Positions 1 to 64,000 of a stretch of DNA of 64,000 nucleotides are shown piece after piece. The notes below the pieces were generated by a model that was not told the DNA's origin, made no database searches, and saw only the letters and a list, made by a program, of their open reading frames with translations. Origin of the DNA: Eledone cirrhosa (Eukaryota); contig OZ024740.1 of the NCBI GenBank assembly GCA_964016885.1, positions 335,978,001 to 336,042,000 of the forward strand, read 5' to 3'. How positions within the stretch are numbered: the stretch's first letter is position 1; each line of letters starts with the position of its first letter. The position numbers and the translations under genes are program-made.

Positions 1-404
1 TTGATTATTACCTAATCTAGAGCCTGCAAATATTGTTAGCTATACGATTAAAACATTATGGTAGTTAAGAAATGTGTCCATTATCCTATTTGTAATTGGC
101 AAGAAAATTAATGATACAAAAGCACTTCTCTAAAGTAGAGTAAAATCTGGAATCTGGGGAAACTGGTAATAATTAGTCTAGAGGGGGATTTGTGGAATAG
201 TTCGATGAGTTAAATTACAGTGAGAATTGAGGAATTTGCTTTACGTCTAAGGGAGGAAGAGTAACCTTTTAATGAAGACTTTGTGAGACAGTCTATAAAG
301 ATAGATATAGCATTTGTTAATCTTCAGCATTTTTATGCATTATTTTCCAAGTGATACTTAATTCGTTTCTATGTACAGAAAATGTATTTCTGCAAGATAC
401 GAAT

Positions 405-771
405 AATTGTCTCTACTTTAGGCACAAGGCCAGCAATAACCCAGTGCATTACTGGTACTTTATTTTATCGACCCCGTAAGGATGAAAGGCAAAGTCAACC
501 TCGGCGGGATTTGAACTCAGATCGTAAAGGGACGTAACTATGCTGGAAAGCATGGCGTCCTACCCTCTACTGATACTGCCAATAATGGTTTCTTATATAG
601 GCACAAGGCTAGCAATTTTGGCGGAGGGGAAAATCGATTAAATCGACCCCAGTGCGTGACTGGTACTTTATTTTATCGACCCCGTAAGGATGAAAGGCAA
701 AGTTGACCACGGCGGGATTTGAACTCAGACTGTAAAGGGGCGTAACTCTATGTTTCAAAGCATGACGTCAG
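405..771 (-). mobile_element. Two adjacent tRNA-derived SINE copies (short form ~405-583, long form ~584-771)
   Basis: Reverse complement of the recurrent consensus TGGCAGTATCGG (A box)...GAGTTCAAATCC (B box)-CGCCGAGGTTAACTTTGCCTTTCATCCTTACGGGGTCGATAAAATAAAGTACCAG...GGCCTTGTGCC..AGAAACAATTATT, seen more than 20 times in the window. Confidence 0.9.
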
Positions 772-997
772 AAGAAGAAGAAGAAGAAGAAGGGTCGTGG
801 GGACAAAATCCTCAAGCACGCCTTCCAGGTCCTGTCAGAAGCAACTGTGTTTAATTGATCCGGCTGGATACTCAAGCGAGACCAACGGAGCTCATGGATG
901 TTATCTATCCATGTTGCTCGGGGTACACCCCTCAGTCTCCTGCCGATTACTATACCTACAAATTTGAAAATAATAGATTCATTATTTTTCTCGGGCT

Positions 998-1210
998 AGG
1001 ACGGTGGATTGGCATAGAGTTAATAACGTCGGACAACATAGAGTTAAGGCCCTTTAAATTCTGAGTTCAAATCCTGCCGAGGTTAGCTTTGCCTTTCATC
1101 CTTACAGGGTCGATAAAATAAAGCACCAGTAATGCACTGGGGCCGATTCAATCGACTTTCCTCCTCCTCTAAATATTTCTGACCTTGAGCCTAAATCAGA
1201 AATCATTACT
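998..1210 (+). mobile_element. tRNA-derived SINE, long form
   Basis: GGTGGATTGGCATAG A box, GAGTTCAAATCC B box, GCCTTTCATCCTTACAGGGTCGATAAAATAAAG core, AGAAATCATTA tail. Confidence 0.85.
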
Positions 1211-1609
1211 AATGTTTTTAACATATATTAACATGAATATGTGTGATTGAGATTTGTCTCTGTTGATTAGTCTTTGGTAATATTTACCAGATATCGTAAG
1301 GTCAGAAAGTTTGTTATTATTAAAAAAAACGGCTATAAATTGCTGGCTCTAATCACTGATTTATCGGAGGTTTCTTTCATAACGGCGTCAAGTGAACAAC
1401 ATGGAGGAAGGGAGAGAGTTAACACGTGCTTCGTCTTCACCTCTCTGCTTTCATAACGACTAATTTCCAGTGTTGACAACGTCTGATATCACTGCAACTA
1501 CCACATCTGCAAGAACAACAAAATCTAGCAATAACAAAAAGGACCAAAGCGAAAACTTTTCTATTTTGAACGGAAGAGTGCCACTAAAAACAACAACATT
1601 AGCAACAGC

Positions 1610-1659
1610 GACTACGACAAAGGCAACAACGACGACGACGACGACGACGACGACAACGA

Positions 1660-1690
<31 letters not shown>

Positions 1691-1695
1691 AACGA

Positions 1696-1726
<31 letters not shown>

Positions 1727-1742
1727 AACGATGACGGCGACG
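1610..1742. repeat. (ACG)n trinucleotide microsatellite
   Basis: Directly visible; it produces the poly-T/S/R ORFs. Confidence 0.95.
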
Positions 1743-1930
1743 AAAAGAACATGACCAGTGAAAGAAACAACTGCACCACAAGCAAAATGTCTTTTTTAAC
1801 CATTTCTAGTGTCCAAAATAACTATACCTATGAACTCTTGCCAACGAAGATGCGAAATTGGCACAGGTCAAAGAAAATGTCACAATGGAAGGTAGAAGAG
1901 CAGTGCTGTTGACAGGAACTAATAAATAGA

Positions 1931-1965
<35 letters not shown>

Positions 1966-2005
1966 ATGATTACAGGGTGTCCACAAAGTCACTAGACAAT
2001 TTTAT

Positions 2006-2084
<79 letters not shown>

Positions 2085-2085
2085 C

Positions 2086-2149
<64 letters not shown>

Positions 2150-2391
2150 AAGATTTACATATACATAAAAGTCATAGATATATATATATGTTGCAACCGG
2201 TCACGTTGTGACTCAATGAAGAATTAATAAATTAAATAATCAGAGCAATATATCATAAATCATGTCCTTAGAATTATTAGATAATATATATACCATTTCC
2301 TCTCCCAATTAGCATAATTAACCATAAATAAATAAATAAATAAATAAATAAATGATTACAGGGTGTCCACAAAGTCACTAGACAATTTTAT

Positions 2392-2432
<41 letters not shown>

Positions 2433-2447
2433 CATATATATATATAC

Positions 2448-2531
<84 letters not shown>

Positions 2532-2537
<6 letters not shown>

Positions 2538-3376
2538 ATTTACATATACATAAAAGTCATAGATATATATATATGTTTCAACCGGTCACGTTGTGACTCA
2601 ATGAAGAATTAATAAATTAAATAATCAGAGCAATATATCATAAATCATGTCCTTAGAATTATTAGATAATATATATACCATTTCCTCTCCCAATTAGCAT
2701 AATTAACCATATAAAAAATCAATTAGATCAAGCTATAAGAATAATGGCTCCTATGAAGAAATTTCCGACAAATAACCGAAAGCGGCCTCTTCGCGGTGGC
2801 CCCAATAAAGTATTTATCCAACATTTCAACAGCATGTAGAAACTGACTAAATATACCTTCAACCATACACAATTAGGTGTAAATTCAAACTTATAAGAAA
2901 TGCGTACATACCGTAATTATATCTCTACCATGGTTTCGTCCGTATTTTTAGACATCCAATTAACAGGATATCCGGAGTAACAGACTCATCAGGAGAAAAA
3001 CTCAAAATTAGACATTTAATTTTCCAAAGTGATCGCGCCAAAAATAGATTCAAAAATGGCTAAGAATCGTGACGTGGCAGTGGTCAAGTTAGAAAAAATG
3101 TGATTAGTTGCTTACGGCGGGTAGGCTTGTTGCTAGAAAGCGCAGCCCAATATCGCCCAATTGTATCTCAACCTAACGGGAGATTATTAAATATAAAAAT
3201 TTACATATACATAAAGTCATAGGTATATATGTTGCAACCGGTCACGTTGTGGCTCAATGAAGAATTAATAAATTAAATAATCAGAGCAATATATCATAAA
3301 TCATGTACTTAGAATTATTAGATAATTGGGAGAGGAAATGGTATATATTTTATCTAATAATTCTAAGGACATGATT

Positions 3377-3378
<2 letters not shown>
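2532..3378 (-). mobile_element. Penelope pLTR-like non-coding element: ~660-bp partial tandem unit plus short inverted copy, inside (TA)n
   Basis: Sequence starting at 2532 recurs at ~3193. 3325-3378 is an inverted copy of 2641-2695. It contains a hammerhead motif and has TA tracts on both sides. Confidence 0.65.
2922..2996 (-). ncRNA. Type I hammerhead ribozyme, intact core, extended stem II
   Basis: Minus strand reads UCUC-CUGAUGA-GUCUGU...ACGGAC-GAAA-CCAUGG-UA-GAGA. Stem I is UCUC/GAGA, stem II is GUCUGU/ACGGAC, stem III is the palindrome ACCAUGGU, and the cleavage triplet is GUA. Confidence 0.85.
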
Positions 3379-3425
<47 letters not shown>

Positions 3426-3428
<3 letters not shown>

Positions 3429-3517
3429 CGACGGAAATGTGGTAAGGAACCAGGTGGACCATAACACACCAAAGTACTCAATACTTAGGGTAGTAGAGTG
3501 GGTAATAGGAACGAGTT

Positions 3518-3519
<2 letters not shown>
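3426..3519 (+). repeat. Short dispersed (TA)n-flanked element; second copy inverted at ~31083-31238
   Basis: GGAAATGTGGTAAGGAACCAGGTGGACCATAAC...GGGTAGTAGAGTGGGTAATAGGAAC matches the reverse complement of 31150-31238. Confidence 0.8.
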
Positions 3520-3594
<75 letters not shown>

Positions 3595-3989
3595 GTCTAG
3601 TGACTTTGTGGACACCCTGTAAAATAAAATATAATCAGTTTACTATCTCCGTTTATAGGTGCCGAACCAAGGCCAGAAAAGAAACATTCCGGTTGAAAAG
3701 TCTCTGAAAGAAATATGGTGTGATGTGGACCGCGTACCAAAACCAAGGTAGTTTGGCTACGTAGAGGTACACTGCAAACGTGAGGACCTCGCATGACAAC
3801 ATAACATGACGCCCGTCGAAGCTATGACCTTCCCGACATACCTCTCAAGAAGGTCAGTTAGATTAAGGATATCAATTGTCCCACAATGTTTGATTATCTG
3901 GAAGAGCTTGGACTGGGTTGTACTCGAGGAGACCGACACGATCTGGGATATGAAGAGGACCAGGCAAAAGAAGACGAAGGAGGAGGAGG

Positions 3990-4050
3990 AGAAGAAGAAG
4001 AAGAAGAAGAAGAAGAAGAAGAAGAAGAAGAAGAAGAAGAAGAAGAAGAA
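3990..4050. repeat. (GAA)n microsatellite
   Basis: Directly visible. Confidence 0.95.
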
Positions 4051-6074
4051 TTCATTGACCACAGTGGTCACAAACAGTGCGGACAATACAATAAAAAGTG
4101 ACTGTCGGGGATTTACTAACAGACAAAATGAAAGGTAACAAATAACAGCAAATTGATAACAGAATTCTCCAACGAAGAGCTCCACTCAAGAGTCATTAAG
4201 GATCCCCAGAGATGTATCAACCAGATCACCAGGGGCACCACAGGAAAGATTAATGTATCAGTCTTTTAAACCTGGTCCATTACATAATCTCATTTTCTAA
4301 GAACGACAACAACAACTGTAAAACAAAATAACAGTGATAAACACCTAAGAAGAAGAAACAAACAAAACACTACAAACACAACCTGAACAACAAAACCAAA
4401 TAAATAAAATCAAAAAATGTTTTTTAGTATTTGAAAATAAGTAGAATGTAGTATTTTATATATCAATGCATTTTTCTTTAGAAATCAATGATCAGCTTTA
4501 ACATACGTCTTCAACTTGTGGAACTATTTGCACGGCATCATAATTAAAGAGACATTGGAATTAAGAGTTCTGGAAAAATTACTGAATCTTAGAAAACAAG
4601 ATAGCGAAATGTGTTTCTGCCATCTTGTTTCATTTGGCTTATTTCTCTTTCATTGTATAGTTCTTCACCAGATTAGTATTTTTGCTTTATTTCTCTTTTG
4701 AAGTTTTATTTCATAAATGAGGATGGGGAAGAGATAGATTTGGAAAGGAAGACGGAGTTCTTATTTTTAGTTGTATTGTTTTTGTTTTTTTTACTTTTTT
4801 GTATTTATTTCCATTTTTTGTTTTGTTTTTGCTTTTATCTTTTGCTTTTCTATATAAAATTACTTTCCAGTTTTATTGAATTGTTGAAGATGAAAAACTG
4901 AATGTCACAGTTCATGAGTGATCTCTAGCTACAATATATGTATGGGAAACGTGTGGGGCAGGTATGTGTGTGTTTATGTGTAGGATTGTATGTATGTGTC
5001 TGTTTATATGTGTGTGTTTGTGTGTGTGTGCGAGTCTGTATACTTTTGTGTGATCTATTATGGCGTGTGATGAGGGTTTGTTATAATATATGTGTAGTCT
5101 TTTATAATACGTGGGGCGGCGTGTTATAATGTGTGTGGAGTTTATTATTGTGGAGTTTTCTATATGGTCTCTTAGAGTGTATGTGTGTATTTGTTTGTGA
5201 GGTTTGTTACCACGTGATTGTGCGTGAGGTGTATGTTTGATATAGCATCTGTACGTTCGTGTGATTTTATATTTCAGTATGTGGGATGGTCTGTTATTAT
5301 ATATATATGTCTGTTATTTGCGTGTGATTCATTTTAGTGTATGGAGAGGCTCTGATATAATGCATGTATTGTCTGTTGTAGAGTCTGTTTATATATTGTC
5401 AGTTCTAATGTGTACGTGATCTGTTTTAGTGTGTGTCAGTGTGTGGCACGTTGTAAGACTTATGAATATGTTTTCTGTTGTGGTCTGTGTGTAGTAAATA
5501 TGTTGTCCGATATAGTGGGTGATGACGTATGTTTGCGTGAGTGTTTCTGTGAGTGATTGGCAAGTCCAACAATCTAGTGCAGAGACTTCAAACATTCGTC
5601 ATCTCCATCACACCTCCCTAGCCAGTCTGAGATCACCTGACAATAATTACTAACTTCCTTTACTGCAACAGGAAAGGAGAAGTCCTCAGTTCGAAACGCC
5701 ACCTTTCCCTTAGGGAACAAGCAACACATTGAACCTAGATGCCTTACATGTATACTATCAACAACACGTCAGAAGACGTATATGCATGGCAGCTAGACAT
5801 ACTATAATTTGCAGCCATATCTCCCTCATATTGCACACTACCGTTATACATAAAGGAAAGCATAATACTCAATAATGTTGCTATAGCTATATTATAAAAA
5901 AAGAATTCTTGACACTATGTGTATGTATGGTCCCATAACTTCCGATAGAGTCATAAGGGCACCGTATTGACATACGGCGTTTCTTAGGCATATAAGGCCT
6001 GGCGTAGCCTATTCCTCTCCAGGCCAGAGTACAGCAGATAGAAAATGAGAGAGAGAAAATGAGAAAGATACAAA

Positions 6075-6230
6075 GAGGAAGAATTGACCCCAGTACTTTT
6101 CTTATCGACCTCGAAAGGATGAAAGGCAAAGTTGATCTTGGCGGGATTTGAACTCAGTGAATAGAGAGCTGGAAGGAATACCATAAAACATTCTATCCGA
6201 CGTTCTAACGATTCTGCCAATTCGCCGCCT
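6075..6230 (-). mobile_element. Older, diverged tRNA-derived SINE copy
   Basis: TATCGACCTCGAAAGGATGAAAGGCAAAGTTGATCTTGGCGGGATTTGAACTCAG...CTGCCAATTCGCCGCC. Confidence 0.8.
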
Positions 6231-6399
6231 TCTATAGATATACTATGAAATAAGAACAATTCTGTTTACACTACGGTTGGATAAAACATGTGGTCATCAT
6301 GCTTGAATTGGCTTTGATTGTAAACCTGTTAAATTAGACTTCAGCTAGGAGTAGACGACAACAATAACAGTAACTATCAACAACTCATTATGCTTCACC

Positions 6400-7150
6400 T
6401 GTCCACCTATTTACCTGCTTTGATGTGATAAGATGTACCAAGATCAATATACTGTACTTGTGGCTGCCTCACTGTATCTTTCATTAAACCTCATTAGTAG
6501 TAAATGAAAAGGTTCAGTTTACAGTTATGTTGAGACGGTTGACACCTCGCAATTGCAATGATCTCTTCATATTCTGGAATCAAATAAATTACTTTGTTTT
6601 TAGGTTCTCGTGGATAACGAAACTTCTGCAGAAGGATTAGCAGATAATAAATCCTGGGATTGATATAAGATCTGAATTTTGTTATTATAGTTACAATAGA
6701 AATGGTTAGATCTTCACAAAATTCTGCACCAGCACGCCTGCCCTGCTACCTGATCTGGCTTACTACTATAAATATTTTCTAAACTGCTGTCTTTGGCAAT
6801 TGCGTCTGTAGAGTCTTCAGTGAATTAAAGCCAAGGTTTAAACTAATTTCTGTCTTGGAATATATTTATTGCAATTTAATTCACTATGATTACAAAAGGT
6901 TTGCAAGACAATGGACTAATGGTACTGGTTATGGGTCCGTCGACTCCTGAATCTAGCATTGAGAACGAAGTGATATTTCCACTATCCTCGTGACTGGGGG
7001 ATGCTCTCGAAACAACAGTTTCTAGAGCCTAGTGTTGTTGCTACTGCCCTGCAGTTGCTTGCAACTTTCTTTTATGTTCTACTGGTCTAGTTCTTCAATG
7101 CAAAAGCCCTCAAGTGACTCTTATTGTTACATGAATAGTAACAGTTAGCA
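6400..7150 (+). pseudogene. Possible heavily decayed Helitron RepHel fragment
   Basis: Frameshifted peptides occur in Helitron-like order: DVI.MYQD, KWLDLHK..SAPAR..YPDLAYYYKY, MVLVMGPSTPES, WGDALETT, QLLATFFYVLL. These resemble DEI..Y.D.R, AWF.LN..D..AR.LLY...P.YY.W, LL.V.GPTSF, W...L.EA and QLR.LF..IL. Recognised from memory only. Confidence 0.35.
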
Positions 7151-8564
7151 ATGTTTGGACACTGAATGAGTGCATGAAGAATAGTTTCATCGCTTTACGC
7201 GAATAAAGGATGAAAACTATAGTTGTTATTTTCTTGCACTTATCACAAATGCACCATACTATCATGTGGTACAGCTAAGCCAGGGCATTTTGGGAGTCAT
7301 CCATAGTCTCTGTACCAAAAGCCATCTGAAATAAACAACTTAGCTTGTCTTTGTCGTTTCACAGAATCGCTCCAAGTACGTCATCACTTATAGAATGCTA
7401 TGTTCATATTCTACTGAATACATTTTTAGAGGAGTACTATAAGCGTCAAAACCCGATCTTTTGTTTTACCCAAAACATCGGTTTCGTCAAACAATCGATG
7501 TTTGAGAAAGTGTGCTTCACAAATGGGGACCGGTCCAGAACGTTTTAGTGCATATCACAAGATAATTAGCTATTTGATACGAAGAATTCTGTGTTGATAG
7601 AATTGGAAGTTGTCCATAGAATGTTTAGCCGAAACGCCTCCAGAATAAACTGATTCACTCGCCGTCAACTAGGATCTACTGTTTTTTTATGGAGCTACAG
7701 TCCTGGTTCAAGCAATGTGGTCAGTAATACAGTAGCTGTGGAAGTGAGTGCTTCACAAATAGCGATTAAAATTGCTCACCGTTTAACAATCTGCAGATAC
7801 CGCAGTCTCAACACTTGCTTTTGTATTATTAGGCACGCCATACCGATCTCTCTGTACAGATAGTGTCTAATAATCAATGCTATGTTATATATTTATGTGA
7901 TGTTTACTCTCCACAATGGTGAAATATTCGATTATGTTGGTGAAAACTTTTGGATAGAGAATGTAGTAAATGAAGAGTATTTCACATCAATTCCGTTCTC
8001 AAAGACATTAGCAAACAAATGAAATGTAAAGTTTTCAACGTGAAAACCCAAACTTCTTGGTGCCATTTTCTGGTGTGCAGTAGATTCTTTGAAACAAAAG
8101 AAATAATATATAATAAAATATTATTTGCTGTCAATGCTGTCGAATTTTTATTTGATACGTGTATTCTGCATGATTTCTTGAGGAAATGAAATACATTTTC
8201 CCCAAAGATATATCAAAGCCTCTTGCTCTTACATGTATGTACTTCTAGGAATCTATAGGAAAACTACAGCAACGCTAGAGGAAAACAGAGTTATAAGAAT
8301 GATAAATCTAGACAGTTATTCGTCAGTATCGGAAAAAGCTGCTTTACATAATATAGTTGTAAAAATACAATTAGGAAACACATACATACACACACACACA
8401 TACACACATAAGTATATATATAGTAATGTATGGTCTTTATGTATAACTATACATAAAATCAGCCAAACATTAGCACTCAATACAGATAAGTGGTGTAAAG
8501 AATATATGTTCACCAGAAAAAGATACAAAGCGAGATCGAATGAGTGAGGGAGATATCTAGCTAG

Positions 8565-8566
8565 AT

Positions 8567-8652
<86 letters not shown>
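8565..8652. repeat. (GATA)n microsatellite, left flank of the Tx1-like insertion
   Basis: Directly visible; a matching tract lies at 9835-9892. Confidence 0.95.
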
Positions 8653-8653
<1 letters not shown>

Positions 8654-9834
8654 ATTTCTTTATTAACCACAAGGGCACAACAGAAGGGGACAAATACAAA
8701 TGGGGAGTTTACACACAGGTATATGAAAATGAAACTATTAATAAAATAACAAATAACAATTGAAATCCCCAATAGTGGGGAGGGGTTACACATTACACAG
8801 GGGTTGTACACACCCCGAAAAAATGTACAACCCTCATCTTCAGGAGCACCAAGAGTGAGTACTCCCTTCCTCTCTTCCTCTTTTTCCTCAACCTACAGGC
8901 TTATATAGAGAGAAGGCCCAACCACTTCACATTCACCCACCTTTTATAAAATTTGCTGGGGTACAGCACCTCTCTCTCCATCCCGATTATTCTTCCAAAA
9001 TGATATTTGAAAAAACGAATCAGTTGCTCGCCGGAGAGAAAGGTGTCTGTCCACAGCCCTTTTAACCTCGTCCACCATATAACATCTTTCACCATAGCCA
9101 TAACACATAGGAAAACCGCCTCTCCCTCGTTTTTGAAGGAGGGTGGCGGTTTGATCATGACAATGGACTCGGTGGTCAACTGGATTGGTCCCACCCGCAA
9201 CAACAGTCGTTCTACATAGCCCCACAGGTCGGTAGCGCCCGGGCAGTGTACAAATGCGACGGTTTCCTCGTCGCGCACGCATCTCGGACAGATCTTTCTC
9301 GAAGGGTCCCTGCCCGAGCGCCTGTGTCTGTAGAGATTCTCTCGAACTGGTAGAGGTCCTTGGTAGCACCGCCAGGGACTTTTGGAAGTTGTCCATTGGT
9401 CCCGGGCGGAAGGTCCTACCGAACAGACTAGTCAGTTCGTCCTCCTCTACGCCTAGAGTTTCTCCTAGCGCGTCGTCGCACTTGCTGCGGACCAACCCTC
9501 TATAGAATGTCGAAGTGGAGTCTCCACTGATCGCCGGGTCCGTTTGCCAGAGGACTGTGAGCGCCTGAGCACATTCGATGTGCCAGTGCCGATTTTCCTC
9601 GGTCTTTGCTTGACTCAGGACTGCAGCTCGATCAGCGAGACGAGTCGTGGGAAGGCTCGCCTCACGAACGAGGCCTACACCGGCTGTCCGGTGAGGAATA
9701 CGTGGAGGTGCCGCAGCCTGAGCGCGTGTTTGCGCATCCCCAGCCCTCTGTTTGAAGGGTGTTGGCAGCAGATGGATCTTCTCACCAAAGGAGCCCGTTT
9801 CTTCCAAAGGAATTGGAAGAGCGCGCGCTCCATT
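8653..9834 (-). mobile_element. 5'-truncated L1/Tx1-clade LINE (ORF2 C-terminus plus 3'UTR), frameshifted
   Basis: ORFs 8944-9954 and 8901-9278 join into CPRC.RDEET.AFVHCP....LWGYVERLL, a zf-RVT-type C-terminal motif. The 3' end is CCCTTGTGGTTAATAAAGAAAT followed by (TATC)n. Confidence 0.8.
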
Positions 9835-9894
<60 letters not shown>

Positions 9895-10861
9895 GAAAAA
9901 AAAACAATCAAAGTAGTCCAAAAACAACAATGCAAAAACGTACTGTACGATCATAGAGCATTCATCTGTAAGAAAAAAACAGGAAACAAGGGAGAGAGAA
10001 AAAAGATATAAAAAGAAAAATCAACAGAGAAGAGTTCTTTAAAGAGTTGTTTAGAAAGCGGTGTTAGTGAAAAACAGCTCGTTTGAGGAAGCCAAAGTCC
10101 ATCACAACTGAAAGTAATTCTAATCGCAGTATAAACGATGTAGATTTTTTTTACTGTTTTTTACTGTTCTACGCCTACGAGATTGAATGGGATCAAGGTA
10201 GAAATGTATATCAACACATAATATGCAAGTTGAAAATATTTGTAGTTATAGTTTGACTTATTCCTACATGGCTAGTGGTATAAAGAAGCTACTAGTAATG
10301 CTTAAGTCATTCTGCAGTAACGTGAAATGAAGTGCCAACCTCATGAAAAAACGCACCACTCGCTCTGGAGATTGAAACCCTGATCTTACGAACAGATATG
10401 CGCTGAGACCAGCGCATATCTGTTGGTGTCTATGCGTGTGTGTTTGCATTTGTATGTCATGTATTTGCAAAAGCAAGCAATTCCCATTAACACAGAAATG
10501 ACAAGAGGTCTCATAAAAGTCACGCACATATTACCTAAAGCTCTTTTATGAAAGAACTTAGCTTAATATATTTTGCAGAAATGTACACTGCAGTTGAAAA
10601 AACCACTGGTGCACACTACTGCAAGCTTTGTATTGTGGCGAAATAACTATTTATTAAATGTGAAGAGTTCAGTTAGTTTACGCAGCTGAGAGATGATCGA
10701 TAAAGGAAGTAAAAATAATTGAGTCGTGGAGACATGACATGTTATTGTCATTTGAAAAACTTCCATTCATAATTTCTATTACAATTTTTCATGACAAAAC
10801 ATGTGTATTGTGCACATGCTGCAGAAGTTCATTTCGGTAACAAGAACACAAAACTTCATCA

Positions 10862-10915
<54 letters not shown>

Positions 10916-10938
10916 TTATACTCGTATATATATTCATT

Positions 10939-10997
<59 letters not shown>

Positions 10998-11093
10998 ATA
11001 TATATAGAGTTATAAACTCAAATAGTCTTTTATAATTAAATAGCTCAAAGAAAGGAATATTTCTGAGCCGTGATTCATTTGTATATATATATT

Positions 11094-11203
<110 letters not shown>

Positions 11204-11206
11204 AGT

Positions 11207-11352
<146 letters not shown>

Positions 11353-11417
11353 AATGTTTATATACAAACATGCTTACATGCGCAAACATTTTTTCTCCTA
11401 CGTTTCATGAATTCTAT

Positions 11418-11606
11418 CGGTGACTTGGCAGAATCGTTAGAGGGTCTGATGCCATGCTTTGCAGCATAGCGTTACAGCCCTTTCCATTCTGAGTTCAAAT
11501 CCCGCCGAGTTTAACTTTGCCTTTCATCCTTACAGGGTCGATAAAATAAAGTACCAGTAATGCACTGGGTTATTGCTGGCCTTGTGCCTAAAGTAGAAAC
11601 AATTAT
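11418..11606 (+). mobile_element. tRNA-derived SINE, short form
   Basis: TGGCAGAATCG, GAGTTCAAATCC, core and GTAGAAACAATTA tail. Confidence 0.9.
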
Positions 11607-11971
11607 AAGTATCAAAATAATTCTATCAAAATAAGTATATCGTTCGTAGAAACGGTTTGCCTCGGGAACACGAAATTAAAAACTTTCCTCTGCATCTTTT
11701 CTACCACTACTACTACATCCTCTATACAATGGGGGCGGCTGGCTTTGAGATACCTTACATCAGACACGCTTGACTCACTCATTTCCTCTCCTCTTGTTAC
11801 TCATACTATTCACTCCACCCCCACCGATACTGTAATAACCACTTTATCCAGTCATTCCTCCCTAGAACATCGCCACTCTGGAATCTCTGCTATTGTCAAC
11901 TGTAATAGTTTAAGCAGAACATCAACGACACCAGGGGGTTCCTGAAACTAATGTTTCCACTATATTTAGAT

Positions 11972-12180
11972 AATGCTTTCTACTATAGGCACAAGGCCAG
12001 CAATTTTTGGGGAGGGCAAAGTCGATTAAATCGACCACAGTACGTTACTGGTATTTTATTTTATCGACCCTGTAATGATGAAAAGCAAAGCGGGATTTGG
12101 ACGCGGAAGGTTAAGGGCCGTAACTATATGCCGCAAAGGATGTTGTCTGACGCTCTGCCAATACTGCCAATCCACTGCCC
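11972..12180 (-). mobile_element. tRNA-derived SINE, long form with internal deletion
   Basis: GGCACAAGGCCAGCAATTTT..GTCGATTAAATCGAC..TTTATCGACCC..ATACTGCCAATCCAC. Confidence 0.85.
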
Positions 12181-12761
12181 TTCAATATTAATGATAATAA
12201 TGAGTACAACAATCAGACAGAGAATAAGAAGCGAAAGTAAAACGCGTCACAATAGGAAGACAATGAGATGGGGCCAATAGGGGAGCTCCACAGATTCCGG
12301 ATTACCCATGGTGCCAATGAGAGTGTCTTCCCTCAGCAATGATCTCCGTCCTACAAATGCATGCTGACACGGAGTGTCATACTTCCAACTCTCCCCCAGG
12401 CCGCTCAAACAAATATACTGGACAACATGACCTCGCTCTTCGCCCTTACCGTTTTCGGCAAGTGATATTTCTATTCCAATTGGAATTTCACATTCAATTC
12501 AGTTTATTCCTACTCTTAATAAAAACGATGAACAAATTACAGATATTAAGACATACAAAATTGTTATTTTTTTACATAGACCAGGATTTTTTTATAGAGG
12601 TTCTGCAATTCCTTTCATTCGATGCACTAAAGAAAATCCACTGTCCTTAATTCATACAAAATAATACATTGAGGCCGTCTAAAATGGCATTAAATAAAGA
12701 TAATGACAAAAATATATTTCTTTAATTACAAATATTAGCAGGCATTATTTGGATATGTGTA

Positions 12762-12956
12762 AGGGTGGTGGATTGGCAGTATCGGTAGAAGGTCGGACGC
12801 CATGCTTTCCAGCATAGCTTTACGGCCCTTTATGATTTGAGTTCAAGTTTCGCCGAGGTTAACTTTGCCTTTCATCCTTACGGGGTCGATAAAATAAAGT
12901 ACCAATTATGCACTGAGATAATTGCTGGCCTTTTGCCAAAGGTAGAAACAATTATT
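12762..12956 (+). mobile_element. tRNA-derived SINE, short form, full length
   Basis: GGGTGGTGGATTGGCAGTATCGGTAG...GTAGAAACAATTATT. Confidence 0.9.
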
Positions 12957-13104
12957 TAGATGTGTGAACATGAATGTGTACCATTTCTGGAGTCTTATTT
13001 CATACACAAAATATAATACTAGATGAGGTAGTTCAATCAATGCATTATGTTTATTAGAGGGATCTCAACATTTATCACAAATCATTATATTTTATAAAAG
13101 GGTT

Positions 13105-13386
13105 AAAGGTTAAAGTATTTCCCATACGCAGAGACTCATCATCTCAGAGCTAATCCCGGTGTCATTAGTATTAAGCAACTGAGAGTACAAGACTCCCCAT
13201 TGCACAGAACGCCAGTCCATCGCATCGGTAATGCCCAGATGCTATTGTACTCAACTTCAGCTTAGTTGACAAAACAGCGTGAAATGAGCTGTTTTGCTCA
13301 AGAACACAACGTGCTATACAATATAGGAAAAGAACTTATGACATTACGGTGGTTAGTCCAACACCCTAGCAACTAAGCCGCGCACC
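13105..13386 (-). mobile_element. Second, older tRNA-derived (CORE-like) SINE family
   Basis: Minus strand begins GGTGCGCGGCTTAGTTGCTAGGGTGTTGGACT (tRNA-like head), then GTTGTGTTCTTGAGCAAAACA (CORE-like) and TGCGATGGACTGGCGTTC. Confidence 0.6.
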
Positions 13387-13616
13387 TATATTTCATAAAA
13401 GGTGCTATATACACTTTATCCAACACAATACAAATATTATGGAGTGTTGGAGGTTAAACGACATTGGATCTCAAAACATTCCCAATCTTAATTGACCGAG
13501 GAAAAAATATTACTTTACTTTCGAATATTTAAATTCTTGAACCAATTTCAATGCATTAGATCGTCTATTTCCTGCACTAAAAGTGAAAAAGATCATCAAA
13601 TGTGCGATCGATACAT

Positions 13617-13720
<104 letters not shown>

Positions 13721-13749
13721 ATGGTAAGATTTACTTTAATTTCACTAAA

Positions 13750-14300
13750 CTTTAGTAGCTTGGTTTAAATGCGGCAAACGATCAAAAGAGGTATTTTATT
13801 TAAGGAAATCCACTAGTAAAATGTCATTGGGTAGATTAATTCATGTGAAAAACCCTCATGAAATGCGGATACCAATATTAAGAGGGATATTCTAATTTGT
13901 GTCGATTAAGTGCATTAAAACATTATTTTAAAATCTTTACCTTTTGTTATATATGATCTGTACAGACAATTCGTTCGCATATTAGCTTTCTTAGCTGTAA
14001 TGTAATCTTGCGAGAAATTGAGATCCCTGTCCATTAATACACCCATATACTAAATGAACTGTATCTTGATCTACACTTTCAATAATATATGTAGTCTTTG
14101 GATAGTTAGGTTCAAAGAGTTGTATATAAATAGATAAAAAAAGTCGAATTTCAATAGTCCAGTTATAGAAAATAATAAGATCATTCGCAAGCCCAGTATT
14201 CTTACTCCACCAAAAGTAGGCGTTAATTCGATATCGTCAGCAAATAAATACACAGAACTATGTTCTTTATATTATATGGAAAAAGATCAGAAACACACAC

Positions 14301-14394
<94 letters not shown>

Positions 14395-15900
14395 GGGTAA
14401 TGAATAGTATTTGAGCTAAAATAGTACCTGAAACCACTTCATGTTTGCTGTTACTACTTATTAGCCACAACCTTTTGAAGAAAAGATTTAACCCAATTAC
14501 CCATTTTACCAAATATATCAATACTAGAAGGGATATTTTTTGAAAAACAATATCAAAAGCCTTTGCAAAATCCAGGTAAATTGCTTGTTAATCCATCGCA
14601 ATAATTGTGAAAGAGTTGGTTTTTAGTTAAAAACCATGTTGCTTCTTCGGGCGAAAGGTGTTCGTTTTTTTAGGAATCACATTAATATCTCCTTAATTAT
14701 AGTTTCCATAACCTTACATGTAATAGAGGTCAGCTAAGTAAGCCGAGAGTTTTCTTAGACGTTTACATGTTTTTTGTGCTGTAATTACTGATGTCTGAGT
14801 CAAGAGAGAAGGTAATACACCAGAACAAAAACCGAACTCAAGTACCAGTAATAAAGGATATGTCAATTTATTAGCCAAAGTTTTTTTTAATAAAACAACC
14901 ATAACTTGAATATCATTATGTCCAAAATACCTCTTAAGCAAATATTTTTTCAGGGGAAAAAAATGATACAGGTAAAGCACTGATGGGGGAAAGTTCATCA
15001 TTCAACTGTAGAATTATACCATTAGTGTGTACAATTCCACATAATCGTATCTGATCCATTACGAACTTCATTCGCATAATATAATCTATGTCTCTCCTAA
15101 CACACCAATACATATATTAAGCTGATCTTGAATTATTTTCTTTTTTGTTAATGCCAATTATAGTATTTTATTACTTCTGTAATACCGGTACTCGCCTCAG
15201 CATTTTTTTTTTCTTTCTTTATTAGACATAATTTTATCCACTTAAATATTTCATCTACAAAGCATTTCTACATATCATACCAGTTCCTACAATTAGACGA
15301 AATTTGTCTTATTTGACTCAAATTGCCCCTCTGATATTTCGAAACTTTTCTTCACTTATCCTCACATATCCTTTAATTTCACAGGCATCATGTTGTTGAA
15401 AGGATAACAATGCTCCTTATTTGTCCATAAAACTGTCAAGGCTCCATGAAAATATCTACAATATTGTCTTCCCTAGCCGTCTTCAGTATTGCTTGGTTTT
15501 TACTTTTTACAATAGAAAGCATCATCACATCTATTACCACTATCTAAATCAATTACTCACTGTAGATCAGGGATAATTGAAATTTCTGAAATTACATATG
15601 AAACCACATCAATCCTTAATGAACTTAAGTAATTTTGAAACTATATCGCAAAGTTACTAACATATTTAAAATATCTGTAAACCATAATGATAAGCCGTGA
15701 GTTATTTCGCCCAAAATTTATTTGAAATTGCCTCAAAAGAATCATTATTAATTAATTCGCCAATACAAAATGAATTGATATTATTAAAGTCTAAAATCCC
15801 CACAACCCCTTCCTCCATTATTTTCATAAAATTACGAAATACATCATAATTATTGAAGGGATCGATATTTTTGGAGTTGTCTGTGTTAGTGTCTATTCAA
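13750..15900 (-). pseudogene. Highly decayed CR1/L2-like LINE (APE plus RT)
   Basis: Minus-strand peptides ILDFNNIN (~15800), YLDFAKAFDIV (~14545-14580), GTILAQILFI (~14400) and YLFADDIEL (~14240) occur in the expected RT order. Interrupted by (GT)n. Confidence 0.7.
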
Positions 15901-15949
15901 CTCTAAAAATAATGTAATTTGTTACGCAGACATCTGAAATTGTATGAGC

Positions 15950-16600
15950 GTAAACAGCGCAAAACTGGGTTTTATAAGTCTGGGTTTTATTAAGCTTGTT
16001 AATTTGTTGAAAAGGAAGTGTATCTCCTCAGTCTTTTCAAATACGCCCACCACATTAACTCCTTCGCCATAGCAACTCGAAAGAGAATCGGCGTACGCAG
16101 AAATCAATGGAGCGATCATCACGATTGACTCGGGTAATAGCCGAATCCAATATCTCAATTAATCAGCAGTGTTCAGACACTGTTTAGAGGTGGTCAGGAT
16201 GGTTTCGACTGCCTGATGATACTTTCGTTCCTGTAAAATTCTTGTCAAGCCGGTGATACTTCTCCCTTCCCAGTCCCTAGTACCCAAATCAAATGTCTTC
16301 CAAAACATGCTACTTAGTTGTTATTTGTTGACCACCAGGGTCTCCCTGAATAAACTCACTTTTTTGTACATTACTGAAAGCTTTCTCAAAAAGATGAGTT
16401 GTGAGAGAATACACTTCAAAATCGAATGTTAGATCCGCTCGCAGTCCTGGAACATTTTCACATGCTGTAATATTAGCACGTGCTTCCAAATGTGTAACCA
16501 GTAGATTCTGAGTTTACCGTGGGTTTCATCCACAGAAAAAGCACGAGCTCTTTAAGTTCCAAGTCATACCAAATGCGAATTGGCTATGTAGGCACTCGTC
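15950..16600 (-). pseudogene. Older, diverged L1/Tx1-like 3' fragment
   Basis: IRLLPESIVMIAP...AMAKELMWW resembles IQLTTESIVMIKP...AMVKDVIWW of the 8653-9834 copy. Confidence 0.5.
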
Positions 16601-16619
16601 ATTTCTACTCGATCATTGC

Positions 16620-17895
16620 GGGAAGGATTTATTTCAGGCCTTTTGTGGCCAAGACGGACAACTTTGCTTATAATCTCGGTTCTTTGTTTTATCAACCTCG
16701 TTAGGATGAAAAGTAGAGTTCACCTTGGCGGAATTTGAATCAACGCAAAGAACAGGATCAAATAGCGCAAGTATGGCGCTCCAATGATCTTTCAATGCAC
16801 TACCTGATAGTAATAATTACAGACATAGATACAGTATCTCAAACTTGACGGAAGAGTACATTTGGTTACATCGACCCAAGTAATTGACTGGTACTAGTTA
16901 TCCCCGGTACATTTTGAATTCAGAAAATAATGTGACGTACCTAAATACCATAATGTATTTTGTCAGTCGCTAAATCGTCTTCGCCAATCCTCCGTTCTCT
17001 TCTACCGATATAAAATAAATATCAGTCGATTTTGACGATGAGTGTTTGAGGCGTCCGACCAACCTGCTGGTAAATTAATGTGTAAGTGGTTGAGCATTCC
17101 ACTAACTTATGTAACCTTAATATACTTCTCAGTATGTGACAAAGCCGGCCTTTTTAATTACGGGTACAATCCATCCGAGCTTCTAAACATTACCGCTAAC
17201 TCAATTTCTCTCAAAACATTGAGATAAGCCAAGGGTATGGTAAATTGCCCAAGATTCCACGCAGTAGAATCATAACTGGGAACTAATGACTGTGAAACGA
17301 ATGCATTCACGGTGATAACACTGGTTCCTAATTTAGGGCACAAGGCCAGCAATTTGAGGCAAAGGAAAGTCGAATATATCGACTAAGTACTTGAACGGAA
17401 CTTTATGTTAGCGACCCAGGAACGGTGAAAGGTAAAATTAACCTCGGCTGAAATTGAACTCAAAGCATAGGTTCAAATAACGAGGCATTTAATCTAACGC
17501 TCAAACTTCTCTACTAATTCGCTACCTTATGTTTTCTGATTTAGGCACAATGCCGGCAATTTTATAGTAGTAAGTCGATTAAATCGACCCAAGTACTTTG
17601 AAACCAGAAGGGTAAAAAGCAATGTTAGTATCTGTGGGATTTGAATACAGAATGTGAAGAGCTGAAAATACTTTATCAATAATGACATAATGGTTTCTAA
17701 ATTACGCATAAGGCCAGCAAACTGGAGGGAAGGGGAAAATGAATTATATCGAACAAGTACTTTATTTTATCGATCGTAGAAAGATGAAAAGCAATGTTTA
17801 TCTCGCTAGGATTTGAACTCAATACATAAAGAAACAGACGAAATTCCTCAAAGAATTTGGTCTAACTCGCTAATTATTCTGCCAATCCACCACCC
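16620..17895 (-). mobile_element. Cluster of about five old SINE copies plus one CORE/OR-like SINE (~17030-17310)
   Basis: Repeated degenerate GGATGAAAAG..GGATTTGAACTC and GGCACAAGGCCAGCAAT motifs. 17030-17310 matches the reverse of 51780-52080. Confidence 0.7.
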
Positions 17896-18295
17896 ATGTC
17901 GATGATAATATAACAATAAATAACAAACTCGCTGAATTAAACAGATACGAGATAATAATGGAAAATGAATCTGTCACAATTTAAACGTCATAAAATATCA
18001 ACCTCACCCATTGTCTGCTAAAATATATATTGTTCAATGAAGCATATAATACGATCAATCAGATGTCAAAAGGTAAAAGGAACTATTCCAAATTAATAGC
18101 AAATATCCTATTAACTTATGAGATAGCTTTTACTAATACGTTTTAGTAATTCATCATCCTATGCCATTACTGTTGTTGTCGTTATTGTTGCCATTGTGGC
18201 TTTGTTTTGTCTTGTTTTATTTTATGACTTTGTCGAACAAGAAATGGCAACGCCCTTGACCTTTTTTACAAAATGTCTCAGACGTCTATATATAT

Positions 18296-19172
<877 letters not shown>

Positions 19173-19206
19173 CTTATATGAATATATATATGGATATATA
19201 TATATA

Positions 19207-19267
<61 letters not shown>

Positions 19268-19534
19268 GGAAAAAATGAAACGAAATTTCATTTCCCACTC
19301 TTAGTACGGCTGTTACTTAAATATAAGTAGGTACACGTACATACACATATGTATACAGACGTACAGTAGTATGTATATATATATATATATACATACATGC
19401 ACACATATATATATGTACGTATGGATTCACCGAACATTTATTATAATGCTCGGTGTGTTTGTAAACAAACATCCCGTATTAAGCCGGAGTGTCTAGCAAC
19501 CATCGTTGCTCATTTGTTCAACACTGACAAAGGA

Positions 19535-19577
19535 ACGCTGTACTAGTTTCAAGCTTATTAGCTATCGTCAGCAACGT
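19535..19577 (-). ncRNA. Minimal type I hammerhead (family A), intact
   Basis: ACGUUG-CUGACGA-U-AGCU(AAUA)AGCU-U-GAAA-CUAG-UA-CAGCGU. Confidence 0.85.
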
Positions 19578-19960
19578 ATACCTTCCTGCCAGATTCTTGA
19601 ACGTATATACTTACCTTATGCATATTAACGGCTGAGTAGCCCAATTTGCATATCGCGTGGGTTAATCGGCCGGACACACCGAAAACGATAAACGGAAAAA
19701 ATGAAACGAAATTTCATTTCCCACTCTTAGTACGACTGTTACTTAAATATAAGTAGGTACACGTACATACACATATGTATACATACATACAGTAGTATGT
19801 ATATATATATATATATACATACATGCACACATATATATATGTACGTATGGATTCACCGAACATTTATTATAATGCTCGGTGTGTTTGTAAACAAACATCC
19901 CGTATTAAGCCGGAGTGTCTAGCAACCATGGTTGCTCGTTTGTTCAACACTGACAAAGGA

Positions 19961-20002
19961 ACGCTGACTAGTTTCAAGCTTATTAGCTATCGTCAGCAAC
20001 GT
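19961..20002 (-). ncRNA. Family A hammerhead with a 1-nt deletion at the cleavage site
   Basis: GAAA-CUAG-U-CAGCGU instead of GAAA-CUAG-UA-CAGCGU. Confidence 0.65.
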
Positions 20003-20387
20003 ATACCTTCCTGCCAGATTCTTGAACGTATATACTTACCTTATGCATATTAACGGCTGAGTAGCCCAATTTGCATATCGCGTGGGTTAATCGGCCGGAC
20101 ACACCGAAAACGATAAACGGAAAAAATGAAACGAAATTTCATTTCCCACTCTTAGTACGACTGTTACTTAAATATAAGTAGGTACACGTACATACACATA
20201 TGTATACAGACGTACAGTAGTATGTATATATATATATATATATACATACATGCACACATATATATATGTACGTATGGATTCACCGAACATTTATTATAGT
20301 GCTCGGTGTGTTTGTAAACAAACATCTCGTATTAAACCGTAGTGTCTAGCAACCATCGTTGCTCGTTTGTTCAACACTGACAAAGGA

Positions 20388-20430
20388 ACGCTGTCCTAGT
20401 TTCAAGCTTATTAGCTATCGTCAGCAACGT
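20388..20430 (-). ncRNA. Family A hammerhead with U16.1 mutated (probably inactive)
   Basis: GAAA-CUAG-GA-CAGCGU. Confidence 0.6.
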
Positions 20431-20444
20431 CAGCAGGAAGGTAT

Positions 20445-20487
20445 ACGTTGCTGACGATAGCTAATAAGCTTGAAACTAGTACAGCGT
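20445..20487 (+). ncRNA. Family A hammerhead in the inverted unit, intact
   Basis: ACGTTG CTGACGA TAGCTAATAAGCTT GAAA CTAG TA CAGCGT, read directly on the + strand. Confidence 0.85.
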
Positions 20488-20692
20488 TCCTTTGTCAGTG
20501 TTGAACAAACGAGCAACGATGGTTGCTAGACACTACGGCTTAATACGGGATGTTTGTTTACAAACACACCGAACATTATAATAAATGTTCAGTGAATCCA
20601 TACGTACATATATATATATGTGTGCATGTATGTATATATATATATACATACTACTGTACGTCTGTACACAAATGTGTATGTACGTGTACCTA

Positions 20693-20731
<39 letters not shown>

Positions 20732-20742
20732 ATATAATATAG

Positions 20743-21397
<655 letters not shown>

Positions 21398-21691
21398 AGT
21401 ACAGCATAGACCAAGCATATACGGCCAAGCTAGCGTGTATGCATATTCGGTTTGTAACTTTAGCACTCAGATGAGGTAAGACCCCAGAGTAATAACATTA
21501 TGTTCAGACAGCTTAGGAAATCAGATATAGCAGTCGGCAGTCCGACCGCATTACCAGAGCAACGAAAATACAGGACCCAGGAAAAGATGTTTTACTGACC
21601 TGGACATAACGCTGAGGCTGAGTGTAAAATATTTATAATCCACATGGTGTATCCACAATATAGATCGCAATATCGCAGGCAACATCAGCGC

Positions 21692-21786
<95 letters not shown>

Positions 21787-22032
21787 TATTAGGATTGGTG
21801 CTCTGAAATAGCGATGTATACATGAATGTATGTATAGTATATTTGGCAATATACCGTATGATTAATTAAAAACATTTAGAAGACCTTTATATGTATATAT
21901 ATCAGGATCAGAACTGTTTCATTCGAAAGAAATCATCTGTTCTACGCTGTAGAAGGCGTTTCTATATTAAATTTGATATTTACACTCTACTAATCCATTG
22001 AGTGCCTTACATACCCCCGAATGTACACGAGA

Positions 22033-22097
<65 letters not shown>

Positions 22098-22134
22098 AAA
22101 AAAATAAGATGCTGAGGTTATATATATCGTTTAA

Positions 22135-22222
22135 TCATAATAATTATTTCTACGGCTCTCCATGCAATCGATATGTCCTTCATGCATTTGCTGTTGATTA
22201 TGAGAACGGTTTCCTCAGATGA
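22135..22222 (-). ncRNA. Type I hammerhead motif with extended stem II (family D)
   Basis: UCAU-CUGAGGA-A-ACCGUUCUC...GAGAGCCGU-A-GAAA-UAAUUA-UU-AUGA. Stem I is UCAU/AUGA and stem III is the palindrome AUAAUUAU. Confidence 0.7.
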
Positions 22223-22237
22223 AGATCGATATATTTG

Positions 22238-22790
<553 letters not shown>

Positions 22791-22798
22791 TTATTGTT

Positions 22799-24609
22799 CT
22801 TTGAGTCTCAGTCATTGATGTTATTTAACTAGAAAGTTTGTTGAAATGAATATCCAGCCGCTATCTGCAGCCTCAGATATTCAGGACGTATCGGAGGGTT
22901 CTTGCCGTTCACAGGAAGCGTGTCTTTTAAAGTGTTCCAAAAAGCGGGGCTGGACTAATCATCTTTAACCATCCTTGGAAACTCTTTGAGATAGTACCTA
23001 GTGCACCTATGACAAACGGGATGACCTTGATTTCATGGCAGTTCCAAATCCTTTTAAACTCACACTTTAAATTCTGGTATCGGTTAATTTTTTTCCCTCT
23101 CCTTTTCTTGCACTCTCGTGTCAAATGGGCAGGCTACATCTACAATCAGGCACGATATTTTTTTCTTGTCCAAAACCACTAGGTCAGGCCTATTGTGTTC
23201 TAATTTCTTGTCCGTCTGTATCCTAAAATCCCATAGCAACTTCACCTGATCGTTTTCTATCACCGACTCTGGCTTATGTTCATACCACTTCTCAGAATTT
23301 GGTAAATTGTTTACTTTGCATACATGCCAATGGACCACCCTGCTTATCACATCATATCTCCAGCCTTTATAGTGAGTCTGGGCTAGGTGTTTACACTCGG
23401 ATACAATGTGAGCCACAGTCCCCTCTCTCTAGAGATCCTACACAGTGAGCTAGCCTCCTCCTTGTCAATATGGTGTTTCACCCACTTCGTTTTGAGGGCT
23501 TGCTCTTGAACAGCCATTAGCATTCCTTCTGTAGCTTTTTTAAGGTCTCCTCTTTTTAACCAATTCTATGTCTGTGGATCTCTAAATACCGTTTTTTTAA
23601 AGAAGGTACTATGAAGGGATTTTTCATGAAGGTTGCTCTTCCTCCTTGTTATTTCCTCCTTGGACATCCCCTGGTCTATTGTTCTCTCCTTCAGTACAAT
23701 TTTGAGCATTGGCACCCTACAATATCTGTCAGTCACATACTTGTGCAGGTTGTTTTTCTCCATCTGAACACAGTCCTCTATGCTGATAAGACCTCTTCCA
23801 CCTTCAGATCTCTTTAGGTACAGTCTATCGACATCACTCCTCTTGTGAAACATGTAGATAGTCATTAGCTTCCTACTCTTCCTATCCAATCCTTTTCATT
23901 CCATTTCAGAATTCCCGCACTGTACCTAATAATTGTTTCTACTTTTGGCACAAGGCCTGAAATTATCCCAGTGTATTACTGGTACTTTATTTTATCGACC
24001 CTGTAAGGATGAAAGACATAATAATAGACACAGCTCGAGAATTTACTACACTTATGACATTCCTACTATTTAGATGTGATTTTAGTATGTTCCTTACTCT
24101 CCTTACGTATTAAGATCTTATCAATTCCTTCATTTTTTTGTTCTTGATGTCATCTGCCCCCAGAACACCTAAATATTTGTATCCCTCTTCAGTGTCAATT
24201 TCTTTTATCATCTCACCTGTTGGTACATGGATTCCGTTGCTTCTGATCAATTTACCCCCTCTTCATCACTTGCACTCCACACTTATTTACACCAAATTCC
24301 ATACATATATCATTGCTGAAAATACGGACAGTGTCAACAAGTACATCCAACTCCTTCTCACTCTTCCCAAAGAGAATAAGATCGTCCATGACGAGGAGGT
24401 GGCTGATAGTAACAAGTTGTTTATGTGGAGGTGATAGTAGATTTCCTCAGACACAATGCTTGTTAACAGTTTCCACATTACGGACAGACATGTCATAGGT
24501 CTATAGTTGGTAGCATCATTACCCTTGATTCGGTCTTTCATTACCAGAACTGTGGTACCTTTTGTCAACCACTCTGGTACTTCACCAGACATCAAGTAGT
24601 CATTGAACA
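22799..24609 (-). mobile_element. R4/Dong-clade RLE LINE, 5'-truncated, internally deleted, with a SINE insertion
   Basis: ORF fragments NYRPMTCLSVMWKLLT, DVDRLYLKRSEGGRGL and HNRPDLVV..IVDVACP. About 400 bp of RT is missing relative to the full copy. Confidence 0.9.
23934..24018 (-). mobile_element. 5'-truncated SINE inserted into the R4 LINE with TSD TAATAAT
   Basis: TSD at 23927-23933 and 24019-24025. The uninterrupted site GTACCTAATAATAGACACAG is present in the sibling copy at ~26411. Confidence 0.9.
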
Positions 24610-24638
24610 ATTATTATTATTATTATTATTATTATTAT

Positions 24639-25230
24639 CAGTTGTCGACTGAGTCCATTGTGCAGATGGTCTCGCCGTCTTCCTTTGAGTAGGAAGGGCA
24701 GGCGGTTTTCATCTGCCTGGTGGCCATGGTGAAAGAGATTGTGTGGTGGACAAGGTTAAAAGGATTAAAGACAAACACTTTCCTCTTCGGCGAATCCCTG
24801 ATTAACTTTTTCAAGTTTCACTTGAAGAGGAAAATCAGGGTGGAGAGGCAAGTGCTGCTTTCTAGCAAGTTTGTTGAAAGGTGGGTGAATGTAGCGAGAA
24901 TGGTCCGAGTGAACGGGACCACTCTGAATATACGTCTGTAGTTTGAGAGATGGAAAAATTGAGAGAGGGCGCTTGCCTTGGTAGTCAGGGTGGCCGTGGT
25001 CTTTTGTGAGGTTTTCGCCACGAGTAACCCTCGGAGGTTTCCCCCCTATTGGCGAAATTTTCATTGTTTCAATTTTCATTTCATTGTTTATATATATATA
25101 TATGTTTTATGTCTTTTTTCTTTTCTTATATAAATAATAAAAATATTTACACGCACAAAACCCACATCGTACCGTCCTGTTCCGTCTGTGATGTTTTTCT
25201 TGATGTCAGCCCTTGTGGCCAATAAAGAAA

Positions 25231-25232
<2 letters not shown>
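24639..25232 (+). mobile_element. L1/Tx1-like 3' fragment between (TTA)n tracts
   Basis: ORF AMVKEIVWWTRLKGL...FFKFHLKRKIRVERQVL is homologous to 8901-9278. Tail is CCCTTGTGGCCAATAAAGAAATC(ATT)n. Confidence 0.8.
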
Positions 25233-25265
<33 letters not shown>

Positions 25266-25272
25266 GTTATTA

Positions 25273-26640
25273 CTCTTTGAGTGTCAGTCATTGATGTTAG
25301 TTAACTGGAAAGTTTGTTGAGATGAATATCAAGCCACTACCTGCAGCCTCAGATATTCAGGACGTATCGGAGGGTTCTTGCTGTTCCCAGCAAGCATGCC
25401 TTTTGAAGCGTTCCAAAAAGCGTGAAGGGGCCAATTTTCTTTAACCATCCCTGGAAACTTTTTGAGATAGTCCCTAGTGCGGCTATGACAATCGGGATCA
25501 CTTTGACTTCATGGCAGTTCCAAATCCTTTTTACCTCCCACTTTAAGTCCTGGTATCGGTTAATTTTCTCCCTCTCCTTCTCTTGCACTCTCGTGTCGAA
25601 TGGGCAGGCCACATCCACAATCAGGCACGAACTTTTTTCTTTGTCCAAAACCACCAAGTCAGGTCTATTGTGTTCAAGTTTCTTGTCCGTCTGTATCCTA
25701 AAATCCCACAGCACCTTCACCTGATCGTTTTCTGTCACCGCCTCTGGCTTATGCTCATACCACTACTCAGAATGTGGTAAATTGTTTACTTTGCATAGGT
25801 GCCAGTGGATCACCCTGCCCATCACATCATGTCTCCAGCCCTTATAGTGAGTCTGGGCTAGGTGTTTACACTCGGATACAATGTGAGCCACAGTAGCCTC
25901 TCTCTCTCCACAGATCCTGCATAGTGGGCTAGCCACCTCCTTGTAAATGTGGTGTTTCAACCACTTCGTTTTGAGGGCCTGCAACTACGCAGCCATTAGC
26001 ATTCCTTCTGTAGTTTTTTTAAGGTCTCCTCTCTTCAACCAGTTCCATGTCTGTGGATCTCTAAATTCAGTTTTCTCAAAGAAGGTACTATGAAGGGATT
26101 TTTCCTGAAGGCTGCTCTTTCTCCTTGATGTTATTTACTCCTTGGACATCTCCTGGCCTATTGTCCCCTCCTTCAGTACAGCTCTGAGCATTGGCTCCTT
26201 ACTATCAGTCACGTATTTGTGTAGGTTGTTTTTCTCCATCTGAACACAGTCCTCTATGCTGATAAGACCTCTTCCACCCTCAGATCTCCTTAAGTAGAGT
26301 CTATCGACATCACTGCTCTTGTGGAACATATTGTAGATAGTCAATAGCTTCCTAGTCTTCCTATCTATTTCTTTTTGTTCAGCAACATTCCATCTCAGAA
26401 TTCCCGCACTGTACCTAATAATAGACACAGCTCGGGAATTTACTGCACTTATGGCATTCCTACTGTTCAGATGTGACTTTAATACGCTCCTTACTCTCCG
26501 AAGGTATTCAGTTCTTATCAATTCCTTCATTTTTTTGTTCTTGATGTCATCAGCCTCCAGAATGCCCAAATACTTGTATCCTTCGTCAGAGTCAATTTCG
26601 TTTATCATCTCACCTGTTGGTATCTGGATTCCGTTACTTC
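25273..26640 (-). mobile_element. R4/Dong-clade RLE LINE, 5'-truncated
   Basis: ORFs 26135-26608, 25763-25984 and 25349-25738 contain the CCHC knuckle, RHD and PD..D motifs. TAA-type tracts at both ends. Confidence 0.92.
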
Positions 26641-26652
26641 TTCTTCTTCTTC

Positions 26653-26696
<44 letters not shown>

Positions 26697-26697
<1 letters not shown>

Positions 26698-26900
26698 TGG
26701 CAGTATCGGTAGAGGGTCGGACGTCATGCTTTGACGCATAGAGTTACGGCCCTTGCCATTTTGAGTTCAAATCCCGCCGAGGTTAACTTTGCCTTTCATC
26801 CTTATGGGGTCGATAAAATAAAGTACCAGTTACGCACTGAGGTCGATTTAATTGACTTTCCTCTCTCCCCCCCTATGTGCCTATATAAGAAACTATTATT
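26697..26900 (+). mobile_element. tRNA-derived SINE, long form, in a (TTA)n tract
   Basis: TTGGCAGTATCGGTAGAGGGTCGG...GTCGATTTAATTGAC...AGAAACTATTATT. Confidence 0.88.
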
Positions 26901-27185
26901 ATTATCATTATTGTTATTATTATTATTATTATGAATATACATATATATACACACATTTTACTTCAATCTTCCAACCCCCTCTTTCTTCTAAATTTACTTC
27001 TCTTGGTGAAGGACTAGTGAGTGTTATTTGATGGACGGAATGTGTGTGGAAGCCCGTTGCATATATATTTTTGTGTTCAACAAACGAAGATCGATAATTT
27101 AATATACTTGAACCATGGCGGCACAAATGTAGTTCATCTAAATGAGTCATTTATACTCTGGGAGTGCAAAACGATTCAATAGATA

Positions 27186-27287
<102 letters not shown>

Positions 27288-27471
27288 TTGTCTCTCTTTG
27301 TCTCTCTCCGTCTCTCTCCCCTCCCATTCTATTTTCCGGTAAAAGACTAACGTCCGAAACGTAAAGACTCTTCCTACTATATCAAGTATTAAACTAATAT
27401 TATATTATTGTAGTGTGTGGTTCTCTCGCATTGTGTTTGCTTTACTCATACACATACAGACAAATATATAT

Positions 27472-27563
<92 letters not shown>

Positions 27564-28152
27564 GTGTGTGTGTGTGTGCGTGCGTGTGCGTGCGTGTGTG
27601 TGTGTACGTTGTGTGTGTGTGTACGTTGTGTGTATGTGTTCGTGTGCAAAGAGAAAGTATGAGTGAGAGAGAGAGACTGACAGATAGACAGTTAGAAAAA
27701 CAAAAAGGGTAGGTGAAGGTTCGGGGCAGGCGGTTTGGGTATAAATTAGTTTCTTACATAAAACTAATTTCAATAGATTGAAAAAATATCAACAGTAAAA
27801 TCTCAGAAAAACATTTCGAATTTTTATTTTATTCTATTCTTTGGGATACTATCCAGGTGTTCACGAGCGAAATCAGTTGTACGCTGCAGCAGATATAAAT
27901 TGCACTCAATGTCGGCCATATTGTTTTAAATTTACTTATCTTATTTTATTTTTGTAGTTCTATTTAGATATCTTATATAAGACTGCACAAGACGTCTTGC
28001 AGTTATGTTCTACATATCGTGGTACATGCATATATTAGCAACAACAACCAATCATTCTTATATATGTATATATGAGTATATGTGTATATATGTAGATATA
28101 CATATATACATATATATGTGTGTCTGTGTGTGTATGTATATATGTGTGGGTG

Positions 28153-28189
<37 letters not shown>

Positions 28190-28220
28190 ATGTATATATA
28201 TATATATATATATATATAGT

Positions 28221-28302
<82 letters not shown>

Positions 28303-28709
28303 ATTTCTTTATTACAATAATATATATATATGTATGTATGTAATATATTGCTGCTTGCACTAATGAAATATATATATATTTGTGGAGCAGGCAACTTTTT
28401 CAGCAAAAATACAAGAACATTACACATAGAAATAAAAATGACCTACGTCTGCATGTTAAGGAATTGTTGAAGTATTCTTATTTCTTTCACTTTTCATATT
28501 TCTTTATAATATTAATATCATCAGTTATTCGATAGATTTTCCGAATTCTGCAAATATGGAAGTATGCGTAAAATATATAAATCAAAATAAATACATTCAT
28601 GCATATACAAACGGACAAATTGAAACGCATATATATATATATATAAATATATATATGTATATGTAAGTATGTATATATATAAATGTGTGTGTGTGCGTGT
28701 GTGTATGTG

Positions 28710-28776
<67 letters not shown>

Positions 28777-28948
28777 CTATGTGTGTGTGTGTATGTGTGT
28801 GTGTGTGTGAGTGAGTGTGTGTGTATATGTGTGCGTAATCCATATACATAGACTTATATGTATGTAAATATAGCAACTTGGAAAATTTAATGTAAGAAAC
28901 GATGAAAGTGATACAAATATATATGTGAGTGTGTGTTTGTGTGTGCAT

Positions 28949-28988
<40 letters not shown>

Positions 28989-29008
28989 GTGTGTGTTTGT
29001 GTGTGCAT

Positions 29009-29047
<39 letters not shown>

Positions 29048-29056
29048 TGTGTGCAT

Positions 29057-29121
<65 letters not shown>

Positions 29122-29134
29122 TGTGTGCGTTTAT

Positions 29135-29168
<34 letters not shown>

Positions 29169-29574
29169 TTGTGTGTGCGTTTATGTGTGTTTGTGTGTGT
29201 GTGTGTGTATTAACATATAGCATAAATCTATATTTGCTGTCATACAAACTCTATACAGTTATGAAGTAGAAGAGTGTCAGGCGACAAAGTGTGTGACGAC
29301 GAATGAATAAAATTGAGAGTGAATTGTAGTAAGATATTCGAGACTAGTGGAAGGGAAAGGTTTCAGGTGATTAAATTGAAAGACACAATTATTATCAAGT
29401 TTTAGACAATATATTAACAAAAATACTTTCGAAAGTACGAAAAGAATTTATTGACATTTCATAGGAAACCAACCCAATATTTGAAATTATATTCAAATAT
29501 ACATAAATAAATCTATCCATACATAAATCTATCCATACATACATACTTACATATATACGTGCATACATATTTAC

Positions 29575-30190
29575 ATAATGGCTGCAAACTCTGCTAAGAG
29601 TATTGCAATCGCTTGTCAGATTATAGAGTTTGGTGCAATATAAGGCTACGGCCAGCCACACGAACCTGTAACATATCCTGAACACCCAATGCTTGTGCTT
29701 TGAAGGTTTTTGAAAGTGGGGAAAGGCCTTGCACTCGACTAATCCCACTCTCTGAACATCGAAAACACTACCCGAAAAGGAGAACTGGTCAACATCATCG
29801 GATGCTTCTGAATCCACCGGTTTTTTTTCACAGTTTCTCTCTCCTTGAAAGTTGTTGTAACATTAAATGGTGGTCTTTCACTCCAGGTGAAAAAAAAACT
29901 ACTATTTTGATGGCAATTGACTCTGATGAGTTCCTCCGCCCTTTGCTAGGTCTTGTATTTCATCCCGCAGGGTGACTAAATATCACCCTCCTCACCAAGC
30001 TAGCTTGGATGGGTTTCCGGTTTAGCGTGCACACATACATACATAAATACGTACATGCATGCGTACATGATGGCTGCACCTTCGTTATCGAGTATGGCCA
30101 TTGCACGATGTAACATTATTAATAGTTATCAATTAATGCTATCGTGCAATGCCTGTGCTTGAAGATTTTTTTTAAAGTGAGGAACAATAT
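29575..30190 (-). mobile_element. Old dispersed repeat(s), possibly RTE-related; related sequence at ~33270-33390
   Basis: GGCTGCA...GAGTAT(T/G)GC...GC(T/C)TGTGCTT..GAAG..TTTT..AAAGTG occurs twice here. A reverse form ending GCAGCT(ATC)n lies at 33340-33387. Confidence 0.4.
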
Positions 30191-30926
30191 ATATATATAT
30201 ATGTGTGTGTGTGTGGGGGGGGGGGTCTGTGTGTGTGTATAAATATATGTGTGTATATATGTATGTTTTATGTACGCATGCATGTTAATGTTGTAAACTC
30301 TATATGCTACATTGAGATACTTTGATTTGCGTTTTCTGGAATGCTTTTAGGTGATATCGTGCAACTAGAAACATTTTTTGTGCAGTTGTGCAGTTTCTTC
30401 GTATGTTTTTTTTTTTGCGGTAATTAAGAATTCACTTTTGGCAACAACTTTTCATTGACAAATAATTACCGTGAGATATAATTGGTGAAGTTTGAATCAC
30501 CAACACTCTGTCTAATCAGCTAATGAGCATAGAAATAGTTATCACGTATTGCCTAATATAACAAAATTTCTCCACAGCTAGATTTTTCTACACTGGAAAA
30601 AAATTCTTAACGGTTATTTCTACAGACAAACAGAGCATTTTAATTTGCAATTCTCATCTTAGACCTCCGTGAGGGATGACATTTGTGGCTACTCTGTTGC
30701 ATTTATTTTATTTTGTCTTGTGTTGTTGTTGTTGTTTTTTGTTGTTGTATATTTTGTGTAATATAATTGATCCACTTCTTCGGAAAGTCGCGCGTCGATC
30801 AGAGAAGACCCATCTTATTTTAAAAAGTTTCACTATCCACTAAATTATGACGTATAAATTTCAATAATACACACATTCCCCGGCATGGCCTCAGCCTCTC
30901 GGCTGGAACACTTAATAAAGTAATGG

Positions 30927-31037
<111 letters not shown>

Positions 31038-31052
31038 CATATATACATATAT

Positions 31053-31083
<31 letters not shown>

Positions 31084-31235
31084 GGAACAAGTAAGACCCC
31101 GACGGCTGAGCTCAAACCGTTTCGACGGCTAGTTCTGGACTGAATGAAATTGTTCCTATTACCCACTCTACTACCCTAAGTATTGAATACTTTGGCGCGT
31201 TATGGTCCACCTGGTTCCTTACCACATTTCCTTCG

Positions 31236-31278
<43 letters not shown>

Positions 31279-31476
31279 CACCTCCCACTTTCAAGCGTGA
31301 AACTAAAACCATACCATTTGTACTGCCTCTCTATTTTTTGTTCTCTGTTCATTTTTTCAACTATATATATATATAAGGAAAAAAGATGAGATCGAAAATG
31401 CAACTGGAGTCTTTTTTTATAAAAATATATATTCAATTGGTTCCTTTACCGGTTTCGCAGTTCTTCTGTATGTATG

Positions 31477-31607
<131 letters not shown>

Positions 31608-31941
31608 ACACGTGCGATGATTCATATCGTACACAATTCATGCTCTAATATTTTTAGAAGTGAAAGGATCACTAATTTTTAGAAGTGAAAGTTCACAACT
31701 TAATAAGTCGTTGCGAAACAGTCTCCAATACTGTTTAGTTGTTCCCAGGCATTTTGCCCAATATAGGTCTGTTATTTTTCTTTATTTTTCTTAATTTAAT
31801 ATTTAAAGTTAAGGATAACAAACTATATTGCTGTAGTTAGTATTTTTTCACCCTAGCAAATTTGGTCCTTACGATTCGAACACATGTATGTTTATATTAG
31901 TGTTCATCTCTCTTGTTAATTCAATTATATATATATATACA

Positions 31942-32780
31942 TATAAATGGAAAAAATGAAACGAAATTTCATTTCTCACTCACACTTAGTACGGCTGTTA
32001 CTTAAATATAAGTATGTATACGTACATACATATATGTATACAGACGTACAGTGGTGTGTATATATATACATACATGCACACATATATATATATGTACGTA
32101 TGGATTCACCGAACATTTATTATAATGCTCGGTTTGTTTGTAAACAAACATCCCGAATTAATCAGTACAGTGTTTGGCAACCATCGTTGCCCTTTTGTTC
32201 AACACTGAAAAAGGAACGATGTACTAGTTTCAAGCTTATTAGCTATCGTCAGCACCGTATACCTTCCTAACTTTCAATCATCTGGCAGGAAGGTATACGG
32301 TATACTATTGTACGTTTGTATACATATATGTATGTACGTATACATACTTATATTTAAGTAACAGCCGTACTAAGTGTGAGTGAGAAATGAAATTTCGTTT
32401 CATTTTTTCCATTTATCGTTTTCGGTGCGCCCGACCGATTAACTCACTCGATATGCAAATTAGGCGGCTCAGCCGTTAATATGCATAAGGAAAGTATATA
32501 CTTTCAGACGTTCAATCATCTTGCAGGAAGGTATACGGTGCTGTCGATAGCTAATAAGCTTGAAACTAGTACATCGTTCCTTTGTCAGTGTTGAACAAAA
32601 GGGCAACGATGGTTGCTAAACACTGAACGACTTAATTCAGGATGTTTGTTTACAAACAAACCGAGCATTATATTAAATATTCGGTGAATCTATACGTACA
32701 TATACATATGTGTGCATGTATGTATATATATATACATACTACTGTACGTCTGTATACATATGTGTACGTATACATACTTA
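31942..32780. mobile_element. Family A hammerhead repeat, second locus, with fold-back
   Basis: Forward partial unit to ~32268, then inverted sequence. Hammerheads at 32216-32258 (-, intact) and 32535-32577 (+, core CUGUCGA mutated). Confidence 0.88.
32216..32258 (-). ncRNA. Family A hammerhead, intact, variant stem I
   Basis: ACGGUG-CUGACGA-UAGCUAAUAAGCUU-GAAA-CUAG-UA-CAUCGU. Confidence 0.85.
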
Positions 32781-32835
32781 TATATATATATATATATATA
32801 TAAATATCCGTCAACCACATACAGATATATATATA

Positions 32836-32866
<31 letters not shown>

Positions 32867-32873
32867 GTGTGTG

Positions 32874-32918
<45 letters not shown>

Positions 32919-33002
32919 ATGCTGTTGACGGTTGAGAGAAAGGAGTCCTCAATACCGAAGCACAGTTTTGATTTTCATTTTATTAAGGCTAAAAAGAGAG
33001 TC

Positions 33003-33047
33003 TTGTTAATCTGGACTTTCACCTGTTTATCACAAGGTCATCAGACA
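33003..33047 (-). ncRNA. Hammerhead-like motif with an adjacent 17-bp fold-back
   Basis: UGU-CUGAUGA-C-CUUGU(GAUAA)ACAGG-U-GAAA-GUCCAGAU-UA-ACA. Perfect inverted repeat TTCACCTGTTTATCACA/TGTGATAAACAGGTGAA. Confidence 0.55.
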
Positions 33048-34114
33048 TGTGATAAACAGGTGAAGCTCCAAAGTAACAACACACACGTTTTAGCCTTTAT
33101 ATAAATGAAAATATATACATGTGTGTTTAAGTGTATCTATTTATGTTATGCATATATGTATTTCTTTTGGGGTAAATGCATTCGATGTTTAGAGACTTCC
33201 TCACTTAAAAAAGCTTCAATTACAGACATCGCTTGAGATGTATCAATTTTTTGCGATGCATGGTATTATTGGCCATAAGCAAGTCCCTAGCAGGACTAAA
33301 AAGCCAAGTCAGTGATGTTCATGCTTAAGTATCAAGCGATGGCATTACTCGAAATCGTGTTGCAGCTATCATCATCATCATCATCATGTATGTATCTGTC
33401 TATCTAAAGATATCTATCTATACTGGTATGTATTTTAAACATTTTGATACCATGAGTCTAAGCACTTTATCATAGTTTTCTTAGTTTACTATTGATTCTA
33501 TAGCTAAGTTATGCATCATGCCCAAGTGGAAAACGATAGGATATGACAGGTGTATGCATACTAAAAAATATCATCTATTTTATTTTTCTCAATATAGACT
33601 AAATCTGAAAAGTCAATAAAATAGAAATCGAACGTAAATATTTCACAAGTTCATTCAGCTTGAAATATTGGAAAAATCCATCGAACCATAAGCATACATG
33701 CTTTCAGACCCCAGTAATAAAATATAGGGTACGGTATGAACCCGATATATTTGTAAATTTCAATAGCTGGCGGTATCAACACTATTAATAAGGGTGCGGC
33801 TTGAGAATCTTCCGTTTTCCAGACGGGTACGTGCCGGCTTACCCTATGCGCTGTCGGCGATCTCTGTCTCCAACGACCTGCCGACTCGTCCTCGACCACC
33901 CCGCCTGCACGTTAATACCCGCCCTCCGCCTCCGCCGCGTCTTCCGCCGCCGATGCGTGCCGAGTCCGCCGCAGCCAATATTAGGCGTCTAAATCCTTGA
34001 GCAATAACATATAAATATATATTCACATCTTTCTACGTCTCTCTATATATCTCCGTCGGCTTCTCTCACTCTATCAGTCCCCCGTCGCTCCCTCTTTCTC
34101 TCTCTCTATATATA

Positions 34115-34145
<31 letters not shown>

Positions 34146-34573
34146 GTAGTGTATATATATAATGTTTTCCACCGTCTCTTTCAGCTATTTTCCTTCGTGT
34201 CCCCTCTCTAAAGAATCCAAAATATTAAGCACATTAATAACCATCGGAGCGTGAAACTAATTTATATATGTGTGTATGTGCCTGTGTGTATGCGTGTGTG
34301 TGCGTGAATGTATATATATGTGTATGTACATATGTATATATATATAATCGGGCATATGTGTGTGTATATATATATATATATACACACACATATGCCCGAC
34401 TTAGGGCTGAACAACGCACCATCTTACTATTACAGACTTGCACCACCACCCCGGTTTGAACTCCTCACCCTCTCCCTTTAGCCTTCGACTGCCCCCCCCC
34501 CCCCCCCGTCACGTCCCCCTACTAACAATACTAACCTCCACCCACACACACACCTCACCATCCCACTAATAAT

Positions 34574-34760
34574 TGTTTCTACTTTTGGCACAAGGCCAGA
34601 AATTAAACCAGTGTATTACTGGTACTTTATTTTATCGACCCCGTAAGGATGAAAGGCAAAGTTAACCTCGGCGGGATTTGAACCCAGAATGGCAAGGGCC
34701 GTAACTCTATGCGTCAATGCATGGCGTCCGACACTACCGATACTGCCAATCCACCGCCCT
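34574..34760 (-). mobile_element. Full-length short-form SINE with 16-bp TSD
   Basis: TSD CCATCCCACTAATAAT at 34558-34573 and 34761-34776. Confidence 0.95.
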
Positions 34761-35249
34761 CCATCCCACTAATAATACTACTAAATACCGCCCCACCACG
34801 CTACACTTTCCTTCGCCCTTACAACACACACACACGCACACACTCACACCCAAATACGCATACACACACCAGTATATATACACTCACTCACTCGTATGTA
34901 CACATGCACCTTCCCCTCTCCCGTTCCCTCCACCTACAATCACCACTAACCTCTACCCACACATCTACACCTCACCACCCTACTAACACTTCTACTACTA
35001 CTACACCCCACCAACCTTTCCTTCAACATTACCAATCTTCACAAAAACACACGCACTTACACCCTAAACACACACACACATACACCAATATATACACTCA
35101 CTCGCATCGACCTTACCTCCTCACATCTACCCCACACCTTCTGCACATACACATACACATAACTCCATACACACATGCCACTCACACCAACACACACCTG
35201 CCTGTCTACACAGCTACTAACCTCACACACACACACACGCACACAGCAA

Positions 35250-36246
35250 TACTACTAGCCTTTCACTCACCAGTCCTGTTCTGCAGGCTCCACCTCCTCC
35301 CCTCCCTCTCATACATTGCCCTGCCATCATCACCCTCACTACCCTCTCCTCCCACTCCTTTGACTTGACCATCTTGACCTCTTCCTGTTGCGCGCGCCAC
35401 AATAACATCCCACTTCCTCATCGCCATATTTCAACTCAAGAAGAATGAATTTACCACATGGATATCCACGCGATTTTATATCCGGATCTTTACCATCCAC
35501 ATACATACACACCAAACATCCATTCAGAAACTTAGACACACACAAACACTGGCACCATTTTCACACATAGGCATCTACACATTTCACATGAACCCACATC
35601 ACCTACAGACACACCACGCATTCCCCTCTCTTAACCACACAAACACACACACATACACATCTACACATACACCCAAACTCCACCGCACACCGGCTCCGGA
35701 TTTGACATGATCTCATCTCACCCCATCCAACCCTTTCCATCCACACACAGCCACACCTACCCATACAGGGACTTTACACGCACAGACATAAACTTCACTC
35801 CAACCCACACGATGGTTTTTTCAAAACCCACGATCACACACACTCGCTTTCTCCCAGACTCACACACTTATATCCAGGCATACACACACACACTTACATC
35901 TACACAGACATCCTACCTTCCGCCAACACCACTCGGACTCCAATTCCCTTGCTCAACCCCCTTCTCTCTCCCCTTACACACCACCACACTCTTGCTTCCC
36001 GGACCTTCAACCCTGTCATTTTGTAATATTCGGTTTTTTTTTATATATTCCGTTTAATTCTATTTTGATATCATGTTTCATATTTATTGTTATTTCTATT
36101 TTTCCCGTCCTTTCATGTTTTTTCCTGCTATCCCTCTCCCACTCTTTCTCAGAGTTCCTCCGCACCCCACTCTCCCGATGAAGGACTTATGTCCAAAACG
36201 TCATGACCCCCCTCCCCTCATTCTCACCAAGCGTGAAACTAATAAC
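35250..36246 (+). pseudogene. Possible decayed Penelope-like ORF end plus pLTR with degenerate hammerhead
   Basis: Peptide RMNLPHGYPRDFI (~35440-35480) resembles the PLE NGYP..FI motif. Downstream are CCGATGA-A-GGAC(TTAT)GTCC-AAAA-CG-TC (36175-36203) and the GCGTGAAACTAATAAC motif that recurs in the window. Confidence 0.4.
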
Positions 36247-36434
36247 TGTTTCTACTATTGGCACAAGGCCAGCAATAAACCAGTACATTACTGGTACTTT
36301 ATTTTATCGACCCCGTAAGGATGAAAAGGAAAGTTAACCTCGGCGGGATTTGAACTCAGAATGGCAAGGGCCGTAACTCTATGCGTCAAAGCATGGTGTC
36401 CGACCCTCTACCGATACTGCCAATTCACCGCCCT
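36247..36434 (-). mobile_element. Full-length short-form SINE with 15-bp TSD
   Basis: TSD CGTGAAACTAATAAC at 36232-36246 and 36440-36454. Confidence 0.93.
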
Positions 36435-36518
36435 TGAAACGTGAAACTAATAACACTATGTACCATAGTGAACTATATACCATTTTGAACTATACATACA
36501 GATTATTATCATTATTAT

Positions 36519-36940
36519 AGTCTGATAGTTCAAATCCCCCCGAGGTTAACTTTGCCTTTCATCCTTACGGGGTCGATAAAATAAAGTACCAGTAATGTAC
36601 TGGGTAATTGCTGGCCTTGTGCCAAAAGTAGAAACAATTATTATAGTCTGAGTTCAAATCCCGCCGAGGTTAACTTTGCCTTTCATTCTTACGGAGTCGA
36701 TAAAATAAAGTACCAGTAATGTACTGAGTTTTTGCTGGCCCTGTGCCTAACGTAGAAACAAGTATTATCAGTAGGGGGTCGGACGACATGCTTTGCAGCA
36801 TAAAGCTACGTCCCTTTACGGTTTGAGTTCAAATCCTGCCGAGATTAACTTTGCCTTTCATCCTTACGGAATCGATAAAATAAAGTACCAGTAATGCACT
36901 GAGTAATTGCTGGCCTTGTGCCAAAAATAGAAACAATTAT
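36519..36940 (+). mobile_element. Three head-to-tail 5'-truncated SINE copies abutting the R4 LINE tail
   Basis: Three successive GTTCAAATCC..GTCGATAAAATAAAGTACCAG..AGAAACAA units. Confidence 0.9.
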
Positions 36941-36950
36941 TATTATTATT

Positions 36951-39900
36951 CTTTGAGTCTCAGTCATTGATGTTAGTTAACTGGAAAGTTTGTTGAAATG
37001 AATATCAAGCCACTACCTGCAGCCTCAGATATTCAGGACGTATCGGAGGGTTCTTGCTGTTCCCAGCAAGCATGCCTTTTGAAGCGTTCCAAAAAGCGTG
37101 AAGGGGCCAATTTTCTTTAACCATCCCTGGAAACTTTTTGAGATAGTCCCTAGTGCGCTTATGAAAATCGGGATCACTTTGACTTCATGGCAGTTCCAAA
37201 TCCTTTTTACCTCCCACTTTAAGTCCTGGTATCGGTTAATTTTCTCCCTCTCCTTCTCTTGCACTCTCGTATCGAATGGGCAGGCCACATCCACAATCAG
37301 GCACGATCTTTTTTCTTTGTCCACAACCACCAGGTCAGGTCTATTGTGTTCAAGTTTCTTGTCCGTCTGTATCCTAAAATCCCACAGCACCTTCACCTGA
37401 TGGTTTTCTATCACCGACTCTGGCTTATGCTCATACCACTTCTCAGAATGTGGTAGATTGTTTACTTTGCATAGGTGCCAGTGGATCACCCTGCCCATCA
37501 CATCATGTCTCCAGCCCTTATAGTGAGTCTGGGCTAGGTGTTTACACTCGGATACAATGTGAGCCACAGTCACCTCTCTCTCTCCACAGATCCTGCACAG
37601 TGGGCTAGCCTCCTTGTAAATATGGTGTTTCAACCACTTCGTTTTGAGGGCCTGCTCCTGCGCAGCCAATAACATTCCTTCTGTAGCCTTTTTAAGGTCT
37701 CCTCTTTTCAACCATGTCTGTGGATCTCTAAATTCAGTTTTCTCAAAGAAGGTACTATGAAGGGATTTTTCCTGAAGGCTGCTCTTTCTCCTTGATGTTA
37801 TCTCCTCCTTGGACATCCCCTGGCCTATTGTCCCCTCCTTCAGTACAGTTCTGAGCATTGGTTCCTTACTATCAGTCACGTATTTGTGTAGGTTATTTTT
37901 CTCCATCTGAACACAGTCCTCTATGCTGATAAGACCTCTTCCGCCTTCAGATCTCCTTAAGTAGAGTCTATCGACATCACTCCTCTTGTGGAACATGTTG
38001 TAGATAGTCAATAGCTTCCTAGTCTTCCTATCCATTTCTTTTTGTTCAGCAACATTCCATCTCAGAATTCCAGCACTGTACCTAATAATAGACAGAGCTC
38101 GGGAATTTACTGCACTTATGGCATTCCTACTGTTCAGATGTGACTTTAATACGCTCCTTACGCTCCGAATGTATTCAGTTCTTATCAATTCCTTCATTTT
38201 TTTTGTTCTTGATGTCATCAGCCTCCAGAACACCCAAATACTTGTATCCTTCTTCAGAGTCAATTTCCTTTATCATCTCACCTGTTGGTACCTGGATTCC
38301 GTTACTTCTGCTCAACTTACCCCTCTTCATCACAATGACTCCACACTTACTAATACCAAATTGCATACATATATCATTGCTGAAAATACGGACAGTGTCA
38401 ACAAGCACATCCAACTCCTTCTCACTCTTCCCGAAGAGCTTAAGATCGTCCATGAAGAGGAGGTGATTGATGGTAAGCCCTCCCTTTCCCAACCTATATC
38501 CTGCTCTCACTTTTCGCAGTACACTGATCAGGGGCATCAGGGCAAGGACAAACAACAGAGCGGACAGACTATCTCCCTGGAAGATACCTCTCTTGATCTT
38601 CACGCTTCCCAAGGATTCTCCAGTTGATGTTAACTCTGTTTCCCAGGACTTCATACTTTTGCCCAACAACTGTCTGATGTTATCTGTCACCTTGAAGATC
38701 TCCAGGCTTTTGGTGATCCAAGGATGAGGCACCATGTCAAATGCCTTTTTGTAGTCTATCCATCCCATGGCAAGACCAGTGTGTCTCCTCTTGCAATTCC
38801 TCATTACCATCTTATCAATAAGTAACTGGTCCTTTGTACCACGTGACTTCTTTCGGCATCCTTTCTGTTCGTCCGGTAACAAGTTGTTTGTGTGGAGGTG
38901 ATGGCAGATTTCCTCAGACATAATGCTTGTCAACAGTTTCCACATTACGGACAGACATGTGATAGGTCTATAGTTGGTAACATCATTACCCTTGATTCGG
39001 TCTTTCATTATCAGAACTGTGGTACCTTTTGTCAACCACTCTGCTACCTCACCTGACATCAAGCAGTCATTGAACATGGTTGTCAGTTTCGGGTGGAGGG
39101 ATGTTATATTTTTAATCCAATACCCCTGCACACCATCTGGGCCTGGTGATTTCCAGTTGGTTATTTTTTTGGCCTGCCCCTTAAGAGTTTCAACTGTGAT
39201 ACTCAAGTCAGTTTGTTGGTGTGCCTGTTCACTAATCTCCTTCTGTACTGTCTCAATCCACACTGCCTGGTCATTATATTTAACATCCTGCTCCCATATT
39301 CCCCTCCAGAATGTTTTAGTTTGTTCCGCCTCAGGAATCAAGTCGTTGCCTCTCTCTTTCTCCTCAAGCTGTCCAAACAGCATCTTCTGGTTGTTGTCAA
39401 ACATGCGGTTCTGTCTATACTGACTGACTCTGATCTCGTATCGCCTAATTTTTGCACTCTTTGCTACAATGCGTTGCTTCAGTTCCTCTATGATAATATT
39501 TAGCTTTTTCCTCCTAGTTTTGTACTTTATTTCCAGTCTATTTTTAGTGTCTATGTTTTTTAGTGTCCCATTCAGTAGGGACTCAAGCTTTCCAATGTCA
39601 GTTCTCATTTCCCTGATTTGACCACTCAGTCGTTTCTTCCACCAAGGCTCTGATCTTTCTTGTCTGTTGTTTCCTCTCGCTTTTATACCAAGTAGTTTCC
39701 TCACCGTATTTGCTGTTGCTTTGAGGATATTGTTGCACTGGTGAAGGCTCCTCGCCTCAAGGTATGGGATGACTTTGTTTACCTTAGCTGTTGTTTCTTT
39801 TAACTTTTTCCTGTCTACAAATCTTAGGTTCATAGGTCTCCCACTATCATTATTCAATTCATCTACCACTAAGTTTAGGATATCAACCAAATCTTGTCCT

Positions 39901-40560
39901 AGCCCGTCAGCATTGATCTCCTCAGTGGCCGTATCTCTGTTCCAGGTATTATTTATCTCAGCATTCAGATCATTGTCTGCTTCGGGTGGTTCCTCCGTTC
40001 TCTCGACCTCTTCACCTTCATTTCCCACTGGCTCGTTTGCCTGGCATACTCCACCATCCATCTCCAAGCTAATCTCTCTGCTCAGTTCCTCCAGTTCCAG
40101 CTCCCTTATCCACCCATTAGTTCTTATTACCCGAGCCTGCCTGGCCAATTTTTGTTCATCTAATTTAAATAGACCAATATCGTTCCAGATGTTATGCATC
40201 CGTTTCCTATAGCCTTTCTCCTTGGGGTTACTCTTCAGGTAACATTGCATAACAGTTCTATTCAATTCTTTTGTCCAGTTGGTTCTGGTCCCTTTCCTTC
40301 TTCTTCTTCCTCCGACACCAGCAGTATTTGGTTGACAGCCAGGTCCCTGCTGCTGAGCCAGGGAGCACCTGTTGGGTGAGAGTCTGTCACATGACATTCT
40401 AGTTTCCATTTCACCGTTATTCGAACTGTTTAGGTTCGACATTTAAACACTCTTATCGAGGATTGGCGAATGTATGGTTACATAACCACCCGTGATTTCA
40501 CCACCTCCGGTTATTTCCTCACTCCCGGTGGTTTTTGTGTGGCATTATCACGCTGTAGAC
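36951..40560 (-). mobile_element. Near full-length R4/Dong-clade non-LTR retrotransposon
   Basis: About 120-bp 5'UTR, a single RT-RLE ORF, ~75-bp 3'UTR and an (AAT)n tail. Confidence 0.93.
37025..40442 (-). CDS. RT plus CCHC plus restriction-like endonuclease polyprotein (~1140 aa), one frameshift near 38200
   Basis: RT motifs KSPGPDG, NYRPITCL, IDYKKAFDMV, GIFQGDSLS and LLFMDDLKL. Zinc knuckle CRICGEREVTVAHIVSEC. RLE motifs RHD and RPDLVV..IVDVACP..EKINRY. The frameshift is a T8 run at 38197-38204, versus T7 in the 26530 copy. Confidence 0.9.
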
Positions 40561-40841
40561 GAACATAAATAAACAAACAAACAAACAGGCAAAAAAAAAA
40601 ACCCTAAAAATGAATAAGCATAAGTTTCATTGTAATGTAATGTTTGAATGTCTGACTTAGTTTTTCCCTTCCCTTCTCTGTCCGTCTGTTTGTTTTTCTC
40701 TTCATTTTTCTTTTCTTTACGTTTTTCGTTGTTGCTGTGCTGCTTTTATTTTGATTTTTGGTTTTTTGATTTTGACCGGGTCATCAATTCAGTCTATTTA
40801 TATATTTTGATGCCTTCCTCTTTTAGTGGGGACACTACGAT

Positions 40842-40992
40842 GTAGCAGGGGGTAGCGGGAGAGAATAGCGGCGGTAGTGATAATGAGGCAGTGGTGGTGG
40901 TGGTGGTGGTGGTGCTGTGCTAGCAGCAACTAGCAGGAGGTAGTGGGAGAGAATAGCGGCGGTAGCGATAATGAGGCAGTGGTGGTGGTGAT
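40842..40992. repeat. ~87-bp tandem duplication with (GGT)n
   Basis: GGGAGAGAATAGCGGCGGTAG(T/C)GATAATGAGGCAGTGGTGGTGG occurs twice. Confidence 0.8.
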
Positions 40993-42137
40993 GTGATCGT
41001 AGTACTGTAGTGATGGTGTTGAAGTTGGAGTATAAATAACGGTTGAGTCGACTTGACCAGAATTTTCATCGTGGTAGTGGTGGTGGTGGTGGTGAAATTA
41101 TCTTTAGTTATTTAGTCATTTTGCCATCTTTCTCCTTTTCGACTCTAACATTCCTGATCCAAAATTAAATATTAATCTTGTTTATTAATATTGTCTAGTG
41201 ATACCGCCACCTTCCCCTTTCGTAAGTTAACAGAAGGTAATGGGGGGATAGCGGTGGTAGCAATGAAGGAGTGGTGGCGGCGGTGATGGGATAGTGGTAG
41301 TAATAAAGGATGGGTGGCGGCGGCGGTGACTGTAGTGATGGCGTTGTCTTTACTGAGTTTTGTTGAATAGACTGTATTTTTGTTTGATCGGTGAATCTAT
41401 GGGGTTAGTCGCGTATATGTGTTGACATATTTCTCTTAATATTGGAATTAAACATTTTGTTAAAACTTGAGACAATAATAATAGCAATTATTATTATTAT
41501 GCTGAGATTGGTGGTGGTGGTGAAATTGCCGTTATCTGGCTGTTGTATTTAGTGTACACAGAGGGGTGATGAGGTAGGTGGTGTATCTAGTTTCTGGTGT
41601 TGGTGAAATTGCTATTATTTGGCTGTTCTATATAGTGTAGACAGAGGGGGTTATCTTCCATTTATAACCATTTTCTTTTTTGAATATAAAATGTATAATA
41701 CAAAATTGAATATTTGAGCGATATAACAATATATTATGGATCCGAATTTTTCTGAGACTTAAGTCGGATGCTTTATGTATCATTTGTACTAAGAATTGTT
41801 ATTTCACAATTGATTTAAATATGTTAAAAATCAAAACTTACGGGAGCGATTTCACGACCTTCTATCCACCATGTGCGTCTTCTTCCCTTATTATTATTAT
41901 TATTATTATTATTAATAATACCTGAATGTATGGTTGTAATTACAAAAGCTAGAGCCCTCAATGTGTAATCATAGAGCTAAATATACTATATTGTTTAAAA
42001 TACGTAGCACTGGCGCATACCTTCTAATTTACTCGGAGTTCCCTGGCGTTTTTTGACTGTATTCGTCACCCTATACTCGAAGTTCCCTGACGTTTTTTCA
42101 CTGTATTCGTCACCCTGAAGGGTGACGAATACAGTGA

Positions 42138-42216
<79 letters not shown>

Positions 42217-42246
42217 TGGCAGAAATAATAATAATAATATGGCAGA

Positions 42247-42295
<49 letters not shown>

Positions 42296-42299
42296 TGGC

Positions 42300-43486
42300 A
42301 GAAATGCCATAAGCGCAGTAAATTCCCGAGCTGTGTCTATTATTAGGTACAGTGCGGGAATTCTGAGATGGAATGTTGCTGAACAAAAAGAAATGGATAG
42401 GAAGACTAGGAAGCTATTGACTATCTACAACATGTTCCACAAGAGGAGTGATGTCGATAGACTCTACCTAAGGAGATCTGAGGGTGGAAGAGGTCTTATC
42501 AGCATAGAGGACTGTGTTCAGATGGAGAAAAACAACCTATACAAATACGTGACCTATAGTAAGGAGCCAATGCTCAGAACTGTACTGAAGGAGGGGACAG
42601 TAGGCCAGGGGATGTCCAAGGAGGAAATAACATCAAGGAGGAAGAGCAGCCTTAAGGGAAAATCCCTTCATAGTACCTTCTTTGAGAAAACTGAATTTAG
42701 AGATCCACAGACATGGAACTGGTTGAGAAGAGGAGACCTCAAAAAGGCTACAGAAGGAATGCTAATGGCTGCGCAGGAGCAGGCCCTCAAAACGAAGTAG
42801 TTGAAACACCATATTTACAAGGAGGAGGCTAGCCCACTGTGCAGGATCTGTGGAGAGAGAGAGGAGACTGTGGCTCACATTGTGTCCGTGTGTAAACACC
42901 TATCCCAGACCCACTATAAGGGCTGGAGACACGATGTGATGAGCAGGGTGATCCACTGGCACCTGTGCAAAGTAAACAATTTACCACATTCTGAGAAATG
43001 GTATGAGCATAGGCCAGAGGCGGTGATGGAGAACGATCAGGTGAAGGTGCTGTGGGATTTTAGGATACAGACGGACAAAAAACTGGAACACAATAGACCT
43101 GACCTGGTGGTTGTGGACAAAGAAAAAAGATCGTGCCTGATTGTGGATGTGGCCTGCCCGTTCGACACGAGAGTGCAAGAGAAGGAGAGGGAGAAAATTA
43201 ACCGATACCAGGACTTAAAGTGGGAGGTGAAAAGGATTTGGAACTGCCATGAAGTCAAAGTGATCCCGATTGTCATAGGCGCACTGGGGACTATCTCCAA
43301 AAGTTCCCAGGGATGGTTAAAGAAAATCGGCCCCTTCACGCTTTTTGGAACGCTTCAAAAGGCATGCTTGCTTGGAACAGCAAGAACCCTCCGATACGTC
43401 CTGAATATCTGAGGCTGCAGGTAGTGGCTTGATATTCAATCCAACGGACTTTCCAGTTAACCAACATCAATGACTGAGATTCAAGG
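42300..43486 (+). mobile_element. R4/Dong-clade RLE LINE, 5'-truncated, premature stop at 42798-42800
   Basis: ORFs 42333-42800 and 42801-43412 are nearly identical to the full copy. (TAA)n at both ends. Confidence 0.93.
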
Positions 43487-43506
43487 AATAACAACAATAA
43501 TAATAA

Positions 43507-43546
<40 letters not shown>

Positions 43547-43548
43547 TA

Positions 43549-43682
43549 AATTGTTTCTACTTTTGGCACAAGGCCAGCAATTACCAGTGTATTACTGGTA
43601 CTTTATTTTATCGACCCCGTAATGATGAAAGGCAAAGTTAACCTCGGCGGGATTTGAACTCAGACTGTAAAGGGGCGTAACT
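43549..43682 (-). mobile_element. 5'-truncated SINE tail-to-tail with the R4 LINE in a shared (TAA)n tract
   Basis: AATTGTTTCTACTTTTGGCACAAGGCC...GGATTTGAACTCAG. Confidence 0.9.
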
Positions 43683-43879
43683 GAAGAATGAAGGGAAAAA
43701 ACTTAACAAAACTCCGACTACCTTAGAACGCATACGACTGTTTGACATGTATTTTATACAATATATTGTACACACACGAACAGGCAGTTGACCCTCACTG
43801 CTTCTACTGGAATCCACTAGACCGCGCTGGCCGTCAGCCTTTCAATATTCATAACTTGGCTTTTAAAAGTTGGAACGTG

Positions 43880-44250
43880 TTAATGGTCTTACATTCCAGG
43901 TTCTTGATATATCAACTTCCTCAACAAGCGCTTTCGATAATTTTCTCCACCTTTCGTACACATATGGATGACATTAAGATCCTCGGTAGGTGTTTCACGT
44001 TTGGATCCTGCTATAGATTCCTCGTCAGTGACTTCCAGCTCTTTGGGAACTTTGACTACAAACGAACGTGCAGCCTTGAGGAAGCGAACAATCTCTAAAT
44101 CACTATGCTCTGCCTTTGCGGCAGCAATTACAGCGTGCCTCATAATTTTCTGCTTGATATCTGTCTCCATTTATCTGATGATTATCAGAACAAGTTAGAA
44201 AAAAGTTAGAGCTATTAAAAGACGTCCTTCAAGAACTCCACAACCCTGTA
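43880..44250 (-). pseudogene. Tc1/mariner-superfamily transposase N-terminal (HTH) fragment with one TIR
   Basis: ORF RHAVIAAAKAEHSDLEIVRFLKAARSFVVKV.KEL, an HTH-like peptide, lies downstream of a TA-CAGGGTTG terminus at 44250. Confidence 0.6.
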
Positions 44251-45692
44251 TATCCAGAAGTGTTGGTGCGTCTGACTAAATCTTTCCCCTGAAAATAAAT
44301 TGAAAATGAAGAAAGAGAAGGGGAATTTTTTTTTTAAATCGTTTAATCCCATGTTTAGTATGGTTACTTACATGGTAACCCATAAGTTACCAAAAATTTT
44401 AGAACCACCAAATTTAGTTTTCAAAGACAGGAGAGCAATTATGAGAAACGTATTGTGTATATGTGTGTATTAGTGTTTTTTTTATGCATGTGTAAGATAG
44501 TGAGTTGATTGTGTGATTGTCTGTTTACTTGTGCGTATGTGTGTCTATTGTTATAGACGTGCATGTGTTATAGATATAGAAGAGAGAATTTGCTCATTCT
44601 TTCATACTTTCATTTTAATGCCGCCATACCTAGTCATTATCAAGATAAATAGTAAAAATGTATAATTTCTAACCCTAAATTGCATTAAATTTGGTGAGAA
44701 AACATGATTGCCTTCTGCGTAGTTCAAGAGAATTAATTAGTTTAGTTATTAGTTAGATAAATCTAATAAACTTCTTGTTCCTGCAATGTCAGTTACTATT
44801 TAGTGACTATTTTGTCTCTGAATCAAACTTACTTAACCATTAATCTGATTCATTTTATTTTCGCTCATCGCTTATTCCATAAATGATTTTGGCTTAGGAA
44901 ACTGTTCAGATAAGAAAATTAATCTAATAGATTTTATTAATGTTTAATGTAGCTAAGTGTCCCTGTGTGTAATTCAATTAAGTTTAGTGCTTTCTTTGTA
45001 GAATTAAAATACGCTGAAATTTTCCAGCATTAAGCCAAAATATTCAATATTTAAAATTTTGTTAGCAGTAGGATTTGGTTAGAAGTTAGCAAACGAATTT
45101 CTTAAGTTATTCACACAAACCTCAATATTAATTCTTCCTAAAGATTCTTACAATTATCTTTCTGCAGATAATAAAAAGCTACAGTCGCAATCCTACCTGA
45201 AACGTCACATGTATAAATAGGTTAATATTCAGAGCCGGGAAACTAATGTAAAATTAGAATTGATATGATTATCTCTGGTTTGCAAGGGTCATTATATATC
45301 AACAACTTACTATACAGTTTATATACGGGGGGAAATAAAAAGATAAGAATCTTGAAGCAATTCTGTTTGGAGTTACAATAAAAGATTAGCATTTTCCTAC
45401 GACATAGTACCATACCAGAAAAAGTAACATATAAGTTGTGTGACTTGAGTTCGATTTCCCTAGCGTTGTTTATAGATATTAAATAACGGCACTTATGTAA
45501 TTGAATCATGTAATATTGCCAGTGAAATAGTTGTCCGATAGCTATTGACTAACATAGAATGAAAAACTGACCGAATAAGACTGGACACGCAATAGATGTT
45601 TGTGTTGGACATACACATGGTCAAGCATGATCAAATAACGTTGCATAAATAATTTAATTAGTTTCAGTTAAATTAACATTACACTAGATTTC

Positions 45693-45779
<87 letters not shown>

Positions 45780-45901
45780 TTACATACATACATACATATA
45801 TACATATATGTATGTATGCATATATATTTATACATTTATACATTTGTTTATTTATATGGTATCTACACACTCGTTGCAATATAAACACATTCCTTTTTAC
45901 A

Positions 45902-46977
45902 TAGGAGGGTGGGGTGAAAAGTTCATAGGCCGACTATGAAGGAGTGATGCTAGGGTTGTGTATTCTCACATGGATTAATAACTGTATTGTCTCTTTCCAG
46001 GGAAACTGACATCTGACTGTTCAAAGAAAATATCAAATGTAACTAGTATTGGGTTCTATTGAAAAAAGACAAAGTTTGGCATCGTACTGTTATCAAGTAC
46101 CTGAAAAAGAGGGGCTTAACCCCCCAAGGACATTCATGATGACATGGTTGCTATAGATGACAAGGGATGTGATGCTCTAGTTGTATCAACATTGCAAAAG
46201 TGGGCAGCTGAAGTTAGTGGGGGGGGGGGGGAGTCTGGACGTTCTGCAACTGGAACCATCGAAAAAAGCGTTGATCGTGTTCACTACATGGTGATGGATG
46301 ACAGGCTTTATAAATAAAATAGCCAATGCTATTAGCATATCCCTGATTTCCTGAACGTTTTCTAACCCTGTATGTGTGTTGAGTTTATCACTTTCAACCT
46401 GACACAAACAGACAATCCATGTAGTGGAAACACCCCTCCTCACCTGCTCCAAAGAAGGCCAATGTGGTTTCAACGACAGGGAAGGTAATGGCTTCAGTTT
46501 TGGGGACACAAAAGGCATTGTATTTATTGACTATCTTCAAAAGTACCACACGATCAATGGAGAGCACTTTGCCAACTTTCTGAGGCAGTTACGAAAGACT
46601 ATTAAGACCAAACGCCCAGGAAAACTGATGAAAGGGGTCTTGTTTCATCAGGACAATGCTCAAGCACACAAGTCCTTGGTTTCAGCGGCTGCTCTGCGTG
46701 ACTGGTTGATCACCCTCGTTATCCTTCTGATTTGTCCCCATCTGACTATCATCTGTTCCCCAACATATACATCACTTGGCTGGAAATTAGTATCACAGTG
46801 ATGAGGAAGTCATATCTGCTGTTGTTGATTCTTTTCAAACAGGATGAAAGCGTCTTCATCAATGGTATCCAAGCACCGCAACTCCGATTAAAGAAGTGTG
46901 TGGACCGCAGGGAGGACTATGTTGAAAAATAAACCTCATTTGGTCACATTCCATGAGAGTATCTTGGTCAGCATATG
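45902..46977 (+). pseudogene. Decayed, internally deleted mariner (DD34D-type) transposon
   Basis: Left TIR-like TAGGAGGGTGGGGTGAAAAGTTCATAGGCCGAC. Peptides KGIVFIDYLQK..TING, VLFHQDNAQAH and HP.YP.DLSPSDYHLFP. Partial right TIR GTCAGCATATG. Confidence 0.85.
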
Positions 46978-47109
46978 TACACACATTACTTATGTATATG
47001 ATGTATACACAGTCTCCATCTGGATGTTATCTACCCATGATGTCATATCTCATTATACGACATCAACACAATGTAACAATTTAACATATTGTTGCTCATA
47101 GACACATAC

Positions 47110-48304
<1,195 letters not shown>

Positions 48305-48539
48305 GTACTACTGTACTATTTTCCAACATTCATTGTGCACACCCACATATGCATATATACTCCTAGGTCTACACAGTACATATGCACACATGAACATGAC
48401 TCTATTTAAAACACCAACAGATTCCACGATACCACACCCAAAGTCAGCATCCAGAGATACACCCAGGATAAGAACATACACAAGCACCAGCGTAGATGAG
48501 GCCATATATACATACACATACCATCACACGAGACCATAG

Positions 48540-49060
48540 AAATATATGTACCTTTGCCTGTGTGTTGGAGTGGTGAATATTTTGTTGGTGATGGGGTGTG
48601 TGTGTGTACCATTTGGGAGGTGTAGGTATGTGGAAGAGACAGGTAATATTAAAAAACTGTGTTCCGGGCGAAGAGAAGAGATTTCTGTAGCAGATGTCAG
48701 AGGTTGAGTTGAGAAAAACCTGTAATGTCCAGTAGAGGAATATAAAAGGAAGAATCGATTATTGAGATGGGAGTGTGATTCATAAAAGACTGAAAAGCAG
48801 ACTGTGTGCGTGGGTGTATCAGGAGGAGTATTTGGGTTAGCTGACCAAAACAATTGGAGAGATTCAAAACAATTCTAACGATGCGTCTTTGGAAAGCAGC
48901 AACATCAGGTGAAGTGTGTGGGTATTATATTTTTTGTTTGTGTATACGTGTGTCTGTGTTTATATTTTTTCAGTGATGTTGTCAGTGTATAGGGGGGGGG
49001 GTATATGCCATTGCGCTACCCTCCAGATACAGCACCATGGGGCCTGCCATATTTTCGATC
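48540..49060 (-). pseudogene. Possible decayed Penelope-like RT fragment
   Basis: LEGSAMAYTP.LYTDNITEKI (frameshifted) resembles the PLE RT motif G.AMGSP.SP..ANI.ME. Otherwise low complexity. Confidence 0.25.
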
Positions 49061-49068
49061 CCTTGTAT

Positions 49069-49265
49069 AGCAGTATCGATGGAGGGTCGGACGCCAAACT
49101 TTGCAGCATAGAGTTATGCCCTTTACAGTCTGAGTTCAAATCCCGTCCTGAGTTCAAATCCTGCCGAGGTTAACTTTGCCTTTCATCCTTACGAGGTCGA
49201 TAAAATAAAGTACCAGTAATGCACAGGGATAATTGCTGGCCTTGTGCCAAAAGTAGAAACAATTA
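49069..49265 (+). mobile_element. tRNA-derived SINE with a duplicated B-box segment
   Basis: CTGAGTTCAAATCC occurs twice in tandem (49130-49162), followed by the core and tail. Confidence 0.88.
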
Positions 49266-49572
49266 GTATGTGATTCTTTTTAAGTAGGTGTTTATGTGTA
49301 TTGCTAATGTGTGTGTGCGTGTATGTGTGTGTGTGGTTCTTCCTATGTGTGTTTCTGTGTATCTTCCCTTGTGTGTGTAGGCTTGTATGTGTTTAGGTGC
49401 ATGCATATTACCAGATCAGATGTGTGGTATCTACGTGTGTGTTTGTATGTGTTTCTGTATGTGTAGTTTGGTCTAAGTGTGTACTTTTATGGGTGTCTAT
49501 TATATATTGCTAGAGTATAGGTAGAGCTGTATCTGTGTATAAAAGTGTATATATATATATATATTCGAGTAT

Positions 49573-50003
49573 GGGTTACCTGAACGGAGATGTGCGGACC
49601 ACCTTATGGTGTGTCGGTTGTGAAGCAGATAAAAGGAAGCGCTCAACGACCTGTATAAATGATGCAAGTCGGAGCATTATGACTGAGGACTATCAGTTAT
49701 GATAGCCTGAGCTCTTCAGAGGGCAAAACCTAAAATAAACATTGAAAGTTCATAAGAAACCTTCAAAATTTGAAAAAATTCAATAATTTGCCCGAAGAAA
49801 CAACACCACGTGTTCAGTCTCATGAAAAGTAAATCTTTTGGGGGGAAATTATTGGCTTTTTCCAAATTTAAAGGTTTCTTAGGAATTTTCAATGTTTATT
49901 TTAGGTTTTTCCGTCTAAAGAGCTCAGGCTATCATAACTGATAGCCCTCAGTGGAATATGTATAACAGAGTTTTAAATAAACCTGAATACGGCCTCCGAT
50001 CTG
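49573..50003. mobile_element. Family B hammerhead fold-back element, second locus
   Basis: Arms at ~49682-49782 and ~49851-49952. Motif CCGT-CTAAAGA-GCTCAGGCTATCATAACTGATAGCCCTCAGT-GGAA-TATGTA-TA-ACAG (core decayed). Confidence 0.7.
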
Positions 50004-50389
50004 TTATTAATATATATATATGCGTATGTATGTGTGTTTTTGTATTTTTGTATGCGCTGTACCCATTCGAATGTAAGTGTGTATCTAAGTGTGTGGAAAA
50101 CTGAAAGAACACGGCACTGCCGTTGCTGCTCTCTGCTGCTAATGATGATGATGTTAATGACGACGATGTTAATGATGATGATGTTAATGATGATGATGGT
50201 GATGATGATATGTAAACAATATCAACCCACTATATCTGTTAGTATCGCATCAAGTTGTAAAACTTTTTATATCCAACAAAAAACAAATATTTTCTATAAT
50301 TAATCATAGCAAATAATGTCAATCTTATTGGTAGACACTGGGCAATAGTTCCACCACCAACACCACCTTCACGTCTACAGATATATAAT

Positions 50390-50614
50390 TGTTTCTACTT
50401 TAGGCACAAGGCCAGCAATTACCCAGTGAATTACTGGTACTTTATTTTATCGACCCCGTAAGGATGAAAGGCAAAGTCAACCTCGGCGGGATTTGAACTC
50501 AGATCGTAAAGGGACGTAACTATGTTGGAAAGCATGGCGTCCGACCCTCTACCGATACTGCCAATCCACCACCCAGAAATGAGTTATCTGGCCAGTATGG
50601 GGCTCGAACCCACG
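50390..50614 (-). mobile_element. Chimeric retrocopy: tRNA 3' fragment, 14-nt spacer and full SINE within one 12-bp TSD
   Basis: TSD CAGATATATAAT at 50378-50389 and 50615-50626. Confidence 0.85.
50589..50614 (-). pseudogene. tRNA 3' fragment (T-arm plus acceptor strand), tRNA-Ile(AAT)-like
   Basis: C-GTGGG-TTCGAGC-CCCAT-ACTGGCC-A: T stem-loop, then an acceptor strand complementary to the GGCC(A/G)GT 5' end typical of eukaryotic tRNA-Ile(AAT). Confidence 0.7.
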
Positions 50615-50977
50615 CAGATATATAATAATAGCTTCATACATACAAACTGTTACATACACATTTACGGACTTATAAATGCATAGAAATACACACACACACA
50701 GACTCATTTGGATACACATTTACATACACACATAAAAGCAATGGAGTGTTGAATGTGTTTATATTAGTATTTTGGGGGGCGTGTTCGAGCTGAACTTATA
50801 AATAGTTACGTGTATTTTAGTAGGTGAGTTGTCAGCGTATGTGTGTGTATGTATATGTGCAAAGGCGTACATACTTATGTGCATTTATTCATGTTAGTGA
50901 ATTGTTTGTGTGTATTTGTATATGTATGCCCGAGGTGTGTTTGTGGTGATTATAATTATACGTAAGTGTATGTGTAA

Positions 50978-51009
<32 letters not shown>

Positions 51010-51378
51010 ATGTATGAGTGCATGTGTGTGTGCGCGTGTATGTGTGTATGTGAGTGTGTGTGTGTGCATGATTTCTCTCCCGTAGAGACGTTTTTTTAAT
51101 TGATACCCTCCTGTCATATTAAGTAGTTTTATTGGCCTTAGGGAACACAAAACTGTTTGCTCGATGTACCGAAAGACTGCTAAATATGTGTTTGACAAAA
51201 CAGTTAAAACATTTGTTATGGTGCCAAATAGATTGGTTCTCTCCTCCAAATTAATGATTTCACTGTAGTGGCAATCATACGAAAGCATCATATTCACTTC
51301 GCTTTTGAAATATTTTCCTGGATGTCAGGCATTGTCTAACCAGTTTCAGTTTATGTGTAGATGTATTAAAGGTAGATA

Positions 51379-51766
51379 TCTTTCTTTATTTGCCACAGGG
51401 GTGTACAAAAATGGGACATTACAGGACGTGACGGCGGGGGTTTTACATAAAAATAACTTTAACATTAATAAATAACAATAAACTATATATAATAAAATAA
51501 CAATTGAAATCCCCAGTAGGGGGAACGTTACTGCAGGGTTGTTTTACACCCCGTGGATAGAACAACCCTCAACACCAGAAACACGTTTTGTAGGTGTTCC
51601 TGTCTTCCCTCTGTTTATCTTCCTCAACCTACAGGTTTATATACAGAGAAGGCCCATTCACTCGGGCCATTTTTGCCCCATCCACCCACCTTTCAGTGAA
51701 TTTACTGAGGTGTAGCACCTCTCTCTCCACTCTCACCTTCCTTCTGAAGTGATACTTAAAGAAGAT
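51379..51766 (-). mobile_element. Short L1/Tx1-like 3' fragment with 9-bp TSD
   Basis: Homologous to 8653-9010. TSD AGGTAGATA at 51370-51378 and 51767-51775. Confidence 0.8.
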
Positions 51767-51779
51767 AGGTAGATAGCTA

Positions 51780-52080
51780 AAGAGTTAGTATTGCAATCAT
51801 TAGGTATCGCATTCGATCTTACTGCGTGACATCTTGTCCAAGAGTCATTTCCATCTCATCGAGTTGATTTATGACTTGAGAATGAAATTGTAGACGGAAA
51901 CTGTTTCGAAGCCTCTTGGATGGATGTTACCTGTAATTCAAAAGGCCGGTCTTGACACACCGTGTGTCGTGCCGAATCTCCGTGAGAAACACATAACTGT
52001 GGAATGCTCAGTCACTTACACTTTGATTTCATTGGTCGATCAACTAGAACACTCATCGACGAAATCGGCAGAGGTCCATT
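51780..52080 (+). mobile_element. Old CORE-like SINE (octopus OR-type resemblance)
   Basis: TTCGATCTTACTGCGTGACATCTTGTCCAAG...GTAGACGGAAACTG..GAAGCC. Related pieces at 17030-17310 and ~27015-27065. Confidence 0.55.
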
Positions 52081-52919
52081 TCATTTTGTGAGGGTCTCTA
52101 TTGCTGTATCCTGTATCCTGTATCGTTGACCATTGGACTGCCATTTTCCACTACCAAATTGGAAGGTTGTCATTATTACACCTGAGAAAGGAGCTTTGAC
52201 CATAGGAAAGTCTGGATGATATAGGCTGACTTGGAGCGAAACAACAAGGAAAGACATGTTAAATTATGTAATCATATATACACAATGCTTAAAATGAAAA
52301 TGAGACCGTGGTCATGGGTGAAAATAATTTGACCATAGTCGGCCTAGATTAAACAACAACAGCTCAAATAATTACAGGGGCAAGGAATGACAAAGTTATA
52401 TAATGTGAAGATGTGTCTAAAGAATAAAAAAAAGGCGGTGTGGTCACGGTAGGAATATCTTTGACCATAGGCCTGTTTGATCAGAGCTGACATGGGACAA
52501 CAACAACAACAACAATAACAACAACAACGATATTTCGAATCTGATATGAGTGAGTGGAGTATTTGTTCACCGTAGCAAATGAAATAGTTCAGTTAATGAC
52601 ATTGACGCTTTACGAAGTGTAACTCGACGCATCTGATTTGTGAACCGAGGAGAGACGAGAAAATGGAGAATGACTACAGATCTATGAACTCCAACTGATA
52701 TAATATAAATTTACAGATAATTAACGTTAGCTTTGTTTCACTTAATCACTCACTTCTGACACATACTTTGTCATATTCAATCTCACATTTATGTTTATTT
52801 AATATATTTAATAACGTTTTTCTATACAGTCTGCTTAAGGCAGCGCACAAACATCATATAAGCACATACAATTGTATAAGTTTAACGAGCTACTCTTTCG
52901 CGATATAGTTTACATATAC

Positions 52920-52950
<31 letters not shown>

Positions 52951-52999
52951 TTACATATTTAATATGTATATATATGTATATATATATATATACATCACA

Positions 53000-53130
<131 letters not shown>

Positions 53131-53294
53131 AATATATATATTATATATCATATATATATTATATATTATATATCATATATTATATAACATGTATGTTATA
53201 TTATATTGAATTATATTATATATATTACGTATCATATATATCATATTATATTGTATTACATTTTATTATATATATTACATATCATATATATTAT

Positions 53295-53410
53295 ATTATA
53301 ATAAATGTTCGGTGAATCCATACGTACATATATGTGTGTGCATGTATGTATATATATATACATACTACTGTACGTCTGTATACATATATGTATGTACGTA
53401 TACATACTTA
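53295..53410 (-). repeat. Family A fragment without the ribozyme
   Basis: ATAATAAATGTTCGGTGAATCCATACGTAC..CTACTGTACGTCTGTATAC. Confidence 0.85.
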
Positions 53411-55106
53411 TATATATTATATTGTATTACATTATATCATATTACATAACCTCTTACGTATGTTTACATACACACTCATGTATATATGTGTGTATCTGTA
53501 TGTGTGTGTGTGTCTGTGAGTGTTTGTGCGTGTGTGTGTGTGCATGTGTGTGGGTGGGTGTGTGTGTGTGTGTGTACGTGTGTGTGTGGTATATTTTATT
53601 AGCTTTAATATTGGCGTGATTGTAATACTGAACGCATTGTTGATTAACTATAAAAAATCATATTAATTTTGGAATCAATAACAAAGCTAGATACAGATTA
53701 TATGAGACACTTATGGTAGTCTTGTAATATTACACGACTAAGATGGATGTTAGCTAATACTGAATATTTGTAGCAGAGAAGCAAAGTTTCAAAAGCAAAA
53801 TAATAAAGGTTCTTCGTTTTATTGTTGTTGCTCTTATTTTGGTGAAGATAATCAGTCTAAAAATATATATGTAAAAATAAAACAGTAAATGAGCCGGATG
53901 TGTGAGGTGGGGGATTGAGGGGATATTCAACATGCTACTTCCGAGGTGAAGATAACTTTGTAGCAACTTTAGAAAAGTCAAATTGAGGAACTTAAATGCA
54001 TTATTCAGTGGCTCATTGACAATGATGTAGCAGCAGCACCGTTTCCGATATGCAAGTATTATGCCATTGTGAGCCTTACTTGGGTTTTGTAAAATGTCCT
54101 CAACTGTTCGGCGCTGAAGTACTTTATCAACAGGGATTTCGTAACTTAGCATTTGAAGTGACTTTGAGGGTCTAAATGCTTGTTGTTAAAGTCTAGAGAG
54201 GCTGAAATTCGCTATTGTTTCTGTATTTCAATAATAGTATATTCCTGTTATTGAATGTGAAGAGTTGTATTATCGGCATAGAAATGAATGACGTTAGAGT
54301 TAACAGCAGGTATGTTTCTAATGTGATAATGCAATCGTGAAAATGAGGTGGGAATGCATAATTGAAACCTAGACTACACTAAAGCTGAAAAGTGTAAATT
54401 ACGTAGAGACACGCCAGCGTACACAGTGATAGTATCGTCTTACACTGGTGAAAATCGGGTATGAAATTTAACCAGCAGATCTCATGCCACGTACAGTCTA
54501 GTATTTTGCTGATTTCGAGTGAATTAATATTGCTTTCTTGATAGGCAGGAGCATTGATGAGTGTCACGGGATATTATGATCGATAGATGAGCAGAGGCGA
54601 GATTCTGAAGTAGTTGGTGAAGACGATTCTTAACAATTGTTTCGAATAACGTTCGAGTTGTTAATTAATACGATCGTTGACAGAGTTAGAGTGGATTTGG
54701 AGATGGTTGAAAGAGGTTACGGGTCTGTGAATTGCGAACCACAAATATATGTTTTCAAATATCATAACTGATCCCTATAGCGAGAAAAATATTAAAAAGT
54801 TTAACTAATATAAGGAGCTAGCTCGTTTATCAGAGAGAAAGGGGATATTTTCAAGATTAGTGGCCTCGCTGGCTATGAGTAACTGGACTTTTTTTCGCAC
54901 TTGGCATATGTGTGTTTATGTGTGTGAGTCTTACGAAGATGAGAACGGCAATGTGACGTTGAATAGCAATTAAAATTCTAATTTTAAACTAGAAAGTAGC
55001 CGAGATTAAAACAAGTAGTAGCGAGTAATCTTGAAGGGTAAGGTAATGTAATCCAATACTTGTAGCTCTATCCGGCAACGACTAAAATGTATGCAGATGA
55101 CATGAT

Positions 55107-55211
55107 ATATGCAGATACGAAATGCAATGAATATATGCAGATACGAAATGCAATGAATATATGCAGATACGAAATGCAATGAATATATGCAGATACGAAA
55201 TGCAATGAATA
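55107..55211. repeat. 26-bp minisatellite, four copies
   Basis: ATATGCAGATACGAAATGCAATGAAT repeated four times. Confidence 0.95.
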
Positions 55212-56274
55212 TTAATACAGTTCTAACTTCGAATAAATACATTAACTTTACTATAGATACTAAAATCCTGTTTTTATTTATAAATTTATAATTAGGTAAA
55301 GATTAAGAATTATGGTTTAAGATTAAGGTTTAGTGTTGGTTATTAGGGGTCAGAGTTACGGTTTAAGATTTAAATTTTATGGTTAGGGTTAATAATAAAC
55401 TGAATTGGTGAAATTCTTTGCAAAATCGTAATCTCAAGTATTTAAAACATAGAAATCCGAACACATTTTCGGAAAAAAAACTAAAAAATAAAATATTTAC
55501 GAAGGGTCATTGCCCAGTCCAGCCTTTAGCAATATTCTTATATTTTGAGCTACTTTCAAATTCAATCCTCTAACTTTTGAAAACTTCGTGATTGTTTTGA
55601 GGAAATTGATTTGATAACCCTGTGGCAATCAGCGAAGTTTTGTAAGTATCTGTAAAATGGCCACCTTTAATTTTCTACTTTGCAATTCCCAAAAATCTTT
55701 CTTTCTTCCCTATATCTCTTTCTCTCTCTTTCTCTAACTATCTAACTATCTCGCTTTTATATAATAAAAATATGTTGGTGAAAACAGTAGTAGCCACTGT
55801 CGAATAGAAAGTACTCAATACAAAACATCTCTAGGCTGAAAATGTTTTTTTATTAAAACAATCGACAGTTTTTGATTGACCATGTTGTTTCATTAACTCT
55901 TTTCGGAATTATAAGGAAACTAAGGTGAAATGTGATTAAAGTCTGTTAAAATAGTAACCGAACAAAAATCTAAACGTAATAAAGGCAAGCAGCATACATA
56001 CGGGAGAAAATATATCAATGTAGAGTAAGTTGCGACCGGAAGATGATATCGGCAGTGGAAACACCTACAGAATGTTTTTTTCTTGATCTTATCTGGCGAT
56101 CGGTTCATTTAGCTTCTTTATCTCATTATTGTCAAGAGATTTTTGGAGTCTTGTTTTGCTTTATAATAGGCAATTTGAATATTTCTTTGGTTAACCATTA
56201 CACTTTTAATAGAGAAAAGAGGCTTAACTCATAAAAGGAGTTTTACTATATTATACATATTTAGAAAAAAAACA

Positions 56275-56420
56275 CAAGTGTCCTTGGCCCTAGGATCACC
56301 TCCATACTCACCACCAACGGCATGGAGTTGGCTACTCGCAGGTGTGAGCCTCGCGAGCTGAAATGCCTCTTCCAACGCGTCTCCCTTACCATCCTCCGGG
56401 ATCAATATATCCTAGTAACC
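56275..56420 (+). pseudogene. CRE-clade-like non-LTR retrotransposon C-terminal fragment
   Basis: VLGPRITSILTTNGMELATRRCEPRELKCLFQRVSLTILRD resembles the G.WG......G..L....G.PRE..FL.QRLS.AIQRGN end of CRE-type RLE proteins. Confidence 0.5.
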
Positions 56421-57429
56421 ACTACGTTCATTATTGAATTATTCAGACTCATTCTTATTCTTAACAGTGTTTATATACAGTGCTCGAGCCATATTCTTTT
56501 ATACACATATTAATAAATATCATGTTCTTTGTTCTACTTCTTTTTTATGTGTTTTCGTACTTTTGTGCTTTCTTTGTTATAGTCAACACAGCCAGTCCCA
56601 CACTAGACTATACCTTTACTATCTAGTGCAGGGCAATGAAAGGCAATAAATAAGTTAATACTTTGATTTCAAATTCTATATATTATATTTAAACGGGACA
56701 ACAACTACATTACTTCAAAGACTTATTAAGTATTATGAGATGTATATACGTGTATAGTATTATGATGCTTCACGGGGATCTGAGGTAGTCAGTTATTTAC
56801 GCTGCTAGGAGAAATCATTACGTTCCTTTCCAATTACATTAAGAAAATATCAAATATTTCTGAGAAGCTGATGTACTTCATTAAGAAACTGACAAATCCT
56901 TAAAGGAGAATTTCGTAGGGGAACCTTCCTACGTTTAAGTGTTACATAGTTCAAGTTTGTTATTGACGCTGCCAAATTTCTCGCTAGAAATAGGAAATCT
57001 TTAAAGATTCAGGAAAGCCGTATTTTGTAATTGAAAATGAGATTTTAATGGAATTCTGGTGCCAGTGAATCCTGTAGAAATGTTTCACTTCTAAATAACA
57101 TAATAGGATCAACATTTCCTATTGCAATGACTTCAATTTGTATTCAAAGTTGGTAAGTTTAAATGAAAGTGTTAACAATATATCATTACTTTATAAAGTA
57201 ATATAATGTTGATAATATCCGTTTTAAAACTCATCCAAGATTACAGGAATAAATGGGAAATTATATTTGAAATTCACAAACCGTCTCTGTTAGAACAAAT
57301 AGAATGTGGGTTTAAATATCTTTAATATTATTTCTATAGATAATGTATTCAGGTCAGTTTGATCAATTATACTTTATTACCAACCATCTACGACTTTCTA
57401 TGAATGCTATCATTATCAATTCTATTTGT

Positions 57430-58320
57430 AGGGCGGTGGATTGGCAGTATCGGTAGAGCACCGGACACCATACTTCGCGGCCTTTACGTTCTGATTTCAA
57501 ATCCCGCCGAGGAGCTTTGCCTTTCATCCTTACGTAGTCGATAAAGTAAAGTACAAGGAATGCACTGCAGTCGATTTAATCGACTTTCTCCTCCCCTTCA
57601 AACTGCTGGTCTTGAAACAATTATTAATTCTACAGTATTTGTAAGGCGTTGTACTGAAAACAAACGGTAAAAAAATCGGATAAAATTAACTTGCCGTATT
57701 AATTATGTTCCGACTTCGAATACTGAAGAGAGTAACTTGGCTTTGCATCTTTCCGGAGACATTAAGATAAGTACCAATCTAGAAAAGGACATGGTTTGAT
57801 CAACAGTTCCTTCCCTCAGTTTTGTAGTCTCGTGTCTAAATTTAAAAAATCATCATTATTTCTAAGCCGAGTGTAAAATGTACCAGACAAAATTTCCTGG
57901 TGTATTTATATTCAGAGTTAGAACACTACCGAGATCCACTTTACATCAGGAATCGATAAAAACAAATACCAGTTACACAGTAATCGTCTTCAATACAATG
58001 TGCAAAAGTAAGGTATTTTGTAAAAGTTAGAAATCATTATATTAAAATTTTAGAAATAATTATCATTATTACCTGTTTCAATTGAGTGTCATGATGTATA
58101 TATATAAAGGCCCAGTCAACAATGACTGTAATACTGGTTCTAATATCGGCTGTAAATATTCCTTGTTATTTATTTCTAACATTGGCAGAAGACCATCAAG
58201 TGGTCTAGGAGGAGAATAGTCGCTTTTAGTACTTAGCTAGTATTAAGCTTTTATCGAATTTGGAAGGATGAAAGGCAAACTTGACCTCGGTGGGATTTGA
58301 ACTGTGATCGCCAAGGGCTC
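57430..58320. mobile_element. SINE cluster: one recognisable long-form copy (57430-57625, +) and three very old copies
   Basis: GGGCGGTGGATTGGCAGTATCGGTAGAG...GTCGATTTAATCGAC, followed by degenerate cores. Confidence 0.7.
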
Positions 58321-58449
58321 TCATTCTAATTGTTCTTGAGAAAGATAGAAACTTCTTTCAATCTTATTGCTACGCACATATAAGTGTGTGTATATTCGTA
58401 TGTGAATATGCATGTATACAGAAGTGGAGATAACAGTATCTAGCATTAT

Positions 58450-59350
58450 ACCCCGTCAATAGCACACTAAACATTATTACATTATAAGAATGTATCATCT
58501 CAAGCTGTCTTTCGACTTTCAAAAGAGAGTATTGATATGGAATTCTGCTCTCACCAGCTACAAGATAAATGCTGTCAGCAGGTCATATTGTTGTACAGGG
58601 CTTTCTTCAACTGCTCGAAGGTATTTGATTCCATAAATCATGAAGTTCCGTGACAAATAACGCAAGCCAAACTTCACTGCTCACAAAACTTCATCGCAAG
58701 AGAACTTATCAAGATGAAGTACATTGGTAATGAGAACTGGAATCAAATGAGTTTTTTTTTCATCTTCCTCTCATTTATTTGCTAACTCATTGTGAACAAA
58801 CGTCTGGTTGGTGCCTCGATCTCACAATGCACAGATGACTTTAGTGTAATACTGCGACTTAGATTTGAGACCCTGGTGTATTTAGAACATAGAACCATCA
58901 AATACCACAGTATTCTAAAGAAACTCTATCTAATATTCTGTACTGTGTGAGGCAACATTACCAGTAGAACTCATCTCCATTCTTTAGCCCATATAAAAAA
59001 GTATTTCTGTTCAAAACAAACAATACAAACAACAATCGCATAGTTGTTCAATTAAACCCCACTCACTGAGATCATTTCATACTAATCCGGTCCTCCTTGT
59101 ATAATCTCCAATTTAGTTAATCACCAAAAACATGTGAAGTCACTCAGAACTAAATTACAAAACGCTTTTCAGCGATGTATTTTAGTTCTTCATGTGTCTG
59201 AAAAAAAATTAAAAGTAGAATGTACTTCGTTTCCAAATGGAACTGTTCTCTTGACAATATAGAAAATTGTATTGATCGGTAGTAACGGAAGATATTCCAC
59301 GACCATTTCACTAGAACTATACTTTGCTTAATGCTACCTTCTGGAATAGC
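58450..59350 (+). pseudogene. Decayed RTE-like reverse transcriptase fragment
   Basis: HQLQDKCCQQ, AFFNCSKVFDSINHE and QCTDDF resemble the RTE motifs RQLQEKCREQ, FIDFSKAFDSI.RE and YADD, in that order. Confidence 0.6.
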
Positions 59351-60176
59351 AAAATAGAAAAGCCATTCGCACACTTGTAGGAGAGATACTGAAAATACAG
59401 TCCAACCACATAATGTATATATATGTGTGTGTGTGTGTGTGCGTGTCTATGTGTGTGTGTGTGTGTCTGAGTATGTTTGTGCGTATATGTGTGTGTGCTA
59501 ATATCCATATGTGCGTGTATTTGTGAGTATGTGTCATATGCTGCTCTGTTTCTCCGTATATGTGTGTTGATATATGTGTGTAGATATGTGTGTAGATATG
59601 TGTGTAGATATATGTATATGGGGTGCTGGTAGAAGTATTATAAAGAGATTTATCTTAAGTAGAAATGTAAGAAAAACGTAAAGGTAAAAACTTGATGTTA
59701 AAGAGTAAACACCGTGGTTAACCAGAGGTTTTTTTCTTCTTTTACCAACAAAAAAACACCGATCTGATTAATTTCAACGTTTGTTAAAGTTCCATCAGAT
59801 ATTGGTTACTCAGATCCTGTCCACAGACAGAATATTAGCTAATAGTTGGTATATGGTAAGAACTTGGACATGTATAAAAGTCTATTAGAATGTTATGTTT
59901 ATTAAAACAACAAGCGCACGTAAGGTTTACCTTGCAAGGCATAAAATATTCCTTTTATATTCCTTTACTTTTCTTTCATTGGTTTCAGTCATTAGACACA
60001 GGACAGGCTAGGCCACCACATTGAAAATATTTAATCAATCATATTCATCCCAATATTTATTTATCAAGTTAGTTAGTTATTTTTATCGACCTCTTTTTGT
60101 CAAAACACTAAATTGCGTGTTATAAATAAACAGTAAACGGACACACTAACACACATACACACACACATATATATAT

Positions 60177-60244
<68 letters not shown>

Positions 60245-60481
60245 ATATAAATATACATGCATACATATATATATGTATGTATATATATATACATATATAT
60301 ATATATATGTGTATGTATATATATATATATATGCATATATATATTAATAATAATAAATTTGAAGACTAAAATCCAATATATATTATAGTGGAAACAGAAA
60401 ACAAAAAAACACATCGAAGCGAAGAGACAGTACAAGTGTTAATATTAGTTTTACGCTCGGGAGTGTGTGTGTGGGGGGGGG

Positions 60482-60522
<41 letters not shown>

Positions 60523-60642
60523 ACGGTTAGTTGTGGGGTCTAGTCTGCATGAAGAACTCAATGTAATCCATATGTTGAAAATGTTGTAGGTTAAAATAAA
60601 TCCCGGAAAACAATAAAACATCAAAAGGAAAATAGAGTCATG

Positions 60643-60988
60643 ATATAAGTTAAAACAATGAAATCAAAATTCAAGTCATTAGGAATATACTTCACTGCTT
60701 TACGATCGTTTCTAGGTGATAATAATACATCGTACGCATATTTCGTTATCGATCTATGTAACGTTAGTTACAAAATATCAAATAAGGAATATATTTACCT
60801 ACGTGTATATCTTCAGCATTGCTGACGATATACACGTAGGTAAATATATTCCTTATTTGATATTTTGTAACTAACGTTACATAGATTAATAATTAAATAT
60901 GCGTACGATGTATTATTATCACCTAGAAACGATCGTAAAGCAGTGAAGTATATTCCTAACGACTTGAATTTTTATTTCATTGTTATAA

Positions 60989-60995
<7 letters not shown>
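60643..60995. repeat. ~175-bp-arm near-perfect palindrome centred at 60819, with hammerhead-like cores on both arms
   Basis: Centre reads TCTTCAGCA-T-TGCTGACGA. Each arm reads CUGAnGA...GAAA-CGAUCG-UA outward. Confidence 0.85.
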
Positions 60996-61045
<50 letters not shown>

Positions 61046-61159
61046 GTGCGTGTGTGTGTGTAACTACAAATGGGTTTTTCACCCGAAGAAAGAAATTCCA
61101 TTTTCTTTGTTTTCTTACATTCGTTTACCATTCATTTTATTCATCTCTCTCTAAAAGTA

Positions 61160-61230
61160 TCTTCTGATGAAAGACAAGCATCCAAAACGTTAAGACTCTT
61201 TTCCTCCTATATCGAGCGTTAACCCATTAA
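61160..61230 (+). mobile_element. Decayed pLTR-like motif with a degenerate minimal hammerhead
   Basis: TCTT-CTGATGA-AAGAC(AAGC)ATCC-AAAA-CG-TT-AAGA followed by CGAGCGTTAA. Relatives at 27335-27400, 36175-36246 and ~63900-63950. Confidence 0.5.
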
Positions 61231-62779
61231 CGAATTTTGTACTGCTATCTCATGCTTCATCTTTGCCGACTGTCTCATATATATATATATATATATATGT
61301 ACGTGTGTGTGTACATATATATATATACATTGGTTAAACCGTCACTGTAGCCTCACACACAGACACACACACACACACAAGCACACGCTAACACATACAC
61401 ACATATACATAATGTGTTTGCGTGTGTACAAGAAAAAAATATATAAGTTCGTGTTTGTGTATATATATATATACATATCTACGAGTGTGCGCGATTAATG
61501 TATGTATATATATATGTGTGTGTGGGGGTGGGGTGGGGGGTGGGGGGGGCAGAGAACATATGTATATATGGAAATATCAATAGAATCATACATAGATACA
61601 CTCTTATGTGCATATACATAAGTATTTGGCTGTACGTTATTTATATATGTATAATTCGGGAATATGTTTGCAGTTCTATTTTGGCGAATATGATAAATTG
61701 TTCGTTCATTACGAGAAAATCAGATAAATATCGGTTTATTTTAGAACGCTGTTCATTTCGAATATAATTTTTATTTCGTTCAATAACTCTGCTGAGATTC
61801 TCAGGAATAACGAGCCAGCCAAATTATATAAAGATTCTTTTCTTTCTTTTTTTTTTTGTTTGGTTATTATTGTTTTTGTTGATGGTGTTGTTGTTAATGT
61901 TTCAGTTGTTGTTGTTGTTGTTGTTCTTTGATTACTCAATGTCGTAGTTTATTATTTTATTATTTTGTGTACAATTATTTTCCACAGTTTCTTTTTTTAA
62001 TTGTTATTATTTTTCGTGTTTGTTGACATCTAATGAGTACACTGTTACTAGTATCCAACTTTATGTTTATACGTGGAGAGATAGGAAAATAATTAGTGTC
62101 GGTGAAGGAGGAGAAGGGGTGGTGGAAAGATGCGTTTGATACTGTCATTTCAGTTGATTTTGTTGTGTTCGATTTACTTTCTTCTCTTTCAAAGTTCGTG
62201 CTATTTGTAATCTACCGAAATGGGCATGGCACTAAATTAGTTTTTCACAGAACTTCCCTTATCTTTCGAAGCATTAATATGACACCTCTTCTACAATTCC
62301 TATCTTTATCAACTTAAAACTGGTGCATGGAATGGATTTCCGGTTCACAGACATAAACGTTTATACTAACTCTTTGTGAGCCTTCAACGAACACTTTTCC
62401 AGTATAAATAATACTTTTACCGTATAAAAATACCTTTACTATATAAATACCATTACTGTATAAATACTTTTACTGTATAAATACTTTTACTGTATAAATA
62501 AGTATACACAGACGTACATGCACAGCCCCATACATTGATCAGCACAAAAAGCCTAGATTTACTTTAAAAGCATTAAAATTATAAAATTCCTGGTAGTATA
62601 AAAGGAGCACAGGTTGTTTTCAACAGATTCTTATATCTTGAAAGTGGAATTTCATATTATTTTTCTATCTTTCCTTCACAGACAACCAATGTCGGAATTC
62701 TTAGAAGTAAACCAATGGTCACTAACATATGTGGATATGTACTGGTATGAAAGATTCAATTGACTATCCTTGACAACTC

Positions 62780-62950
62780 AAGGCGGCGATAACCATTAGA
62801 GCTGTTGATTGAAAATGTTTCGTATTTGATCCGGCTCTCTCAATTCAAATTCCGCCGAGGTCAAATTTGCCTTTCATCCGTTTAAGGTCGATAAATACCA
62901 GTCCAGTATTGGGGATTGGTTATTTCTCTCTTTCTTTCTGTGGCATTAGA
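62780..62950 (+). mobile_element. Old SINE copy
   Basis: TTCAAATTCCGCCGAGGTCAAATTTGCCTTTCATCCGTTTAAGGTCGATAAATACCAG. Confidence 0.7.
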
Positions 62951-64000
62951 ATTTCGTATTTGTTCTCTGGAAGAAATCATATGTGTCCCGACCTGGTGAG
63001 GGATGGGTTCCAACAAGTTTTAAATGTCCAAGACACCCCACGTGTCGGGATGGTACCCATTCGATTCCCTTAAGATTTAAGTATTTCTTCACTTCTTTAC
63101 ATTCTCAACCACTAGAAATATCTGGTCTTTGTGCCAATGAAAAAATATTTCATTATCTTATATCTTTACATATTATTTCGGCTATCTTAGAATATCACAT
63201 GAATTTGCTGCTTCGTAATATAAAGTACTGTGCATATGAGTCTACTCTACGAATCATAAAGAAATGTTTCGATATTGAGAGAAGGGAAAACGACACATCT
63301 ATACATACAGAGACACGCATATACACAAGTCAAACACAGAATTTCGTGGAAATACAGGACACAAAGATACACACACACATTCACGAGTGTAAACCATATA
63401 TAGACACTTCAAAAAGACAAGATCAAAACAAAGAGGAGATACAGGAGAGCAAGAATAGTAATTGAGAAGGTTAAAGAATGTGTGACGAAGGAGCTTTGAC
63501 TACTAACAATTAAGCAAATTCCTGTTTACTAAACGATGAATGGATTGGTTACTCAACTAATCAAAAACTGAATTGAAATTCAACTGGCGGGTGATTGTTT
63601 ATTGGTAACATTACCAACCCAAATTGTAGCAAAACTTATAATTCTACTCTTCCAATTACCCAAGGGTTACATATAAACATTGAATTACTAGATGTTTTTT
63701 AAACTGCTCTTATACTACACTAAACTTCCATAACCTTCCTTTCGATCACTTTTGAGTTTCCATCTCCTAACCGTTTTTCTTCCGCTCTTGTGTGTTTCAT
63801 CCTCCACTATTTCTAACCAAAAATTCTTCCTCCACTTCCTCCATTAAATTTAAAACATTTTTTTATCTGAACTTTCCAACCACGCCACTCTCCTAATTTT
63901 TGTCTGAAACATTCACTTTTCTTTTCCAGCGAGTGTGAAACTAATAAGACTTTGTGTAATTCTATCCACTTGTCTCTCTTTCTTTATCTTGAATTGTATA

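Follow-up and report, generated by a model that had tools for sequence, protein, structure and literature searches.

Here we describe a ~430-bp tandem repeat carrying hammerhead ribozyme motifs in a 64,000-nucleotide stretch of the Eledone cirrhosa genome, hereafter the window (G000:C1:335978001-336042000, in a 3.0-Gb assembly). The repeat occupies three loci and one further fragment (Table 1), and positions within the unit are numbered from the predicted hammerhead cleavage site. Run on the window, Tandem Repeats Finder gave a period of 426 with 2.7 copies and 97% matches at 19262-20430, and a period of 433 with 2.5 copies at 47208-48304, in line with the non-coding tandem units that the original prediction had placed at three loci. 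The simple head-to-tail layout that it gave them does not hold at 19262 and 31942, where the strand switches at ~20430 and ~32270, so that the arms meet 5'-to-5' and both 3' ends face outward into (TA)n. The base composition around the arrays is 30-33% GC in 2-kb bins, and the longest ATG frames of the unit encode 30-51 amino acids. An AATAAA had been noticed in the unit and lies at position 99; as a poly(A) signal it was rejected, since there is no poly(A) at the 3' ends read. The fragment first seen at 53295 is also confirmed. At the first locus, a 56-nt segment that we call the tail is present on the end of the left arm and missing from that of the right.

Table 1. Features of the ~430-bp repeat family in the window (strand "." where none applies).
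Feature	Position	Strand	Basis
(TA)n tract, left side of the target	19182..19264	.	sequence, repeat finding
Left arm made of 2.7 tandem ~426-bp units; its 3' end is of the long (L) type, at unit position ~279	19262..20430	-	
56-nt tail (unit 224-279), with a predicted hairpin, between the two 3' ends	19262..19317	-	
Intact type I hammerhead, predicted cleavage between 19541 and 19540	19535..19577	-	
Hammerhead lacking 1 nt at its cleavage triplet (19966), probably inactive	19961..20002	-	
Hammerhead with GGA replacing GUA (20394), probably inactive; 5' end of the left arm	20388..20430	-	
Head-to-head (5'-to-5') junction, short local duplication or insertion	20425..20436	.	
Right arm, unit 378-426 then 1-223, ending at the short (S) 3' end	20433..20699	+	
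Intact hammerhead of the right arm	20445..20487	+	
(TA)n tract, right side of the target	20695..20805	.	
Locus 2, left arm, L end into (TA)n	31943..32270	-	
Locus 2, left arm, intact hammerhead variant with G·U in helix I	~32216-32258	-	
Locus 2, right arm, internal deletion, S end into (TA)n	32271..32785	+	
Locus 3, one arm only, 2.5 units of 433 bp, whose S end runs into (TA)n	47213..48304	-	
5'-truncated fragment, unit 94-223, S end	53295..53416	+	

The hammerhead string given in the original prediction is present, and the pattern CTGANGAN{1,30}GAAA finds 17 matches in the window against 3.3 expected, 7 of them from the ~430-bp family. The motif at 19535..19577(-) has a helix I of 6 bp, the core CUGACGA, a U·U, a helix II of 4 bp with a 4-nt loop, GAAA, a palindromic helix III, and the triplet GUA. 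An intact hammerhead in every unit, as had been supposed, is not what the window holds: three of its eight full motifs carry a lesion at a defining base (20394(-), 19966(-) and 32541(+), the last having lost core A6 in the right arm of locus 2), and two have a mismatch in helix I. Two consecutive hammerheads of locus 3 (47424 and 47857) have intact cores with one helix I mismatch each, and the 5' end of that arm falls inside a third. Two of the four ribozymes at 19262-20695 are broken and the two intact ones lie on opposite strands, so the release of a monomer by double cleavage is impossible there.

The ribozyme is of type I, with helices I, II and III of 6, 4 and 2 bp, a palindromic helix III preceding GUA, and a U·U at the base of helix II in place of the usual G-C pair. 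In the accessible part of Cervera & de la Peña 2014 (PMC4209133), the minimal hammerheads of Penelope-like elements (PLEs) have either no helix III, or a vestigial one, or a helix II of 7-8 bp, together with a helix I of 4-5 bp and G10.1-C11.1. Because the helices here are 6, 4 and 2 bp, the canonical sizes of that paper, and U·U stands at 10.1/11.1, the predicted fold is of the canonical metazoan type I size class, not the "minimal" one to which it was first assigned. It resembles the minimal PLE hammerheads, as that part of the paper describes them, in type I topology, in palindromic positions around helix III, and in that dimers are expected to work. The axolotl HHR_Amex2 likewise has a helix III of 2 bp and a helix II with U·U at its base, in the portion of Cervera & de la Peña 2020 (PMC7229834) available to us. 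From the sequence, helix I could carry a bulged extension. Rfam gave no match in the window at gathering score, and none of its 126 weak matches at 19262-20700 is a hammerhead. In this genome, the short-helix-III hammerhead families inspected all have a palindromic helix III, and a loose pattern with U·U under helix II gives 87,145 matches against 283 for the control, from several families.

Across 116 insertions of the family, core and helices are intact, by the criteria applied, in 144 of 184 motifs, and in 11 of 16 where the loci had been selected independently of the motif. One pair of helix I is U·G in 67 insertions, A-U in 28 and G·U in 14. In an alignment of six hand-picked rows (three of the ~430-bp family, three of other families of this genome), with the structure set by hand, 95.8% of cells are paired, 9 of 12 pairs have changed on both sides, and the pairing score exceeds all 500 shuffles and all slid controls. 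This covariation of the helices indicates that the ribozyme fold, as aligned, is under selection. Taken by itself, the 71-nt motif is no more stable than its shuffles (z -0.3), and whole units fold well below theirs; the circular fold of the unit reaches z -7.9 and -8.5, or -4.7 and -3.2 without a TA-rich hairpin, figures that are predictions only. The palindromic duplex of 6 bp has an energy of -4.8 kcal/mol.

The family was called an abundant retrozyme from the window, and the genomic copy count, the ORF-free arrays and the helix covariation bear this out: an exact 29-nt ribozyme core has 10,718 genome-wide matches with none for the control, placing the family above 10,000 copies. A 21-mer of the tail has 17,487 matches (control 0), and a pattern for the L end joined to TA has 6,888 against 31, among which other families may be included. 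Its supposed youth holds for a sister subfamily of ~475 bp (L217-L226, G000:C2:176980728-176986366, and L236), whose members are 99-100% identical to one another and ~80% identical to the window unit; it does not hold generally, since within most insertions the average difference from unit to unit is 3-4%, owing chiefly to rare alleles where arrays were inspected, and the window unit has 75-85% identity to other subfamilies. The sister subfamily has an expanded internal TA tract whose length differs between otherwise identical units. ORF-free arrays span from 9 to more than 23 units; the smallest of these, a 4.1-kb insertion (L169), holds 9 ORF-free units between two intact ends. The arrays at L167 (G000:C28:43950000-43959999) and L168 (G000:C12:20417000-20426999) are satellite-like with more than 23 units, L168 containing a higher-order repeat with a recurrent deletion, and growth at the DNA level is visible in both and in L055. 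Contigs of sequence runs, whose kind is unrecorded and which have no bearing on RNA, contain the unit, its variants and the unit-to-unit join.

How the copies end was read at the 30 top-scoring loci, at 60 consecutive core-positive loci on C1, and at 40 more, 26 of them found by the tail motif; six loci were dropped (three re-fetched, one cut and two edge-to-edge arrays), which left 138 insertions. The 142 3' ends of the first 100 insertions fall into 62 S ends at ~223, 62 L ends at ~279, and 18 elsewhere. The 3' end described originally, TTTTTTCC(G/A)TTTAT running into (TA)n, is found at 19262 and 31943, and an equally common second end 56 nt upstream of it had been missed. A (TA)4 lies within 30 nt of 109 of the 124 S and L ends, against 4 of the 18 other ends and 11% of random positions; target-site duplications are unreadable because the flanks are (TA)n. 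Head-to-head structure is present in 66 of the 138 insertions: 48 pair an L with an S end, one is L+L, none is S+S, and 17 have one end unclassified, so that one long and one short end occur together in 48 of 49 classifiable pairs. Under a stricter motif test there are 42 L+S pairs, no S+S and no clear L+L, with 24 unclassified. An outer tail-to-tail arrangement was seen in 1 of 100 insertions.

The 68 head-to-head junctions comprise 31 with an overlap of at least 2 nt, 14 that are near blunt, and 23 with insertions. The 5' ends are scattered, with 1 of 186 at the cleavage site, and 14 of 43 arms identified independently of the motif run more than 20 nt beyond that site. A modest excess of 5' ends falls at positions 1-20 (7 against 1.4 expected in the motif-independent set, 10 against 4.1 overall), just 3' of the cleavage site, and could mean that some templates are linear and cleaved, or that stalling occurs at helix I. 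Twin priming of the L1 style, on one linear RNA, was rejected on inspection, as the two arms cover overlapping sequence and have unrelated 5' ends. At four loci (L182 803-3755, L048, L179 and L165), an arm of the family abuts, 5'-to-5' and directly, the truncated arm of another element, three of these elements being PLE-related and one unclassified; these cross-family joins are probably secondary rather than single events, since the ends are L+L or S+S where read, against the within-family rule.

These footprints have close counterparts among PLEs. According to the available parts of Craig 2021 and Arkhipova 2013 (PMC3846280), PLE copies carry a tail on one end only and an inverted, 5'-truncated arm. 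In vitro, as reported in the accessible sections of Frangieh 2024 (PMC11167929), a purified PLE protein cuts and extends both strands, starting at two internal sites that bound the tail. With the endonuclease-bearing (EN+) PLEs, Neptune, Poseidon/Penelope and Naiad, the family shares, as far as the consulted sources describe them, 5'-truncated arms, an adjacent inverted arm, a tail on one end, AT-rich or microsatellite targets, a hammerhead upstream of the ends, and two internal start sites. It differs from them, within the same sources, in having no reverse transcriptase (RT)/GIY-YIG frame between pseudo-LTRs (pLTRs), in arms that are multiples of the ~430-bp unit, and in a tail of 56 nt against 30-40. 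A further difference from the in vitro reactions of PMC11167929, in the sections at hand, is that there the same start sites were used on both strands, whereas the genomic pairs here are almost always L+S. The link to PLEs is stronger than the original prediction could see, because the insertions carry PLE-type ends.

Animal non-LTR retrozymes are an established class, for which expression and circles have been demonstrated, and PLEs have been called a "strong candidate" for their mobiliser, both in the accessible text of PMC7229834. The units match that class, as described in the same text, in being AT-rich tandem repeats (the class spans 150-450 bp) with one type I hammerhead, no ORF, thousands of copies and a self-paired predicted circle, and their size is near that of the mussel family, 350-390 bp. 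The retrozymes of that paper, in the parts at hand, have circles and expression; for the family described here both are predicted. More recently, a PLE origin of animal retrozymes was argued from co-occurrence and pLTR similarity in a preprint that deals mostly with vertebrates and considers unequal crossover as a route to local amplification (Li, Clavereau, Pollet 2026, bioRxiv 10.64898/2026.07.22.740005; available portion). Compared with that portion, the present case offers no pLTR homologue among the families sampled, 150 of 10,597 GIY-YIG candidates having been scored, and integration footprints instead. Tails, two fixed 3' ends and head-to-head pairing are not described in the parts of PMC7229834 available to us, and the words "tail", "head-to-head", "junction" and "target site" are absent from the main text of the preprint (10.64898/2026.07.22.740005). 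Our search of the full-text literature, mostly outside subscription journals, found no description of tails or L+S pairing in retrozymes, and the supplements of PMC7229834 and the preprint may list the family or its junctions. The element itself is not of a new kind, and its integration footprints are unusually clear; mobilisation of retrozymes by PLEs has already been proposed, and the tails and L+S pairing are what is added here.

Taking these observations together, we consider it likely that the ~430-bp repeat is a protein-free non-LTR retrozyme, inserted in trans by the RT/GIY-YIG protein of a PLE, probably on a circular monomer RNA. In such a cycle, arrays would be transcribed, neighbouring ribozymes would pair through the palindromic helix III and cut after GUA, and the released ~430-nt monomer would be circularised. 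Integration adjoins (TA)n, where the PLE protein would cut both strands. The paired ends at ~223 and ~279 would then mark two internal priming sites, one for each DNA end. Copying could proceed by a rolling circle, and the arms of an insertion do derive from one haplotype and often continue across the cleavage site over more than a unit's length. The 5'-to-5' joins, with their variable points and their short overlaps or insertions, would be the work of end-joining repair, and later duplication at the DNA level would enlarge some arrays. More specifically, and tentatively, a PLE protein dimer may cut (TA)n and use a single circular RNA, made by the ribozyme, as template for both DNA ends: each subunit would prime one end at a fixed site different from that of its partner and copy its way round the circle before the two cDNAs are joined head-to-head; we regard this doubly primed, circle-templated form of retrotransposition as plausible, well short of established. 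If it were true, the hammerhead would gain a defined job in the PLE cycle, and one mechanism would cover retrozyme arrays, pLTRs, tails and inverted arms. Both the mode of retrozyme integration and the circle as template are testable here, computationally and by reconstitution, since the genome offers thousands of junctions, a near-strict L+S rule, very young insertions of several units whose two arms carry one haplotype, and Neptune-like ORF elements that obey the same rule.

The alternative that survives best keeps the same element and the same PLE machinery, and takes as template an uncleaved, linear read-through transcript of an array, with the ribozyme incidental or serving only to free RNA ends and with long uniform arrays coming from uniform sources or from later DNA-level expansion. 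In the accessible sections of PMC11167929, PLE insertion in vitro is independent of ribozyme cleavage and uses unprocessed RNA; ribozyme mutants had no effect, and the cleavage site was not the end of any read. Of nine predicted frog retrozyme dimers in the available portion of the preprint (10.64898/2026.07.22.740005), eight failed to cleave in vitro. Mosaic arrays occur too, as in L175 (discordance 0.26) and insertion 14 of the sister subfamily, as do alternating or higher-order repeats, and uniform arrays of at least 10 units exist that could serve as sources. Some templates may indeed be linear, given the pile-up of 5' ends 3' of the cleavage site.

The distribution of variants bears on the template. 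That the two arms of an insertion have one source is seen in 40 insertions, where 25 rare alleles are common to both arms and 310 are unshared (0.63 shared per pair, against 0.064 when the arms come from other loci), and discordance at 26 diagnostic columns is 0.07 within insertions against 0.35-0.39 between them, a control that mixes subfamilies. In the sister subfamily (57 units, 19 insertions), units differ at 1.25 positions within insertions and 4.3 between, in loci that were chosen by similarity and include two that resemble a segmental duplicate and the mosaic already mentioned. One head-to-head insertion of 10+2 units has a single variant base, and private variants recur in all units of both arms in insertions 8, 10 and 18, and along one arm in insertion 4. 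The best test case for rolling-circle copying is an unrelated and very young ribozyme family of 310 bp (L189 3068-7336, L190 5634-8002, L059 529-2978). Its arrays are head-to-head, the largest having ~6+8 near-identical units, and they run into (TA)n at ~139 and ~165; the five insertions in which both ends were read obey the end rule of the ~430-bp family. Comparison of its 29 units, from 7 insertions, gives 0.11 differences within an arm, 0.12 from arm to arm and 3.6 from locus to locus. No two of the 7 insertions have the same haplotype, and those 4 that hold several full units are uniform but for one singleton among the 29. A linear template is disfavoured because new variants of this kind would require a bottleneck of a single unit, and the covariation of the helices, in indicating selection on the ribozyme fold, weighs in the same direction. 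The unit uniformity could partly reflect assembly polishing or gene conversion, and uniform linear sources or growth at the DNA level are a possible alternative cause of it; the simplest account of one haplotype per insertion, found on both multi-unit arms, is that a single monomer, hence a circle, was copied again and again. We accordingly rate a linear template as unlikely, though a contender to be taken seriously.

A second alternative, that the copies are ordinary 5'-truncated pLTR remnants of an autonomous PLE, draws on the fact that the tail, the inverted arm and the TA target are all features of such elements, and that only 150 of the 10,597 GIY-YIG candidates in the genome, among them long RT+GIY-YIG frames, were scored. 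The arms run upstream into another unit, never into coding sequence, and the array of L169 has no ORF between its two intact ends. The search for attached PLE ORFs, proposed from the window, found none: in flank searches with five to seven PLE proteins, no unit at the loci examined is continuous with a PLE ORF, which leaves the "ordinary pLTR" raised at the outset unsupported. In two sets of retrozyme-locus sequences, 10 of 89 and 8 of 40 have PLE protein matches, none of them continuous in sense with the unit, as judged by reading the sequence for L042, L131, L182, L185 and L080 and by strand, distance or an intervening TA tract for the rest. The candidate ORF links in L042 and L131 were rejected as chance neighbours, the PLE ending in its own TA tract first. 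A sensitive blastn search against six PLE and four other ribozyme families gave matches of only 17-22 nt, and no related pLTR was found through the GIY-YIG scan (the 150 scored candidates), long-ORF loci, shared 5' flanks or the sister-subfamily search. We regard this explanation as very improbable and largely refuted already. An equally faint prospect is a satellite or MITE-like repeat that spreads at the DNA level or through LINE machinery and whose hammerhead is chance or vestigial, for although large DNA-level arrays exist (L167 and L168) and LINE-like RT elements share the window, the sense-strand 3' ends are fixed and the 5' ends scattered, there is neither poly(A) nor any fixed terminal inverted repeat, the L+S pairing is common to a PLE, and the ribozyme shows compensatory changes.

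The end rule of the retrozyme recurs in PLEs of the same genome. Elements are called Neptune-like here from a cysteine motif before the endonuclease, by the definition in the available part of Craig 2021. An ORF-bearing Neptune-like element has two 3' ends into (TA)n, and 11 of its 12 pairs are L+S and one S+S; in the 5' copy of the Neptune-like element the tail continues into the ORF. One L+L pair was seen in a further family, and a second RT+GIY-YIG element has a hammerhead of the same U·U subtype. Three Neptune-like loci (L121, L127 and L133) have a U3-A8 core-variant hammerhead in their pLTRs, at 2415-2460 and 7394-7439 in L121, whose open frame is 938 aa long; no solved structure matches the Neptune-like protein.

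Within the window, the same TA tract that receives the first retrozyme locus holds a head-to-head remnant at 20806-21264, with a hammerhead-like motif at 21072-21099(-) and ends resembling the L and S ends of the PLE family in L100 and L182; the ~430-bp retrozyme and PLE-like remnants nest in each other's TA tracts. A non-LTR retrotransposon at 36951-40442(-) has an RT domain (Pfam RVT_1) in a frame of 755 aa and a C-terminal region that we take to resemble a restriction-like endonuclease, with further copies at 22787-24609, 25266-26636 and 42300-43498. About 16 copies of a ~190-bp SINE-like repeat are scattered through the window (396-583, 11418-11614, 34565-34763, 36234-36438, 50364-50574 and others), and a fragment at 46403-46801(-) presumably resembles a mariner-type transposase. 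Short inverted-repeat elements lie at 60648-60990, 49682-49987, 18772-19170 and 32971-33112, and a loose match to the hammerhead pattern falls inside one of them, at 33017-33044(-).
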